Part shown: piece by piece, positions 1 through 36,866 of the stretch | Numbering within the stretch: the first letter of the stretch is position 1 | Layout of the letters: each line of letters begins with the position of its first letter | Source: Bacteroidales bacterium | GTDB taxonomy: Bacteria; Bacteroidota; Bacteroidia; Bacteroidales; UBA12077 | Assembly (NCBI GenBank): GCA_028282585.1 | Contig: JANQHR010000139.1 | Span: 1 to 36,866 of the forward strand | Direction of reading: 5' to 3' | DNA: 36,866 nt | Program-made: the position numbers and the translations under genes | The notes under the pieces: generated by a model | What the model was told of the DNA's origin: nothing | What the model saw: only the letters and a program-made list of their open reading frames with translations | The model's database searches: none

Positions 1-77
1 CCTCATTATTCATGTTTAATGAGAACCCCTAATTATATGCATCAACAAAGAAAAATTGAAATTAAAAATTATAAAAC

Positions 78-112
78 AAAAAATAACAGCAAGTTTAAAT
101 TTGCTGTTATTT
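78..112 (-). terminator. Probable intrinsic terminator downstream of the response regulator
   Basis: Inverted repeat AAATAACAGCAA-gtttaaat-TTGCTGTTATTT with an A-run on its left (U-tract on the minus strand), about 60 nt past the stop of 172..567. Confidence 0.6.
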
Positions 113-171
113 AAATATTTTTTATCCTTGTAAAAACTGTATCGTTTTTTTAGGACTAGTCATCTATCAGC

Positions 172-567
172 TTATTCCAATTCCAGTAACCTATCTCTAA
201 GTCGAAACATTAACTGAACTTTAGTTCTAACGTCAATTGGGTTAAATGGCTTTGCTATTATGTCATCTGCTCCCATCTTAAGAGCATTCATTTTAGAATC
301 ACGATCGCTTAATCCTGTAACCATGATTATTATACTTTTATCAAACTTTTTTTCATTTCTTAGTAGTGTGCAAACTTCAAATCCATCTTTTTGAGGCATC
401 ATAATATCCAAAAGTATCATATCAGGTATTATTTCACTAGCTATTTTTAAACCATCATTCCCATTATTAGCAACATGAACTTCATATTTATATTCCAGGA
501 TTTCGACAAAGAATTTCTGTATTAATTCATCATCTTCAACAATGAGTACTTTCTTTTTTTCTATCAT
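172..567 (-). CDS. Single-domain response regulator (receiver)
   Basis: LIVEDD acidic pocket, PDMILLDIMMP phospho-Asp, conserved T and KPF; no output domain. Confidence 0.9.
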   Translation of the reverse strand: MIEKKKVLIVEDDELIQKFFVEILEYKYEVHVANNGNDGLKIASEIIPDMILLDIMMPQKDGFEVCTLLRNEKKFDKSIIIMVTGLSDRDSKMNALKMGADDIIAKPFNPIDVRTKVQLMFRLRDRLLELE

Positions 568-690
568 ATCAGGTATTTATACGTATATGTTTTATACAAT
601 TCTAGCTTATCTTGCGTATTATTAAATTTTAAATACGGATTTAATTTATTAAATTTAAGAATACTAAAAAAGTAATTTCAAGATTATTTT

Positions 691-3600
691 ATGTCTGATC
701 CGGTTTTAAAAATTATTATTCGACTTTGTTCTCTTTTTTCTAATATTGATGAAAAAACTGATCAGAAAAGGACTCGTGAACTTATAAAATCCTATCTACA
801 ATACTATACTAAAGATCAATTTATTGATCAATTTTTATATGTTTATGACTTTTATTTAAATCAGCAGAAGGCAAAAAAAACCGAGAATTTTCTTAAAAAA
901 GCGTCATTAAGAGCTGTAAAAGCAATCCGTTTAATAAATTCAATCAATAAAGAACTGTTACTAAGGGAAAAGTTTCTACTGGTAATTCTACTTCTGGAAA
1001 TTATTCGTTTTAAGGAAAAAATATTACCTGAAGAGTATGACTTTATTGAAACACTGGCAATATCTTTTAATCTGGATGACAAGGAATATTACAACCTAAA
1101 AAATTTCATTTTAAAAAATTGGGAAGATATACCCTGGAAGAAAAACTGCATACTGATCAATAATAGTAAACAAATTCCAAACTCCGATTTTAAACATATT
1201 TATCGAAAAGAATTAGAAGGCAACATATGCTTATTACAGATACGTTCCATCAATTCCATATGGTTTTATTATGACGGAAATCAGCAATTATTTCTAAATA
1301 ATAAAGAAATATCACCAAACAAGATCTACGGTTTTACAAAAGGAAACTCAATTTCAAGATATAAGGTTGGATTGCAAAACATCAAACTTAGGCCAATTTA
1401 CTACAGCGAAATAGGAATTAAACTAACGGATAATCCAAACTTTAAAAATGTTACGCTCGAAGTTTCTAATGTTGAATTTAGTTATCGAAATTCAACTAAC
1501 GGAATTAAAAAGTTTTCATTCAAGTCTGAGTCTAACTTATTAGTTGGAACTATTGGCCCTAGTGGATCGGGAAAGTCAACATTACTTAACTTATTAAATG
1601 GTACTCTTAAGCCTAATAGCGGTAAAGTATTAATTAATGGAATCGATCTGCATGCAGAAAATAAAAAATTAAAGGGACTAATTGGCCATGTTCCTCAGGA
1701 CGATCTTCTTTTTGAGGAGCTAACAGTATATGAAAATCTGTATTTTAACGCAAAGCTTTGTTTTAGCGATTATAGTGAAGAAAAAATTAATAACACAGTT
1801 GAAAAAGTATTAATAGAACTTGATTTGTTGGATATTAAGCATTTAAAAGTTGGAAATGCTATAAATAAAGTTATTAGCGGCGGACAAAGAAAAAGGCTCA
1901 ATATTGGCATGGAACTTATGCGCGAACCATCCATACTATTTGTCGATGAGCCTACATCCGGATTATCATCTAACGACTCAATTAATCTTGTAAATACCCT
2001 TAGAGAACAAACTTTAAGAGGTAAGCTTGTTATAATGAATATTCATCAACCTTCATCAGAAATCTTCAAATTAATCGATCAATTAATCGTATTAGATGAT
2101 GGTGGCCATGTTGTATATACAGGTGATCCTTTAGATGCTTTGGTTTACTTTAAAACATTAAGCAATCAGATAAATCCATCTGAAAAAGAATGTATGAGTT
2201 GCGGAAATGTGAATCCGGAAAGCATTCTTGAAATAATGGAAGAAAAAACAATTAATGAAGAAGGTAAAAATACTCAAGAACGAAAAGTTAAACCGGAAAA
2301 ATGGTATCAGACATATAACGAATATAGAAAGGAAGAAAAAAAGGAATTTAAAACCTCAAAAGAAATTCCACAGGTCCACTTTAAAATTCCAAATAAATTA
2401 AACCAATTTTTAATCTTTAGTAGAAGAAACTTACTTTCAAAACTCGCAAATACTCAATATCTTTTAATTGGATTAATTGAAGCACCTCTTTTAGCTGCAA
2501 TCCTTGGGATATTTACTAAATACAATATAGGCACGAACGAAAACCCAAAAGCATATATTTTTAGTGAAAATCTTAATATACCAGCTTTTATTTTAATGAG
2601 TATTATTGTTTCTCTTTTTATTGGATTGCTTATTAGCGCTGAAGAAATAATCAAGGATAAAGAAATTCTTATTCGAGAAAAATTTTTAAATCTAAGTCGA
2701 TTTAGTTACATAAATTCTAAAGTGTTTTTTCTATTTATTCTGACCGCTATTCAAACCGTTAGTTATGTGTTGGTTGGAAACTATATTCTTGAAATAAAAG
2801 GGTTAACTTTTCAATATTGGTTAATACTCTTTTCCACAGGATGTTTTGCCAATATGCTGGGGTTGCTTATATCTGCAAACTTAAAATCTGTTATTGCTAT
2901 TTACATATTAATTCCATTTCTGATAATTCCTCAAATTTTATTAAGTGGAACTATCGTTAAATTCGACAAATTACATAGTTCCCTTACGCGGAAAGAATAC
3001 CCACCTGTAGTTGCTGATTTAATGCCATCGCGTTGGGCTTTTGAAGCATTGGCTGTTAGTCATTTTGTTGATAATAAATACGAGGAAAATTACTTTAATA
3101 TAAATAAAATAGATAGTGATATTTCATATAAATTAAACTTCTTGATTCCGAAAATATCATCTTTGTTAGACGAATGGAGAACCATATTACTTACCAAAGA
3201 AGATTCCAAGCGAATTGATGATATTTCTTTAACCGTTAGTAATTCTATTCGAAGTACTTTAAATGATATTCCAAATACAGAGTCAAAAATAGTTGGGATT
3301 GCTAACCTACCCGTTGATCAAAGAGAAATAAAATATCAAAACTTTCTGGATTTTGCCAGAATATTTTACTCCGAGTATCTGGATCAGGTTTTATATAAAA
3401 GAGATTTAATTACGGAAAGGTTAGTAAGTGAAAAAGATGGTGCCGCAAATTATATTTCCTATAAAAATCAGCATTTCAATGAATCAATTGCAAATATGGT
3501 TCTAAAAGATGATGATTCAGAGAAATTATTCATTAAAAATAATTCTATTGTCAGGAAATATGAACCTGTATTTATGACACCAAAAAACCGATTGGGACGG

Positions 3601-3807
3601 GCACAGTTTTATGCACCATTCAAAAGAATTGGAAATGCTTATTATAAAACTACTTATTTTAATACAATTGTAATTTGGATAATCGCTCTGCTTTTATATA
3701 TAATTCTTGTATTTGATCTTTTAAAACATTTTAATATCAATAACTTAACCTTCTTTTTTAGGCGCTTTAAAATTAGAATATTTTACAAACATCAAAAAAA
3801 ATCATAA
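691..3807 (+). CDS. ABCG-like ABC transporter (N-terminal extension, NBD and fused ABC-2-type membrane domain)
   Basis: Walker A GPSGSGKST, signature ISGGQRKR, Walker B LFVDEPTSGL, IHQPS switch, several C-terminal TM helices; N-terminal ~130 aa look TerB-like (inferred). Confidence 0.85.
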   Translation: MSDPVLKIIIRLCSLFSNIDEKTDQKRTRELIKSYLQYYTKDQFIDQFLYVYDFYLNQQKAKKTENFLKKASLRAVKAIRLINSINKELLLREKFLLVILLLEIIRFKEKILPEEYDFIETLAISFNLDDKEYYNLKNFILKNWEDIPWKKNCILINNSKQIPNSDFKHIYRKELEGNICLLQIRSINSIWFYYDGNQQLFLNNKEISPNKIYGFTKGNSISRYKVGLQNIKLRPIYYSEIGIKLTDNPNFKNVTLEVSNVEFSYRNSTNGIKKFSFKSESNLLVGTIGPSGSGKSTLLNLLNGTLKPNSGKVLINGIDLHAENKKLKGLIGHVPQDDLLFEELTVYENLYFNAKLCFSDYSEEKINNTVEKVLIELDLLDIKHLKVGNAINKVISGGQRKRLNIGMELMREPSILFVDEPTSGLSSNDSINLVNTLREQTLRGKLVIMNIHQPSSEIFKLIDQLIVLDDGGHVVYTGDPLDALVYFKTLSNQINPSEKECMSCGNVNPESILEIMEEKTINEEGKNTQERKVKPEKWYQTYNEYRKEEKKEFKTSKEIPQVHFKIPNKLNQFLIFSRRNLLSKLANTQYLLIGLIEAPLLAAILGIFTKYNIGTNENPKAYIFSENLNIPAFILMSIIVSLFIGLLISAEEIIKDKEILIREKFLNLSRFSYINSKVFFLFILTAIQTVSYVLVGNYILEIKGLTFQYWLILFSTGCFANMLGLLISANLKSVIAIYILIPFLIIPQILLSGTIVKFDKLHSSLTRKEYPPVVADLMPSRWAFEALAVSHFVDNKYEENYFNINKIDSDISYKLNFLIPKISSLLDEWRTILLTKEDSKRIDDISLTVSNSIRSTLNDIPNTESKIVGIANLPVDQREIKYQNFLDFARIFYSEYLDQVLYKRDLITERLVSEKDGAANYISYKNQHFNESIANMVLKDDDSEKLFIKNNSIVRKYEPVFMTPKNRLGRAQFYAPFKRIGNAYYKTTYFNTIVIWIIALLLYIILVFDLLKHFNINNLTFFFRRFKIRIFYKHQKKS

Positions 3808-3845
3808 ATTAGATAAGCTAAAAAGAAAACTCAAAAATTACACAT

Positions 3846-4754
3846 ATGAAAAAAAATTCATTATTATTATTAGCTCTTGTATCTCTGGTAATTAACCTTG
3901 CAAACTTATCCTGTAAGACTGATGTAAAAAAAGATACAAATGAAATTGATTCTCAAGCCATTTCGGATTCTTTACTGGCAAGCGATGAGGATTTAGTTTT
4001 CTATAGTTTTCCCTCTTCACAAGAAATGTTTTCGTTTATTAAAAAAGATGCAGAACTTGTTTATAGAACCGATCTAGTTAATCCAACTGAAAACTTATCG
4101 AAATACATCGACACTAAATCAAAAACACTTGCATTAGGCGTATATCTTGCAGATTTATCATATATGACATTGTTCAATAAAACAAGCTCTGCATACGAGT
4201 ATATAGATGTGATAACTAATTTAAGTAACGAACTAAGAATTAATTTACCATTCCAGGAGGGTTTTCTTAAAAGAATTAAAAACAATTTAAATAATGAAGA
4301 TTCGATCATCTATATATCGGATGAGTATTCTTCAAAGATTGTTGATTATTTACTTCAGAACAATAAAGACAAAATATTAGCAAATATAACTTCTGCAAGT
4401 TATATTGAAGGATTGTATATCGCTTTACATTTAGTGGAAAATTATTCTGAAGAAAATCCTGTAATCAAAAGAATTGTAGAACAAAAACACTCTTTTACCA
4501 ATTTAATAAAGTATGCAAAAAAATATCATAACGATACAAATACAAAAGTTGCAATCGATTTATTAGGTTCAATTTATGAAGTTTTCGAGAAATTTTCTGA
4601 AGTTGAAGAAACAGAAACTACCTTCGAACGAGGAGAAGATAATAAGATGATATTAAAAGGTGGTAAAAAGATCGTTGTTTCCGAACAGGAATATAATGAG
4701 TTAAAAGAAATTGTAACTGAAGTGAGAAATAAAATTATTGATTATAATTTATAA
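3846..4754 (+). CDS. Hypothetical lipoprotein
   Basis: 302-aa ORF; MKK, hydrophobic stretch and LSC lipobox-like Cys; helical-looking body. Confidence 0.7.
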   Translation: MKKNSLLLLALVSLVINLANLSCKTDVKKDTNEIDSQAISDSLLASDEDLVFYSFPSSQEMFSFIKKDAELVYRTDLVNPTENLSKYIDTKSKTLALGVYLADLSYMTLFNKTSSAYEYIDVITNLSNELRINLPFQEGFLKRIKNNLNNEDSIIYISDEYSSKIVDYLLQNNKDKILANITSASYIEGLYIALHLVENYSEENPVIKRIVEQKHSFTNLIKYAKKYHNDTNTKVAIDLLGSIYEVFEKFSEVEETETTFERGEDNKMILKGGKKIVVSEQEYNELKEIVTEVRNKIIDYNL

Positions 4755-4766
4755 TTTGATGTTATT

Positions 4767-5237
4767 ATGAAAAGTATAAAGCTATTAGCTGCAATTATAT
4801 TTTCTATAAGCACATTCATTACTTATGGACAAAATTGCTCCGATTATCATGTTGATAACTGCAGGTGGGCAGATGAATCATTTTTATATTGTCGACAATC
4901 CAAAAGCGCATTGTTTAAAACAGGAATGAGATCGGAATTCTCAATAACTGTATATGGTGGTGAAGAGTATTACGTTTCGGTAAAAGGTGATCGTAACCTT
5001 GGAAAAATAAGAATTAGGGTTAAAGAAGATGATGCTGAAAAAAAAGTCTTGTATAATAATGCACATTACGATTATGAAGATTATTTCTATTTTAAAAACG
5101 AAAATACTCGTAATTTAATAATAGAAGTCACTTCCGAAGCAATAAACAAGTTTAATAAATCAACCGAAAGATATTGTGTAGGAGTTCTTATTCAGTTTAG
5201 AAACTATAAAGACGATCCGACAAATACCGGATTTTAA
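4767..5237 (+). CDS. Hypothetical exported protein
   Basis: 156-aa ORF with signal peptide (…TYG/QNC), 12 nt after the previous gene. Confidence 0.7.
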   Translation: MKSIKLLAAIIFSISTFITYGQNCSDYHVDNCRWADESFLYCRQSKSALFKTGMRSEFSITVYGGEEYYVSVKGDRNLGKIRIRVKEDDAEKKVLYNNAHYDYEDYFYFKNENTRNLIIEVTSEAINKFNKSTERYCVGVLIQFRNYKDDPTNTGF

Positions 5238-5318
5238 ATCCTAATATTAAGGTTTACTATATTTTTTGTGATTCATTTATTTTGACGTATTTTTGATTTT
5301 CTTAAAATTAAAAATGCA

Positions 5319-6191
5319 ATGAGTGTCTTAGTAAATAAAAATTCGAGAGTCTTGGTCCAAGGATTTACCGGAAGTGAAGGAACTTTCCACGCACAACAAA
5401 TGATGGAATATGGAACAAATGTAGTTGGTGGAGTTACCCCGGGAAAAGGAGGACAAAAACATTTGGACAAACCCGTTTTTAATACGGTATCTGATGCCGT
5501 TAAAGAAACGAATGCAGATGTTTCTGTAATTTTTGTTCCACCAGCTTTTTCAGCCGATGCAATTATGGAAGCCGCCGATGCAGGAATAAAAGTAATAGTT
5601 ACAATTACTGAAGGAATTCCAACTTCTGACATGGTTAAAGTCAAGGAATTTTTAAAAGATAAAGATTGCAGAATGATCGGGCCAAATTGTCCTGGAATTA
5701 TTACACCGGAAGAAGCAAAGGTTGGAATTATGCCAGGTTTTATTCACAAAAAAGGCACAATAGGAATAGTATCTCGTTCGGGTACTTTAACTTATGAAGC
5801 TGTTGATCAGATTACCAAAATGGGATTGGGCCAGTCAACATGTATCGGAATTGGTGGAGATCCGATAATAGGAACTACAACACTTGATGCGGTTAAATTG
5901 TTAATGGAAGATTCTGATACTGAAGGGATCATTTTAATTGGTGAGATCGGAGGAAGTATGGAAGCTGACGCTGCTAAATGGATAAAAGAAAATGGGACAA
6001 AACCAGTTGTAGGTTTTATTGCAGGTAAAACTGCCCCTAAAGGCAGAAGGATGGGACATGCCGGAGCCATTATCGGAGGTAAAGATGACACAGCAGCAGC
6101 TAAAATGAAAATTATGACCGATTGTGGAATACATGTAGTTGAATCACCGGCTGAAATCGGTAAAAAAATGTTTGAAGTTTTAAATCAATAA
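5319..6191 (+). CDS. sucD: Succinate-CoA ligase subunit alpha
   Basis: VQGFTG…[28 protein letters not shown] and phospho-His motif RMGHAGA. Confidence 0.97.
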
Positions 6192-6306
6192 TTTGTATTA
6201 TTAATACTTTTAAAGCGGATATATTTATCCGTTATTTATAAATAATTCTTAACATTTGTTAATCAAATTATTTTGTAATATTTAGGAAAGGGAACTACAT
6301 TTGAAT

Positions 6307-6684
6307 ATGTTTAAAAATTGGGAAGACAAGGTTGTTGTTATTGCTGAAGATGAGCAGATTAACTACCTATTTTTAAAGGCAGTTCTAAAACCAACTAAAG
6401 CAAAAGTTATTTGGACCAAAACAGGAAGAGAAACCATTGATATCTGTAATTCAGAAAAGGTTGATATAGTTTTAATGGATATTAAAATGCCAGATTTAAA
6501 CGGATTGGAAGCTACAATTGAAATAAAAAAAAACCTACCAAACTTACCGATAATCGCTCAAACCGCATATGCTATGGAAGAAGATGAGCAAGCAAGTATG
6601 GAATCTGGTTGCGACGATTATATTTCAAAACCTATACGACCTGAAAATCTTCTGGCAATAATGAATAAATTTATAAATAGTTAA
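6307..6684 (+). CDS. Single-domain response regulator (receiver)
   Basis: IAEDE, VLMDIKMPDLNG, IIAQTA and ISKP motifs; ATG at 6307 preferred over TTG at 6301. Confidence 0.88.
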   Translation: MFKNWEDKVVVIAEDEQINYLFLKAVLKPTKAKVIWTKTGRETIDICNSEKVDIVLMDIKMPDLNGLEATIEIKKNLPNLPIIAQTAYAMEEDEQASMESGCDDYISKPIRPENLLAIMNKFINS

Positions 6685-7307
6685 ATTGCTATAGAAAAAC
6701 CTATCCTTAACTGGGGATATTCATAAGGATTATCATCAGCTTGAGTAACATTCCACAATAAAACTATATATGTTTTTGCTCGCTTACCCATTTGCTGAAA
6801 ATATCCTCCTCCTACCAAAACGTTATGCAACCAATATCTATCTCTAGTAGAATTAGGGTCATCAAAGTAGATATAGTTATATTCGGTATTTAAAAACTCA
6901 TATTCCATGTGAGCAATTATGCCACTATGAGCTTTAACTTTTACAAGATTTCTAAAATCTTTAATTACTGCAAACTGGGAAAAAACACTTCCTCCATAAA
7001 CGCTGGTCTCAAATGTTTGAAAGTTACCGATAATATCTCCCTTATCTTTGTAATACTGGTATTTGCCACTTACTCCCAGGCTTAATCTTTCAGTTAATTG
7101 AGAACCAAAAACTGCATTTACATCTACATAAGTATATGACCCAAATCCAAGCCAAAGCGATCCTCCCCAAAACAGGTAAGGTTCCTTAATTTCTTTTTTT
7201 TCTTTTTTACCTTTTCGGTTTGATTCTTTTCTTTCTTGCGAAAAAACCCAATTATTTAAATTAAATAAGAAAAAAACTGATAATAATATGATTTTAGTTA
7301 TTCTCAT
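6681..7307 (-). CDS. Hypothetical exported protein, probable outer-membrane beta-barrel
   Basis: Signal peptide, alternating aromatic/Gly strands, C-terminal LRIGFSIAI. Confidence 0.6.
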   Translation of the reverse strand: MRITKIILLSVFFLFNLNNWVFSQERKESNRKGKKEKKEIKEPYLFWGGSLWLGFGSYTYVDVNAVFGSQLTERLSLGVSGKYQYYKDKGDIIGNFQTFETSVYGGSVFSQFAVIKDFRNLVKVKAHSGIIAHMEYEFLNTEYNYIYFDDPNSTRDRYWLHNVLVGGGYFQQMGKRAKTYIVLLWNVTQADDNPYEYPQLRIGFSIAI

Positions 7308-7386
7308 AATAGTTTATATTTATAAACAAAATTAATGATTCAAATATTATACCTTTTGAAATAATATTTAAAGATATAACAAAATT

Positions 7387-8100
7387 ATGAACGTAATAAT
7401 AACCGGAGCAAGCAAAGGAATAGGATATCAGTTAGCTAAATTATTTGCAAAAAACGAAATTAATACCGTATTGGCAATTGCAAGAAGTGAGAATTTACTT
7501 AATGAACTAAAAAATGACTGTATTAGACAAGATCTAAGAAATAAATTAAAGACTATAGCTTTCGATATTGAAGAGCCAAATAATGTTAAAAAAAACTTAA
7601 AAACAGAGGTTTTAAAGTATGTTAATTCTATAGATATTATAATAAATAACGCCGGAATATTGATAAATAAAAGTTTTGAAGCATTCAGCATCGAAGATGT
7701 CCAAAAAATATTCAACACTAATATTATAAGCCAGGCTGTTTTGATACAGGAAATGATCCCTTTGCTTAGAAAAAGTACGTTAGGTCATGTAGTTAACATA
7801 TCTAGCATGGGCGGATTTCAAGGTAGTTCGAAATTTCCCGGGCTTTCAATTTATAGCTCTAGCAAAGCTGCTTTGGCAAGTTTAACAGAATGCCTGGCTG
7901 AAGAATATAAAAACGAGAATATTAGATTTAATTCATTAGCGTTAGGTGCTGTAAACACGGAGATGTTAAATGAAGCTTTTCCTGCATTTAATGCTCCTTT
8001 AAATGCAGATGAAATGGCCAGGTATATTTATGATTTTGCAATAAATGGATGTAAGTATTTTAATGGCAAAATAATACCTGTAAGCTTGTCCACTCCTTAA
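7387..8100 (+). CDS. SDR family NAD(P)-dependent oxidoreductase
   Basis: TGASKGIG, NNAG and catalytic YSSSK. Confidence 0.93.
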   Translation: MNVIITGASKGIGYQLAKLFAKNEINTVLAIARSENLLNELKNDCIRQDLRNKLKTIAFDIEEPNNVKKNLKTEVLKYVNSIDIIINNAGILINKSFEAFSIEDVQKIFNTNIISQAVLIQEMIPLLRKSTLGHVVNISSMGGFQGSSKFPGLSIYSSSKAALASLTECLAEEYKNENIRFNSLALGAVNTEMLNEAFPAFNAPLNADEMARYIYDFAINGCKYFNGKIIPVSLSTP

Positions 8101-8113
8101 TATTTGGTTTTAA

Positions 8114-9295
8114 TCATAGTTTATAATATTTAAACCTATAGGTCTGTGTTTTGCCAAATGTAAATTCCCAATGAATTTTTATAAGGTTCTTATAGGAGTC
8201 ATTCTCGAAAATTATTTTTGCATCAAAACCATTTTCACCCTTAAAAAAACCTGATTCTAATAAATTATTTTCATCATAATCAAAAGTAATCGTTCCGGTT
8301 AGCCATGTATCAAATCTGGCCCATTCCGCTTCAATCAATTTACCATTTTCATCGTATCGATAAGTTTCACCTCCAAAAAAACCATTTTCAGCATGAAATA
8401 GTCTTCTAACTAATTGTCTATTTTCATTAAATTGATACGAAAATTCTGCTTTCCTCCCATCATTGTATACTCTGAACGATTTCATTAATAAACCTTGATC
8501 ATTGTATTCATAAGTTGTTATGGTTTTTAAACTATCATAATCATATACTTTTCTTACCAACTTATTTCCCTCGTATTCATATTTCGATGGTCCTCCCTCT
8601 TCATTATTCCAATCATAATTTTCCTTTTTAACAATAGATTCTTTCGTTTCCTTCAAAAATGAACTAGAGTATGTAAAACTCTTCGGTATTTCTTTTTCAG
8701 GCCTAAAATACTCATAAGTAAAAGTTTGATTCCATTTGCTACCTAAATCCCAGTATTCTTTAATTAAGTTACCCTGTTCATTGTAAGTGAATTCTATAAA
8801 ACCTATTTCTCTTCCTTCTTTGTAAATAATTCCTTTGATCAGTTTTTCGTCTTTATAGTGATATTTAATATTTCCAAAAAACCATCCGTTTAATCCTCTA
8901 CAATTAGCCTCTATTTTTCTGTTATCTTTATAGCTATACCATACTATTCCTTTTACTCCATCACTGCGTTCAAAGTAATCTTCAATAACGTTTCCCTGTT
9001 TGTTATATTTATAGAAATTATTAGAAGTAATACTATCGGAAAATTCTCTATATTTTCGAGTTATGTTCCCATTTTCATTTAAAAAATGGTAATTAATCGA
9101 ATATCTGCTCCCGTCTTTTAATTCCCATTTTGCCTTATAATTCTTATGGTTTTCACTATAAAATAGTGTTGTTTTACCTTTTTCGCCCGAAGAATTTTCA
9201 TAATAAAGGCATTTTAACAATAAAGTGTCTTTATTAGCGTGTGCGTTTAAGTAAGTTATAAATAACAAACTTATTATTGATATTTTTTCTTTCAT
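8114..9295 (-). CDS. Exported hypothetical protein with YD/RHS-like beta-hairpin repeats and an internal duplication
   Basis: Signal peptide; recurring Y-x-Y-[ND]-x-x-G-x-L units (YKYNKQGNV, FTYNEQGNL, YEYNDQGLL, YRYDENGKL). Confidence 0.65.
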   Translation of the reverse strand: MKEKISIISLLFITYLNAHANKDTLLLKCLYYENSSGEKGKTTLFYSENHKNYKAKWELKDGSRYSINYHFLNENGNITRKYREFSDSITSNNFYKYNKQGNVIEDYFERSDGVKGIVWYSYKDNRKIEANCRGLNGWFFGNIKYHYKDEKLIKGIIYKEGREIGFIEFTYNEQGNLIKEYWDLGSKWNQTFTYEYFRPEKEIPKSFTYSSSFLKETKESIVKKENYDWNNEEGGPSKYEYEGNKLVRKVYDYDSLKTITTYEYNDQGLLMKSFRVYNDGRKAEFSYQFNENRQLVRRLFHAENGFFGGETYRYDENGKLIEAEWARFDTWLTGTITFDYDENNLLESGFFKGENGFDAKIIFENDSYKNLIKIHWEFTFGKTQTYRFKYYKL

Positions 9296-9588
9296 ATCTA
9301 GATTTTTCCCGCAATTTATTCATTTAAGTATTATCTATTAAATTGATTATACAAGCTATATGAAAATTTCTACGAAAGTAAATAACCGTAGTCAAAGCAG
9401 GTTTTCGAAAGCAGCTAATACTAAAAGTTTTTATAATATCACACCCAAGTTCTAATTAGTTTTAAACCATTATGAAAATTGATTATCGCTTTTGCAGCAA
9501 TGAAAGAACGATTACACCAACCCCAAACCATCTTGCACCCCAGAAAGCGGGTTACCATATCTAAGGCTTTGATTTTCTATGCTTAAAT

Positions 9589-9612
9589 AAAAAAACCTGC
9601 GTAAAACACAGG
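9589..9612 (-). terminator. Probable intrinsic terminator of the SnoaL-like gene
   Basis: Minus strand CCTGTG-tttta-CGCAGG followed by T7. Confidence 0.55.
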
Positions 9613-9633
9613 CTAAATTAATATAGATTACTA

Positions 9634-9990
9634 CTATCTTTTAGAGTAAAAATTTTCTCTTATTACAAGATCATCTTCCCATTGTTGTATTGCTACTTCT
9701 TCAATTTTTCTTTTATTTCCATTTTTAAATTTTAATTCAATCCAAAATTCAACCATAGTAATTCTCCTCTCCTCATTTGAAGCAATTGTTCTAACTCCTC
9801 CTCCTATTACTTCCTCAATTTCTCTTAAAAGTTTTTCATCATATTCTTTTGCTTGATGTTTACCATTTCGTTCTGTACCGTCATCAGCAATAATAATTAC
9901 ATCTTCATGGTAATACTTTTCTAAGGCCTCTAATAACTTACCTTCTTCAATCATCTTAAATAACTCTTTTGCTCTTTGATAATAAGTCAT
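9634..9990 (-). CDS. SnoaL/NTF2-like domain protein
   Basis: EALEKYYHEDV…, EEVAIQQWEDDLVIRENFY pattern; start moved to ATG 9990 because the longer ORF-track start lies inside a terminator hairpin. Confidence 0.75.
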   Translation of the reverse strand: MTYYQRAKELFKMIEEGKLLEALEKYYHEDVIIIADDGTERNGKHQAKEYDEKLLREIEEVIGGGVRTIASNEERRITMVEFWIELKFKNGNKRKIEEVAIQQWEDDLVIRENFYSKR

Positions 9991-10023
9991 ATTATTTTTA
10001 TTTAGGTTGGAATTTAAATATAC

Positions 10024-10049
10024 AAAAAAAACCGCCAATTTGGCGGTTT
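10024..10049 (-). terminator. Intrinsic terminator downstream of the HD-like gene
   Basis: Minus strand AAACCGCCA-aat-TGGCGG followed by T8. Confidence 0.8.
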
Positions 10050-10067
10050 CTAAAACTGAATTTTATG

Positions 10068-10610
10068 TTATACCTGCAATCTGTTTTTAAAAGGTAAGAA
10101 TGTCATAAAGTCCGCATGGTGTACCAAATAAGCTTCTGTTGTTCGTTTAACCATATCACCTTCACCTGCATGTGTAGCTATAATATGACAAACTTCCGCT
10201 GGCACTCCGCATTCCTCAGCTATAGAAACTCCAGAAAACGGATGGCGTAAATATTTACCATAAGTTCCCTGAACTGATTTTCCATCAACCATCTCATACT
10301 CTAATAATTTACCTACATCAGCAAGAATTGCTCCTGCGATTAAAACATCCATATTTACAGGTAAATCATCTTTGAAGAATTCGTTACATTTAATTCCTGC
10401 ATCTCTTGCAATATGAACAACTGCACGTTTATGAGCCATGAAAGATACCTTTGTCGGAACTAATAATGTAAAAGGAATAGTTTGCAAGTCTTCAGCTGTT
10501 AAAACACTTCTTTCTAACGCAAGTTCCCATGTTTTAGCAGTTTGTTCTCTTAAAGTTTCGTCCTGAATCCATTCTAACTCAGGCCATAATTCTAATACCT
10601 TTGTATTCAT
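10068..10610 (-). CDS. HD-superfamily (HDIG-like) metal-dependent phosphohydrolase-like protein
   Basis: H…ILADVGK…RHPFSG…HIIATH…HHAD spacing typical of the HD fold; the HD dyad reads AD. Confidence 0.75.
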   Translation of the reverse strand: MNTKVLELWPELEWIQDETLREQTAKTWELALERSVLTAEDLQTIPFTLLVPTKVSFMAHKRAVVHIARDAGIKCNEFFKDDLPVNMDVLIAGAILADVGKLLEYEMVDGKSVQGTYGKYLRHPFSGVSIAEECGVPAEVCHIIATHAGEGDMVKRTTEAYLVHHADFMTFLPFKNRLQV

Positions 10611-10637
10611 ATCGTAGTTCTTTTAATTTTAGGGTAT

Positions 10638-10667
10638 AAAAAAAGGATACAAATTATTTTGTATCCT
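10638..10667 (-). terminator. Intrinsic terminator or stabilising hairpin between the dehydrogenase and HD-like genes
   Basis: AGGATACAAA-4 nt-TTTGTATCCT 10-bp stem followed on the minus strand by a T-run. Confidence 0.7.
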
Positions 10668-10678
10668 CGATATTTATA

Positions 10679-11878
10679 TTAGTTAAGTTTAGCAATAATT
10701 GCATCTGCCATTTGTTGTGTGGAAGCAGCTCCTTTCTCAACTACATCAGGACGACCAGACATTTTCATCATATCATAAGTTCGAACTTTTCCTTCTTCAA
10801 TAACTTCCGCAACAGCTTTACGTAGTTTTTCTGCCATTTCTTTTTCTCCGATAAAATCTAACATAGCACATGCAGTTTCTATCATAGCAATTGGGTTAAC
10901 AATTGACACATCATAATCGGCATATTTTGGAGCAGAACCGTGAGTTGGTTCAAATACGGCAACTCTTGATTCCGGGTTCATTTGTGCACTGGATGCAAAT
11001 CCTAATCCTCCTATTAATCCGGCAAAACCGTCAGATACGATATCACCAAACATATTACCTGCTACGATTACTCCATAATCTTCAGGATTTTTGGTTAACC
11101 ACATCATTTGAGCGTCTATATTGGTATTCCACAAATCAATTTCAGGAAAATCTGCTTTTTGAATTACCTGAGCCATTTTATACATCATTCCTGATGTTTC
11201 TCTTATAACATTTGGTTTTTCACACACTGTAACAGACTTATAGCCATTATCCTTTGCATAATTGAAAGCAGCTCTCAAAATTCTTTCAGTATATTTCTTA
11301 GTAAAGATACGAGTAGAAACAGAAATCTCTTCCCGTGGCGTTTCACCAAAATTCTTAACAAATCTTGGATGTGTCATTAATGCATGATAAACTGTATCAG
11401 GAGGGTTACTCCATTCTACACCGCCATATAATCCTTCTGTATTTTGACGGAAAATTACTGCATCAATTTTTGGCTCCTCGATAGTATCATTTGGTCCTCG
11501 ACGAATAAAATTTAATGGATTACCTGTATATGAACGGCAAGGCCTCATACAAATATCTAATCCAAAATGCTGACGTAAGCCAACTATTGGACTTGAATAT
11601 ACTAAACCTTTATCTTGTAATTCAGGAATTAATTCATTAGCAGCTTCATCTTTAGGCTTTGAAGTTATTGCTCCAAACAACGCTATTTTATGTTTTTCAA
11701 TCAAATCGATTGTACGTTGTGGTAGTGGATTACCTTCCTTGCACCAAAATTCCCATCCAATATCACCTTCCACATAGTCAGCTTCAAAACCAGCAGCTTC
11801 TAAAACTCTTATTGTTTCATCTAAAACAACTTTTCCGATACCATCACCTGGCATCTTAACTATTGTCCTTTTTGTCAT
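10679..11878 (-). CDS. Isocitrate/isopropylmalate dehydrogenase family protein (substrate uncertain)
   Basis: PGDGIG, FRQNTEGLY, KPNV, NMFGDIVSD and FEPTHGSAPKYA motifs. Confidence 0.88.
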   Translation of the reverse strand: MTKRTIVKMPGDGIGKVVLDETIRVLEAAGFEADYVEGDIGWEFWCKEGNPLPQRTIDLIEKHKIALFGAITSKPKDEAANELIPELQDKGLVYSSPIVGLRQHFGLDICMRPCRSYTGNPLNFIRRGPNDTIEEPKIDAVIFRQNTEGLYGGVEWSNPPDTVYHALMTHPRFVKNFGETPREEISVSTRIFTKKYTERILRAAFNYAKDNGYKSVTVCEKPNVIRETSGMMYKMAQVIQKADFPEIDLWNTNIDAQMMWLTKNPEDYGVIVAGNMFGDIVSDGFAGLIGGLGFASSAQMNPESRVAVFEPTHGSAPKYADYDVSIVNPIAMIETACAMLDFIGEKEMAEKLRKAVAEVIEEGKVRTYDMMKMSGRPDVVEKGAASTQQMADAIIAKLN

Positions 11879-12079
11879 TTTAATTTCATTTTTTTGGGTT
11901 TGTTATTTAAATTTCAAAATTTTAAGACTTGTAAAATTAGAATAAATATTATTCAAACAAAACGATATCTATAATTTTACACATTTGTTTTTAATACGTC
12001 TCTAAGTTTTACCTAAACAAAACATAATAAAGCTTATAACTTGTTTTTAAACATAAAATCATAAAATGATTTTATTTTT

Positions 12080-12110
12080 TTTGCCCGTTTTAGATTAAAT
12101 TGTATGTTTA
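12080..12110 (+). promoter_or_regulatory. Candidate Bacteroidota sigma-A promoter for pepD
   Basis: TTTG-19 nt-TATGTTTA, one mismatch to TAnnTTTG. Confidence 0.35.
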
Positions 12111-12150
12111 CAGCAATGAAATTATTACTAATGATATAACCTAATAAATA

Positions 12151-13611
12151 ATGAAAGTACTTACTAATTTACAACCTAAGGTAGTTTGGGATTATTTTGA
12201 GGATATTTGCCAGGTACCGCGCCCATCTAAAAAAGAAGAAAAGATAATTCGGTTTTTACTTGATTTTGGTAAAAAGCATAACTTACGAACTAAAAAAGAT
12301 GAAATTGGGAATATTTTGATTTCTAAACCTGCCACCCCGGGTAAAGAAAATTTAAAGACTGTTGTCCTTCAAAGCCATATTGATATGGTTTGTGAAGCCA
12401 ATGAAGGTACAAATCATAATTTTGATACTGATCCAATTCAACCTGTAATTGATGGTAACTGGATAAAAGCTAAAGGAACAACGTTGGGTGCGGATGATGG
12501 AATTGGAGTTGCCGCCCAAATGGCTATTCTTTCAGCCACAGAAATTGAACACGGACCTATTGAGTGCTTATTTACTGTTGACGAAGAAACAGGATTAACA
12601 GGTGCTTTTGCATTACAACCGGGATTTTTTGATGGAAAAATATTAATTAACCTTGATTCAGAAGACGAAGGTGAATTATTTATTGGTTGTGCAGGAGGAA
12701 TTGACACACTTGCTACATTTGAATACAACCAAGATAAAATTCCTGAAAATCATGTAGGAATAAAATTAAGTGTAACCGGACTAAATGGAGGCCACTCCGG
12801 TGATGAAATTGATAAGGGTTTAGGAAATTCAGTAAAACTTATGAATAGGTTTTTATGGAATTGTAGTAACAAATTCGATATAAGAATCGGTGATTTTGAT
12901 GGCGGTAAAGCAAGAAACGCTATTCCACGTGAAGCATTTGCTCATATTACTATACATAAAGATGAATTAAATGACCTAAAAAGCTATTTTGATGACTATG
13001 CACCTACTGTAAAAAGTGAGCTATCTATCACGGAGCCAAAACTTGAATTATCAATTAAAGATGCAGAATTACCTGATTTTGTAATTGACGAAGACACCCA
13101 ATTTACGTTGTTATATAGCTTATACGCATGTCCGCATGGAGTTTATGCAATAAGCAGGGAAATTAAAGGATTAGTTGAAACTTCTACGAATTTAGCATCA
13201 ATAAAGTTTATTGAAAATAATCAGATCTTTATTACAACAAGCCAACGTAGTTCCGTTGATTCTGCTAAACATGATATTGCAAGTAAAGTTGAAGCTGTTT
13301 TCCGTTTAGCAGGTGCAAAAGTAAAACATGGCGATGGATATCCGGGTTGGAGACCAAATACAAATTCCGAAATCATGAGAATTACTGAAAACTCGTATGA
13401 AAAACTATTTGGAGTAAAGCCAATTGTAAGAGCAATTCATGCAGGTTTAGAGTGTGGTTTATTTTTGGAGAAATATCCATATTTAGATATGATTTCGTTT
13501 GGTCCAACAATTAAAGGAGCACATACTCCTGAAGAAAGAATTGATATTGAGACAACGGTTAAATTTTGGGATTTACTTATTGATGTCCTTAAGAACATTC
13601 CTGTCGATTAA
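12151..13611 (+). CDS. pepD: Aminoacyl-histidine dipeptidase (M20C)
   Basis: LQSHIDMVC, TLGADDGIG, DEETGL, NLDSED, GGHSG and IHAGLECG motifs. Confidence 0.95.
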   Translation: MKVLTNLQPKVVWDYFEDICQVPRPSKKEEKIIRFLLDFGKKHNLRTKKDEIGNILISKPATPGKENLKTVVLQSHIDMVCEANEGTNHNFDTDPIQPVIDGNWIKAKGTTLGADDGIGVAAQMAILSATEIEHGPIECLFTVDEETGLTGAFALQPGFFDGKILINLDSEDEGELFIGCAGGIDTLATFEYNQDKIPENHVGIKLSVTGLNGGHSGDEIDKGLGNSVKLMNRFLWNCSNKFDIRIGDFDGGKARNAIPREAFAHITIHKDELNDLKSYFDDYAPTVKSELSITEPKLELSIKDAELPDFVIDEDTQFTLLYSLYACPHGVYAISREIKGLVETSTNLASIKFIENNQIFITTSQRSSVDSAKHDIASKVEAVFRLAGAKVKHGDGYPGWRPNTNSEIMRITENSYEKLFGVKPIVRAIHAGLECGLFLEKYPYLDMISFGPTIKGAHTPEERIDIETTVKFWDLLIDVLKNIPVD

Positions 13612-13631
13612 TTTATAGAATACCATAAATC

Positions 13632-13663
13632 AAATCCTGTCAACAAATCGGCAGGATTTTTTT
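13632..13663 (+). terminator. Intrinsic terminator after pepD
   Basis: AAATCCTGTC-8 nt-GGCAGGA followed by T7. Confidence 0.8.
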
Positions 13664-13733
13664 ATTGACTAATTTAAGCTTTTATGAGTCTCCAATATTT
13701 AATATCTTAGAAGTTTATTAAAGGGTTTTAATT

Positions 13734-15488
13734 ATGAGTACATTGCAGACTCTTGACTGGATTATTATCCTTGCTTATTTCGCACTAATCATTGGGTTAG
13801 CATGGTGGGTTATTAGGCAAAAGCAGAAAACATCCACAGACTATTTTCTAGCTGGCAGGAACTTAGGTTGGTTTATAATTGGAGCATCTATTTTTGCTTC
13901 CAATATTGGTTCAGAGCATCTTGTTGGTTTAGCTGGTTCTGGAGCTACAGATGGTGTAGCTATGGCTCATTATGAATTACATGCATGGTGCTTACTTGTT
14001 TTAGGATGGGTAATGGCTCCATTTTATATTAGGTCAAAAGTTTTTACCATGCCTGAATTTCTTGAAAGAAGGTTCTCTCCTACTGCCAGGGTCGTACTTT
14101 CAATTATTTCACTGGTAGCTTATATTCTAACCAAGATTGCAGTTGGAATTTTTGCGGGAGGAATTGTATTCAGTGTATTGTTGCCAGATTTAAGCATATT
14201 TGGTTTAAATAGCTTTTGGGTAGGTTCCATTTTAGTGATTGTTTTAACAGGATTTTATACTATTTTAGGCGGCCTAAAAGCAGTAGCTTACACAGAAGCT
14301 ATTCAAACTATCACTCTAGTAATTGGCTCAATTCTAGTTACTTATTTTGGCTTAAAAGCAATTGGTGGTTGGGGTGAATTGAAAACCATAGTAGGCTCCG
14401 AAATGTTCAATTTATGGAAACCCATGGTTCCGGAAGGAATTCAAAGTACCTGGCTACCGGTAAGAGAGAATGATCGAATGGCCTGGTATTTCAATGATAA
14501 TTATCCGTGGCTTGGAATGGTCTTTTGCGCTCCGATCATAGGATTATGGTATTGGTGTACGGATCAATATATTGTACAAAGGGTATTAGGCGCACCTAAT
14601 GAACGTATCGCCCGGCGAGGTACAATTTCCGCAGCACTTTTAAAACTGCTTCCTGTATTTATATTTATTATACCTGGAATTATAACATTTGCACTAGCCA
14701 AAACTGGCGTGAATACAGAAATTCAAAATGAATTTTTAGATGCTAAAGGTGAATTAATTCGAGAAAATGCACAAAAAGCGTTTCCATTATTGGTTGCAAC
14801 CATTTTACCAGTTGGAATAAGGGGATTAGTTGTTGCTGGTTTGCTAGCTGCTTTGATGAGTTCTTTAGCAGGGGTATTTAATGCAGCATCTACCCTATTT
14901 ACTATGGATTTGTATTCTAAAATTAAACCAAACCTTTCCGAAGAAAAATTAGTTTGGATTGGTAGAATAGCAACCTCAGTTATGGTGATTATTGGTTTGC
15001 TATGGATTCCTGTAATCCAAGGAGGAAAAGGGCTATACGATTATTTACAAGGAGTCCAATCTTATTTAGGACCACCAATATTTGTAGTATTCTTTTTTGG
15101 CGTTTTCATGAAACGTTTAAATAACAAAGGCTGCTTAGCTTCTTTAATTACAGGCTTTATTCTTGGTTTATTCCGGTTAGCAATTGATACTCCGGTAAAA
15201 ATGATTGAAGGTTTTTCATATACAAATGGATCGTTCTTTTGGATTGTCAACAATACCTTTTTTCAGTATTATAGTTTAATTATTTTTCTGGTTTGTACTA
15301 TTGTGATTATTGTTGTTAGTTATGCAAGTGAACAACCATCTTATTCAAAAATCAGTGGATTAACCTATGGAACGATAAACAAAAAGCACAAATTAGAATC
15401 AAGGTCAAGCTGGACAACAAGTGATGTAATTAGTTCACTAATAGTTATTGTTTTTATTGCTGCAGCATACATATACTTTAGTGGATAA
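13734..15488 (+). CDS. Sodium:solute symporter (SSS family, SGLT-like)
   Basis: DYFLAGR, ASNIGSEHLVGLAG, TMPEFLERRF, WYWCTDQYIVQR and LAALMSSL motifs; many TM helices. Confidence 0.93.
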   Translation: MSTLQTLDWIIILAYFALIIGLAWWVIRQKQKTSTDYFLAGRNLGWFIIGASIFASNIGSEHLVGLAGSGATDGVAMAHYELHAWCLLVLGWVMAPFYIRSKVFTMPEFLERRFSPTARVVLSIISLVAYILTKIAVGIFAGGIVFSVLLPDLSIFGLNSFWVGSILVIVLTGFYTILGGLKAVAYTEAIQTITLVIGSILVTYFGLKAIGGWGELKTIVGSEMFNLWKPMVPEGIQSTWLPVRENDRMAWYFNDNYPWLGMVFCAPIIGLWYWCTDQYIVQRVLGAPNERIARRGTISAALLKLLPVFIFIIPGIITFALAKTGVNTEIQNEFLDAKGELIRENAQKAFPLLVATILPVGIRGLVVAGLLAALMSSLAGVFNAASTLFTMDLYSKIKPNLSEEKLVWIGRIATSVMVIIGLLWIPVIQGGKGLYDYLQGVQSYLGPPIFVVFFFGVFMKRLNNKGCLASLITGFILGLFRLAIDTPVKMIEGFSYTNGSFFWIVNNTFFQYYSLIIFLVCTIVIIVVSYASEQPSYSKISGLTYGTINKKHKLESRSSWTTSDVISSLIVIVFIAAAYIYFSG

Positions 15489-15569
15489 GTAAAATTCTAA
15501 TTATTTTAACTATTATTGCATTGTTTTCCTGTTTGTGCTAGCATAAACAGGTTTTTTAAAATCAATTTT

Positions 15570-16382
15570 ATGATTCTTAATATCTCAATAGATTTTTTAA
15601 AAAATGCATATATATACTCACCCGGAATAATTACTTTGCTTATTCTAGCCGGATTTATGGTTGGAGTAATAAATACCATTGCTGGTAGCGGTACTGTTAT
15701 TACTTACTCGTTGTTTATGATGTTGGGCTTGCCTGTAAACCTCGCAAACGGTACTATACGGTTAGGTGTAATAATGCAAACTTTAACCTCTACTCTCAAT
15801 TTTAAAAGACATAATACATTAGATTGGAAGAAAGGCTTTAAACTTGCAGTTCCGGTGGTTATAGGTTCTATTGTGGGGGCTCAAATTGCTATTGAAATTA
15901 ATGAAGCCATATTCGAAAAAATTTTAGCAGGTATTCTAATCATTATGCTATTCTTCATTTTTTATAGACCTGAAAAATGGTTGAAAGGCCAAGTACAGAA
16001 AATTCAAAGCAAACCAACGTTTATTCAGCTATTCTTATTTTTTATTATAGGACTTTATGGAGGATTTATCCATATTGGCGTAGGTATTTTCATGCTCTCC
16101 GTTCTCGTGTTAAATGCTGGTTACGATTTAGTAAAAGCCAATGCTATAAAGGTGATGACTGTATTTCTTTACAGCCCATTTGCGCTAACTGTTTTTATCA
16201 TAAATGATCAGGTTCATTACGGTATAGGATTAATTGCAGCTATTGGAAATGTTTTTGGTGGATATGTTGGCTCAAGAATGGCAATTAGTTGGGGAAATAA
16301 TTTTGTACGTTGGGTGTTAATGGTTGTAATTATAACTTTTTCAGCATATCTTTTGAATCTTCCTGAACTTTTTCGTGCATAA
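15570..16382 (+). CDS. TauE/SafE (TSUP) family membrane protein
   Basis: G.INTIAGSG, ANGT.R and GLYGGFIHIGVG motifs; about 8 TM helices; ATG 15570 preferred over TTG 15516. Confidence 0.85.
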   Translation: MILNISIDFLKNAYIYSPGIITLLILAGFMVGVINTIAGSGTVITYSLFMMLGLPVNLANGTIRLGVIMQTLTSTLNFKRHNTLDWKKGFKLAVPVVIGSIVGAQIAIEINEAIFEKILAGILIIMLFFIFYRPEKWLKGQVQKIQSKPTFIQLFLFFIIGLYGGFIHIGVGIFMLSVLVLNAGYDLVKANAIKVMTVFLYSPFALTVFIINDQVHYGIGLIAAIGNVFGGYVGSRMAISWGNNFVRWVLMVVIITFSAYLLNLPELFRA

Positions 16383-16407
16383 AATGTTACGCTTATATTA
16401 AACAAGT

Positions 16408-16438
16408 TTTGTTTTTAAAAATAATGTAATTATACTTG
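16408..16438 (+). promoter_or_regulatory. Candidate promoter of the his leader and operon
   Basis: TTTG (16408-16411), 19 nt, TATACTTG (16431-16438); close to the Bacteroidota -33/-7 consensus, 18 nt before the leader 1 ATG. Confidence 0.6.
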
Positions 16439-16456
16439 CACTATCAACATAGAAAA

Positions 16457-16534
16457 ATGAGTTTACAAAATTTACATACAATTCTTCATCACCATCATCA
16501 TGCTGGTGCATATTACCTATGCAAATTTTTGTAA
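16457..16534 (+). CDS. his operon leader peptide 1 (MSLQNLHTILHHHHHAGAYYLCKFL, 25 aa)
   Basis: Hand-translated; 5 consecutive His codons plus one more; A-rich start; followed by a terminator; upstream of hisG. Confidence 0.88.
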   Translation: MSLQNLHTILHHHHHAGAYYLCKFL

Positions 16535-16563
16535 AATCCTAAAGATAAATTTAAAAAAATAAT

Positions 16564-16591
16564 GGGCTTGCAAAATTTGCAGGCCCTTTTT
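16564..16591 (+). terminator. his attenuator terminator 1
   Basis: GGGCTTGCAA-aat-TTGCAGGCCC-TTTTT; the 3' end of leader 1 (TGCAAATTTTTGTAA) is complementary to TTGCAAAATTTGCA in this hairpin (antiterminator). Confidence 0.85.
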
Positions 16592-16620
16592 CGTATAAAC
16601 AATTTAATAGTTAAAATAAA

Positions 16621-16698
16621 ATGAACTTAAAACAACATCATATTCATCATCATCATTCGAGTTTGAATCAAACCCGGCAGAAAGTACTATGGATATAA
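16621..16698 (+). CDS. his operon leader peptide 2 (MNLKQHHIHHHHSSLNQTRQKVLWI, 25 aa)
   Basis: Hand-translated; 6 His in 7 codons; A-rich start; followed by a second terminator. Confidence 0.88.
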   Translation: MNLKQHHIHHHHSSLNQTRQKVLWI

Positions 16699-16721
16699 AT
16701 TTAAGTTCACTATAAAAAATT

Positions 16722-16753
16722 AAAAGGCCTACAGTTCTCTGCAGGCCTTTTTT
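16722..16753 (+). terminator. his attenuator terminator 2
   Basis: AAAAGGCCT-a-CAG-ttct-CTG-c-AGGCC-TTTTTT, ending 22 nt before the hisG ATG. Confidence 0.85.
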
Positions 16754-16775
16754 ATTTAAAAACACATAATCAATT

Positions 16776-17633
16776 ATGGAAAAACTAAAAATTGCAGTAC
16801 AAAAGTCAGGAAGGTTAAGTGAAAAATCGCTTCAGCTTTTAAAAGAATGCAGTATTAAATTAACGAATGGTAATCGAAAGCTAATTTCAGTATCATCCAA
16901 TTTTCCCATAGAAATACTCTTTTTACGAGATGATGATATTCCGCAATCCATCTATGATAGTGTAGCAGATATCGGAATTGTTGGAGAAAATGAATTCGTT
17001 GAAAAAAATTATCCTCTTAAAATATATAAACGATTAGGATTTGCCAAATGTCGTTTATCTATTGCCATTCCGAAAACAGAAAACTTCGATTCACTTGAGT
17101 ATTTTCAAAATAAGAAAATTGCTACCTCTTATCCATTCATCCTAAAGTCTTTTCTTAAAAAAAATAACATCAATGCGGAAATACACCAAATCAGTGGTTC
17201 GGTTGAAATATCTCCTGGTATTGGGCTGGCCGATGGTATTTTTGATATAGTAAGTTCTGGAAGTACATTGATCAGTAATGGATTAAAAGAAGTAGAAAAA
17301 GTTATGGATTCTGAGGCTGTTTTTATAGGTAACCCTAATATAAAGACTACCAAAAAAGAGATTCTGGAACAGCTTTTATTCAGAATAAATTCGGTTCAGC
17401 AAGCAAATTCCAATAAATATATTCTACTAAATGTTCCCAAAGGTAATCTAGATGAGGTTATTCAAATTATTCCAGGAATGAGAAGTCCAACCATTATGCC
17501 ATTAATTGATGATGAATGGTGCTCATTACATTCGGTAGTTAATGAGCAGGAATTCTGGGAAGTTATTGATCAGCTTAAATCAGCTGGTGCAGAAGGTATC
17601 TTGGTAGCACCTATCGAAAAAATGATCTTGTAA
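16776..17633 (+). CDS. hisG: ATP phosphoribosyltransferase (long form)
   Basis: IAVQKSGRL, RDDDIP, GSVE and DIVSSGSTL motifs plus C-terminal regulatory domain. Confidence 0.97.
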   Translation: MEKLKIAVQKSGRLSEKSLQLLKECSIKLTNGNRKLISVSSNFPIEILFLRDDDIPQSIYDSVADIGIVGENEFVEKNYPLKIYKRLGFAKCRLSIAIPKTENFDSLEYFQNKKIATSYPFILKSFLKKNNINAEIHQISGSVEISPGIGLADGIFDIVSSGSTLISNGLKEVEKVMDSEAVFIGNPNIKTTKKEILEQLLFRINSVQQANSNKYILLNVPKGNLDEVIQIIPGMRSPTIMPLIDDEWCSLHSVVNEQEFWEVIDQLKSAGAEGILVAPIEKMIL

Positions 17634-17643
17634 AAATAGAAAA

Positions 17644-18933
17644 ATGAAAATAATAGAATATCCAAGCCAAATTAAATTACAAGAAATCCTGACGCGTCCG
17701 GTTTTCGATTCAGTTAAACTGGAGAAATCAGTTACGAAAATCATGTCTTTGGTTCAAAAGAAAGGAGATAAAGCGCTATTTGCCTTATCGAAAAAGTTTG
17801 ATAAGGCCAACATTCAGGAGCTAAAGCTATCTTCAGAACTTATAGAAAATTCGGAAAAGCTAATCGATAATAAATTAAAAAATGCCATAAAAACAGCTTC
17901 ACTGAATATTGCAAAGTTTCACAATTCACAAATCTACGAATCAGAAGTTGTGGAAACAATGAAGGGCATTAAATGTTGGCAAAAATCTGTACCAATTGAA
18001 AAAGTTGGCCTTTATATTCCCGGAGGCTTGGCACCTCTGTTTTCAACTGTTCTTATGCTAGCAGTTCCTGCTCAATTAGCAGGTTGCAAAGAAGTTATTT
18101 TATGTACTCCTCCAGGCAAAGATGGAATTGATCCAGCCATATTATATGCTGCTAAAATATCCGGTGTTAAAGATGTTTTTATAGTTGGCGGAGCACAAGC
18201 AATTGCAGCAATGGCATATGGAACTGAATCCATACCAAAAGTTGATAAGATATTTGGGCCTGGAAATCAGTTTGTAACTACTGCCAAACAAATTGTTGCT
18301 TCACAAGGAATTGCAATCGATATGCCTGCTGGTCCATCAGAAGTTATGATTTTAGCCAATGAAAATGCTAACCCAGATTTTATTGCAGCTGATTTACTCT
18401 CTCAAGCAGAACACGGATTTGATAGCCAGGTAATTTTAGTCACCACAGAAAGATCAATTATCAGCAAAACTTTAAAAAGTTTAAATGACCAGCTTAATGT
18501 ATTGCCCAGAAAGGAAATTGCTGAGAAATCGCTTGAGTCCGGAGCTATTATATTAGTCGACAATACAGAAAAAATGATCACTATAGCGAATGCTTACGCT
18601 CCGGAGCATTTGATTATTTCAACTTCTAATTATACCGAATTGATTGAAAAAGTATACAATGCCGGATCAGTATTTTTAGGAAATTTTACACCTGAAAGCC
18701 TTGGTGATTATGCATCAGGTACCAACCATACCCTACCAACCAATGGTTTTGCCAGAAGTTATAGCGGGCTGAATATGGATGCTTACTTCAAGAAAATTAC
18801 TTTTCAGGAAGCTACATCTGAAGGAATTGAGATTATCGGAAACCTTGTTGAAACCATGGCCGAAGCAGAACAGCTGCAAGCACACAAAAATGCTATTAGC
18901 ATTAGATTAAAAGCAATAAAAAATGAAAAATAG
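17644..18933 (+). CDS. hisD: Histidinol dehydrogenase
   Basis: GLYIPGG, DKIFGPGN, DMPAGPSE, LSQAEH, APEHL and GDYASGTNHTLPT motifs. Confidence 0.97.
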   Translation: MKIIEYPSQIKLQEILTRPVFDSVKLEKSVTKIMSLVQKKGDKALFALSKKFDKANIQELKLSSELIENSEKLIDNKLKNAIKTASLNIAKFHNSQIYESEVVETMKGIKCWQKSVPIEKVGLYIPGGLAPLFSTVLMLAVPAQLAGCKEVILCTPPGKDGIDPAILYAAKISGVKDVFIVGGAQAIAAMAYGTESIPKVDKIFGPGNQFVTTAKQIVASQGIAIDMPAGPSEVMILANENANPDFIAADLLSQAEHGFDSQVILVTTERSIISKTLKSLNDQLNVLPRKEIAEKSLESGAIILVDNTEKMITIANAYAPEHLIISTSNYTELIEKVYNAGSVFLGNFTPESLGDYASGTNHTLPTNGFARSYSGLNMDAYFKKITFQEATSEGIEIIGNLVETMAEAEQLQAHKNAISIRLKAIKNEK

Positions 18934-19972
18934 TATAAACATAAACAAACTGATTCGAAAAAACATTTTGGAACTAACCCCATATAATTCAGCTCGTGGG
19001 GAGTTTTACGAATCCGATTTCATTTTTTTGGATGCTAATGAAAATCCCTTTCCTTTAGGATATAATAGGTATCCGGATCCTTTACAAAAGGAACTTAAGG
19101 AGGCTATTTCAATAGAAAAAGAAATTCCCGTTCAGAATATTTTTTTAGGAAATGGAAGTGATGAAATCATTGATTTATTGTACCGTGCTTTTTGCTACCC
19201 TGGAAAAGACTCAGTTATCATTAATACTCCTACCTATGGAATGTATGAATTATGCGCCAGGGTCAACGATATACAAGTGATTAAAATAAACTTAGATGAT
19301 GATTTTCAAATTGACTTAGATTCTATTCTAAAAGCTAATTTACAAGCTAAAATGATATTTATCTGTTCACCCAATAATCCGACAGGAAATATTATTCAGA
19401 AAGATTTGATTCTTGAATTATTGTCAAAATACAAAGGAATTGTAATAATTGATGAAGCATATATTGATTTTGCAAACAATGAAGGATTTGCATCTGAAAT
19501 CAATAAATATACTAACCTGATAGTTTTACAAACATTTTCAAAGGCTCGTGCTATGGCCGGTGTTCGTTTAGGTATGGCATTTATGAACTCCGAAATTGTT
19601 GGAATACTTAATAAAATAAAACATCCATATAATATCAGCTACCTCAATCAAAAAGCTATTTTAAAATCTTTAAAAAATAAATTAAATGAAGTTGGAATAA
19701 AAGCCATTTTAAAACAAAAAGAATGGTTAACAGAACAACTAGGTAATTTAAAAATTATGCAAAAAATATGGCCATCAGATGCTAATTTTCTATTGGTAAA
19801 ATTTTTTGATCATGATAAGATATTTAAATATCTAAGAAAAGAAGGAATTATAGTTCGTGATCGATCCAAAGAACCTGGTTGCGAAGGATGTTTAAGAATA
19901 ACAATAGGAAAATCATCAGATAATCAATTATTAATAAACTGTTTAAAAAAATATCAAAAAATAAATCTTTAA
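18923..19972 (+). CDS. hisC: Histidinol-phosphate aminotransferase
   Basis: LDANENP, NRYPDP, GNGSDE, CSPNNPTGN, DEAY and TFSKA motifs. Confidence 0.96.
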   Translation: MKNSININKLIRKNILELTPYNSARGEFYESDFIFLDANENPFPLGYNRYPDPLQKELKEAISIEKEIPVQNIFLGNGSDEIIDLLYRAFCYPGKDSVIINTPTYGMYELCARVNDIQVIKINLDDDFQIDLDSILKANLQAKMIFICSPNNPTGNIIQKDLILELLSKYKGIVIIDEAYIDFANNEGFASEINKYTNLIVLQTFSKARAMAGVRLGMAFMNSEIVGILNKIKHPYNISYLNQKAILKSLKNKLNEVGIKAILKQKEWLTEQLGNLKIMQKIWPSDANFLLVKFFDHDKIFKYLRKEGIIVRDRSKEPGCEGCLRITIGKSSDNQLLINCLKKYQKINL

Positions 19973-19976
19973 AGAT

Positions 19977-21083
19977 ATGAATAAGATACTATTTATTGAT
20001 CGGGATGGGACTTTAATTAAAGAACCTGTAGATGAACAAGTTGACTCATTAGAAAAATTGGAATTCATTCCTGGCATTTTTCGGGTACTTTACTTGTTAA
20101 CCAATCAGTTTGATTATGAATTAGTCATAGTTTCGAACCAGGATGGTTTGGGAACCGGCACCTATCCTACCGAAGCTTTCGAAAAGGTCCAGGATAAATT
20201 GTTAAAAACTTTAGCAGGTGAAGGAATTAAGTTCAAAGAAATATTGATTGACAAATCATTTCCTAAAGATAAGATTTCAACCAGGAAACCTGGTATTGGT
20301 ATGGTTAAAAAATACCTGAATGAAACGCTTGATTACGAAAAATCTTTTGTTATTGGTGATCGGTTAACTGATTTGCAATTAGCACAAAATATGAACCTCA
20401 AAGGAGTTTTACTTGGAAATAAACACGAAATAAATATTGCCAATAATAAAACTCTTTTCAATTGCAATAGTTGGGATGAAGTTCTTGAAGTCATAAGAAA
20501 AAATTACAGGTCATCTTTTGTAAAAAGAGAAACCAGTGAAACTAAAGTTGAAATTAAGTTATCTCTTGATGGTAGAGGAAAAAATCATATTGAAACTGGT
20601 TTAAAATTCTTCGACCATATGTTAGAGCAGTTATCAAAACACTCCGGAATCGATTTAGCCATAAAGGTAAATGGTGATCTTGATGTTGATGAACACCATT
20701 CCATAGAAGATACTGCAATAGCTTTAGGTGAAGCTTTTACAAAAGCCTTAAACAATAAGAAAGGTATTGAACGTTATGGATTCGTCTTACCGATGGATGA
20801 TTGTTTAGCGCAAGTTGCTATTGATTTCGGTGGTAGGCCCTGGCTGGTCTGGGATGCATCCTTTAAAAGGGAAAAGATTGGTGATATGCCAACAGAGATG
20901 TTTTATCATTTCTTTAAATCCTTTTCTGATTCCGCTCGTTGTAACATAAACATAAAAGCAGAAGGTAACAATGAACATCATAAAATTGAAAGCATTTTTA
21001 AAGCGTTTGCTAAAGCAATGAAAATGAGTATAAATCAAGATAAATTATCCATAAATGTTCCTTCAACAAAAGGAGTATTATAA
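19977..21083 (+). CDS. hisB: Bifunctional histidinol-phosphatase / imidazoleglycerol-phosphate dehydratase
   Basis: N-terminal HAD motif DRDGTL; C-terminal FFDHML, DEHHSIED and NEHHKIE. Confidence 0.96.
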   Translation: MNKILFIDRDGTLIKEPVDEQVDSLEKLEFIPGIFRVLYLLTNQFDYELVIVSNQDGLGTGTYPTEAFEKVQDKLLKTLAGEGIKFKEILIDKSFPKDKISTRKPGIGMVKKYLNETLDYEKSFVIGDRLTDLQLAQNMNLKGVLLGNKHEINIANNKTLFNCNSWDEVLEVIRKNYRSSFVKRETSETKVEIKLSLDGRGKNHIETGLKFFDHMLEQLSKHSGIDLAIKVNGDLDVDEHHSIEDTAIALGEAFTKALNNKKGIERYGFVLPMDDCLAQVAIDFGGRPWLVWDASFKREKIGDMPTEMFYHFFKSFSDSARCNINIKAEGNNEHHKIESIFKAFAKAMKMSINQDKLSINVPSTKGVL

Positions 21084-21095
21084 TTCATAATTCAA

Positions 21096-21677
21096 ATGAA
21101 AGTTATAATCATAAAATATAATGCAGGCAACACTCAAAGTGTCGCGTTTGCTTTAAAGCGTTTAGGAGTTAAACCAATAATAACAAATGATTCAGAACAA
21201 ATTCTAAAAGCTGATAAAGTTATTTTTCCAGGTGTAGGAGAAGCTTCAACTACCATGAATTACCTTATCGTAAACAACTTGAACAAAGTTATTTTAGAGC
21301 TAAAACAGCCTTTTTTAGGAATTTGTTTAGGAATGCAATTGATGTGTAAATTCTCTTTGGAAGGTAAAACCAAATGCTTAGGAATCTTTGATGATTTAGT
21401 TGAGAAATTTCCCCCTAAAAATAAAATTCCACATATTGGCTGGAATAGTTTAACCAACTTAAAAGGGCCATTATTTAAAGATATTTCGGCTAACGAATAT
21501 GTTTATTTTGTTCACAGCTATTATGTACGATTAAACAAAAATTCTATTGCCGAAACAAATTACATCAATCCTTTTGCAGCAGCAATAAGAAAAGATAATT
21601 TTTTTGCCGTTCAGTTCCACCCCGAAAGAAGCGGAAAAACAGGCGAAATCATTTTAAAAAACTTTATAGAATTATGA
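21096..21677 (+). CDS. hisH: Imidazole glycerol phosphate synthase, glutaminase subunit
   Basis: FPGVG, GICLGMQ, YFVHSY and QFHPE motifs. Confidence 0.96.
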   Translation: MKVIIIKYNAGNTQSVAFALKRLGVKPIITNDSEQILKADKVIFPGVGEASTTMNYLIVNNLNKVILELKQPFLGICLGMQLMCKFSLEGKTKCLGIFDDLVEKFPPKNKIPHIGWNSLTNLKGPLFKDISANEYVYFVHSYYVRLNKNSIAETNYINPFAAAIRKDNFFAVQFHPERSGKTGEIILKNFIEL

Positions 21678-22396
21678 TAGAAATAATACCAGCAATCGAT
21701 ATAATTGATGGTCAATGTGTAAGATTATCACAAGGACTTTACAATAAAAAAAGAGTGTACTCCAATCAACCAACGTTAATTGCCAAAGCTTTTGAAAATC
21801 AGGGATACAAGCGTCTACATTTGGTTGATCTGGATGGAGCCAAATCAGGGAAACCCGAAAATTTAAAAGTGCTTGAAAAAATTTGTTCTAATACCAACTT
21901 AATTGTGGATTATAGTGGAGGTATACGCAATAAGGAACAAATTGAAAACGCATTAAGAGCAGGTGCTAAATACATTGCAATAGGCAGCCTGGCAATTAAT
22001 AACTCAAGTTCTTTTATAAAGTTTATTGAAAAATTTGGAGCACAATTATTTATTGTTGCATCAGATGTTTTAAATGAACAGGTCTATATTAACGGATGGC
22101 AGGAAAAAACAGATATAAAAATCTATGATTTAATATCACGGTATATCGAACTTGGGATTCAAAAGTTTATGTGTACCGATATTTCTAAAGATGGCATGTT
22201 AGCAGGTGTAAATATTGATTTTTACAAATCTTTAAAAGACCAGTTCAAAAATAAATATATTATTGCCAGCGGAGGTGTTAGTTCCAAAAAAGATATCTAT
22301 GAACTCGAAAAGGCAGGTATTGATGCTATTATTGTAGGCAAAGCTTTTTATGAAGATATTTTGCCAGTAGAAAACTTAACTTTAAAACAATGCTAG
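21674..22396 (+). CDS. hisA: ProFAR isomerase
   Basis: IIPAIDI, LHLVDLDGA, TDISKDGML and IASGGV motifs. Confidence 0.96.
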   Translation: MIEIIPAIDIIDGQCVRLSQGLYNKKRVYSNQPTLIAKAFENQGYKRLHLVDLDGAKSGKPENLKVLEKICSNTNLIVDYSGGIRNKEQIENALRAGAKYIAIGSLAINNSSSFIKFIEKFGAQLFIVASDVLNEQVYINGWQEKTDIKIYDLISRYIELGIQKFMCTDISKDGMLAGVNIDFYKSLKDQFKNKYIIASGGVSSKKDIYELEKAGIDAIIVGKAFYEDILPVENLTLKQC

Positions 22397-23145
22397 CAAA
22401 AAGAATAATACCTTGTTTGGATATAAAAGATGGCCAGACTGTAAAAGGAATCAAGTTTGAACAGATCAAAGTAGTAGGCGATCCTGTTGAGTTGGGTAAA
22501 TATTACTGCGAAAATGGCGCTGATGAATTGGTATTTCTGGACATCACAGCAACGCATGAGAAACGTAAAGCTTGGATTGATTTGGTAAAGCGAATAGCCA
22601 GAAAAATAAATATTCCATTTACAGTTGGAGGAGGTATTTCCAATATTGAAGATGCCGAAAAGATCTTAAACGCTGGAGCGGATAAAATATCTGTAAATTC
22701 AGCGGCAATCAATAATTCAAAATTGATTTCGGATATTGCTAAGAAGTTTGGAAGCCAATTTGTTGTATTAGCTATTGATGCAAAACTTGAAAACAATCAA
22801 TGGAAGGTTTATAAAAACGGTGGTAGAATTCAAACTGAGTTAGAATTATTTAGTTGGGCAAAAAAAGCCGAGGAGTTAGGATGTGGTGAAATTCTTTTCA
22901 CTTCTATGAATCATGATGGTAGTAAAAATGGTTTTGCCCTAGAGCCTCTTAAGTTTCTTACAGAAAGTTTAAAAATCCCTTTAATTGCCTCTGGTGGTGC
23001 TGGTACCATAGGAGATTTCGAAGATGTATTTAAGTTCTCTAATGTTGAAGCTGCAATAGCTGCAAGTGTATTTCACTCTAAAGAAATTGAAATAAAAAAT
23101 TTAAAAAAGGAATTGTCTAGAAATAGCATTCCAATAAGACTCTAA
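22390..23145 (+). CDS. hisF: Imidazole glycerol phosphate synthase, cyclase subunit
   Basis: KRIIPCLD, GADELVFLDITA, PFTVGGG and IASGGAG motifs. Confidence 0.97.
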   Translation: MLAKRIIPCLDIKDGQTVKGIKFEQIKVVGDPVELGKYYCENGADELVFLDITATHEKRKAWIDLVKRIARKINIPFTVGGGISNIEDAEKILNAGADKISVNSAAINNSKLISDIAKKFGSQFVVLAIDAKLENNQWKVYKNGGRIQTELELFSWAKKAEELGCGEILFTSMNHDGSKNGFALEPLKFLTESLKIPLIASGGAGTIGDFEDVFKFSNVEAAIAASVFHSKEIEIKNLKKELSRNSIPIRL

Positions 23146-23156
23146 AACAATTGATT

Positions 23157-23747
23157 ATGAATTTAGATTTTGCAAAACTAAATGGATTTATTCCAGTTGT
23201 AATTCAAGATGTTAACACTAGGGAGGTTTTAATGCTTGGATTTATGAATGAGGAAGCTTATCAAAAAACAGCAAAAGAAAAACTGGTTACGTTTTACAGC
23301 CGTTCACGCAAAAAATTATGGACAAAAGGAGAAACCAGTGGAAACTTTTTAAAAGTAAATAAAATAATATCGGATTGTGATAGGGATTCTCTTTTAATTC
23401 TGGCTGAACCGACAGGGCCCGTTTGTCATGAGGGAAATAAAGCTTGTTTCAATCTTCAAGATCAAATCTTTGATTTGAACTATTTACAGGAAGTTATTGA
23501 ACAACGTAAAAAAGAAATGCCAAAAGATTCCTATACTACCAGGCTTTTTGAAAAAGGAATCAATAAAATAGCTCAGAAAGTTGGTGAAGAAGTGGTTGAA
23601 TTGATCATAGAAGCAAAAGATAACAATAACGATAATTATTTTTTAAATGAGGCTGCTGATTTGATTTATCATCTTTTAGTTTTACTTTCTGTTAAAAAAT
23701 TTAAAATAAAAGATGTAATCCGACTGTTGGAATCAAGACATAGATAA
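23157..23747 (+). CDS. hisIE: Bifunctional phosphoribosyl-AMP cyclohydrolase / phosphoribosyl-ATP diphosphatase
   Basis: LWTKGETSGN, DCDRD, CHEG…C, KVGEE and EAADLIYH motifs; ATG 23157 (TTG 23151 possible). Confidence 0.95.
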   Translation: MNLDFAKLNGFIPVVIQDVNTREVLMLGFMNEEAYQKTAKEKLVTFYSRSRKKLWTKGETSGNFLKVNKIISDCDRDSLLILAEPTGPVCHEGNKACFNLQDQIFDLNYLQEVIEQRKKEMPKDSYTTRLFEKGINKIAQKVGEEVVELIIEAKDNNNDNYFLNEAADLIYHLLVLLSVKKFKIKDVIRLLESRHR

Positions 23748-23764
23748 ATTAACACTAAATTAGA

Positions 23765-23794
23765 TTTACTTTTTAAAAAGTATTTATATATTTG
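23765..23794 (+). promoter_or_regulatory. Candidate promoter of the aromatic operon leader
   Basis: Perfect -7 element TATATTTG (23787-23794) 16 nt before the leader ATG; weak -33 (TTTA); spacer carries the palindrome TACTTTTTAAAAAGTA. Confidence 0.6.
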
Positions 23795-23810
23795 TCAATA
23801 ACAAACAAAG

Positions 23811-23861
23811 ATGAAAAATAACGCAACTACATATTACTATTACTATTTATTCTTGGAATAA
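23811..23861 (+). CDS. Tyr-rich leader peptide 1 (MKNNATTYYYYYLFLE, 16 aa)
   Basis: Hand-translated; 5 consecutive Tyr codons and one Phe; followed by alternative pairing segments and a terminator. Confidence 0.88.
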   Translation: MKNNATTYYYYYLFLE

Positions 23862-23894
23862 AGCAGGGGAGTAATATTGTTGTATAAAATACTT

Positions 23895-23923
23895 AAAGGT
23901 CCTGCTTAAACAGGACCTTTTTT
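23895..23923 (+). terminator. Aromatic operon attenuator terminator 1
   Basis: AAAGGTCCTG-cttaaa-CAGGACC-TTTTTT; AAGCAGG at the leader stop pairs with CCTGCTT of the 5' arm and loop (antiterminator). Confidence 0.88.
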
Positions 23924-23935
23924 ATTGAAATAAGT

Positions 23936-23995
23936 ATGATCAGGTTTACTTCACATTATTATTACTTCTATTACAGATACAAGTTGTATCCCTGA
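23936..23995 (+). CDS. Tyr/Phe-rich leader peptide 2 (MIRFTSHYYYFYYRYKLYP, 19 aa)
   Basis: Hand-translated; 7 Tyr and 2 Phe in 19 codons; starts 12 nt after terminator 1. Confidence 0.88.
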   Translation: MIRFTSHYYYFYYRYKLYP

Positions 23996-24031
23996 AAAGC
24001 TATGTCCATAAATTAAAATCATCAAATAATC

Positions 24032-24066
24032 AAAAAGCGTCTCAGGGAATCCTAAGGCGCTTTTTT
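24032..24066 (+). terminator. Aromatic operon attenuator terminator 2
   Basis: AAAAAGCGTCT-c-AGG-gaat-CCT-a-AGGCGC-TTTTTT; TCCCTGA…GCT spanning the leader 2 stop pairs with AGC…TCAGGGA (antiterminator). Confidence 0.85.
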
Positions 24067-24086
24067 AATTTTTAAAAACTTAAACA

Positions 24087-25259
24087 ATGAAACCAGCAAA
24101 ACGAATCCAAAACATCCAAGAGTACTACTTCTCCAAAAAGTTAACGGAAATAAGAAAAATGCAACAGCAAGGAATTGATGTAATCAATCTGGGAATAGGA
24201 AGCCCAGATCTTCCTCCACACCCGGATGTAATTTATGAATTAAACAAAAGCAGTCAATCTACTGATAGCAACATGTACCAATCGTATCGAGGAATTGATG
24301 AATTAAGAACTGCTATTGGCAACTGGTATCAAAAAATTTACCACGTTTACCTGGATACAAATACAGAAGTATTACCTCTAATGGGATCAAAAGAGGGAAT
24401 TATGCATATCTCTATGGCCTTTTGTGACCCAGGTGACCAAGTGCTTCTGCCTAATCCAGGCTATCCCGCCTACACGCTTGTTTCTAAACTATTAAATCTT
24501 GATATCCAATATTATAATCTTAACGAGCAAAACAATTGGTTACCTAGTCTTAATGAGTTAGAATCAATTAGTAACGATCGATGTAAAATGATATGGATAA
24601 ACTATCCGCATATGCCTACAGGTAAAGTTGCCGATGCAGGTACACTCAGGGAGCTTGTTATGTGGGCAAAATACAGAGATATTCTCGTTATAAACGATAA
24701 TCCTTATAGTTTAATATTAAATAAAAACCCTTTAAGTATTCTTTCAAATCTAAAAGATTATAAGCATGTTCTTGAATTGAATTCTTTGAGCAAATCTTAC
24801 AATATGGCCGGATGGCGAATTGGTATGGTAGGTGGTTCAAAAGAGAATATTAATCATATCTTAAAAATTAAAAGCAATTTTGATTCTGGTATGTATAAAG
24901 CAATTCAGATGGCAGCTGCTAAAGCTCTTAATTTAGGAAGTGATTGGATATTTGAATTAAATAATGAATATGAAAAAAGAAGAGAAATAATTTGGTATAT
25001 ACTGGACACTTTAAACTGTATTTATCAAAAGGAAACCAGTGGATTATTTGTATGGGCAAAAATTCCAGGAACTTTTAATAATTCATTTGAATTCTCTGAT
25101 TACTTACTTCATACACTTTGTTTATTTGCCACTCCAGGAAGTATCTTCGGAAATAATGGTAATCAATATATTCGATTTTCACTTTGTGCCAATCAAAAAA
25201 CGCTCCTGAAAGCTTTAAACCGAGTTAAAACTTTTAAAGAACAAACCATATGCGAATAA
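24087..25259 (+). CDS. Class I/II PLP-dependent aminotransferase (probable aromatic/prephenate aminotransferase by context)
   Basis: NLGIGSPD, GSKEG, NYPHMPTG, DNPY and SLSKSYNMAGWRIG (PLP Lys) motifs. Confidence 0.88.
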   Translation: MKPAKRIQNIQEYYFSKKLTEIRKMQQQGIDVINLGIGSPDLPPHPDVIYELNKSSQSTDSNMYQSYRGIDELRTAIGNWYQKIYHVYLDTNTEVLPLMGSKEGIMHISMAFCDPGDQVLLPNPGYPAYTLVSKLLNLDIQYYNLNEQNNWLPSLNELESISNDRCKMIWINYPHMPTGKVADAGTLRELVMWAKYRDILVINDNPYSLILNKNPLSILSNLKDYKHVLELNSLSKSYNMAGWRIGMVGGSKENINHILKIKSNFDSGMYKAIQMAAAKALNLGSDWIFELNNEYEKRREIIWYILDTLNCIYQKETSGLFVWAKIPGTFNNSFEFSDYLLHTLCLFATPGSIFGNNGNQYIRFSLCANQKTLLKALNRVKTFKEQTICE

Positions 25260-26086
25260 CTATAGTGGGTCTAGGTTTAATTGGTGGTTCCATGGCCATT
25301 GATCTTCGAAAAAGAGGTTTTGCATCTCATATTATTGGAGTTGATTCTAATAAACTTCATGCAAAAACGGCACTTAATATTGGTTTAATTGATCAAGTTA
25401 GTAATCTTGAAGATGCTATTTCTGAAACTGAATTAATTATCCTTGCAATTCCTGCGAATGAAACCATCCGGTTGTTACCAAAAGTGCTTGATAAAGTCAA
25501 AAACCAAATCGTAACAGATGTATGTTCCATCAAGGCAAATGTCTGTGAGCGAATAAAATACCATTCCAATCGTTTAAATTTCGTTGCATCGCATCCCATG
25601 GCTGGTACAGAAAACTCTGGGCCGTGGTCTGCAGAATCTGGATTATACGATGGGAAAGCAGTAATCTTTTGTGATGCTGAAGATAGCAATCCGCAAGCGC
25701 TAAATGTTGTGACGAAAATGTATGACTACTTAAACATGCGGCCCATTTATATGAACGCATATAATCATGATGTACATGTAGCTTATGTTTCACACATTTC
25801 ACATATCAGTTCATTTGCATTGGCTTTAACGGTTCTGGATAAGGAAAAAAATGAAAAAAATATTTTTGATCTTGCCAGTGGAGGATTTGATTCAACTGTG
25901 CGATTAGCAAAAAGTTCAGCCGAGATGTGGTCAACTATTTTTGAAAACAACTCGGAGAATGTAATCTCTGTTTTAGATACATATATTGAAAAATTAAAGG
26001 AATTTAAATTGGCTATTCAAAAAAACGAAAATGGCCAAGTATCTGATTTAATTAATAAAGCAAACCGAATTAAAAAGATATTGTAA
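25250..26086 (+). CDS. tyrA: Prephenate dehydrogenase
   Basis: GLGLIGGS, DVCSIK, HPMAGTE, HD…AYVSHISH and RLAKSSAEMW motifs. Confidence 0.93.
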   Translation: MRITIVGLGLIGGSMAIDLRKRGFASHIIGVDSNKLHAKTALNIGLIDQVSNLEDAISETELIILAIPANETIRLLPKVLDKVKNQIVTDVCSIKANVCERIKYHSNRLNFVASHPMAGTENSGPWSAESGLYDGKAVIFCDAEDSNPQALNVVTKMYDYLNMRPIYMNAYNHDVHVAYVSHISHISSFALALTVLDKEKNEKNIFDLASGGFDSTVRLAKSSAEMWSTIFENNSENVISVLDTYIEKLKEFKLAIQKNENGQVSDLINKANRIKKIL

Positions 26087-26087
26087 A

Positions 26088-27182
26088 ATGAAAACAAATT
26101 TAAATTTAAACTTAAAAAATATATTTGACTGGAGTATCATTCAAGAGGATAAACCAATTATCATTTCTGGCCCTTGCAGCGCAGAAACCGAAGAACAAAC
26201 TATTCAAACAGCAATTGCACTTAGAAAATTCGGAATTAAAATATTTCGAGCCGGAATCTGGAAACCACGCACTCGCCCTAACTCATTCGAAGGTGTTGGA
26301 AGTATAGCTTTAGAATGGTTAAAAACAGTTAAAAGTGAAACCGGAATGTTTCTTGCTACAGAAGTGGCTAATGTCAAACATATTTATGAATCGTTAAAAG
26401 CAGGTATTGATATTCTTTGGATAGGTGCTCGAACTACAGCTAACCCTTTTGCAATTCAGGAGATTGCTGAAGCATTAAAAGGCATAGACATTCCCATTTT
26501 AATTAAAAATCCTGTAAATCCGGATGTTAACTTATGGATTGGTGCAATAGAAAGGTTTTATAAAACTGGTATAACAAAAATTGGTGCAATTCATAGAGGA
26601 TTTTCGACTTACGAAAAAAGCATTTATAGAAACATCCCACAGTGGCAAATTCCGGTTGAACTGAAAACAAGAATACCGGAAATTCCGCTTTTATGCGATC
26701 CTAGCCATATATCCGGAAATAGGCAGTTATTAAAAGACATATCTCAAAAGGCTATTGATCTCAATTTTGATGGGCTTATGATAGAAACTCATCCTTCTCC
26801 TGATAAAGCCTGGAGCGATGCAAAGCAGCAAATAACTCCCAATTCACTTAAGCATATGATTGATAACTTAGTTATCAGAGAAGAACTTCCTAAAGGTATT
26901 TCATTAGATACTATCGAAGATCTTAGATATAGAATTGATCAATGTGATGATGAATTATTAAATATTCTTGAGAAAAGAATGAATCTAGTTCATTCAATTG
27001 GAATCTATAAAAAGGAAAATAAAATGACTATATTACAGCCGGGACGCTGGGAAAATGTAATTGGTAAGAGTATTGAAAGAGGATTAAAAAAGAATCTAAA
27101 CAAAGATTTTATATCCAATATTTTTAAGTCTATTCATCAGGAATCTATAAATAAACAAAATAAGATTATGAACAATAGGTAA
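26088..27182 (+). CDS. Bifunctional DAHP synthase (type I-beta) / chorismate mutase (C-terminal AroQ)
   Basis: GPCSAE, WKPRTRP.SFEG, WIGART and DPSH motifs; C-terminal LRYRIDQCD…KRM…K…Q..RW. Confidence 0.93.
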   Translation: MKTNLNLNLKNIFDWSIIQEDKPIIISGPCSAETEEQTIQTAIALRKFGIKIFRAGIWKPRTRPNSFEGVGSIALEWLKTVKSETGMFLATEVANVKHIYESLKAGIDILWIGARTTANPFAIQEIAEALKGIDIPILIKNPVNPDVNLWIGAIERFYKTGITKIGAIHRGFSTYEKSIYRNIPQWQIPVELKTRIPEIPLLCDPSHISGNRQLLKDISQKAIDLNFDGLMIETHPSPDKAWSDAKQQITPNSLKHMIDNLVIREELPKGISLDTIEDLRYRIDQCDDELLNILEKRMNLVHSIGIYKKENKMTILQPGRWENVIGKSIERGLKKNLNKDFISNIFKSIHQESINKQNKIMNNR

Positions 27183-27242
27183 AACTATTTGAAGTTAATC
27201 ATTAGTATGATAATTTTATTTCATAAACCTAAAAAATTAAAC

Positions 27243-27821
27243 ATGAAAAAAACAGTTTTACTAGTTTTAGCATTTTTCCTTGCTATTACTATTATAAAAG
27301 CACAAGAAGGAGAAAAGAAAGAGCTTAAACCAGCACTTTTGGTAATTGATGTTCAAAATGCCTATATTAATTGGATGGATCAATCGAATAAGGATATAGC
27401 ATTTGAATATATAAATGCTCTAATTAATCTGTTTGAAAAATATGATCTTCCAATAATTAATGTATATCATCAGGATAAAAACTGGGGACCTTCCGAAGAT
27501 TCAGAAGAATTCAAGTTTGCTCCTGAGATCAAAATAGAAGATGAATATCCAAGAGTAGTAAAAAATTATGGAAATGCATTTACAAAAACCAATTTAGATA
27601 AGATTTTAAATGAAAAGGAAGTTAACACCCTATTTCTGTGTGGATTAAGTGCAACAGGTTGCGTTCTGTCTACCTATGTAGGTGCTAACGATCATGATTA
27701 TAAAGTATTTTTGATCGAAAATGCTTTGTTAAGTCCAGATGCAGAGCATACAGGTATTATTGAGCAAATCAAGAATTCGATATCGTATGAAACTCTTTCT
27801 TTTATGTTAGAATATTTATAA
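27243..27821 (+). CDS. Isochorismatase-family cysteine hydrolase with N-terminal signal peptide
   Basis: LLVIDVQ, K…NAF and GLSATGCV (Asp-Lys-Cys triad); start set at ATG 27243 (MKKTVLL…KA/QE). Confidence 0.85.
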   Translation: MKKTVLLVLAFFLAITIIKAQEGEKKELKPALLVIDVQNAYINWMDQSNKDIAFEYINALINLFEKYDLPIINVYHQDKNWGPSEDSEEFKFAPEIKIEDEYPRVVKNYGNAFTKTNLDKILNEKEVNTLFLCGLSATGCVLSTYVGANDHDYKVFLIENALLSPDAEHTGIIEQIKNSISYETLSFMLEYL

Positions 27822-27822
27822 T

Positions 27823-27847
27823 AAAGAGCCCTGCGGGGCTTTTTTTT
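27823..27847 (+). terminator. Intrinsic terminator, probably bidirectional, between convergent genes
   Basis: AAAGAGCCC-tgcg-GGGC followed by T8. Confidence 0.85.
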
Positions 27848-27848
27848 A

Positions 27849-28646
27849 TCAACGGGGTAAATAATGCCTTTTCAACCAACTTGCTAAGCCGTCAAGACCT
27901 GGAAATAATATCCGCTCATTTATATTAGCTTGATCTAATTTATCTCGTATCTCCCATTTAAGTTCTTTGGGAATAATAATCCTTCGATAAAAGTCTGGAT
28001 TCCGTTCTAATATTTCTTCAAAATCTACACTATAATCTGAAATAACAGAAAATAAAGCATATTGATTCACAATACGTTCATCGATTGATGGAGGTTCAAA
28101 AAAGATTGCAAATGGATCACCAATAAGCTCATCAAATGCTTTTAAATCTGGTATCAATTCTTCGAGAATTTCTACAGTAAATGCATTACATTGTTCTTTT
28201 TTAAGTGCATTCAAAAATATTTTAGGCGCTGAACGATTTATTTTAACAAAGTCAACCTTCCAAATAATACCATCTCTATCGAACTTATCTGTAATTGCAG
28301 TAGCAAAATGCATAGCAACAAAAGGAGAATAGGTCCAATCTAGTAACCTTGTTGGTAACCCATGGTGCTGAGCCAATACAAGTAAACGCCATTGTGTTTT
28401 AGTAAGTCCCGGTTCTGATGTTCGCGAATACTTTCTAAAATTTCTTAAAATATGATATTCCAGTTCTTTATGATTAGCGCAATTTCTCCTAAGTCCTGTT
28501 CTTAATTCATAATTTTTATCGGATAGTCCACGAAATGCAAAATTAGTACGATAACGCCCTAGTTCTGGTTGCCACGAATTATGATAAACCTCATCACAAA
28601 GATGTGGCCAACTTTTAATTATAATCTCATTCTTGGCATGTTGCAT
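27849..28646 (-). CDS. FRG domain-containing protein
   Basis: FAFRG, AQHHGLPTRLLDWT.SP.VA.HFA, RI.NQ and LFPGLDG motifs. Confidence 0.92.
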   Translation of the reverse strand: MQHAKNEIIIKSWPHLCDEVYHNSWQPELGRYRTNFAFRGLSDKNYELRTGLRRNCANHKELEYHILRNFRKYSRTSEPGLTKTQWRLLVLAQHHGLPTRLLDWTYSPFVAMHFATAITDKFDRDGIIWKVDFVKINRSAPKIFLNALKKEQCNAFTVEILEELIPDLKAFDELIGDPFAIFFEPPSIDERIVNQYALFSVISDYSVDFEEILERNPDFYRRIIIPKELKWEIRDKLDQANINERILFPGLDGLASWLKRHYLPR

Positions 28647-28714
28647 AGTTTTTGCTTTAAAGTTAAAACAATAGGCAAAATCCCAAGTTAAATCAAAGTA
28701 ATGAAATTATCAAA

Positions 28715-29515
28715 CTATCTTTTTACAATAAACCAAGGATTAAGAAGATCTTCTTTATTGTATAAAACTGGTAAAGTTTCATCAGATTGAGTAAAAGTAC
28801 AACCGGAACTTAATGCTATAGCATGTCCCGCAGCCGTATCCCACTCCATTGTTGGAGCAAAACGAGGATATATATTAGCAATTCCTTCAGCTACCATACA
28901 AATTTTTAAAGAACTACCTTTTGAAATAAAATCAACATTTCCATGTTCGTTTTTTAATTTTGATATAAATTCTTCAGTATCCTTGTTCATATGAGATCGA
29001 CTTCCAACAACCGTAAATGTATTATTTTCTTGTATAAATGGAAGTTTAAAGCTTGTACTTAATAACTTGTCTAAATCTGAAATATCATTTTCATTATCAA
29101 TATTTATTGCTTTAAATGCACCCAATGACTCTTCACTAAAATATAAGTCTTTTGTGACAGGAACATAAATTACTCCCAATACAGGTGTATTTCCTTTAAT
29201 CAAGGCAATATTAACAGTAAACTCACCATTACGTTTAATAAACTCTTTTGTACCATCAAGTGGATCAACCAACCAATATTGTTCCCATTTAGACCTTTCA
29301 CCAAACGGAATGTTTTTTCCTTCCTCGCTAAGCACTTGTATATTAGTTTTTAATAGACCTTCTGTTATTACTTTATGAGCTTTTTGATCTGCAATAGTTA
29401 ATGGTGAGTTATCTACCTTAATTTTTATTTCAAAATCATTTTGGTTATAAATTTCAAGAATCTCCCTACCTGCATTCAAAGCAACTTTAATTGCACTGAA
29501 CAAATTGTTTTTCAT
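28715..29515 (-). CDS. cysQ: 3'(2'),5'-bisphosphate nucleotidase
   Basis: SPLT.AD, LSEE, WLVDPLDGTKEF, GSSLK and EWDTAAG motifs. Confidence 0.95.
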   Translation of the reverse strand: MKNNLFSAIKVALNAGREILEIYNQNDFEIKIKVDNSPLTIADQKAHKVITEGLLKTNIQVLSEEGKNIPFGERSKWEQYWLVDPLDGTKEFIKRNGEFTVNIALIKGNTPVLGVIYVPVTKDLYFSEESLGAFKAINIDNENDISDLDKLLSTSFKLPFIQENNTFTVVGSRSHMNKDTEEFISKLKNEHGNVDFISKGSSLKICMVAEGIANIYPRFAPTMEWDTAAGHAIALSSGCTFTQSDETLPVLYNKEDLLNPWFIVKR

Positions 29516-29518
29516 ATA

Positions 29519-31300
29519 CTACACTAAATAAATAAGACTTAAAATTGTTACTGTAACTAACATATATATAATCGTTAAAGGAAATCCAACCCTGAAAAAA
29601 TCCTTAAATGAATACCCTCCAGGACCATAAACCATCAAGTTGGTCTGATAACCAATTGGTGTCATAAAGTTTGCAGCTGCAGCAAAGGAAACAACCAATA
29701 TAAAAGGCATATAAGGTAAATTTAGATTTACCGCCATCGTCAAGGAAATTGGAAATATAATTGCAACTGCCGCAATATTAGTTATATAAGCAGCTAAAAT
29801 AGAAGTAATTAAATAAATCCCAAACAAAAGGCCTATTTTCCCTAATGGAAGAAATAAAGTAATAACAGAATCTGCAAATAACTCAGCAGCTCCTGATTTA
29901 ATCATTGCAGTTCCTAAGGCGAGCGACATGGCTATTATCAAAGCTAGTCTATAATCAATAGCTTTATACATTTCCTTTGGGTTCGCAATTTTCAATGCCA
30001 ATAATACCATAATCAAAACGATCAATCCCATAAATAAAGACACAAATTTTAATGCTGCTAATAATATTACTACTATTGTACCACCTAATAAGGTCCAAAC
30101 TTTATATGGTTCTAACTTTTGAAAATCTTTCACCTTTGAAATGAAATAGAAGTCGAGAGTATGGTTTGACCTACTTACAAAATCAGCGCCAGTAAATAGA
30201 AGAAGAACATCACCTGGTTTAATTATAATTTCACCAATTTTACCGGATATACGTTCTCCATTTCTGTGCACTGCAATTACTGCAGCATCAAATTTTGCCC
30301 TAAAACGAATTTCTTTTACTGTTTTATTAATCATTGATGAATTATGCGAAATAACAATTTCAACAACTTCTGTTTGCTTTTTTTTATAGAGCATTCCAAC
30401 AGAAGGCAGACGCAAGCCAAGGTCTGAATCGACCATTTCCGCAATAGTTTCAGTATCTCCTGCAAATATTAATAAATCGTCTTGCTGTAAAATGATATTT
30501 GGTTTAACCGAAGATATTTTAAAAGATTTTCTTATTATTTCAACTAAGAATAGTCCTTTTAGATTCCTTAGACCTGCTTCTTCTAATGTTTTTCCAATAA
30601 GTTGGGAATTTTTACGAATTTCGGCTTCTACTAAATATTCTCTGGTATTTTGTGTGAAATCATCTAAGATATCTTCCTTAGATGGCAGTAGTTTTTCGCC
30701 AAAAAATAATAGGTATAGAAATCCTACCAGAATCATAGGAACGCCTACATATGCAAAATCAAAAATATTTAATGATTCCAGTCCCGGTATAATAGACTGG
30801 TCTACAACCATACCATTTACTATGAGATTAGTTGAAGTTCCTATTAAAGTTGCACACCCTCCTAAAATTGCAGCATATGATAAAGGCATTAAGAATTTTG
30901 ATGGAGAAATATCATTACGTTTACACCAACTATTTACATATGGCATCATTACCGCGACCAGAGGGGTATTATTTAAAAAAGCTGAAAATCCGGAAATAAT
31001 TAAGGTCATTCTACTCAAAAAACCTTTATAACTTCTGGCTGATTTAAAAATTCTATCAAAAACAAACTCTACTATCGCAGTTTGCCTAATTATATCACCA
31101 AGCAGCAAAAGTAATAATATTACAGCTAACTGCTCATTTGCAAAGCCCGCTAATATTTCTTTAGGGGTAAGTATACCGAAAAAACCTAAAGTTACAACAG
31201 CAATAACAAATGTAAAAGTAGCTCCTATAACTTCTTTGTATAAAGCAACTAGTATAAATACTATTACACCGAAGACTACTATTAAATCAAATGTTATCAT
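29519..31300 (-). CDS. SLC13/CitMHS-family permease with two TrkA-C (RCK_C) domains, possible sulfate transporter
   Basis: SAFLNNTP, LIGTSTNL and TPIGYQTNLMVYGPG motifs; central soluble repeats; adjacent to cysQ. Confidence 0.88.
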   Translation of the reverse strand: MITFDLIVVFGVIVFILVALYKEVIGATFTFVIAVVTLGFFGILTPKEILAGFANEQLAVILLLLLLGDIIRQTAIVEFVFDRIFKSARSYKGFLSRMTLIISGFSAFLNNTPLVAVMMPYVNSWCKRNDISPSKFLMPLSYAAILGGCATLIGTSTNLIVNGMVVDQSIIPGLESLNIFDFAYVGVPMILVGFLYLLFFGEKLLPSKEDILDDFTQNTREYLVEAEIRKNSQLIGKTLEEAGLRNLKGLFLVEIIRKSFKISSVKPNIILQQDDLLIFAGDTETIAEMVDSDLGLRLPSVGMLYKKKQTEVVEIVISHNSSMINKTVKEIRFRAKFDAAVIAVHRNGERISGKIGEIIIKPGDVLLLFTGADFVSRSNHTLDFYFISKVKDFQKLEPYKVWTLLGGTIVVILLAALKFVSLFMGLIVLIMVLLALKIANPKEMYKAIDYRLALIIAMSLALGTAMIKSGAAELFADSVITLFLPLGKIGLLFGIYLITSILAAYITNIAAVAIIFPISLTMAVNLNLPYMPFILVVSFAAAANFMTPIGYQTNLMVYGPGGYSFKDFFRVGFPLTIIYMLVTVTILSLIYLV

Positions 31301-31401
31301 ATTATATTAATGAAAAAACTTTATTAAGCTTCTACTTAATAAAGTTCTAATATTAGTTGAGTATTTTTCAATTTTTGCTATGCATTACAAACATTAAATA
31401 G

Positions 31402-31432
31402 CAAAAATAAGAATATTGGGCATTTAGACAAA
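31402..31432 (-). promoter_or_regulatory. Candidate promoter for the SLC13-cysQ unit
   Basis: Minus strand TTTG-19 nt-TATTTTTG, a full match to the Bacteroidota -33/-7 consensus. Confidence 0.6.
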
Positions 31433-31449
31433 TTAAATGATTTTTTTTA

Positions 31450-31953
31450 TTAACGTTTTATTAATTTAAATGTTTGTAAAACGTTACCTGCCTTATCAAC
31501 CACTCTCAAAATATATTGTGAAGCACCTAGTTCTTGCAGGTTAACTCTATTTGGCCCCTCATTAATGTCAAATTTGTTATTATAAACTAATCTACCTTCC
31601 AAATCGTATAACTCTACGATTGCATCTTTAATTTCATCTGACTCAAGATTAATCCAAATGTATTCATTTGCCGGATTTGGATAGATATCTAATTTAAAGT
31701 TATTTGAAAATGATTTTGGTCCGTCAATGGAAGTAATTTCAAAATAACCTTGTTGGAAACCTTGAGTCAATATAATAGTTTCACCATCATCTTTTAAAGT
31801 TTCAATGGCTATTTCCCCCAAAGTCCAACTAATATTAATTCCATTTACTTCTGTAGATTCTCCTGCAGAAGCAATCACGTATGAAGATATACTCTGCCCA
31901 TCTACATAAAATACTGATAAGCAAAACAATAGCAAAATGTAATTTTTTTTCAT
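31450..31953 (-). CDS. Small T9SS type A sorting-domain protein
   Basis: Signal peptide from ATG 31953; SWTLGE…LTQGFQQ short domain; IYPNP…KLIKR C-terminal domain. Confidence 0.85.
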   Translation of the reverse strand: MKKNYILLLFCLSVFYVDGQSISSYVIASAGESTEVNGINISWTLGEIAIETLKDDGETIILTQGFQQGYFEITSIDGPKSFSNNFKLDIYPNPANEYIWINLESDEIKDAIVELYDLEGRLVYNNKFDINEGPNRVNLQELGASQYILRVVDKAGNVLQTFKLIKR

Positions 31954-32016
31954 ATCAATACGTTTTTCCAATTTTACAATATAAATATACAATATTCCTC
32001 CGATAATATCAATGGC

Positions 32017-32586
32017 TTAAATATTACTTATTTTATTAAAAAATGTTCGCTGTATTATCTCAAAAATCTTATTTGGTTTTAGTTTTCTCCAAATCAACGT
32101 GTCCTCAGCATTAAAATTCATATAATTATTAATACCAGCATTTATAAACTCTTCAATTACATGATATTGAAAGTTTAAGGCAAAAATCCATCCTTGTTCA
32201 ATATTATTGAACCAATCCTCGTAGTAAGAATCATCTGATGAATGAAAGTTAAAAACATTTTCTCCAATTAAAATAAACTTATCTATTTCGTTTGTAATTA
32301 AATGATCAATTACCTCCCTTCTCAAATACATAATATCGTTATACAAGGTGTCGTTCCATTCTCCTATTAATTCAATAATCACAAATTTTTTTTCGTAGCA
32401 TGCATATAAAATTTTTAAATATAACGTTTCCGACCCAAACTCATCCCATTGAGGATGTATATAATAATTGTAAACTGCATTAGTAAATTCGAACTCACTA
32501 TAGATTCTACCAAAAAAGGGGGACCTAAAATCATCAGAAGCTATATAATGTTTTCTCCAACTATAAAAAGGTTCAATGGTATGCAT
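32017..32586 (-). CDS. Hypothetical protein
   Basis: 189-aa ORF with protein-like motifs (IYNYYIHPQWD-like, IELIGEWND); no function recognised. Confidence 0.7.
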   Translation of the reverse strand: MHTIEPFYSWRKHYIASDDFRSPFFGRIYSEFEFTNAVYNYYIHPQWDEFGSETLYLKILYACYEKKFVIIELIGEWNDTLYNDIMYLRREVIDHLITNEIDKFILIGENVFNFHSSDDSYYEDWFNNIEQGWIFALNFQYHVIEEFINAGINNYMNFNAEDTLIWRKLKPNKIFEIIQRTFFNKISNI

Positions 32587-32712
32587 ATTGGTATAAAATA
32601 AATTGCAAGCGTATCTTCAAATGTTGAATTGATATCATGTAAACATTTTACGCATTCATTAAATATATAACGAATTTCAATTTTAACTATATTTACATAA
32701 AACTAATTTAAC

Positions 32713-33885
32713 ATGAAAAAAGTTTTAATTTTATTATTCATTTTATTAATAAATCTGTTTGTATTCTCTCAAGAACTTATTGAAAGCAACAATCAATTTA
32801 CATTTAAAGCTTTTCAAAGTTTAAATAACAATGATAAGAATTTAGTTTTTTCTCCTTACAGTGTTACTTCTGCTATGGCAATGACATATATTGGAGCAAG
32901 AAATAATACATTTGGCGAGATTAGCATGACTTTCAATTTTAATACAAATATTAATCTGTTTTCTGAAGATTACAAAAACTCATTTAATTTAAATACTAAA
33001 AAGGGGGATCTAATACAATTCTATAACGCTAATTCCCTTTGGATTCAAAAGAATATAAAATTAGAGTCGGATTTTTTAAATTTAAATAAATCCTATTTCT
33101 CTGCCAGTTTGAATTATGTGAATTTTTTAAATAATCCTGATAAATCAAGATTATCTATAAATAAATGGGTTGAAAAAAATACAAAGAATAAAATTACCGA
33201 TTTGTTAAAACCTTCATCAATTGATAATTCTACAAGGTTGGTATTAGTAAATGCTTTGTACTTTAATGGAAAATGGAAAAGTACATTTAATAAGGACAAT
33301 AATACAGAAGATAATTTTCAGATTGGTAGAAAAGAGTTTACAAAAGTTGTTTTTATGAATCGTAAAATAAATTCCTGGTATTATGAAAATGATGATGAGC
33401 AAATATTAGATATCCCTTACGTTGATGAAAATTATTCTTTAATGATTATTCTTCCTAAATCTTACAAAAAAATAAGAAAAATTGAGAAGAAACTTGACAA
33501 TGATTATTACAAAAATTATATCACAAATAAGGAAAAAATAAGAATAGATTTATCATTACCAAAATTTAATATAGAATCTGAATTCGATTTAAACAAAACT
33601 TTGGCTAATTTAGGAGTAAAAGAAGCATTTACAGTAGAAGCTGACTTTACAGGAATTACGGAAAATGAAAAACTATATATTTCTAAAGTCTTTCATAAAG
33701 CGAATATTTCTGTCGATGAAGAAGGCACAGAAGCTGCAGCTGCAACGGCAGTCGTAATGAATAAAACATCTATGAGACTTGATGAAGTTCAGGTTAATAT
33801 AAACAAACCATTTATTTATATCATAAGAAATAATAATAATAACTGTATTTATTTTATAGGGAAAGTAAATAATCCAAACTATTAG
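32713..33885 (+). CDS. Serpin family protein (exported)
   Basis: NLVFSPYS, INKWVE..T..KI, LVNALYFNGKW, hinge EEGTEAAAAT and NKPFIY motifs. Confidence 0.95.
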   Translation: MKKVLILLFILLINLFVFSQELIESNNQFTFKAFQSLNNNDKNLVFSPYSVTSAMAMTYIGARNNTFGEISMTFNFNTNINLFSEDYKNSFNLNTKKGDLIQFYNANSLWIQKNIKLESDFLNLNKSYFSASLNYVNFLNNPDKSRLSINKWVEKNTKNKITDLLKPSSIDNSTRLVLVNALYFNGKWKSTFNKDNNTEDNFQIGRKEFTKVVFMNRKINSWYYENDDEQILDIPYVDENYSLMIILPKSYKKIRKIEKKLDNDYYKNYITNKEKIRIDLSLPKFNIESEFDLNKTLANLGVKEAFTVEADFTGITENEKLYISKVFHKANISVDEEGTEAAAATAVVMNKTSMRLDEVQVNINKPFIYIIRNNNNNCIYFIGKVNNPNY

Positions 33886-34048
33886 TATAAAAAAGATAGC
33901 ACTTTATAATATGGTTTATCTTATATGATTACAAAAATGAAAGTTAATCTACAACCTAGCCAATCAGTGTTTAGTTAAAGGTATAATAGAAACACTTTAT
34001 TTTTTGTATTTTTATAACCATAAATGTTAATTATGCGTTATCAGTAGT

Positions 34049-36667
34049 ATGAAACAGTTCATTGCTTTTCTTCTGTTTTTTTTTGTAATAAACATTTCAG
34101 TAAATGCGCAAAGGCAAAAGGAATATTATTTCAAATTTAGTATCTCTAATACTTCTGAATTAGATGTAATTACAGATATTATTTCAATAGATAATGTAAA
34201 AAAGAATGAAGTTTTTGCATATGCAATGCAATATGAACTCGAAGAGTTTCAAAAACTTGGTTATAAATTAGAATTTCTTAACAAAGAAACTCCAAAATCA
34301 CTTACCATGGCAACAACAGTTGCTCAAATGGATAACTGGGATAGGTATCCTACCTATGAAGTTTATCGTGAGATGATGAAAAATTTTGCTATTAGTTATC
34401 CTGCGATTTGTAAACTTGATTCAATAGGAGCAACAATTGACGGAAGGCAACTTTATATTTTAAGAATTACAGACAACATCGACATTGAAGAAAATGAACC
34501 TGAGTTTTTTTATACCAGTACTATGCATGGAGATGAAACAACAGGTTTTGTTTTAATGCTTCGGCTTGCAGATTCTTTACTTTCAAGTTATAATTCGGAA
34601 GTTGAAATCAAGCATTTGATTGATGAAATAGATCTATATATAAATCCGAATGCAAATCCGGATGGAACCTACGCCAGTGGCAATAATACTGTGTCTGGTG
34701 CCACCAGATCCAATGGTTTTGCGGATCTAAACCGTGATTACCCTGACCCCAGGACTGGTGAAGATCCTCCTTATCAACCTGAAACACAGGCAATGATAGA
34801 TTTTGCAAATGCACATCATTTTGTTATGTCTGCTAACTTTCACGATGGAGAAGAAGTTATGAATTACCCCTGGGATACTTGGTACACAAGTGAAAATTTA
34901 CATACAGATACCGATTGGTACGAACAAGTTTGTACGGATTATGTTACAACTGCAAGAACTGTATATTCCGATTACATGAAAAGTGTAACTTCTGATGGAG
35001 TTACACATGGTGCAACCTGGTATAAAATTGCAGGTGGTAGACAGGATTACATGAATTATTGGCATCAATGTCGCGAAGTAACAGTTGAATTATCAGAAGC
35101 AAAATTATTAGAAACTGAATATTTGAATAATTACTGGAATTACAATAAACAATCCCTCATTGATTACATGAAAGAATCTCTTTACGGAATTAGAGGAACC
35201 ATAACTAACACTTCTGATCAACCTCTAGATGCAATGGTTTGGGTAATTAATCATGATGATGAAAATGATAGTTCCATGGTATTTAGCGATCCGTATGTTG
35301 GTAACTACCATCGTTTAATAGAGCCAGGAACTTATGATTTAGTTGCATCTGCGGATGGGTATGTAAGTGATACAATAAAGAACGTAATTGTTAATCAAGG
35401 TAATGCAACATGGGTTAATTTCAAATTATCATTAAATAATGATTCTATCCTACTGAACGCAAATCCACAGCAAATTCAAGACACCTTATTTTTTGATGAA
35501 ACAGCTATACATCAACTAATCATTTCTAATGATAGTAATGCATTAATTACAAATTATACAATTGAACTTGAATCAAATTATGAATGGATTGAATTAAACA
35601 AGAATTCTGGAGTAATTAACCAAGATAATAATGATACGGTATTGGTTTCTTTTGATACTGACCTATTAAACGCCGGAAATTATTATAATAATATTCTTTT
35701 AACTGCCGCTGATTCAAAAATTGATACTATTCCTATAACATTGCTTGTGCGAGATACAATTATAGTTATTAATCCGTTTCAAATAACAGATACTGTCTGG
35801 GCGGGAAAAAACCCACAATATGAAATTACAATTAAAAATAATGATATTGTTGAGCATAACTATGATATTTCGATTTATCCTGAAACCAATTGGATAAATC
35901 TGGATAATTTATCAGGAACGCTGCTTATATCAGAAACTGATACAGTTCTCGCTCATGTCACGACTAACAGACTTGGTTTTGGAAATTTTAACTGTAATAT
36001 AATAATTGAAAAAGAAAGCAGCACTTCCGATACAATCCCATTATCATTATTTGTGAAAGATACAATAATGTTTAATTATAATTTTGAAGAGATAACAGAT
36101 ACTCTAAATCAAGATACGGTTGCTTATTATAACCTTATTATTGGAAATATCGGCTATAGTAATATTAGCTATATCGCTGGTTTTGAAACAACTACCAAAA
36201 ATAACTTTTGGATTTCTACTAATGATACGTTAGGTATCATTAATCCAGGTACAAACGATACCGTTTTGGTAAAAGTTAATACAAATAATCTTAATCCGGG
36301 AGACTATGCCTCGGTGCTAAATATTTTAGAGTCGGGAGGTAAAGAAATCAATATACCAATTAATATTCATGTTAATCAAATACAATCTGTTCCTAATGAT
36401 ATTGAAATTTCAAATTTTAAATTATATCCTAATCCTTTTAAAACTTGGTTAATTATAGAATTTAACTTAAACAAACAGACTAAATTTAATATTAGCATTT
36501 ACGATTCTTTTGGAACTTTACTCAGAAAGAAAACGCTTTATTCCGAAACAAGCTTTTCTACGGATTTAAATGAAATATTTAATATCCAGAGTTTATCCAA
36601 TGGTTTTTATTTAATTCAGGTCTCAACAAAAAATAGTCAGCGTACACTAAAAGTTATTAAACAATAA
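34049..36667 (+). CDS. M14 zinc carboxypeptidase with carboxypeptidase regulatory-like domain, three Ig-like repeats and T9SS C-terminal domain
   Basis: MHGDE zinc motif, NPDG, DLNRDYP, ANFH, TVEL catalytic Glu; LYPNP…KVIKQ C-terminal domain. Confidence 0.9.
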   Translation: MKQFIAFLLFFFVINISVNAQRQKEYYFKFSISNTSELDVITDIISIDNVKKNEVFAYAMQYELEEFQKLGYKLEFLNKETPKSLTMATTVAQMDNWDRYPTYEVYREMMKNFAISYPAICKLDSIGATIDGRQLYILRITDNIDIEENEPEFFYTSTMHGDETTGFVLMLRLADSLLSSYNSEVEIKHLIDEIDLYINPNANPDGTYASGNNTVSGATRSNGFADLNRDYPDPRTGEDPPYQPETQAMIDFANAHHFVMSANFHDGEEVMNYPWDTWYTSENLHTDTDWYEQVCTDYVTTARTVYSDYMKSVTSDGVTHGATWYKIAGGRQDYMNYWHQCREVTVELSEAKLLETEYLNNYWNYNKQSLIDYMKESLYGIRGTITNTSDQPLDAMVWVINHDDENDSSMVFSDPYVGNYHRLIEPGTYDLVASADGYVSDTIKNVIVNQGNATWVNFKLSLNNDSILLNANPQQIQDTLFFDETAIHQLIISNDSNALITNYTIELESNYEWIELNKNSGVINQDNNDTVLVSFDTDLLNAGNYYNNILLTAADSKIDTIPITLLVRDTIIVINPFQITDTVWAGKNPQYEITIKNNDIVEHNYDISIYPETNWINLDNLSGTLLISETDTVLAHVTTNRLGFGNFNCNIIIEKESSTSDTIPLSLFVKDTIMFNYNFEEITDTLNQDTVAYYNLIIGNIGYSNISYIAGFETTTKNNFWISTNDTLGIINPGTNDTVLVKVNTNNLNPGDYASVLNILESGGKEINIPINIHVNQIQSVPNDIEISNFKLYPNPFKTWLIIEFNLNKQTKFNISIYDSFGTLLRKKTLYSETSFSTDLNEIFNIQSLSNGFYLIQVSTKNSQRTLKVIKQ

Positions 36668-36866
36668 ATTCTCTTATCAAAAAAAACTACATGTTTATAT
36701 TATAAATATTCATTTTTATAAAAATCAGTTTCCATTTTAAAACTTTTTAAGATTTCTAAAGTATAAAAACTCTATAAAATAATTAGGAATATTGGTATTT
36801 GTAAGCAAATTATCTATATTTACCAGAAACAATAGGAAATCTCCGAATACTACAATTCATCAACGA

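What the first reader, a model, noticed from the sequence alone, without database searches (positions are those of the whole stretch)
16408..16775. Tandem (double) histidine attenuator: two His-rich leader peptides, each with its own terminator, ahead of hisG
Seen in sequence: promoter-like element, ORF MSLQNLHTILHHHHHAGAYYLCKFL (16457-16534), hairpin+U5 (16564-16591), ORF MNLKQHHIHHHHSSLNQTRQKVLWI (16621-16698), hairpin+U6 (16722-16753), then hisG. In unit 1 the leader 3' end (TGCAAATTTTTGTAA) can pair with the terminator, and a competing hairpin TGCATA-ttacc-TATGCA (16507-16523) lies just after the His run. The antiterminator of unit 2 (GCAGAAAGTACT vs AGTTCTCTGC) is weaker. Established: enterobacterial hisL attenuation uses one leader and one terminator, and tandem architectures are known for riboswitches and T-boxes. 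Inference: two ribosome-stalling sensors in series multiply read-through probabilities, giving lower basal expression and a sharper response to His-tRNA. I do not know of a described double leader-peptide attenuator, but could not search the literature.
Basis: partly seen in the sequence, partly recalled or inferred. Interest (0 to 1): 0.9.

Follow-up and report, generated by a model that had tools for sequence, protein, structure and literature searches.

The report
Two histidine attenuators in series
Ahead of the histidine-synthesis genes of an uncultured Bacteroidales bacterium lie two complete histidine-sensing "leader peptide plus terminator" switches in a row, an arrangement kept across a whole bacterial family and repeated at its tyrosine/phenylalanine operon.

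Summary
Between one promoter-like site and hisG lie two short ORFs with His-codon runs, each followed by a hairpin plus T-run. It is not an assembly artefact. In the window's family, 29 of 33 genomes with hisG carry two units and 4 carry one. All other Bacteroidota loci examined have one unit or none.

Both hairpins show compensatory changes. A promoter motif precedes unit 1 in 28 of 29 tandem loci and lies between the units in 1 of 29. The gap between units is at most 52 nt in 21 of 29.

Unit 1 has a co-varying antiterminator: the stretch at the leader's stop codon pairs with the apical half of terminator 1 (partner permutation 0 of 5000). Support for a unit 2 antiterminator is marginal (254 of 5000).

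The same window holds a second tandem pair, Tyr-rich, ahead of a tyrosine operon, also conserved.

Nine literature searches found only tandem attenuators that sense different signals (mgtCBR), tandem T-boxes and tandem riboswitches. Verdict: a real, conserved, same-signal tandem leader-peptide attenuator, a new variant of a known kind. No expression data exist.

The parts
16407..16438 (+). Promoter-like site of Bacteroidota type: TTTTG (16407-16411), a 19-nt spacer, then TATACTTG (16431-16438). It lies 26 nt upstream of the sORF1 ATG.
   Evidence: Sequence. The TTTTG and TA..(A/C)TTGCA blocks are invariant in 17 genus sequences. A TTG-N17-22-TAnnTTTG-like motif is found upstream of unit 1 in 28 of 29 tandem loci. 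The consensus itself is recalled from the literature, not taken from a call.
16457..16534 (+). Leader ORF 1 (25 codons), MSLQNLHTILHHHHHAGAYYLCKFL. His run of 5 codons at 16487-16501.
   Evidence: Orthologous ORFs with an in-frame His run occur in 29 of 33 family genomes.
16460..16478 (+). Region 1 of unit 1: the start of sORF1, which pairs with the end of the ORF. It acts as an anti-antiterminator and forms when no ribosome is on the leader.
   Evidence: MFE fold. In the consensus structure, 14 pairs are kept in 15 to 17 of 17 sequences, with only one-sided changes.
16517..16537 (+). Region 2 of unit 1, overlapping the last codons and the stop codon of sORF1. Its core TGCAAATTTT (16520-16529) pairs with the apical half of terminator 1 (16572-16581) and acts as the antiterminator.
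   Evidence: Cognate pairing is better than permuted partners (0 of 5000 permutations). The A-run length tracks the U-run length of the terminator loop across genera.
16564..16591 (+). Intrinsic terminator 1: a 10-bp hairpin (16564-16586, -15.3 kcal/mol) followed by T5.
   Evidence: 4 of 9 stem pairs show changes on both sides that keep the pair, in 29 sequences.
16592..16620 (+). Short A/T-rich spacer between the units. It has no promoter motif and is poorly conserved.
16621..16698 (+). Leader ORF 2 (25 codons), MNLKQHHIHHHHSSLNQTRQKVLWI. His run at 16636-16656: 6 His codons with one Ile codon inside.
   Evidence: The HHHIHHH type is conserved in the genus.
16673..16693 (+). Candidate region 2 of unit 2 (CCCGGCAGAAAGTACTATGGA), interruptedly complementary to terminator 2. 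Its upstream part can instead pair in a small hairpin just after the His run.
   Evidence: Duplex of -12.4 kcal/mol, z -1.1. Consensus hairpin. Support is weak: -2.7 kcal/mol in the snapshot fold of this window, and 254 of 5000 permutations family-wide.
16722..16753 (+). Intrinsic terminator 2: hairpin core 16726-16747 (-11.1 kcal/mol) extended by an A-tract, followed by T6.
   Evidence: 5 of 12 stem pairs show changes on both sides that keep the pair, in 29 sequences.
16776..23747 (+). The regulated operon: hisG, hisD, hisC, hisB (fused HAD-IGPD), hisH, hisA, hisF, hisIE.
   Evidence: ORFs. Pfam.

Best explanation
The his operon is transcribed from one promoter (-7 box at 16431-16438). Its leader carries two complete ribosome-mediated histidine attenuators in series.

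How each unit would work. A ribosome translates a short ORF with a run of His codons.
- When His-tRNA is plentiful, the ribosome reaches the stop codon and covers the adjacent RNA (region 2). The downstream hairpin plus U-run then forms and RNA polymerase terminates.
- When His-tRNA is scarce, the ribosome stalls on the His run and region 2 stays free. Region 2 pairs with the terminator as it emerges, and polymerase reads on. In unit 1 the pairing is with the top of both arms and the A/U loop.
- With no ribosome at all, the start of sORF1 pairs with region 2, so termination is again favoured.

How the two units combine. A polymerase that passes terminator 1 meets, 34 nt later, a second leader ORF that a new ribosome must translate, and then a second terminator. 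hisG is therefore expressed only if both checks report His shortage. Read-through would be roughly the product of the two probabilities, which gives a lower basal level and a steeper response.

What is shown and what is inferred.
- Shown by sequence and comparison: the anatomy, its conservation, both hairpins, the single promoter motif, and the unit 1 antiterminator.
- Inferred: ribosome stalling, the effect of each terminator, the unit 2 antiterminator, and the multiplicative behaviour.

The arrangement probably arose by an old tandem duplication. Both units share layout and terminator core with the single units of neighbouring lineages. Since then the two units have kept distinct identities: terminator 1 has an A/U-only loop and terminator 2 has a mixed loop.
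For: Anatomy in the window.

Conservation. The family holds 4 genera, and hisG was found in 33 of 56 genomes. Two units occur in 19 of 20 genomes of the window's genus, 2 of 2 of a second genus and 8 of 11 of a third. Among 96 non-redundant loci with at least one unit, the other 67 have exactly one unit, and 11 further loci have none. No locus outside the family has two.

Hairpins. Compensatory changes occur in 4 of 9 pairs of terminator 1 and 5 of 12 pairs of terminator 2.

One transcript. A promoter motif lies upstream of unit 1 in 28 of 29 tandem loci and between the units in 1 of 29. The spacer is 24-52 nt in 21 of 29. The promoter blocks are invariant in the genus, while the spacer is poorly conserved.

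Switch logic in snapshot folds, taken when only the 5' arm and loop have been made. With a ribosome on the His run, the 5' arm is at least 60% paired in 26 of 29 unit 1 copies, 21 of 29 unit 2 copies and 63 of 67 single units. With a ribosome on the stop codon, the figures are 3 of 29, 1 of 29 and 17 of 67.

Unit 1 antiterminator. Cognate region 2 and apical terminator 1 pair at a mean of -11.6 kcal/mol against -9.5 for non-cognate partners, and 0 of 5000 partner permutations reach this. The A-run and U-run lengths co-vary: A5/U5, A6/U6, A5UU/AAU5, A6UU/AAU6 and A7UU/AAU7. Two species use a different, G+C-rich antiterminator (-17.5 and -17.7 kcal/mol, z -2.7 and -3.1).

The codon run matches the operon's product. 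The neighbouring tyrosine operon has two Tyr-rich leader-plus-terminator units. These are conserved in 12 of 12 genus loci, while 3 outgroups have one unit. They are also tandem in 4 of 6 genomes of another genus.

Rfam gives sub-threshold His_leader hits to both units.
Against: No RNA evidence. No RNA run holds this sequence, so the transcription start, the 3' ends and any His response are untested.

Equilibrium folding keeps both terminators at P of 0.9 or more in nearly all genus copies, even with a stalled ribosome. The model therefore needs kinetic, co-transcriptional competition.

The predicted antiterminator stability of the tandem units is no better than dinucleotide shuffles: mean z +0.09 for unit 1 and +0.32 for unit 2. 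For single units of other Bacteroidota it is -1.97. Complementarity to the 5' arm alone is not above non-cognate partners in the tandem units.

Partner permutation for unit 2 is only marginal (254 of 5000). In this window the unit 2 antiterminator is especially weak (-2.7 kcal/mol, 98% of shuffles as stable).

The His run of leader 1 is eroded in two species (HHQHY and HHLHH).

Four family genomes make do with one unit.

The genomes compared are related, so the counts and the permutation test overstate independence. The promoter consensus used is recalled, and an unrecognised promoter type cannot be excluded.
Confidence: 0.75

Rival explanations
1. Only one of the two units is a working histidine sensor. 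The other is a partly decayed duplicate that acts as a constitutive, leaky terminator or insulator. In this window that would most likely be unit 2; in some species it would be unit 1. It sets the basal level but adds no His sensing.
For: The unit 2 antiterminator is not distinguishable from chance in this window and is marginal family-wide (254 of 5000). The His run of leader 1 is eroded in two species. Four family genomes have a single unit.
Against: Both ORFs keep their start codon, an in-frame His run and a stop codon beside region 2 in 29 genomes of three genera. A mere terminator would not need these. Some unit 2 copies have strong cognate complementarity: L136 at -16.1 and L137 at -12.4 kcal/mol, with 0 of 25 other partners as good. 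The two-unit design is also kept at the Tyr/Phe operon.
Confidence: 0.13
2. The two units are separate transcripts. Unit 1 is a short independent RNA or peptide gene ending at terminator 1. Unit 2 plus hisG is transcribed from an unrecognised promoter in or after terminator 1, which would make this an ordinary single attenuator.
For: The promoter scan rests on a recalled consensus. 8 of 29 spacers are 86-188 nt, long enough for a promoter. One locus (L032) has a weak motif between the units.
Against: 21 of 29 spacers are 24-52 nt. 28 of 29 loci have no motif between the units. The spacer is poorly conserved, whereas the upstream promoter is invariant. A His-codon leader with a co-varying antiterminator has no purpose if nothing lies downstream of it on the same RNA.
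Confidence: 0.06
3. The short ORFs encode functional His-rich micropeptides, for example metal-binding ones, or the region is a small RNA. The link to hisG would then be coincidental.
For: Peptide sequence outside the His run is conserved within the genus, for example M.LQ..HT.HHHHHH.G...CK[FI]L.
Against: The conserved flanks coincide with RNA pairings: the start of the ORF with its end and the end of the ORF with the terminator. The units always lie directly upstream of hisG. At the tyrosine operon the same layout carries Tyr/Phe runs instead, as expected of attenuators and not of a metal-binding peptide.
Confidence: 0.03
4. Assembly artefact: a spurious local duplication in a metagenome-assembled genome.
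For: The genome is a 173-contig assembly. The only run that holds the stretch may be its own source.
Against: The two units differ in sequence. The arrangement recurs in 28 other independently assembled genomes, including a single-contig one.
Confidence: 0.01

Closest known systems
Enterobacterial his operon leader (hisL attenuator; Rfam RF00514 His_leader)
   Same: A short ORF with a run of His codons is followed by alternative hairpins and an intrinsic terminator ahead of hisG. Regulation is by ribosome stalling on scarce His-tRNA (background as summarised in PMC9413887, passages seen).
   Different: The enterobacterial leader has one leader and one terminator. Here there are two full units. 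Both units score below the Rfam threshold (24.8 and 20.2 bits against 49), so they are not members of that sequence family. The antiterminator here targets the apical half and loop of the terminator.
Single His leader-peptide attenuators upstream of hisG in other Bacteroidota (Bacteroides, Prevotella, Dysgonomonas, Marinilabilia, Flavobacteriia)
   Same: They sit in the same position and have the same parts. Their terminator cores are related (GG.CTGCA...TGCAG.CC), and their leader starts are similar (M..Q..HT.HHHH). They are probably the ancestral state.
   Different: They have one unit only. Their antiterminator is stronger and statistically clear: mean -14.3 kcal/mol with z -1.97, against -7.8 and -9.0 kcal/mol with z about 0 in the tandem units. 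That such attenuators were predicted in Bacteroidetes by Vitreschak and co-workers (2004) is recalled. I could not read that paper.
Salmonella mgtCBR leader: tandem attenuators with the short ORFs mgtM and mgtP (Lee and Groisman 2012, PMC3641672)
   Same: Two short ORFs in one mRNA leader each control transcription elongation into the operon. The authors themselves call them tandem attenuators (abstract and Discussion section 11 read).
   Different: The two ORFs sense different signals (ATP, and proline-charged tRNA) and act additively. Their stem-loops do not resemble intrinsic terminators. Here both units carry codons for the same amino acid, and each has its own intrinsic terminator.
Tandem riboswitches and double T-boxes
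   Same: Two complete sensor-plus-terminator units lie in series in one leader. Tandem riboswitches have been linked to 'more-digital' regulation (PMC2864571, passage). Double T-boxes are thought to arise by recent duplication and perhaps to act cooperatively (PMC9413887, passage).
   Different: Those systems sense a metabolite or an uncharged tRNA directly by RNA. Here the sensor is a translating ribosome, so each unit needs its own round of translation initiation.
Engineered tandem pT181 antisense-RNA attenuators (bioRxiv 10.1101/003335, citing Lucks et al.)
   Same: Two identical transcription attenuators placed in series shift the threshold and raise the sensitivity (passages). This is the behaviour proposed here.
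   Different: That system is synthetic and is controlled by antisense RNA, not by translation.

Membership tests
Ribosome-mediated (leader-peptide) transcription attenuators | A short ORF in the 5' leader with a run of codons for the amino acid that the operon makes | tested here: met
   5 and 6 His codons in two 25-codon ORFs ahead of hisG, conserved in 29 genomes. The Tyr/Phe operon carries Tyr/Phe runs.
Ribosome-mediated (leader-peptide) transcription attenuators | An intrinsic terminator between the leader ORF and the first structural gene | tested here: met
   There are two hairpin-plus-T-run sites. Compensatory changes occur in 4 of 9 and 5 of 12 stem pairs.
Ribosome-mediated (leader-peptide) transcription attenuators | An alternative pairing that excludes the terminator and is open or closed according to ribosome position: unit 1 | tested here: met
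   Region 2 at the stop codon pairs with the apical half of terminator 1. 0 of 5000 partner permutations reach the observed value, and run lengths co-vary. Snapshot folds give 26 of 29 (ribosome on the His run) against 3 of 29 (ribosome on the stop codon). Caveat: the stability is not above shuffles.
Ribosome-mediated (leader-peptide) transcription attenuators | An alternative pairing that excludes the terminator and is open or closed according to ribosome position: unit 2 | tested here: inconclusive
   Snapshot folds give 21 of 29 against 1 of 29. However, z is +0.32 against shuffles, 254 of 5000 permutations reach the observed value, and the pairing is weak in this window (-2.7 kcal/mol).
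Ribosome-mediated (leader-peptide) transcription attenuators | Read-through rises when the charged tRNA is scarce and depends on translation of the leader | not testable with these tools
   No RNA run was found. The organism is uncultured; its relatives are metagenome-assembled genomes.
Rfam RF00514 His_leader | Covariance-model score at or above the gathering threshold (49 bits) | tested here: not met
   Scores are 24.8 bits (16486-16594) and 20.2 bits (16644-16754), both sub-threshold.
Tandem cis-regulatory units in one leader (as in tandem riboswitches and double T-boxes) | Two complete sensor-plus-terminator units between one promoter and the first gene | tested here: met
   Anatomy. The promoter motif lies upstream of unit 1 in 28 of 29 loci and between the units in 1 of 29. 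The spacer is at most 52 nt in 21 of 29. This holds at the level of motifs only; no transcript has been mapped.
mgtCBR-type tandem attenuators | Two leader ORFs that respond to different signals, without intrinsic terminators | tested here: not met
   Both ORFs carry His runs and each has an intrinsic terminator. The family's features are taken from PMC3641672.

The most novel reading that the evidence does not exclude
In this uncultured Bacteroidales family, putting two same-signal leader-peptide attenuators in series is a general design rule for amino-acid operons. It is seen at the his operon and independently at the Tyr/Phe operon, driven from a single promoter. Each unit has a comparatively weak, loop-directed antiterminator. 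The two units would multiply to give a low-leak, ultrasensitive, noise-filtered response to charged tRNA. This would be the first natural case of tandem ribosome-mediated attenuators that sense the same amino acid, and a natural counterpart of tandem riboswitches and double T-boxes.
Probability: 0.55. Interest if true: 0.75.

Novelty: new variant of a known kind. Interest (0 to 1): 0.62.

Why it matters
Leader-peptide attenuation is a textbook mechanism that has always been drawn with one leader and one terminator. Tandem arrangements that sharpen the response are known for riboswitches and T-boxes. For leader peptides, the only case my searches found is a two-signal one, mgtCBR.

This is a same-signal tandem version kept for a family's worth of evolution at two different operons. 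Single-unit relatives occur inside and outside the family as natural controls. Together they give a clean system for asking three questions:
- Do two ribosome-based sensors in series multiply?
- How does the second ribosome load after read-through?
- Why do weaker, loop-directed antiterminators go with duplication?

It also shows that His and Tyr/Phe leader-peptide attenuators are widespread in Bacteroidota, where such control has hardly been studied, and it flags short ORFs that annotation pipelines will miss.

Tried and rejected
Rfam. There were only sub-threshold hits. The best-ranked ones (MicC, SpF03) merely match the terminator hairpins, and I rejected them as chance.

Equilibrium folding with a masked ribosome. 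The terminator always wins, so this approach cannot show a switch. I replaced it with snapshot folds, shuffle controls and partner permutation.

Antiterminator defined as pairing to the 5' arm. There was no cognate signal in the tandem units. The signal appeared only when the loop and the tops of both arms were taken as the target.

It is not conserved in the genus alignment.

Cross-pairing idea. The free 3' arm of terminator 1 might pair with the 5' arm of terminator 2 and relay antitermination. I considered this by eye from the hairpin list. The similarity is explained by common descent, so I did not pursue it and do not claim it.

Search for other attenuator-controlled operons in this genome. 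The LeuA_dimer and KARI_C searches found nothing. The only anthranilate-synthase-like hit (32 bits) lies after a gene that I guess is a peroxiredoxin-like one. Homoserine dehydrogenase sits inside an operon. No further leader peptides were established. Other hits of the genome-wide sORF scan were not examined and may be chance.

Phylum-wide pattern scan. In 400 other Bacteroidota genomes, 25 had a match. All 29 loci fetched lacked hisG within 1.5 kb, and they look like repeats in coding sequence. The pattern is narrow (4 + 4 His codons, 115-145 nt apart), so this is weak evidence of absence.

RNA evidence. No RNA holder is listed for window:16300-17300. Read laying was not used, because the only holder is kept as contigs and may be the source sample.

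Literature. Nine searches were made. I found no description of tandem leader-peptide attenuators for one amino acid, and nothing on His attenuators in Bacteroidetes. Subscription-journal papers could not be read, among them Vitreschak et al. 2004 and Lopatovskaya et al. 2010, which I only recall. The supplementary lists of PMC2965389 and PMC9413887 might hold relevant cases.

Structure, complex and protein-homology tools were not used, because nothing here needed them.
Full report
**What is there.**

- A promoter-like site: TTTTG at 16407-16411, 19 nt, then TATACTTG at 16431-16438.
- A 25-codon ORF (16457-16534, MSLQNLHTILHHHHHAGAYYLCKFL) with five His codons at 16487-16501.
- A 10-bp G+C-rich hairpin (16564-16586) followed by T5.
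- After 29 nt, a second 25-codon ORF (16621-16698, MNLKQHHIHHHHSSLNQTRQKVLWI) with six His codons at 16636-16656.
- A second hairpin (core 16726-16747) followed by T6.
- The hisG ATG at 16776.

The genes downstream are hisG, hisD, hisC, a fused hisB, hisH, hisA, hisF and hisIE. The gene upstream is a TauE-family exporter on the same strand, ending at 16382. Each unit folds much better than its shuffles: z -3.3 and -5.1, with 0 of 200 shuffles as stable. Rfam gives only sub-threshold His_leader hits to both units, 24.8 and 20.2 bits against a threshold of 49.

**Whose genome.** The closest hisG loci in named records are metagenome-assembled genomes. Most are labelled Bacteroidales or Bacteroidota, and single records carry other labels such as Marinilabiliales. 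The organism is therefore an uncultured member of the Bacteroidales. The only sequencing run that holds the stretch is a DNA run that may be its source.

**Conservation.** I located hisG in relatives and read up to 900 nt upstream. I counted units defined as an ATG-started ORF of 6-45 codons, with at least 3 His in 7 codons, followed within 110 nt by a hairpin plus T-run.

| Group | Genomes with hisG | Two units | One unit |
|---|---|---|---|
| Window's genus | 20 | 19 | 1 (G020) |
| Second genus of the family | 2 | 2 | 0 |
| Third genus of the family | 11 | 8 | 3 |
| Family total | 33 | 29 | 4 |

The family as sampled has four genera, and hisG was found in 33 of 56 genomes. G020, the single-unit genome of the window's genus, has different sequence upstream.

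After removing 16 loci that duplicate a genome, 96 loci have at least one unit: the 29 tandem ones and 67 with exactly one. Eleven further loci had none by these criteria. Four of the 67 single-unit loci are family members by handle. The rest are from other Bacteroidota (Bacteroides, Prevotella, Dysgonomonas, Marinilabilia, Flavobacteriia) or are records whose placement I cannot tell.

So the tandem form is old, restricted as far as sampled to one family, and maintained. It cannot be an assembly artefact. A narrow pattern scan of 400 other Bacteroidota genomes found no further case next to hisG, but that scan is insensitive.

**The hairpins are real RNA or DNA structures under selection.** Over the 29 tandem loci, 4 of 9 stem pairs of terminator 1 and 5 of 12 of terminator 2 show changes on both sides that keep the pair. 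The two terminators have kept distinct identities across the family. Terminator 1 always has an A/U-only loop flanked by GCA...UGC. Terminator 2 has a mixed loop such as GUUCUC or GACUUC. This points to one old duplication followed by separate maintenance, not to repeated recent duplications. That last step is inference.

**One promoter, two units.** In the genus alignment the TTTTG block and the TA..(A/C)TTGCA block upstream of sORF1 are invariant. The stretch between terminator 1 and sORF2 is poorly conserved.

I scanned for TTG, 17-22 nt, then a TAnnTTTG-like word (at least 5 of 6 specified bases). This consensus for Bacteroidota promoters is recalled, not taken from a call. The scan found a site upstream of unit 1 in 28 of 29 tandem loci and between the units in 1 of 29. 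The spacer from the end of hairpin 1 to the sORF2 ATG is 24-52 nt in 21 of 29 loci.

Unless an unknown promoter type hides there, hisG can only be transcribed through terminator 1. That terminator must therefore be conditional.

**How unit 1 switches.** The consensus fold pairs the start of sORF1 (just after the ATG) with its end, including the stop codon. Its 14 pairs are kept in 15 to 17 of 17 genus sequences, with only wobble changes. This is the classical region 1:region 2 pairing, with the His codons in the loop between them.

Region 2 is also complementary to the apical half of terminator 1: the top of the 5' arm, the loop and the top of the 3' arm. In the window, TGCAAATTTT (16520-16529) pairs with AAAATTTGCA (16572-16581).

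Across the family this complementarity co-varies. In the other two genera region 2 lies immediately after the stop codon, and the length of its A-run follows the U-run of the loop: A5/U5, A6/U6, A5UU/AAU5, A6UU/AAU6 and A7UU/AAU7. One genome has GCGAAAUU opposite AAUUUCGC. Cognate pairs average -11.6 kcal/mol against -9.5 for non-cognate pairs, and none of 5000 permutations of partners reaches the observed mean. Relatedness inflates this test, but the length covariation does not depend on it. Two sister species (L010, L013) have lost this pairing. They have instead a G+C-rich stretch further upstream that is complementary to the 5' arm (-17.5 and -17.7 kcal/mol, z -2.7 and -3.1).

Region 2 lies within 12-15 nt of the stop codon, the reach of a ribosome quoted in PMC3641672. 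A terminating ribosome would therefore cover it, and a ribosome stalled on the His run would not.

Snapshot folds of the RNA present when only the 5' arm and loop have been made agree with this:

| Ribosome position | Unit 1 | Unit 2 | Single units elsewhere |
|---|---|---|---|
| On the His run (5' arm at least 60% paired) | 26 of 29 | 21 of 29 | 63 of 67 |
| On the stop codon (5' arm at least 60% paired) | 3 of 29 | 1 of 29 | 17 of 67 |

**What does not fit neatly.**

- At equilibrium the terminators dominate in nearly all genus copies, even with a stalled ribosome.
- The pre-terminator structures of the tandem units are weak: means of -7.8 and -9.0 kcal/mol, against -14.3 for single units.
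- They are no more stable than dinucleotide shuffles: z +0.09 and +0.32, against -1.97 for single units.
- Complementarity to the 5' arm alone is not above non-cognate partners.

For unit 2 the candidate is a stretch spanning the stop codon (16673-16693 here) that is interruptedly complementary to the whole of terminator 2. Its 5' part can instead pair in a small hairpin right after the His run. Partner permutation is only marginal (254 of 5000), and in this window the pairing is poor (-2.7 kcal/mol).

The antiterminator of unit 1 is therefore supported by covariation, but it is thermodynamically modest. That of unit 2 remains a proposal. The association of tandem architecture with weaker antiterminators is itself an observation worth testing.

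**A second tandem pair in the same window.** A genome-wide scan for short ORFs with amino-acid runs followed by terminators found a second pair 60 nt after hisIE.

- A perfect TAnnTTTG word (TATATTTG, 23787-23794).
- sORF 23811-23861 (MKNNATTYYYYYLFLE), then hairpin 23898-23917 plus T6.
- sORF 23936-23995 (MIRFTSHYYYFYYRYKLYP), then hairpin 24037-24060 plus T6.
- An operon of an aminotransferase, prephenate dehydrogenase, DAHP synthase/chorismate mutase and an isochorismatase-family protein.

Two Tyr/Phe-rich units precede the orthologous operon in 12 of 12 genus loci examined. In most species that operon begins with a further ORF of about 280-290 codons. I take it to be prephenate dehydratase, but I did not scan it against Pfam, so the name is my guess. 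Three outgroup genomes have one unit and one has none detected. Two units also occur in G065, at the corresponding locus of G019, and in 4 of 6 genomes of another genus of the family. One of the remaining two has one unit, with only 573 nt of upstream sequence available, and the other has none detected.

The codon run thus matches the operon's product in both cases. That is the signature of attenuation, and it argues against a role for the peptides themselves. It also shows that doubling is a habit of this family and not an accident at one locus. I found no leuA or ilvC in this genome, and no convincing trpE. His and Tyr/Phe may be its only attenuator-controlled amino-acid operons.

**Comparison with what is known.** The principle is that of the enterobacterial his attenuator (summarised in PMC9413887). 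By Rfam's model these units are not members of that sequence family.

The one described leader with two attenuating short ORFs is Salmonella mgtCBR. Its ORFs respond to different signals, act additively, and lack intrinsic terminators. Its authors call it a singular example.

Series arrangements of the same sensor are known for riboswitches, where they are associated with more-digital control (PMC2864571). They are also known for T-boxes, where double T-boxes are thought to arise by duplication and perhaps act cooperatively (PMC9413887). Engineered tandem antisense-controlled attenuators shift the threshold and raise sensitivity.

Nine full-text searches found no tandem leader-peptide attenuator for a single amino acid. 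Subscription papers and supplements were out of reach, so prior mention cannot be excluded.

**Verdict.** I file it as a leader-peptide transcription attenuator by mechanism, duplicated in series: a new variant of a known kind.

The confidence that both units sense histidine on one transcript is about 0.75. The main rival is that only one unit still senses (about 0.13). The multiplicative, sharper response is a reasonable inference from analogous systems and is untested here.

Noticed in passing
window 23787-24086 (+): A second tandem attenuator lies ahead of an aminotransferase / prephenate dehydrogenase / DAHP synthase-chorismate mutase / isochorismatase operon (24087-27821). It has two Tyr-rich leader ORFs, each with its own hairpin plus T6: 23811-23861 MKNNATTYYYYYLFLE with hairpin 23898-23917, and 23936-23995 MIRFTSHYYYFYYRYKLYP with hairpin 24037-24060. 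A perfect TATATTTG -7 word lies at 23787-23794. The pair is conserved as two units in 12 of 12 genus loci and in 4 of 6 genomes of another genus; 3 outgroups have one unit.
   Followed up: yes
L002, L005, L010, L035: between terminator 1 and sORF2: Four genus members carry an extra stretch of about 50 nt with inverted ends (TTGATTTTTTGG...CAAAACAAAAAATCAA) inserted between the two His units. This lengthens the spacer to 86-102 nt. It may be a small palindromic mobile element or an added hairpin.
   Followed up: no
L002 (G023), between terminator 2 and hisG: In this species 127 nt separate terminator 2 from hisG, against 26-42 nt in the other genus loci listed. The stretch holds a TTG-N20-TATAATTG promoter-like site, which could bypass both attenuators.
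   Followed up: no
family-wide: hisG was not found in 17 of 36 other genomes of the window's genus, several of them 97-100% complete. Histidine biosynthesis therefore seems to be variably present within the genus. In G000 the LeuA_dimer and KARI_C searches found nothing, and there is only a weak anthranilate-synthase-like hit, which suggests several amino-acid auxotrophies.
   Followed up: partly
L132-L140 (third genus of the family), upstream of sORF1: In this genus the -7-like promoter word lies only 15-17 nt upstream of the sORF1 ATG, against 26-29 nt in the window's genus. The first leader ORF may therefore be translated from a nearly leaderless mRNA.
   Followed up: no
window 16722-16753, both strands: Terminator 2 is flanked by an A-tract and a T-tract. 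The consensus scan reported it on the minus strand only. It could act bidirectionally, although no convergent gene lies downstream of it.
   Followed up: no
L121 and L187 (G019): In this divergent genus member the aromatic genes are split over two loci. The aminotransferase/tyrA locus carries two Tyr/Phe-rich leaders (MNNFVTYFYFYYFQN and MKISNCTYYYFYYYFFFQERSRE). The second locus, found with the first ORF of the aromatic operon of L112 as query, carries Phe-rich leaders (MNFIKYNNFFNRL and MNKFSNIYFFFFFSDS). This hints at leaders tuned separately to Tyr and to Phe.
   Followed up: partly

Follow-up and report, generated by a model that had tools for sequence, protein, structure and literature searches.

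Tandem putative leader-peptide attenuators ahead of the histidine and tyrosine operons of an uncultured Bacteroidales bacterium, and their conservation across its family

Textbook accounts of leader-peptide attenuation describe a single sensor per operon. In enterobacterial hisL and pheL, a short ORF with a stretch of cognate codons is combined with alternative 1:2, 2:3 and 3:4 hairpins, an intrinsic terminator lies immediately upstream of the first gene, and to our knowledge these classical cases have one unit per operon. Vitreschak and colleagues reportedly carried out a comparative study of attenuators in 2004. Tandem TPP riboswitches and tandem T-boxes exist, and the pyr operon of Bacillus subtilis has three PyrR-dependent attenuators that respond to the same signal.

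A triple c-di-GMP riboswitch has been described (PMC4759541) and modular RNA arrangements have been reviewed (PMC5367253). According to Lee and Groisman 2012 (PMC3641672), the leader of Salmonella mgtCBR contains two short ORFs, mgtM and mgtP, each governing transcription elongation independently; they read different signals (ATP and proline, respectively), their effects are additive and they act without intrinsic terminators. For synthetic tandem pT181 antisense attenuators, effects that multiply and a more sensitive response are reported, with two copies modelled by squaring the single-unit function (10.1101/018358).

Our analysis covers a window of 36,866 nucleotides from an uncultured Bacteroidales bacterium, in which the leader elements and genes of both operons described below lie on the forward (+) strand. 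Ahead of the his operon and of the neighbouring tyrosine operon, we find two complete, putatively ribosome-sensing attenuator units each, in tandem. The layout of a unit is that of hisL and pheL, but the units are serial, the phylum is different, the second operon is Tyr-specific and Rfam membership is lacking: the whole window gave no Rfam match at gathering thresholds, and the scores for His_leader (RF00514; 24.8 and 20.2 bits against a gathering threshold of 49) and Phe_leader (RF01859; 20.3 and 15.6 bits against 55) are at noise level. As in mgtCBR, two short ORFs that would each govern elongation independently share one leader; unlike there, each ORF has its own intrinsic terminator and the two ORFs of a pair share their codon type, and assignment to the mgtCBR type, with its different signals, was rejected because each pair has runs of one codon type. 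Like tandem riboswitches and T-boxes, the pairs place two full same-signal sensor-plus-terminator modules on one 5′ leader, an arrangement thought to sharpen the response; the sensors there are RNA aptamers or tRNA-binding leaders, whereas here they would be translated ORFs. The series arrangement is shared with the pT181 tandems, which are synthetic constructs that respond to antisense RNA and not to the position of a ribosome. In the B. subtilis pyr operon the attenuators are protein-mediated and spread between genes, whereas the his and Tyr units are stacked before the first gene. Tandem same-signal leader-peptide attenuators are the ribosome-based counterpart of tandem riboswitches; a literature search, with subscription journals outside its coverage, found no paper describing them.

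The his operon (16776..23747) consists of hisG-hisD-hisC-hisB-hisH-hisA-hisF-hisIE, all eight scoring above the NCBIfam equivalog cut-off, and the gene annotation places the end of hisIE at 23747, as initially annotated. The promoter-like −7 box TATACTTG (16431..16438) is the sole match to TAnn(N)TTG in 16383–16775 and lies 19 nt before the first leader; the Bacteroidetes −7 consensus is TAnnTTTG, and in the alignment of congeners the box is conserved as TATAATTG or TATTATTG. His leader ORF 1 (MSLQNLHTILHHHHHAGAYYLCKFL; 16457..16534) has 25 codons, 6 of them for His and 5 of these consecutive. Terminator 1 (16564..16591; stem 16564–16586) has a 10-bp stem with 6 GC pairs followed by TTTTT (−15.3 kcal/mol), and in the predicted antiterminator (16527..16575) the leader stop segment 16527–16541 pairs with the terminator 5′ arm at 16563–16575, with folding energies between −5.9 and −10.8 kcal/mol once a ribosome is modelled over the His codons. 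Leader ORF 2 (MNLKQHHIHHHHSSLNQTRQKVLWI; 16621..16698) also has 25 codons, with 6 His codons in the order HHIHHHH, and is followed by terminator 2 (16723..16756; hairpin 16723–16750), with 12 pairs, one mismatch and a T run (−14.5 kcal/mol), which ends 26 nt upstream of the hisG start at 16776. The predicted antiterminator of this second unit is weak in the source genome, at −2.7 kcal/mol.

The second operon (24087..27182) has profile matches to an aminotransferase, a prephenate dehydrogenase (tyrA; 342 bits against a cut-off of 295) and a DAHP synthase/chorismate mutase. A search of the source genome found no pheA, trpE or leuA, and because pheA is missing we consider this operon Tyr-specific. 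Its promoter-like −7 box, TATATTTG (23787..23794), is the sole exact TAnnTTTG in 23748–24086, 40 nt past the hisIE stop codon and 17 nt ahead of Tyr leader 1. The first leader ORF (MKNNATTYYYYYLFLE; 23811..23861) has 16 codons, 5 of them Tyr (YYYYY, then LFL), and the second (MIRFTSHYYYFYYRYKLYP; 23936..23995) has 19, with 7 Tyr and 2 Phe. Terminator 1 (23895..23925; hairpin 23895–23920) has a 10-bp stem with 5 GC pairs and a T run (−14.5 kcal/mol); its 5′ arm is predicted to pair with AAGCAGGG, which starts at the last base of the stop codon, in an antiterminator (23861..23907) of −12.3 kcal/mol when folded before the 3′ arm is made. In unit 2 the predicted antiterminator (23989..24048; −12.4 kcal/mol) joins UCCCUGA, which includes the stop codon, to UCAGGGA in the 5′ arm of terminator 2 (24034..24069; hairpin 24034–24063; 13 pairs, 6 of them GC, then a T run; −14.7 kcal/mol), which ends 24 nt upstream of the first gene at 24087.

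The initial annotation had proposed this two-stage design at two adjacent operons, with one promoter per region and the first gene about 20 nt past the last terminator. Sequence reading and scripts recover all four units of leader ORF and terminator, the distances come to the 26 and 24 nt given above, and a single promoter-like box precedes each pair, with no TAnnTTTG box between the two full sensor-plus-terminator modules. Every unit has the codon run, intrinsic terminator and antiterminator of a classical attenuator, the last by prediction and, as noted, weak for the second his unit. Judged from the sequence, each operon is likely to be controlled by two complete classical leader-peptide transcription attenuators in series, on one transcript from one promoter. 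The codon run in the short ORF stands for the end product of the operon: if charged cognate tRNA is in short supply, the ribosome would stall on the run, the stop-codon segment would be left free to bind the terminator 5′ arm, and RNA polymerase would read on; if this tRNA is plentiful, the ribosome would reach the stop codon and cover this segment, and the terminator would form. Folding predictions are consistent with such a switch. Naked leader RNA is predicted to fold as the 1:2 hairpin plus the terminator; when a ribosome occupies the regulatory codons, the predicted partner of the terminator 5′ arm is the stop-codon segment, in both Tyr units and in his unit 1. Because polymerase must pass both switches, the read-through probabilities would multiply, and a pair in series would be expected to lower basal expression, to widen the dynamic range and to make the response to His or Tyr/Phe steeper than a single switch does. 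We infer that the leaders are translated, that ribosomes stall on them and that the two effects multiply, and likewise why selection would favour the doubling.

Units and terminators were called by a custom script, and seven calls were corrected by eye. The custom scan detects all four hairpins at the his and Tyr leaders; a separate terminator scan lists three of the four (on the + or − strand). As a control for chance we took the whole 4.9-Mb genome, with 56,414 small ATG ORFs of 8–45 codons, and required a terminator no more than 110 nt downstream. Stretches of 6 codons with at least 4 His occur in 36 of these ORFs, two of which have a terminator, and both are the his leaders; such stretches with at least 4 Tyr occur in 50, three of which have a terminator, two being the Tyr leaders and the third lying inside an opposite-strand gene. 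Genome-wide, His-run and Tyr-run ORFs with a terminator are thus essentially confined to these leaders. Same-strand terminator pairs 40–220 nt apart number 11 among 901 sites. Two are the his and Tyr leader pairs, and a general doubling of terminators was rejected, the remaining nine being tRNA genes, gene ends or repeats rather than leaders. A leader scan of the source genome gave no leaders with a known target beyond his, tyr and trpB, the thrC region included; candidates upstream of the genes for ATP synthase subunit A, a histidine kinase, a peroxiredoxin and EF-G2, and of unnamed genes, were discarded as chance occurrences. At the stand-alone trpB, the second upstream ORF is conserved at the peptide level and has no canonical terminator.

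Both his units are far better conserved than spacer or synonymous sites. Among 14 congeners, mean pairwise identity is 0.81 for the ORF and 0.84 from stop to terminator in unit 1, and 0.83 for both parts of unit 2, against 0.61 for the spacer, 0.65 from terminator 2 to hisG and 0.51 for hisG third codon positions. In the same congeners, leader 1 has 4–7 His codons and leader 2 has 6–8, while the spacer between the units varies from 26 to 96 nt and tolerates insertions of 50–70 nt. Both his terminators and the antiterminator pairs are predicted throughout an alignment of 15 congeners, with almost no non-pairing cells; since nearly all of these pairs are invariant or changed on one side only, the alignments offer little true covariation support.

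The two his units are also similar in sequence, with a local alignment score (z 7.5) that none of 300 shuffles attains, as would be predicted if the doubling were a neutral tandem duplication that persists, with a second copy that adds nothing or is a spare. The sequences had initially been called unrelated, which stands between the operons and fails within the his pair; the two Tyr units show no significant alignment (z 1.6). Raised scores are found across operons as well (his unit 2 with Tyr unit 1, z 4.8, and with Tyr unit 2, z 3.6), and because shared architecture inflates alignment scores we do not claim paralogy of the paired units as proven. A spare copy would be expected to decay, but in three genera the conservation of both copies clearly exceeds that of the spacer and of synonymous sites, the opposite of the decaying second copy in single-unit relatives that the initial annotation had named as grounds for refutation. 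Neutral persistence, to which the single units of some genomes also lend themselves, has to explain a doubling that one lineage maintains at three or four operons and that is rare elsewhere, and we regard it as highly improbable.

The doubling extends across the GTDB family of the source organism, a family of uncultured Bacteroidales with data for three genera. Of 30 family genomes, 26 have two his units (in the same genus, 19 of the 20 in which the region upstream of hisG is readable; in the second genus, 2 of 2; in the third, 5 of 8), compared with 0 of 8 genomes from other families in the order. At phe/tyr the counts are 16 of 19 against 0 of 3, and at trpE, an operon absent from the source genome and counted in relatives, 18 of 18 against 1 of 5; elsewhere in the order a single unit is usual. 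Among 66 more distant his loci, none has two units, 55 have one and 11 have none detected. The lineage-level strategy suggested at the outset is therefore wider than proposed, taking in trpE as well, although related genomes are not independent, so that the counts correspond to roughly a single ancient doubling for each operon. Nor is doubling required, since 4 of the 30 family genomes and all 8 outgroup genomes examined have a single his unit.

The sole congener with a single his unit keeps the proximal one, which would suit a division of labour in which the distal unit mainly forms an operon boundary against upstream read-through (from a TauE-like gene into his, and from hisIE into tyr) and the proximal unit senses. 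The intergenic regions point the same way. No terminator is listed from the end of the TauE-like gene (16382) to his leader 1, and between hisIE and the first Tyr leader, where a GC-rich terminator had been noted as missing, there are zero terminator-like sites and the fold is no better than shuffles (z 0.17). The terminator of the first attenuator would thus be the first stop signal met by upstream transcripts, and the sequence allows his transcripts to run on into the Tyr attenuators. A plain terminator, however, would need neither the codon runs that the distal his units keep in 14 of 14 congeners (4–7 His) nor their antiterminator pairing, and the doubling is also kept at trp and phe operons with other upstream neighbours. 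As the main role of the distal unit we consider a boundary unlikely; a conditional boundary would be compatible with serial sensing.

The two units might instead be tuned differently, in their thresholds or in their signals (for example Tyr against Phe, or tRNA charging against general translation speed), in which case the pair would broaden or shape the response instead of simply multiplying it. Tyr/Phe leaders across genomes mix the two codon types in varying proportions, and the trpB ORF described above, by its missing canonical terminator, indicates that not every second stage copies the first. The tandem leader ORFs of Salmonella mgtCBR show that such ORFs can read different signals (PMC3641672). 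Against this, the runs in both his leaders consist of His alone and are about equally long (6 and 6; 4–7 and 6–8 in congeners), and both Tyr leaders of the source genome are Tyr-dominated. We give different tuning the same low probability as a boundary role.

Serial control by two like sensors is the reading that we prefer, and because the doubling is kept across the whole family, it probably reflects selection for tighter control and not chance. It would have arisen before the radiation of the family and have been kept by selection since at the his, phe/tyr and trp operons. No transcription-factor family is represented among the genes flanking either operon, in line with the initial annotation, and the source genome yielded no TrpR-family gene; serial attenuators may stand in place of a repressor. 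Loss of Rho was rejected as an explanation, the rho gene being present in the source genome. More tentatively, and with a probability that we put well short of even, serial same-signal leader-peptide attenuation at his, phe/tyr, trpE and trpB could be a general rule of the family, standing in for a missing repressor layer and giving near-digital control. The second stage would then have diversified, and that at trpB, a conserved nascent peptide (NYQYIxWWR(R/K)IQFLWR) with no intrinsic terminator, may act like TnaC through ribosome arrest and Rho.

A family that keeps two putative serial sensors for the same amino acid at its his and aromatic operons offers a natural experiment on the benefit of stacking, which may lie in reduced leakage, in a steeper response or in shielding from transcription that starts upstream. 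The modules are compact, at about 150 nt each, and the arrangement suggests how bacteria without Trp, Tyr or His repressors could reach a wide regulatory range by RNA alone.

The eight-gene histidine operon hisG-D-C-B-H-A-F-IE (16776-23747) lies on contig C100 of a 4.9 Mb genome with 32% G+C and 98% completeness. It is followed by an operon for an aminotransferase (24087-25259), a prephenate dehydrogenase at 25250-26086 (342 bits, cut-off 295) and a fused DAHP synthase/chorismate mutase at 26088-27182, all assigned with NCBIfam models. The gaps upstream of hisG (393 nt) and of the aminotransferase gene (339 nt) each contain two short ORFs with a run of codons for a single amino acid, and a GC-rich hairpin and then a T run follow each of these four leader ORFs. 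The resulting units are his1 (MSLQNLHTILHHHHHAGAYYLCKFL, terminator 16564-16586) and his2 (MNLKQHHIHHHHSSLNQTRQKVLWI, terminator 16723-16750) before hisG, and tyr1 (MKNNATTYYYYYLFLE, terminator 23895-23920) and tyr2 (MIRFTSHYYYFYYRYKLYP, terminator 24034-24063) before the aminotransferase gene. The final terminator stem is 26 nt from hisG and 24 nt from the aminotransferase gene, respectively. The four units read in the sequence confirm the layout of two leaders with terminators that the initial annotation described at both operons, and the end of hisIE at 23747 was correctly placed.

Each region contains one promoter-like box, TATACTTG at 16431 before the his units and TATATTTG at 23787 before the tyr units, 17-19 nt upstream of leader 1 in both cases. 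The box at 23787 is an exact copy of the Bacteroidetes -7 motif, TAnnTTTG, and no exact match to this motif occurs between the paired units of either the his or the tyr region. As had been proposed, the stretch from hisIE to Tyr leader 1 contains no terminator-like site, nor did we detect a stable structure there (z 0.17), so that his transcripts could, as far as the sequence indicates, enter the Tyr attenuators. As an alternative to a purely serial role, the distal unit may also act as a conditional barrier to transcripts reading through from the gene before it. The named flanking genes (a solute symporter, a TauE-like protein, a peptidase, an isochorismatase-like protein, an FRG-domain protein and CysQ) include no transcription factor, in line with the earlier claim that none adjoins either operon. 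A search of the genome for TrpR-family genes found none, and rho is present.

Such units are rare in this genome. Among 56,414 small ATG ORFs of 8-45 codons from the whole genome, 36 carry at least four His in six codons; a terminator, sought within 110 nt, follows 2/36, both upstream of hisG. At least four Tyr in six codons occur in 50 small ORFs, three of them followed by a terminator: two are the tyr leaders and the third falls within a gene encoded on the other strand. Close same-strand terminator pairs number 11 among 901 sites, two of which are the his and tyr pairs; this rarity indicates that terminators are not generally doubled in the organism. The nine other pairs were rejected as leaders, being tRNA genes, gene ends or repeats. 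A common repeat of ~70 nt, GCTAGCGCGGA.TT..A.TCCGTGTTTT.CTT.GAAAAAGCAATAAAGGTA.TTGGCAC, adjoins terminator-like hairpins on contigs C58 (about 5150-5230, plus strand) and C103 (about 4830-4920 of the reverse strand) and may be a repeated small RNA or the end of a mobile element.

Folding was modelled both for naked RNA and with the regulatory codons occupied by a ribosome. With the ribosome in place, the segment overlapping the stop codon is predicted to be free and to pair with the terminator's 5' arm while the 3' arm has yet to be transcribed. The predicted antiterminator energies are -12.3 kcal/mol for tyr1, -12.4 kcal/mol for tyr2 and -5.9 to -10.8 kcal/mol for his1; the his2 antiterminator is weak (-2.7 kcal/mol). 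In naked RNA the start of the leader ORF pairs with its end in a long hairpin, and the terminator forms as well (-14.5 to -15.3 kcal/mol). The units would thus follow the classical trp/his logic, in which the antiterminator is masked once a ribosome arrives at the stop codon and stays available when the ribosome stalls. In alignments of 15 congeners (same-genus genomes), the alternative 1:2, 2:3 and 3:4 helices are predicted for both his units with very few non-pairing cells; covariation support is thin, as most helix pairs are invariant or changed on one side only. At gathering threshold Rfam returned no family match; below it, His_leader scored 24.8 and 20.2 bits against 49, and Phe_leader 20.3 and 15.6 bits against 55. 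At 16687-16698, the his2 leader ORF extends two codons beyond the position of a UGA stop in 11 of the 13 tabulated congeners, since this codon reads UGG here, and the antiterminator predicted for relatives at his2 is weakened in this genome. The two units of a pair may also be tuned to different thresholds or signals.

The initial annotation had proposed doubled attenuators as a lineage-level regulatory strategy. By GTDB ranks, the window's genus is g1 and its family f1, with g14 and g16 the other f1 genera with data; counts are genomes with two units among those with a readable upstream region, and seven loci under-called by the unit-calling script were corrected by reading the sequence. At his, two units are present in 19/20 genomes of g1, 2/2 of g14 and 5/8 of g16 (three further g16 matches without a locus were left out), and in 0/8 from other families of the order. 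The g1 exception, G066, has kept the proximal unit alone. A wider collection supplied 66 more distant his loci (HisG identity ≤68%): a single unit is present in 55, no unit was detected in 11, and two units occur in none. Two phe/tyr units, counted upstream of pheA where present, occur in 12/13 genomes of g1, 4/6 of g16 and 0/3 from other families; the g14 region was not readable because of a contig end. In the thirteenth g1 genome both terminators are present but the first leader is poor; of the remaining two g16 genomes, one has a single unit and the other none. The trpE operon is absent from the genome studied here; among relatives, two units precede it in 8/8 genomes of g1 (one further locus is cut by a contig end), 1/1 of g14, 9/9 of g16 and 1/5 from other families. 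The last is G022 (locus L163): its trp operon carries two WWW leaders, each with a terminator, and a single unit precedes its his operon. Outside the family, doubling thus turns up again sporadically. With two units at 26/30 his, 16/19 phe/tyr and 18/18 trpE regions in the family, lineage-level doubling is supported. These counts come from kin and correspond to roughly one ancient doubling per operon and a handful of losses; they should not be read as dozens of separate events.

Both his copies are under selection, as judged from sequence comparison. In the his region of 14 congeners, mean pairwise identity is 0.81 for the unit 1 ORF and 0.84 from its stop codon to the terminator end, and 0.83 for both the unit 2 ORF and its stop-to-terminator segment; it is 0.61 for the inter-unit spacer, 0.65 from terminator 2 to hisG and 0.51 at hisG third codon positions. 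His codons number 4-7 in all distal leaders and 6-8 in all proximal ones, and the spacer varies from 26 to 96 nt. Decay of the second copy in relatives had been named as a test, and the opposite is seen, with both units conserved well above the spacer. The doubling may be neutral, a reading that fits poorly with this conservation of both copies. In several congeners (loci L047, L104, L054 and L103) the spacer has gained an insert of 50-70 nt whose ends are inverted (TTGATTTTTTGG ... CAAAACAAAAAATCAA) and which looks like a miniature mobile element.

Distal and proximal units are each alike across g1, g14 and g16, so the doubling is older than the radiation of the family. The similarity of his1 to his2 exceeds shuffled controls (z 7.5; score reached in 0/300 shuffles). 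Non-cognate comparisons are also raised (z 3.6-4.8), because all units have codon repeats, A/T-rich linkers and terminators in common, and tyr1 and tyr2 are not significantly similar (z 1.6). The paired units likely arose by tandem duplication.

Further leaders were observed at other loci. On contig C16 (locus L002, minus strand, about 2698-2990), a stand-alone trpB is preceded by a Trp leader, MKQILNTNWWRQMIYHKTGI, with a terminator, and then by a second ORF, MYNYQYIFWWRRIQFLWRI, with no canonical terminator between it and trpB. This second ORF is kept in 7/8 congeners with the same trpB type, with the core NYQYIxWWR(R/K)IQFLWR; within the core, many of the codon changes are synonymous, suggesting that selection acts on the peptide, which may be a TnaC-like arrest peptide. 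The prephenate dehydratase gene (pheA) is absent from this genome and from G007. In the leader region compared (window 23811-23995; loci L042 and L038-L041), the second leader of both is Tyr-heavy with 1-2 Phe codons, and pheA-bearing congeners have 4-5 Phe codons in the second phe/tyr leader. It seems that loss of pheA was followed by re-coding of the sensor; as this was probably a single event, the case is only suggestive. The genome has only pabB in place of trpE, and leuA was found in none of the 19 same-genus genomes searched (this one and 18 congeners). In gene content the genus resembles a partial auxotroph for amino acids, with his, tyr and an indole-salvage trpB retained.

Leader-peptide attenuation in Bacteroidetes has been noted from transcriptome maps (PMC7366714, PMC9723704), and a broad attenuator survey, in its passages on tandem arrangements and leader peptides, mentions tandem terminators for the rimP leader only (PMC2965389). 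In the literature searched, Salmonella mgtCBR is the only natural leader found with attenuators built on tandem ORFs; unlike the paired units described here, its two ORFs respond to different signals and have no intrinsic terminators, and its authors termed a two-attenuator leader unusual (PMC3641672). Same-ligand tandem riboswitches are known (PMC4759541, PMC5367253). We found no description of same-signal tandem leader-peptide attenuators in the full-text literature searched, which takes in no subscription journals. The paired units form a same-signal series of a well-known type of switch.

Serial attenuation is the best-supported reading of the doubling, with a functional benefit that we infer. 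RNA polymerase would face two independent tests for one charged tRNA and read-through would be the product of two probabilities, which would give less leak in plenty and a steeper response. Engineered tandem attenuators are reported to multiply their effects in such a manner (10.1101/018358). The doubled attenuator is a real feature of these operons, and its reading as a lineage-level regulatory strategy is supported.

What the first reader, a model, noticed from the sequence alone, without database searches (positions are those of the whole stretch)
23787..24086. Tandem tyrosine(/phenylalanine) attenuator ahead of the aminotransferase-tyrA-DAHPS/CM operon
Seen in sequence: -7 box TATATTTG, ORF MKNNATTYYYYYLFLE (23811-23861), terminator (23895-23923), ORF MIRFTSHYYYFYYRYKLYP (23936-23995), terminator (24032-24066), then ATG 24087. 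Unit 1 has the full set of alternatives: CAACTACATATTACT in the leader pairs with AGTAATATTGTTG (protector), and AAGCAGG pairs with CCTGCTT (antiterminator). In unit 2, TCCCTGA at the stop codon pairs with TCAGGGA of the terminator, and GATACA-agt-TGTATC (23976-23990) could compete. Established: E. coli has Phe (pheL) and Trp (trpL) leaders but controls tyrosine genes through TyrR, so Tyr-run leader peptides are not the textbook case. Inference: a double Tyr-tRNA sensor, with the Phe codons possibly adding Phe sensitivity.
Basis: partly seen in the sequence, partly recalled or inferred. Interest (0 to 1): 0.88.

Follow-up and report, generated by a model that had tools for sequence, protein, structure and literature searches.

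The report
Tandem tyrosine leader-peptide attenuators before tyrA
Two back-to-back mini-genes rich in tyrosine codons, each followed by a transcription stop signal, most likely let this bacterium switch on its tyrosine-making genes only when tyrosine runs short, a tyrosine version of the classic tryptophan and phenylalanine attenuators.

Summary
In detail: both short ORFs, both terminators and the proposed alternative pairings are at the stated coordinates. This is more than chance. Of 59,265 short ORFs in the 4.9-Mb genome, 4 have at least 5 Tyr in 7 residues, and 2 of them are these adjacent ORFs.

The element is conserved. 19 of 22 loci from the same family carry two aromatic leader ORF plus terminator units in frame; the other 3 carry one. 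Covariation supports the terminator and protector helices, and more weakly the antiterminators.

In most relatives the operon starts with pheA and the leaders mix Tyr and Phe. The window genome has no prephenate dehydratase at all, and its leaders have 12 Tyr to 2 Phe. Across 56 distinct loci, leader Tyr/Phe content follows operon content, but a kinship-aware test is underpowered.

The best reading is two serial ribosome-mediated attenuators that sense mainly Tyr-tRNA. No expression data were available.

This is a new variant of a known kind. The tandem layout also occurs at the his and asnA operons of this genome.

The parts
23787..23794 (+). Promoter-like -7 element TATATTTG (Bacteroidota TAnnTTTG type; the consensus is recalled, not from a call)
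   Evidence: Sequence. The same motif lies 16-54 nt (mostly 24-27) upstream of the first leader ATG in 18 of 28 loci, and in 0 of 22 inter-unit intervals.
23811..23861 (+). Leader ORF 1 (16 codons plus TAA). Regulatory Tyr codons at 23832-23846, one Phe codon at 23850-23852.
   Evidence: In-frame homologues occur in relatives.
23823..23885 (+). Unit 1 protector (anti-antiterminator) helix: 23823-23838, which overlaps the first Tyr codons, pairs with 23870-23884.
   Evidence: Present in the minimum-energy fold. 7 of 11 aligned pairs show changes on both sides in 15 sequences.
23861..23907 (+). Unit 1 antiterminator: AAGCAGG(GG) at 23861-23869, starting in the stop codon, pairs with CCTGCTT at 23901-23907, the 5' arm of terminator 1.
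   Evidence: Duplex -11.4 kcal/mol, z -3.07, p 0.007 against 300 shuffles. 84.3% of cells pair, against at most 47.7% when the partner is slid; 3 of 8 pairs show compensatory change.
23895..23923 (+). Terminator 1: 10-bp stem, 6-nt loop, T run.
   Evidence: The terminator helix pairs in 90.3% of cells, and 4 of 12 pairs are compensatory.
23936..23995 (+). Leader ORF 2 (19 codons plus TGA). Tyr codons at 23957-23965, 23969-23974, 23978-23980 and 23987-23989; Phe codons at 23945-23947 and 23966-23968.
   Evidence: The same short variant occurs in L129.
23976..23990 (+). Unit 2 protector hairpin GATACA-AGT-TGTATC. Its 3' arm overlaps the antiterminator strand by 2 nt.
   Evidence: Forms in the masked fold. 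The aligned helix pairs in 79% of cells, against at most 60.5% when slid; 3 of 6 pairs are compensatory, and one pair reads CG in 7 and UA in 5 sequences.
23989..24048 (+). Unit 2 antiterminator: (T)CCCTGA at the stop codon plus GCT at 24000-24002 pair with AGC...TCAGGG(A) at 24036-24048, the 5' arm of terminator 2.
   Evidence: Duplex -14.5 kcal/mol, z -4.52, p 0.003. In relatives CCCGGGA pairs with TCCCGGG; 78.6% of cells pair, against at most 49.1% when slid.
24032..24066 (+). Terminator 2: interrupted 14-pair stem, GAAU loop, T6.
   Evidence: 90.9% of cells pair, and 3 of 11 pairs are compensatory.
24087..27182 (+). Regulated operon: aminotransferase (24087-25259), prephenate dehydrogenase tyrA (25250-26086), DAHP synthase/chorismate mutase (26088-27182). 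An isochorismatase-family ORF (27189-27821) follows 6 nt later.
   Evidence: Pfam and NCBIfam.

Best explanation
The 300-nt leader of the aminotransferase-tyrA-DAHPS/CM operon holds two classical ribosome-mediated transcription attenuators in series, driven by one promoter.

How each unit is inferred to work:
- A ribosome translates a short ORF whose middle is a run of Tyr codons.
- When Tyr-tRNA is charged, the ribosome runs to the stop codon. There it covers the antiterminator strand, which begins in or just after the stop codon (unit 1) or spans it (unit 2). The G+C-rich terminator hairpin then forms and RNA polymerase stops at the T run.
- When Tyr-tRNA is scarce, the ribosome stalls on the Tyr run. 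This opens the protector helix and leaves the antiterminator strand free. That strand pairs with the 5' arm of the terminator before the 3' arm is made, and transcription goes on.
- If the leader is not translated at all, the protector helix holds the antiterminator strand and termination follows.

Both units must be read through, so the escape probabilities multiply. This should give a lower basal level and a steeper response than one unit.

Shown here: the anatomy, its conservation, covariation of the helices, and the match between leader codon content and operon gene content. Inferred: stalling, the kinetic competition, and the benefit of two units.

This genome has lost pheA. Its leaders carry 12 Tyr and 2 Phe codons in the runs, so the signal is read as mainly Tyr.
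For: 1. Anatomy and fold: (z -4.75 and -2.92; 0 of 200 shuffles each).

2. Rarity: 2 of only 4 Tyr-run short ORFs among 59,265.

3. Conservation: 19 of 22 family loci with upstream DNA have two units and 3 have one. Of 80 homologous aminotransferase loci from across bacteria, only the 4 nearest have an aromatic leader plus terminator within 2 kb upstream; all 4 are Bacteroidota. The other 76 have none.

4. Antiterminator: in 34 of 41 units the terminator's 5' arm pairs with the segment after the aromatic codons better than with 300 shuffles (p <= 0.05). The 5' strand sits at or just before the stop codon.

5. Covariation:
- unit 1 protector plus terminator: 11 pairs changed on both sides, against 6.0 +/- 1.3 in shuffles (1 of 500 reach it);
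- unit 2 terminator: 3 of 11 pairs (8 of 500);
- unit 2 protector: 3 of 6 pairs.

6. Codon content follows gene content. Tyr fraction of the runs:
- median 0.60 (0.50-1.0) in 15 operons with tyrA but no pheA;
- median 0.50 (0.17-0.67) in 38 operons with both;
- 0-0.29 in 3 operons with pheA but no tyrA, one of which has three Phe-only leaders.
Separate pheA genes in G019 and G042 have their own Phe-rich single leader.

7. The window's nearest tyrA relative (L120, 83% identity) has pheA and a Tyr:Phe count of 7:9, against 12:2 here.

8. PF00800 is absent from G000, which is 98.35% complete, and present in 14 of 14 control genomes.

9. One promoter motif lies before unit 1 and none between the units.
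Against: - There are no expression data. No RNA run was listed, and nothing here shows termination or read-through.
- In equilibrium folds with a masked ribosome footprint, the terminator stays the favoured structure in nearly all units, including both of the window. The switch therefore has to be kinetic. That is usual for this class but is not shown here.
- Antiterminator covariation is weak: unit 1 has 3 of 8 pairs (21 of 500 shuffles reach it) and unit 2 has 2 of 13 (116 of 500).
- 7 of 41 units gave no significant antiterminator duplex. At least two of these are artefacts of how I cut the segment.
- The link between codon content and gene content is not significant once kinship is respected. 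There are 4 independent pairs on supported branches; on average 2.3 go the expected way, 0 the other way, and 1.7 show no difference. The Mann-Whitney p values (1.2e-4, 0.006) ignore kinship.
- Three pheA-less lineages (G069, G019, G042) keep mixed leaders with Tyr fraction 0.56-0.60.
- In Corynebacterium glutamicum the aroR leader (Phe-Tyr-Phe) responds to Phe but not to Tyr (passage in PMC11802643). A Tyr codon therefore does not guarantee Tyr sensing.
- 18 of 51 metagenome loci with upstream DNA showed no unit by my criteria.
Confidence: 0.8

Rival explanations
1. It is a general aromatic or translation-stress sensor rather than a Tyr sensor. The units are real leader-peptide attenuators, but read-through responds chiefly to Phe, or to overall ribosome speed, with the Tyr codons contributing little, as reported for aroR of C. 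glutamicum.
For: The aroR leader (Phe-Tyr-Phe) is reported as insensitive to Tyr (passage in PMC11802643). Two Phe codons remain in the runs and one more lies early in ORF 2. Three pheA-less lineages keep mixed leaders.
Against: The runs hold 12 Tyr and 2 Phe codons. No pheA is found in the genome, so Phe control of a Tyr pathway would serve little purpose. 7 of 15 pheA-less operons have a Tyr fraction of at least 0.78, one of them 6:0, while no operon with pheA exceeds 0.67.
Confidence: 0.1
2. Only one unit regulates. Terminator 1 mainly ends the upstream his operon, which has no hairpin of its own between the hisIE stop at 23747 and 23811, and unit 1 is a relic or a spacer.
For: No hairpin lies between 23748 and 23810. 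hisIE is also the upstream neighbour in L105, L109 and L110.
Against: Unit 1, with its ORF, protector, antiterminator and terminator, is conserved in loci with other upstream neighbours such as L106, L108, L111, L115 and L129. It shows the strongest covariation. The promoter motif lies between hisIE and ORF 1. Acting as the his terminator as well would not exclude regulation.
Confidence: 0.05
3. Attenuation does not depend on translation. A protein or an uncharged tRNA binds the leader RNA (TRAP-like or T-box-like), and the ORFs are incidental.
For: None specific. Bacteroidota lack Shine-Dalgarno-led initiation (recalled), so translation of such short ORFs cannot be read from the sequence.
Against: No T-box or other Rfam family reaches its threshold in the window. 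ATG, frame and stop are conserved while third codon positions vary. Codon content follows operon content, which only a codon-reading mechanism explains.
Confidence: 0.03
4. It is not a regulator: simple TAY repeats next to two ordinary hairpins, or small Tyr-rich peptides with a function of their own.
For: The DNA is A+T-rich, so TAT/TAC runs are easier to get by chance than in other genomes.
Against: Such ORFs are rare. They always lie upstream of pheA or tyrA operons and are absent from 76 of 76 non-Bacteroidota and more distant loci. The peptides vary outside the aromatic run, while the RNA helices are kept.
Confidence: 0.02

Closest known systems
Escherichia coli pheL-pheA and trpL-trp leader-peptide attenuators (textbook; Rfam Phe_leader RF01859)
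   Same: A short ORF with a run of codons for the end product, protector/antiterminator/terminator alternatives, a stop codon next to the antiterminator strand, and an intrinsic terminator before the first gene.
   Different: The codons are Tyr rather than Phe or Trp. There are two complete units in series. The host is a Bacteroidota genome. There is no sequence-level membership: Phe_leader scores 20.3 and 15.6 bits against a gathering score of 55.
Corynebacterium glutamicum aroR-aroF attenuator (Neshat et al. 2014, as described in a passage of PMC11802643)
   Same: A leader peptide with mixed Phe and Tyr codons before a DAHP synthase operon.
   Different: It is a single unit with one Tyr codon and is reported not to respond to Tyr. 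Here the runs are 5 and 7 Tyr codons in two units, before a tyrA operon.
Structured 5' elements upstream of pheA and hisG in Flavobacterium psychrophilum (PMC9723704; passages read)
   Same: Probably the same kind of element. The paper reports clues for leader-peptide attenuation before amino-acid operons, and 5' elements before pheA and hisG that are conserved in Flavobacteriaceae and have no Rfam hit.
   Different: The passages I read mention no Tyr specificity, no tandem layout and no link between codon content and operon content. Details are in supplements I could not open.
Salmonella mgtCBR tandem attenuators (PMC3641672; abstract read)
   Same: Two short ORFs in one leader, each controlling a structure that decides transcription into the coding region.
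   Different: According to the abstract, the two ORFs are expected to act on different structures. Here both units carry the same kind of codon run and each has its own intrinsic terminator. That the two Salmonella ORFs sense different signals is recalled, not read.
Tandem riboswitches and tandem T-boxes (recalled, from no call)
   Same: Serial attenuators for the same signal, which sharpen the response and lower the basal level.
   Different: Those sense a ligand or a tRNA directly through RNA. Here the sensor is a translating ribosome.

Membership tests
Ribosome-mediated (leader-peptide) transcription attenuator | A short ORF with clustered codons for the amino acid made by the downstream operon | tested here: met
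   5 of 16 and 7 of 19 codons are Tyr, before tyrA. Such ORFs are rare in the genome.
Ribosome-mediated (leader-peptide) transcription attenuator | An intrinsic terminator between the leader ORF and the first structural gene | tested here: met
   Two hairpins with T runs, conserved with 90.3% and 90.9% of cells paired.
Ribosome-mediated (leader-peptide) transcription attenuator | An antiterminator that uses the terminator's 5' arm, with its other strand placed where a ribosome at the stop codon would cover it | tested here: met
   Window duplexes are -11.4 and -14.5 kcal/mol, and the strands start at +1 and -3 relative to the stop codon. 34 of 41 units are significant. Covariation is modest.
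Ribosome-mediated (leader-peptide) transcription attenuator | A protector (1:2) helix that includes the regulatory codons | tested here: met
   Present in the unit 1 minimum-energy fold, with 7 of 11 pairs compensatory. The unit 2 hairpin is conserved, with 3 of 6 pairs compensatory.
Ribosome-mediated (leader-peptide) transcription attenuator | Read-through rises when the cognate tRNA is poorly charged and depends on translation of the leader | not testable with these tools
   No RNA run was listed. This needs reporters, Term-seq or Ribo-seq.
Rfam Phe_leader (RF01859) and Thr_leader (RF00506) | A score at or above the family's gathering threshold | tested here: not met
   Phe_leader scores 20.3 and 15.6 bits (threshold 55); Thr_leader scores 14.8 (threshold 55). 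The whole window has 0 hits at gathering thresholds.
T-box leader | A match to the T-box covariance model (specifier loop, T-box sequence) | tested here: not met
   No T-box match at gathering threshold or among the 32 sub-threshold matches.
Tandem (serial) attenuators for one signal | Two complete sensor-terminator units on one transcript with no promoter between them | tested here: inconclusive
   Two complete units lie 12 nt apart. No TAnnTTTG motif occurs in 0 of 22 inter-unit intervals. The transcription start was not mapped.

The most novel reading that the evidence does not exclude
Serial leader-peptide attenuators in one to three copies are a general, evolvable control design in this branch of Bacteroidota. 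In this genome they are seen at the aromatic, his and asnA operons. Their regulatory codons are retuned quickly when operon content changes: toward Tyr after loss of pheA, to Phe only where tyrA is missing, and Phe-rich on stand-alone pheA. On this reading the window holds a natural attenuator that is essentially Tyr-specific, a specificity not shown experimentally for any leader peptide in the papers I could search. The asnA leaders would be an Asn-specific one.
Probability: 0.55. Interest if true: 0.72.

Novelty: new variant of a known kind. Interest (0 to 1): 0.62.

Why it matters
Textbook attenuation covers Trp, Phe, His, Leu, Thr and Ile/Val. Tyrosine genes in E. coli are under the TyrR repressor instead. 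The one Tyr-containing leader I found described, aroR of C. glutamicum, is reported not to sense Tyr.

A conserved leader with long Tyr runs before tyrA would fill that gap. It would also give a compact natural part for sensing Tyr-tRNA charging.

The tandem layout, with one, two or three copies in relatives, offers a natural series for testing how serial attenuators set basal level and steepness.

The shift of leader codons with gain or loss of pheA and tyrA is a rare case where the specificity of a regulator can be read from the sequence and its evolution followed.

The work also shows that many members of this family lack the pathway: 36 of 56 genomes gave no match to the aminotransferase. 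This genome probably needs external phenylalanine.

Tried and rejected
Rfam. The whole window gave 0 matches at gathering thresholds. The permissive scan of 23700-24150 gave 32 sub-threshold matches, none near its family threshold. I treat these as chance.

Equilibrium folding with a masked ribosome footprint. I hoped a stall mask would flip the fold to the antiterminator. The terminator stayed favoured in nearly all units, so this gives no support for switching. I moved to duplex tests of the nascent RNA.

The first genome-wide leader scan (287 hits) was too noisy because it included coding DNA. The intergenic version (32 hits) is the one I use.

RNA evidence. No RNA holder was listed for window:23700-25300.

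Literature. I ran eight searches.
- None returned a paper on Tyr-specific leader peptides.
- None returned a paper on tandem same-signal leader peptides in Bacteroidota.
- The phrases 'tyrosine codons' + 'leader peptide' + 'attenuation' gave 1 unrelated review.
- The tandem-attenuator phrases gave the Salmonella mgtCBR work and synthetic circuits.
- Vitreschak et al. 2004 (FEMS Microbiol Lett 234:357) is not held. From memory it predicted attenuators in Bacteroidetes/Chlorobi and may already list pheA leaders.
- The supplements of PMC9723704, which may describe the pheA and hisG elements, are closed.
- Naville and Gautheret 2010 (PMC2965389): the word 'Bacteroid' does not occur in the main text.

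First homologue search. The aminotransferase query on genome contigs gave mostly distant loci; the best was 49% identical. Only L001-L004 were useful. The other 76 served as a negative control.

Rejected ideas.
- The two units sense different amino acids (one Tyr, one Phe): in genus relatives both units have similar Tyr:Phe mixes.
- The pheA-less layout arose once in a common ancestor of the window and G007: the tyrA tree and DNA identities do not fit this simply. It is left unexplained.
Full report
**What is there**

- A TATATTTG motif lies at 23787-23794.
- ORF 1 (23811-23861) encodes MKNNATTYYYYYLFLE.
- Terminator 1 follows: stem 23895-23904 / 23911-23920, T run to 23923.
- Twelve bases later, ORF 2 (23936-23995) encodes MIRFTSHYYYFYYRYKLYP.
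- Terminator 2 follows (24032-24060, T6 to 24066).
- Twenty bases later comes the ATG of a class I/II aminotransferase.

The genes behind it are prephenate dehydrogenase (NCBIfam NF006307, 342 bits, cut-off 295) and a DAHP synthase/chorismate mutase fusion. The gene in front is hisIE, the last gene of a his operon.

Each unit folds better than any of 200 dinucleotide shuffles (z -4.75 and -2.92).

The simple terminator scanner found terminator 1 but not the interrupted stem of terminator 2.

No Rfam family reaches its threshold anywhere in the window. The proteobacterial Phe_leader model scores 20.3 and 15.6 bits on the two units, against a threshold of 55.

**More than chance**

Among 59,265 short ATG ORFs on both strands of the 4.9-Mb assembly, four have at least five Tyr in seven residues. 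Two are these neighbours, and a third is the antisense of an Asn-codon run.

**Relatives**

The assembly's family holds 56 species genomes, and 20 of them have the aminotransferase. In an earlier draw of relatives, 20 of 41 genomes had tyrA.

I fetched the upstream DNA (and the loci).
- Of 22 loci with usable upstream DNA, counting the window, 19 have two such units in series and 3 have one. L113 was dropped because its contig ends in a repeat array.
- In most relatives the first gene behind the leader is pheA (prephenate dehydratase), followed by the same aminotransferase and tyrA.
- As a control I ran the same rule on all 80 aminotransferase loci from the species-wide collection. Only the four nearest have a unit within 2 kb upstream: Pseudotenacibaculum, Tenacibaculum, a Bacteroidales MAG with two units and a Flavobacteriales MAG with three. 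The other 76 have none.

**Structure**

I aligned 15 copies of unit 1 and 14 of unit 2 and counted pairs for structures taken from one relative.

| Helix | Cells paired | Paired when partner is slid | Pairs changed on both sides | Shuffles reaching it |
|---|---|---|---|---|
| Unit 1 protector + terminator | 84.4% | at most 56.9% | 11 (shuffles give 6.0 +/- 1.3) | 1 of 500 |
| Unit 1 antiterminator | 84.3% | at most 47.7% | 3 of 8 | 21 of 500 |
| Unit 2 terminator | 90.9% | not noted | 3 of 11 | 8 of 500 |
| Unit 2 antiterminator | 78.6% | at most 49.1% | 2 of 13 | 116 of 500 |

- Within the unit 1 count, the protector alone has 7 of 11 pairs changed on both sides.
- The unit 2 antiterminator count is weak partly because the window and L129 pair one column out of register.
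- In the unit 2 protector, one pair reads CG in 7 sequences and UA in 5.

Read by eye on the alignment, relatives pair CCCGGGA with TCCCGGG, whereas the window pairs CCCTGA with TCAGGG. The window's terminator 3' arm also carries matching changes. The same arm is thus kept complementary to two partners.

A per-sequence test gave the same picture. In 34 of 41 units the terminator's 5' arm pairs with the stretch after the aromatic codons better than with 300 shuffles of that stretch (p <= 0.05). The upstream strand starts within or just after the stop codon in unit 1, and in the last codons of the ORF in unit 2. At least two of the seven misses come from my rule of cutting after the last aromatic codon.

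Against this, equilibrium folds with a masked footprint keep the terminator. The antiterminator must win by forming first. That is usual for this class but is not shown here.

**One promoter**

The TAnnTTTG motif lies 16-54 nt (mostly 24-27) before the first leader ATG in 18 of 28 loci. It lies in none of the 22 intervals between units. The consensus is recalled from the Bacteroides/Flavobacterium promoter literature. The gap from T run to the next ATG is mostly 12-23 nt; extremes were 3, 8 and 76 nt.

**Why tyrosine here**

The window has no pheA between leader and aminotransferase.
- A tblastn search with a relative's pheA found nothing in the assembly.
- The Pfam PDT model found nothing either, in a genome 98.35% complete, while it hit 14 of 14 control genomes.
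- G007 (96% complete) and G069 (90% complete) also lack it.
- In G069 the 120-nt spacer still ends with 31 of 35 bases of the pheA 3' end of a relative. That loss is therefore recent.

Counting Tyr and Phe in the aromatic runs:
- the window has 12:2;
- G007 has 14:4;
- genus relatives with pheA have 7-13 Tyr to 7-10 Phe;
- a sister genus has 5:15.

Where pheA sits alone (G019, G042) it has its own single leader, with counts of 1:5 and 2:5. The Flavobacteriales MAG whose operon has pheA but no tyrA has three leaders with 0:19.

A metagenome scan with tyrA gave 80 more loci. Of these, 29 lack upstream DNA, 18 show no unit and 33 show at least one. They include pheA-less operons with counts of 12:2 (two units), 5:1, 6:0 and 8:2.

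After removing identical leader sets, the Tyr fraction is:
- median 0.60 (0.50-1.0; n = 15) for operons with tyrA and no pheA;
- median 0.50 (0.17-0.67; n = 38) for operons with both;
- 0-0.29 (n = 3) for operons with pheA and no tyrA.

One-sided Mann-Whitney p values are 1.2e-4 and 0.006, but kin are not independent.

I built a tyrA tree of 51 rows. L130-L134 and L167 were left out because the held locus covers too little of tyrA. On this tree the pheA state changes at least 9 times, 4 of them forced by supported branches. Only 4 independent contrasts rest on supported branches. On average 2.3 go the expected way, none the other way, and 1.7 show no difference, which cannot reach significance. 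The window's nearest row (L120, 83% identical) has pheA and 7:9.

The direction is therefore consistent, the exceptions are real (G069, G019 and G042 at 0.56-0.60), and the formal test is open.

**Mechanism**

I read each unit as a classical attenuator.
- Protector: 23823-23838 pairs with 23870-23884 in unit 1; GATACA pairs with TGTATC in unit 2.
- Antiterminator: 23861-23869 pairs with 23901-23907 in unit 1; 23989-24002 pairs with 24036-24048 in unit 2.
- Terminator: one per unit, as described above.

A ribosome stalled on the first Tyr codons would reach to about 12-15 nt downstream (footprint size recalled). It would open the protector and leave the antiterminator strand free. A ribosome at the stop codon would cover that strand.

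Two units in series multiply the escape probabilities. This predicts a lower basal level and a steeper response. It is an inference by analogy with tandem riboswitches (recalled).

**Comparison with what is known**

The kind is known.
- A transcriptome study of Flavobacterium psychrophilum reports clues for leader-peptide attenuation, and conserved 5' elements before pheA and hisG without Rfam hits (passages of PMC9723704).
- Vitreschak et al. 2004 may list Bacteroidetes attenuators (recalled; not held).
- A review passage says the C. glutamicum aroR leader (Phe-Tyr-Phe) senses Phe but not Tyr.
- Tandem attenuators are described for Salmonella mgtCBR (abstract).

My eight searches turned up no description of long Tyr runs before tyrA, of serial same-signal leader peptides, or of leader codons that follow operon content. 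The library lacks most subscription journals.

I therefore rate this as a new variant of a known kind. It is not a member of the Rfam Phe_leader family.

**Verdict**

Confidence that these are working leader-peptide attenuators is about 0.8. Confidence that Tyr is the main signal is somewhat lower. Interest is 0.62.

Noticed in passing
window 16457-16754 (+): The his operon (hisG at 16776) also has two leader units in series. ORF 16457-16534 (MSLQNLHTILHHHHHAGAYYLCKFL) is followed by a hairpin at 16564-16586 with a T run. ORF 16621-16698 (MNLKQHHIHHHHSSLNQTRQKVLWI) is followed by a hairpin at 16722-16753. No Rfam His_leader hit reaches threshold.
   Followed up: partly
G000 contig C98, about 430-710, minus strand (outside the window): Two serial leader ORFs rich in Asn codons (5 Asn in 7 residues each), each with its own terminator and a TATATTTG-like motif upstream. 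They precede an AsnA-like (aspartate-ammonia ligase) ORF that runs off the contig end. I do not know of an Asn-specific leader peptide attenuator.
   Followed up: partly
G000 contig C16, about 9570-9816, minus strand: A Trp leader (a WW-containing ORF plus terminator) lies before a TrpB-like gene (8367-9563). A second WW ORF follows, without a clear terminator.
   Followed up: no
whole genome G000; also G007 and G069: No prephenate dehydratase (PF00800) is found in three genomes that keep tyrA. 36 of 56 family genomes gave no match to the operon's aminotransferase. Aromatic amino-acid auxotrophy seems common in this family.
   Followed up: partly
L129 (G007) 1000-1320; window 23936-24066: G007 shares the window's short unit 2 variant (ORF ending in Tyr-Pro, CCCTGA/TCAGGG pairing) and the pheA-less layout. 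Yet its tyrA groups with pheA-bearing genomes. Its unit 1 and aminotransferase DNA are 87% and 85% identical to L105, but only 68% to the window. Recombination, old polymorphism or convergence is not resolved.
   Followed up: partly
L004 (Flavobacteriales MAG), 436 to 149 nt upstream of pheA: Three serial leader units with Phe-only runs (0 Tyr, 19 Phe) precede a pheA-aminotransferase-DAHPS/CM operon that lacks tyrA. This is the mirror image of the window.
   Followed up: partly
L121 (G069) 1376-1500: A 120-nt spacer lies between terminator 2 and the aminotransferase. It ends with 31 of 35 bases of the pheA 3' end of a relative, a scar of a recent pheA deletion. The leaders are still mixed (10 Tyr, 7 Phe).
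   Followed up: yes
window 23748-23810: There is no hairpin between the hisIE stop and the aromatic leader. Terminator 1 may also end his-operon transcripts, and under Tyr limitation his transcription could run on into the tyrA operon.
   Followed up: no
L113 (G039), 260 nt upstream of the aminotransferase: The contig end carries a tandem array of roughly 20-30-nt repeats in place of a leader. It was not analysed.
   Followed up: no
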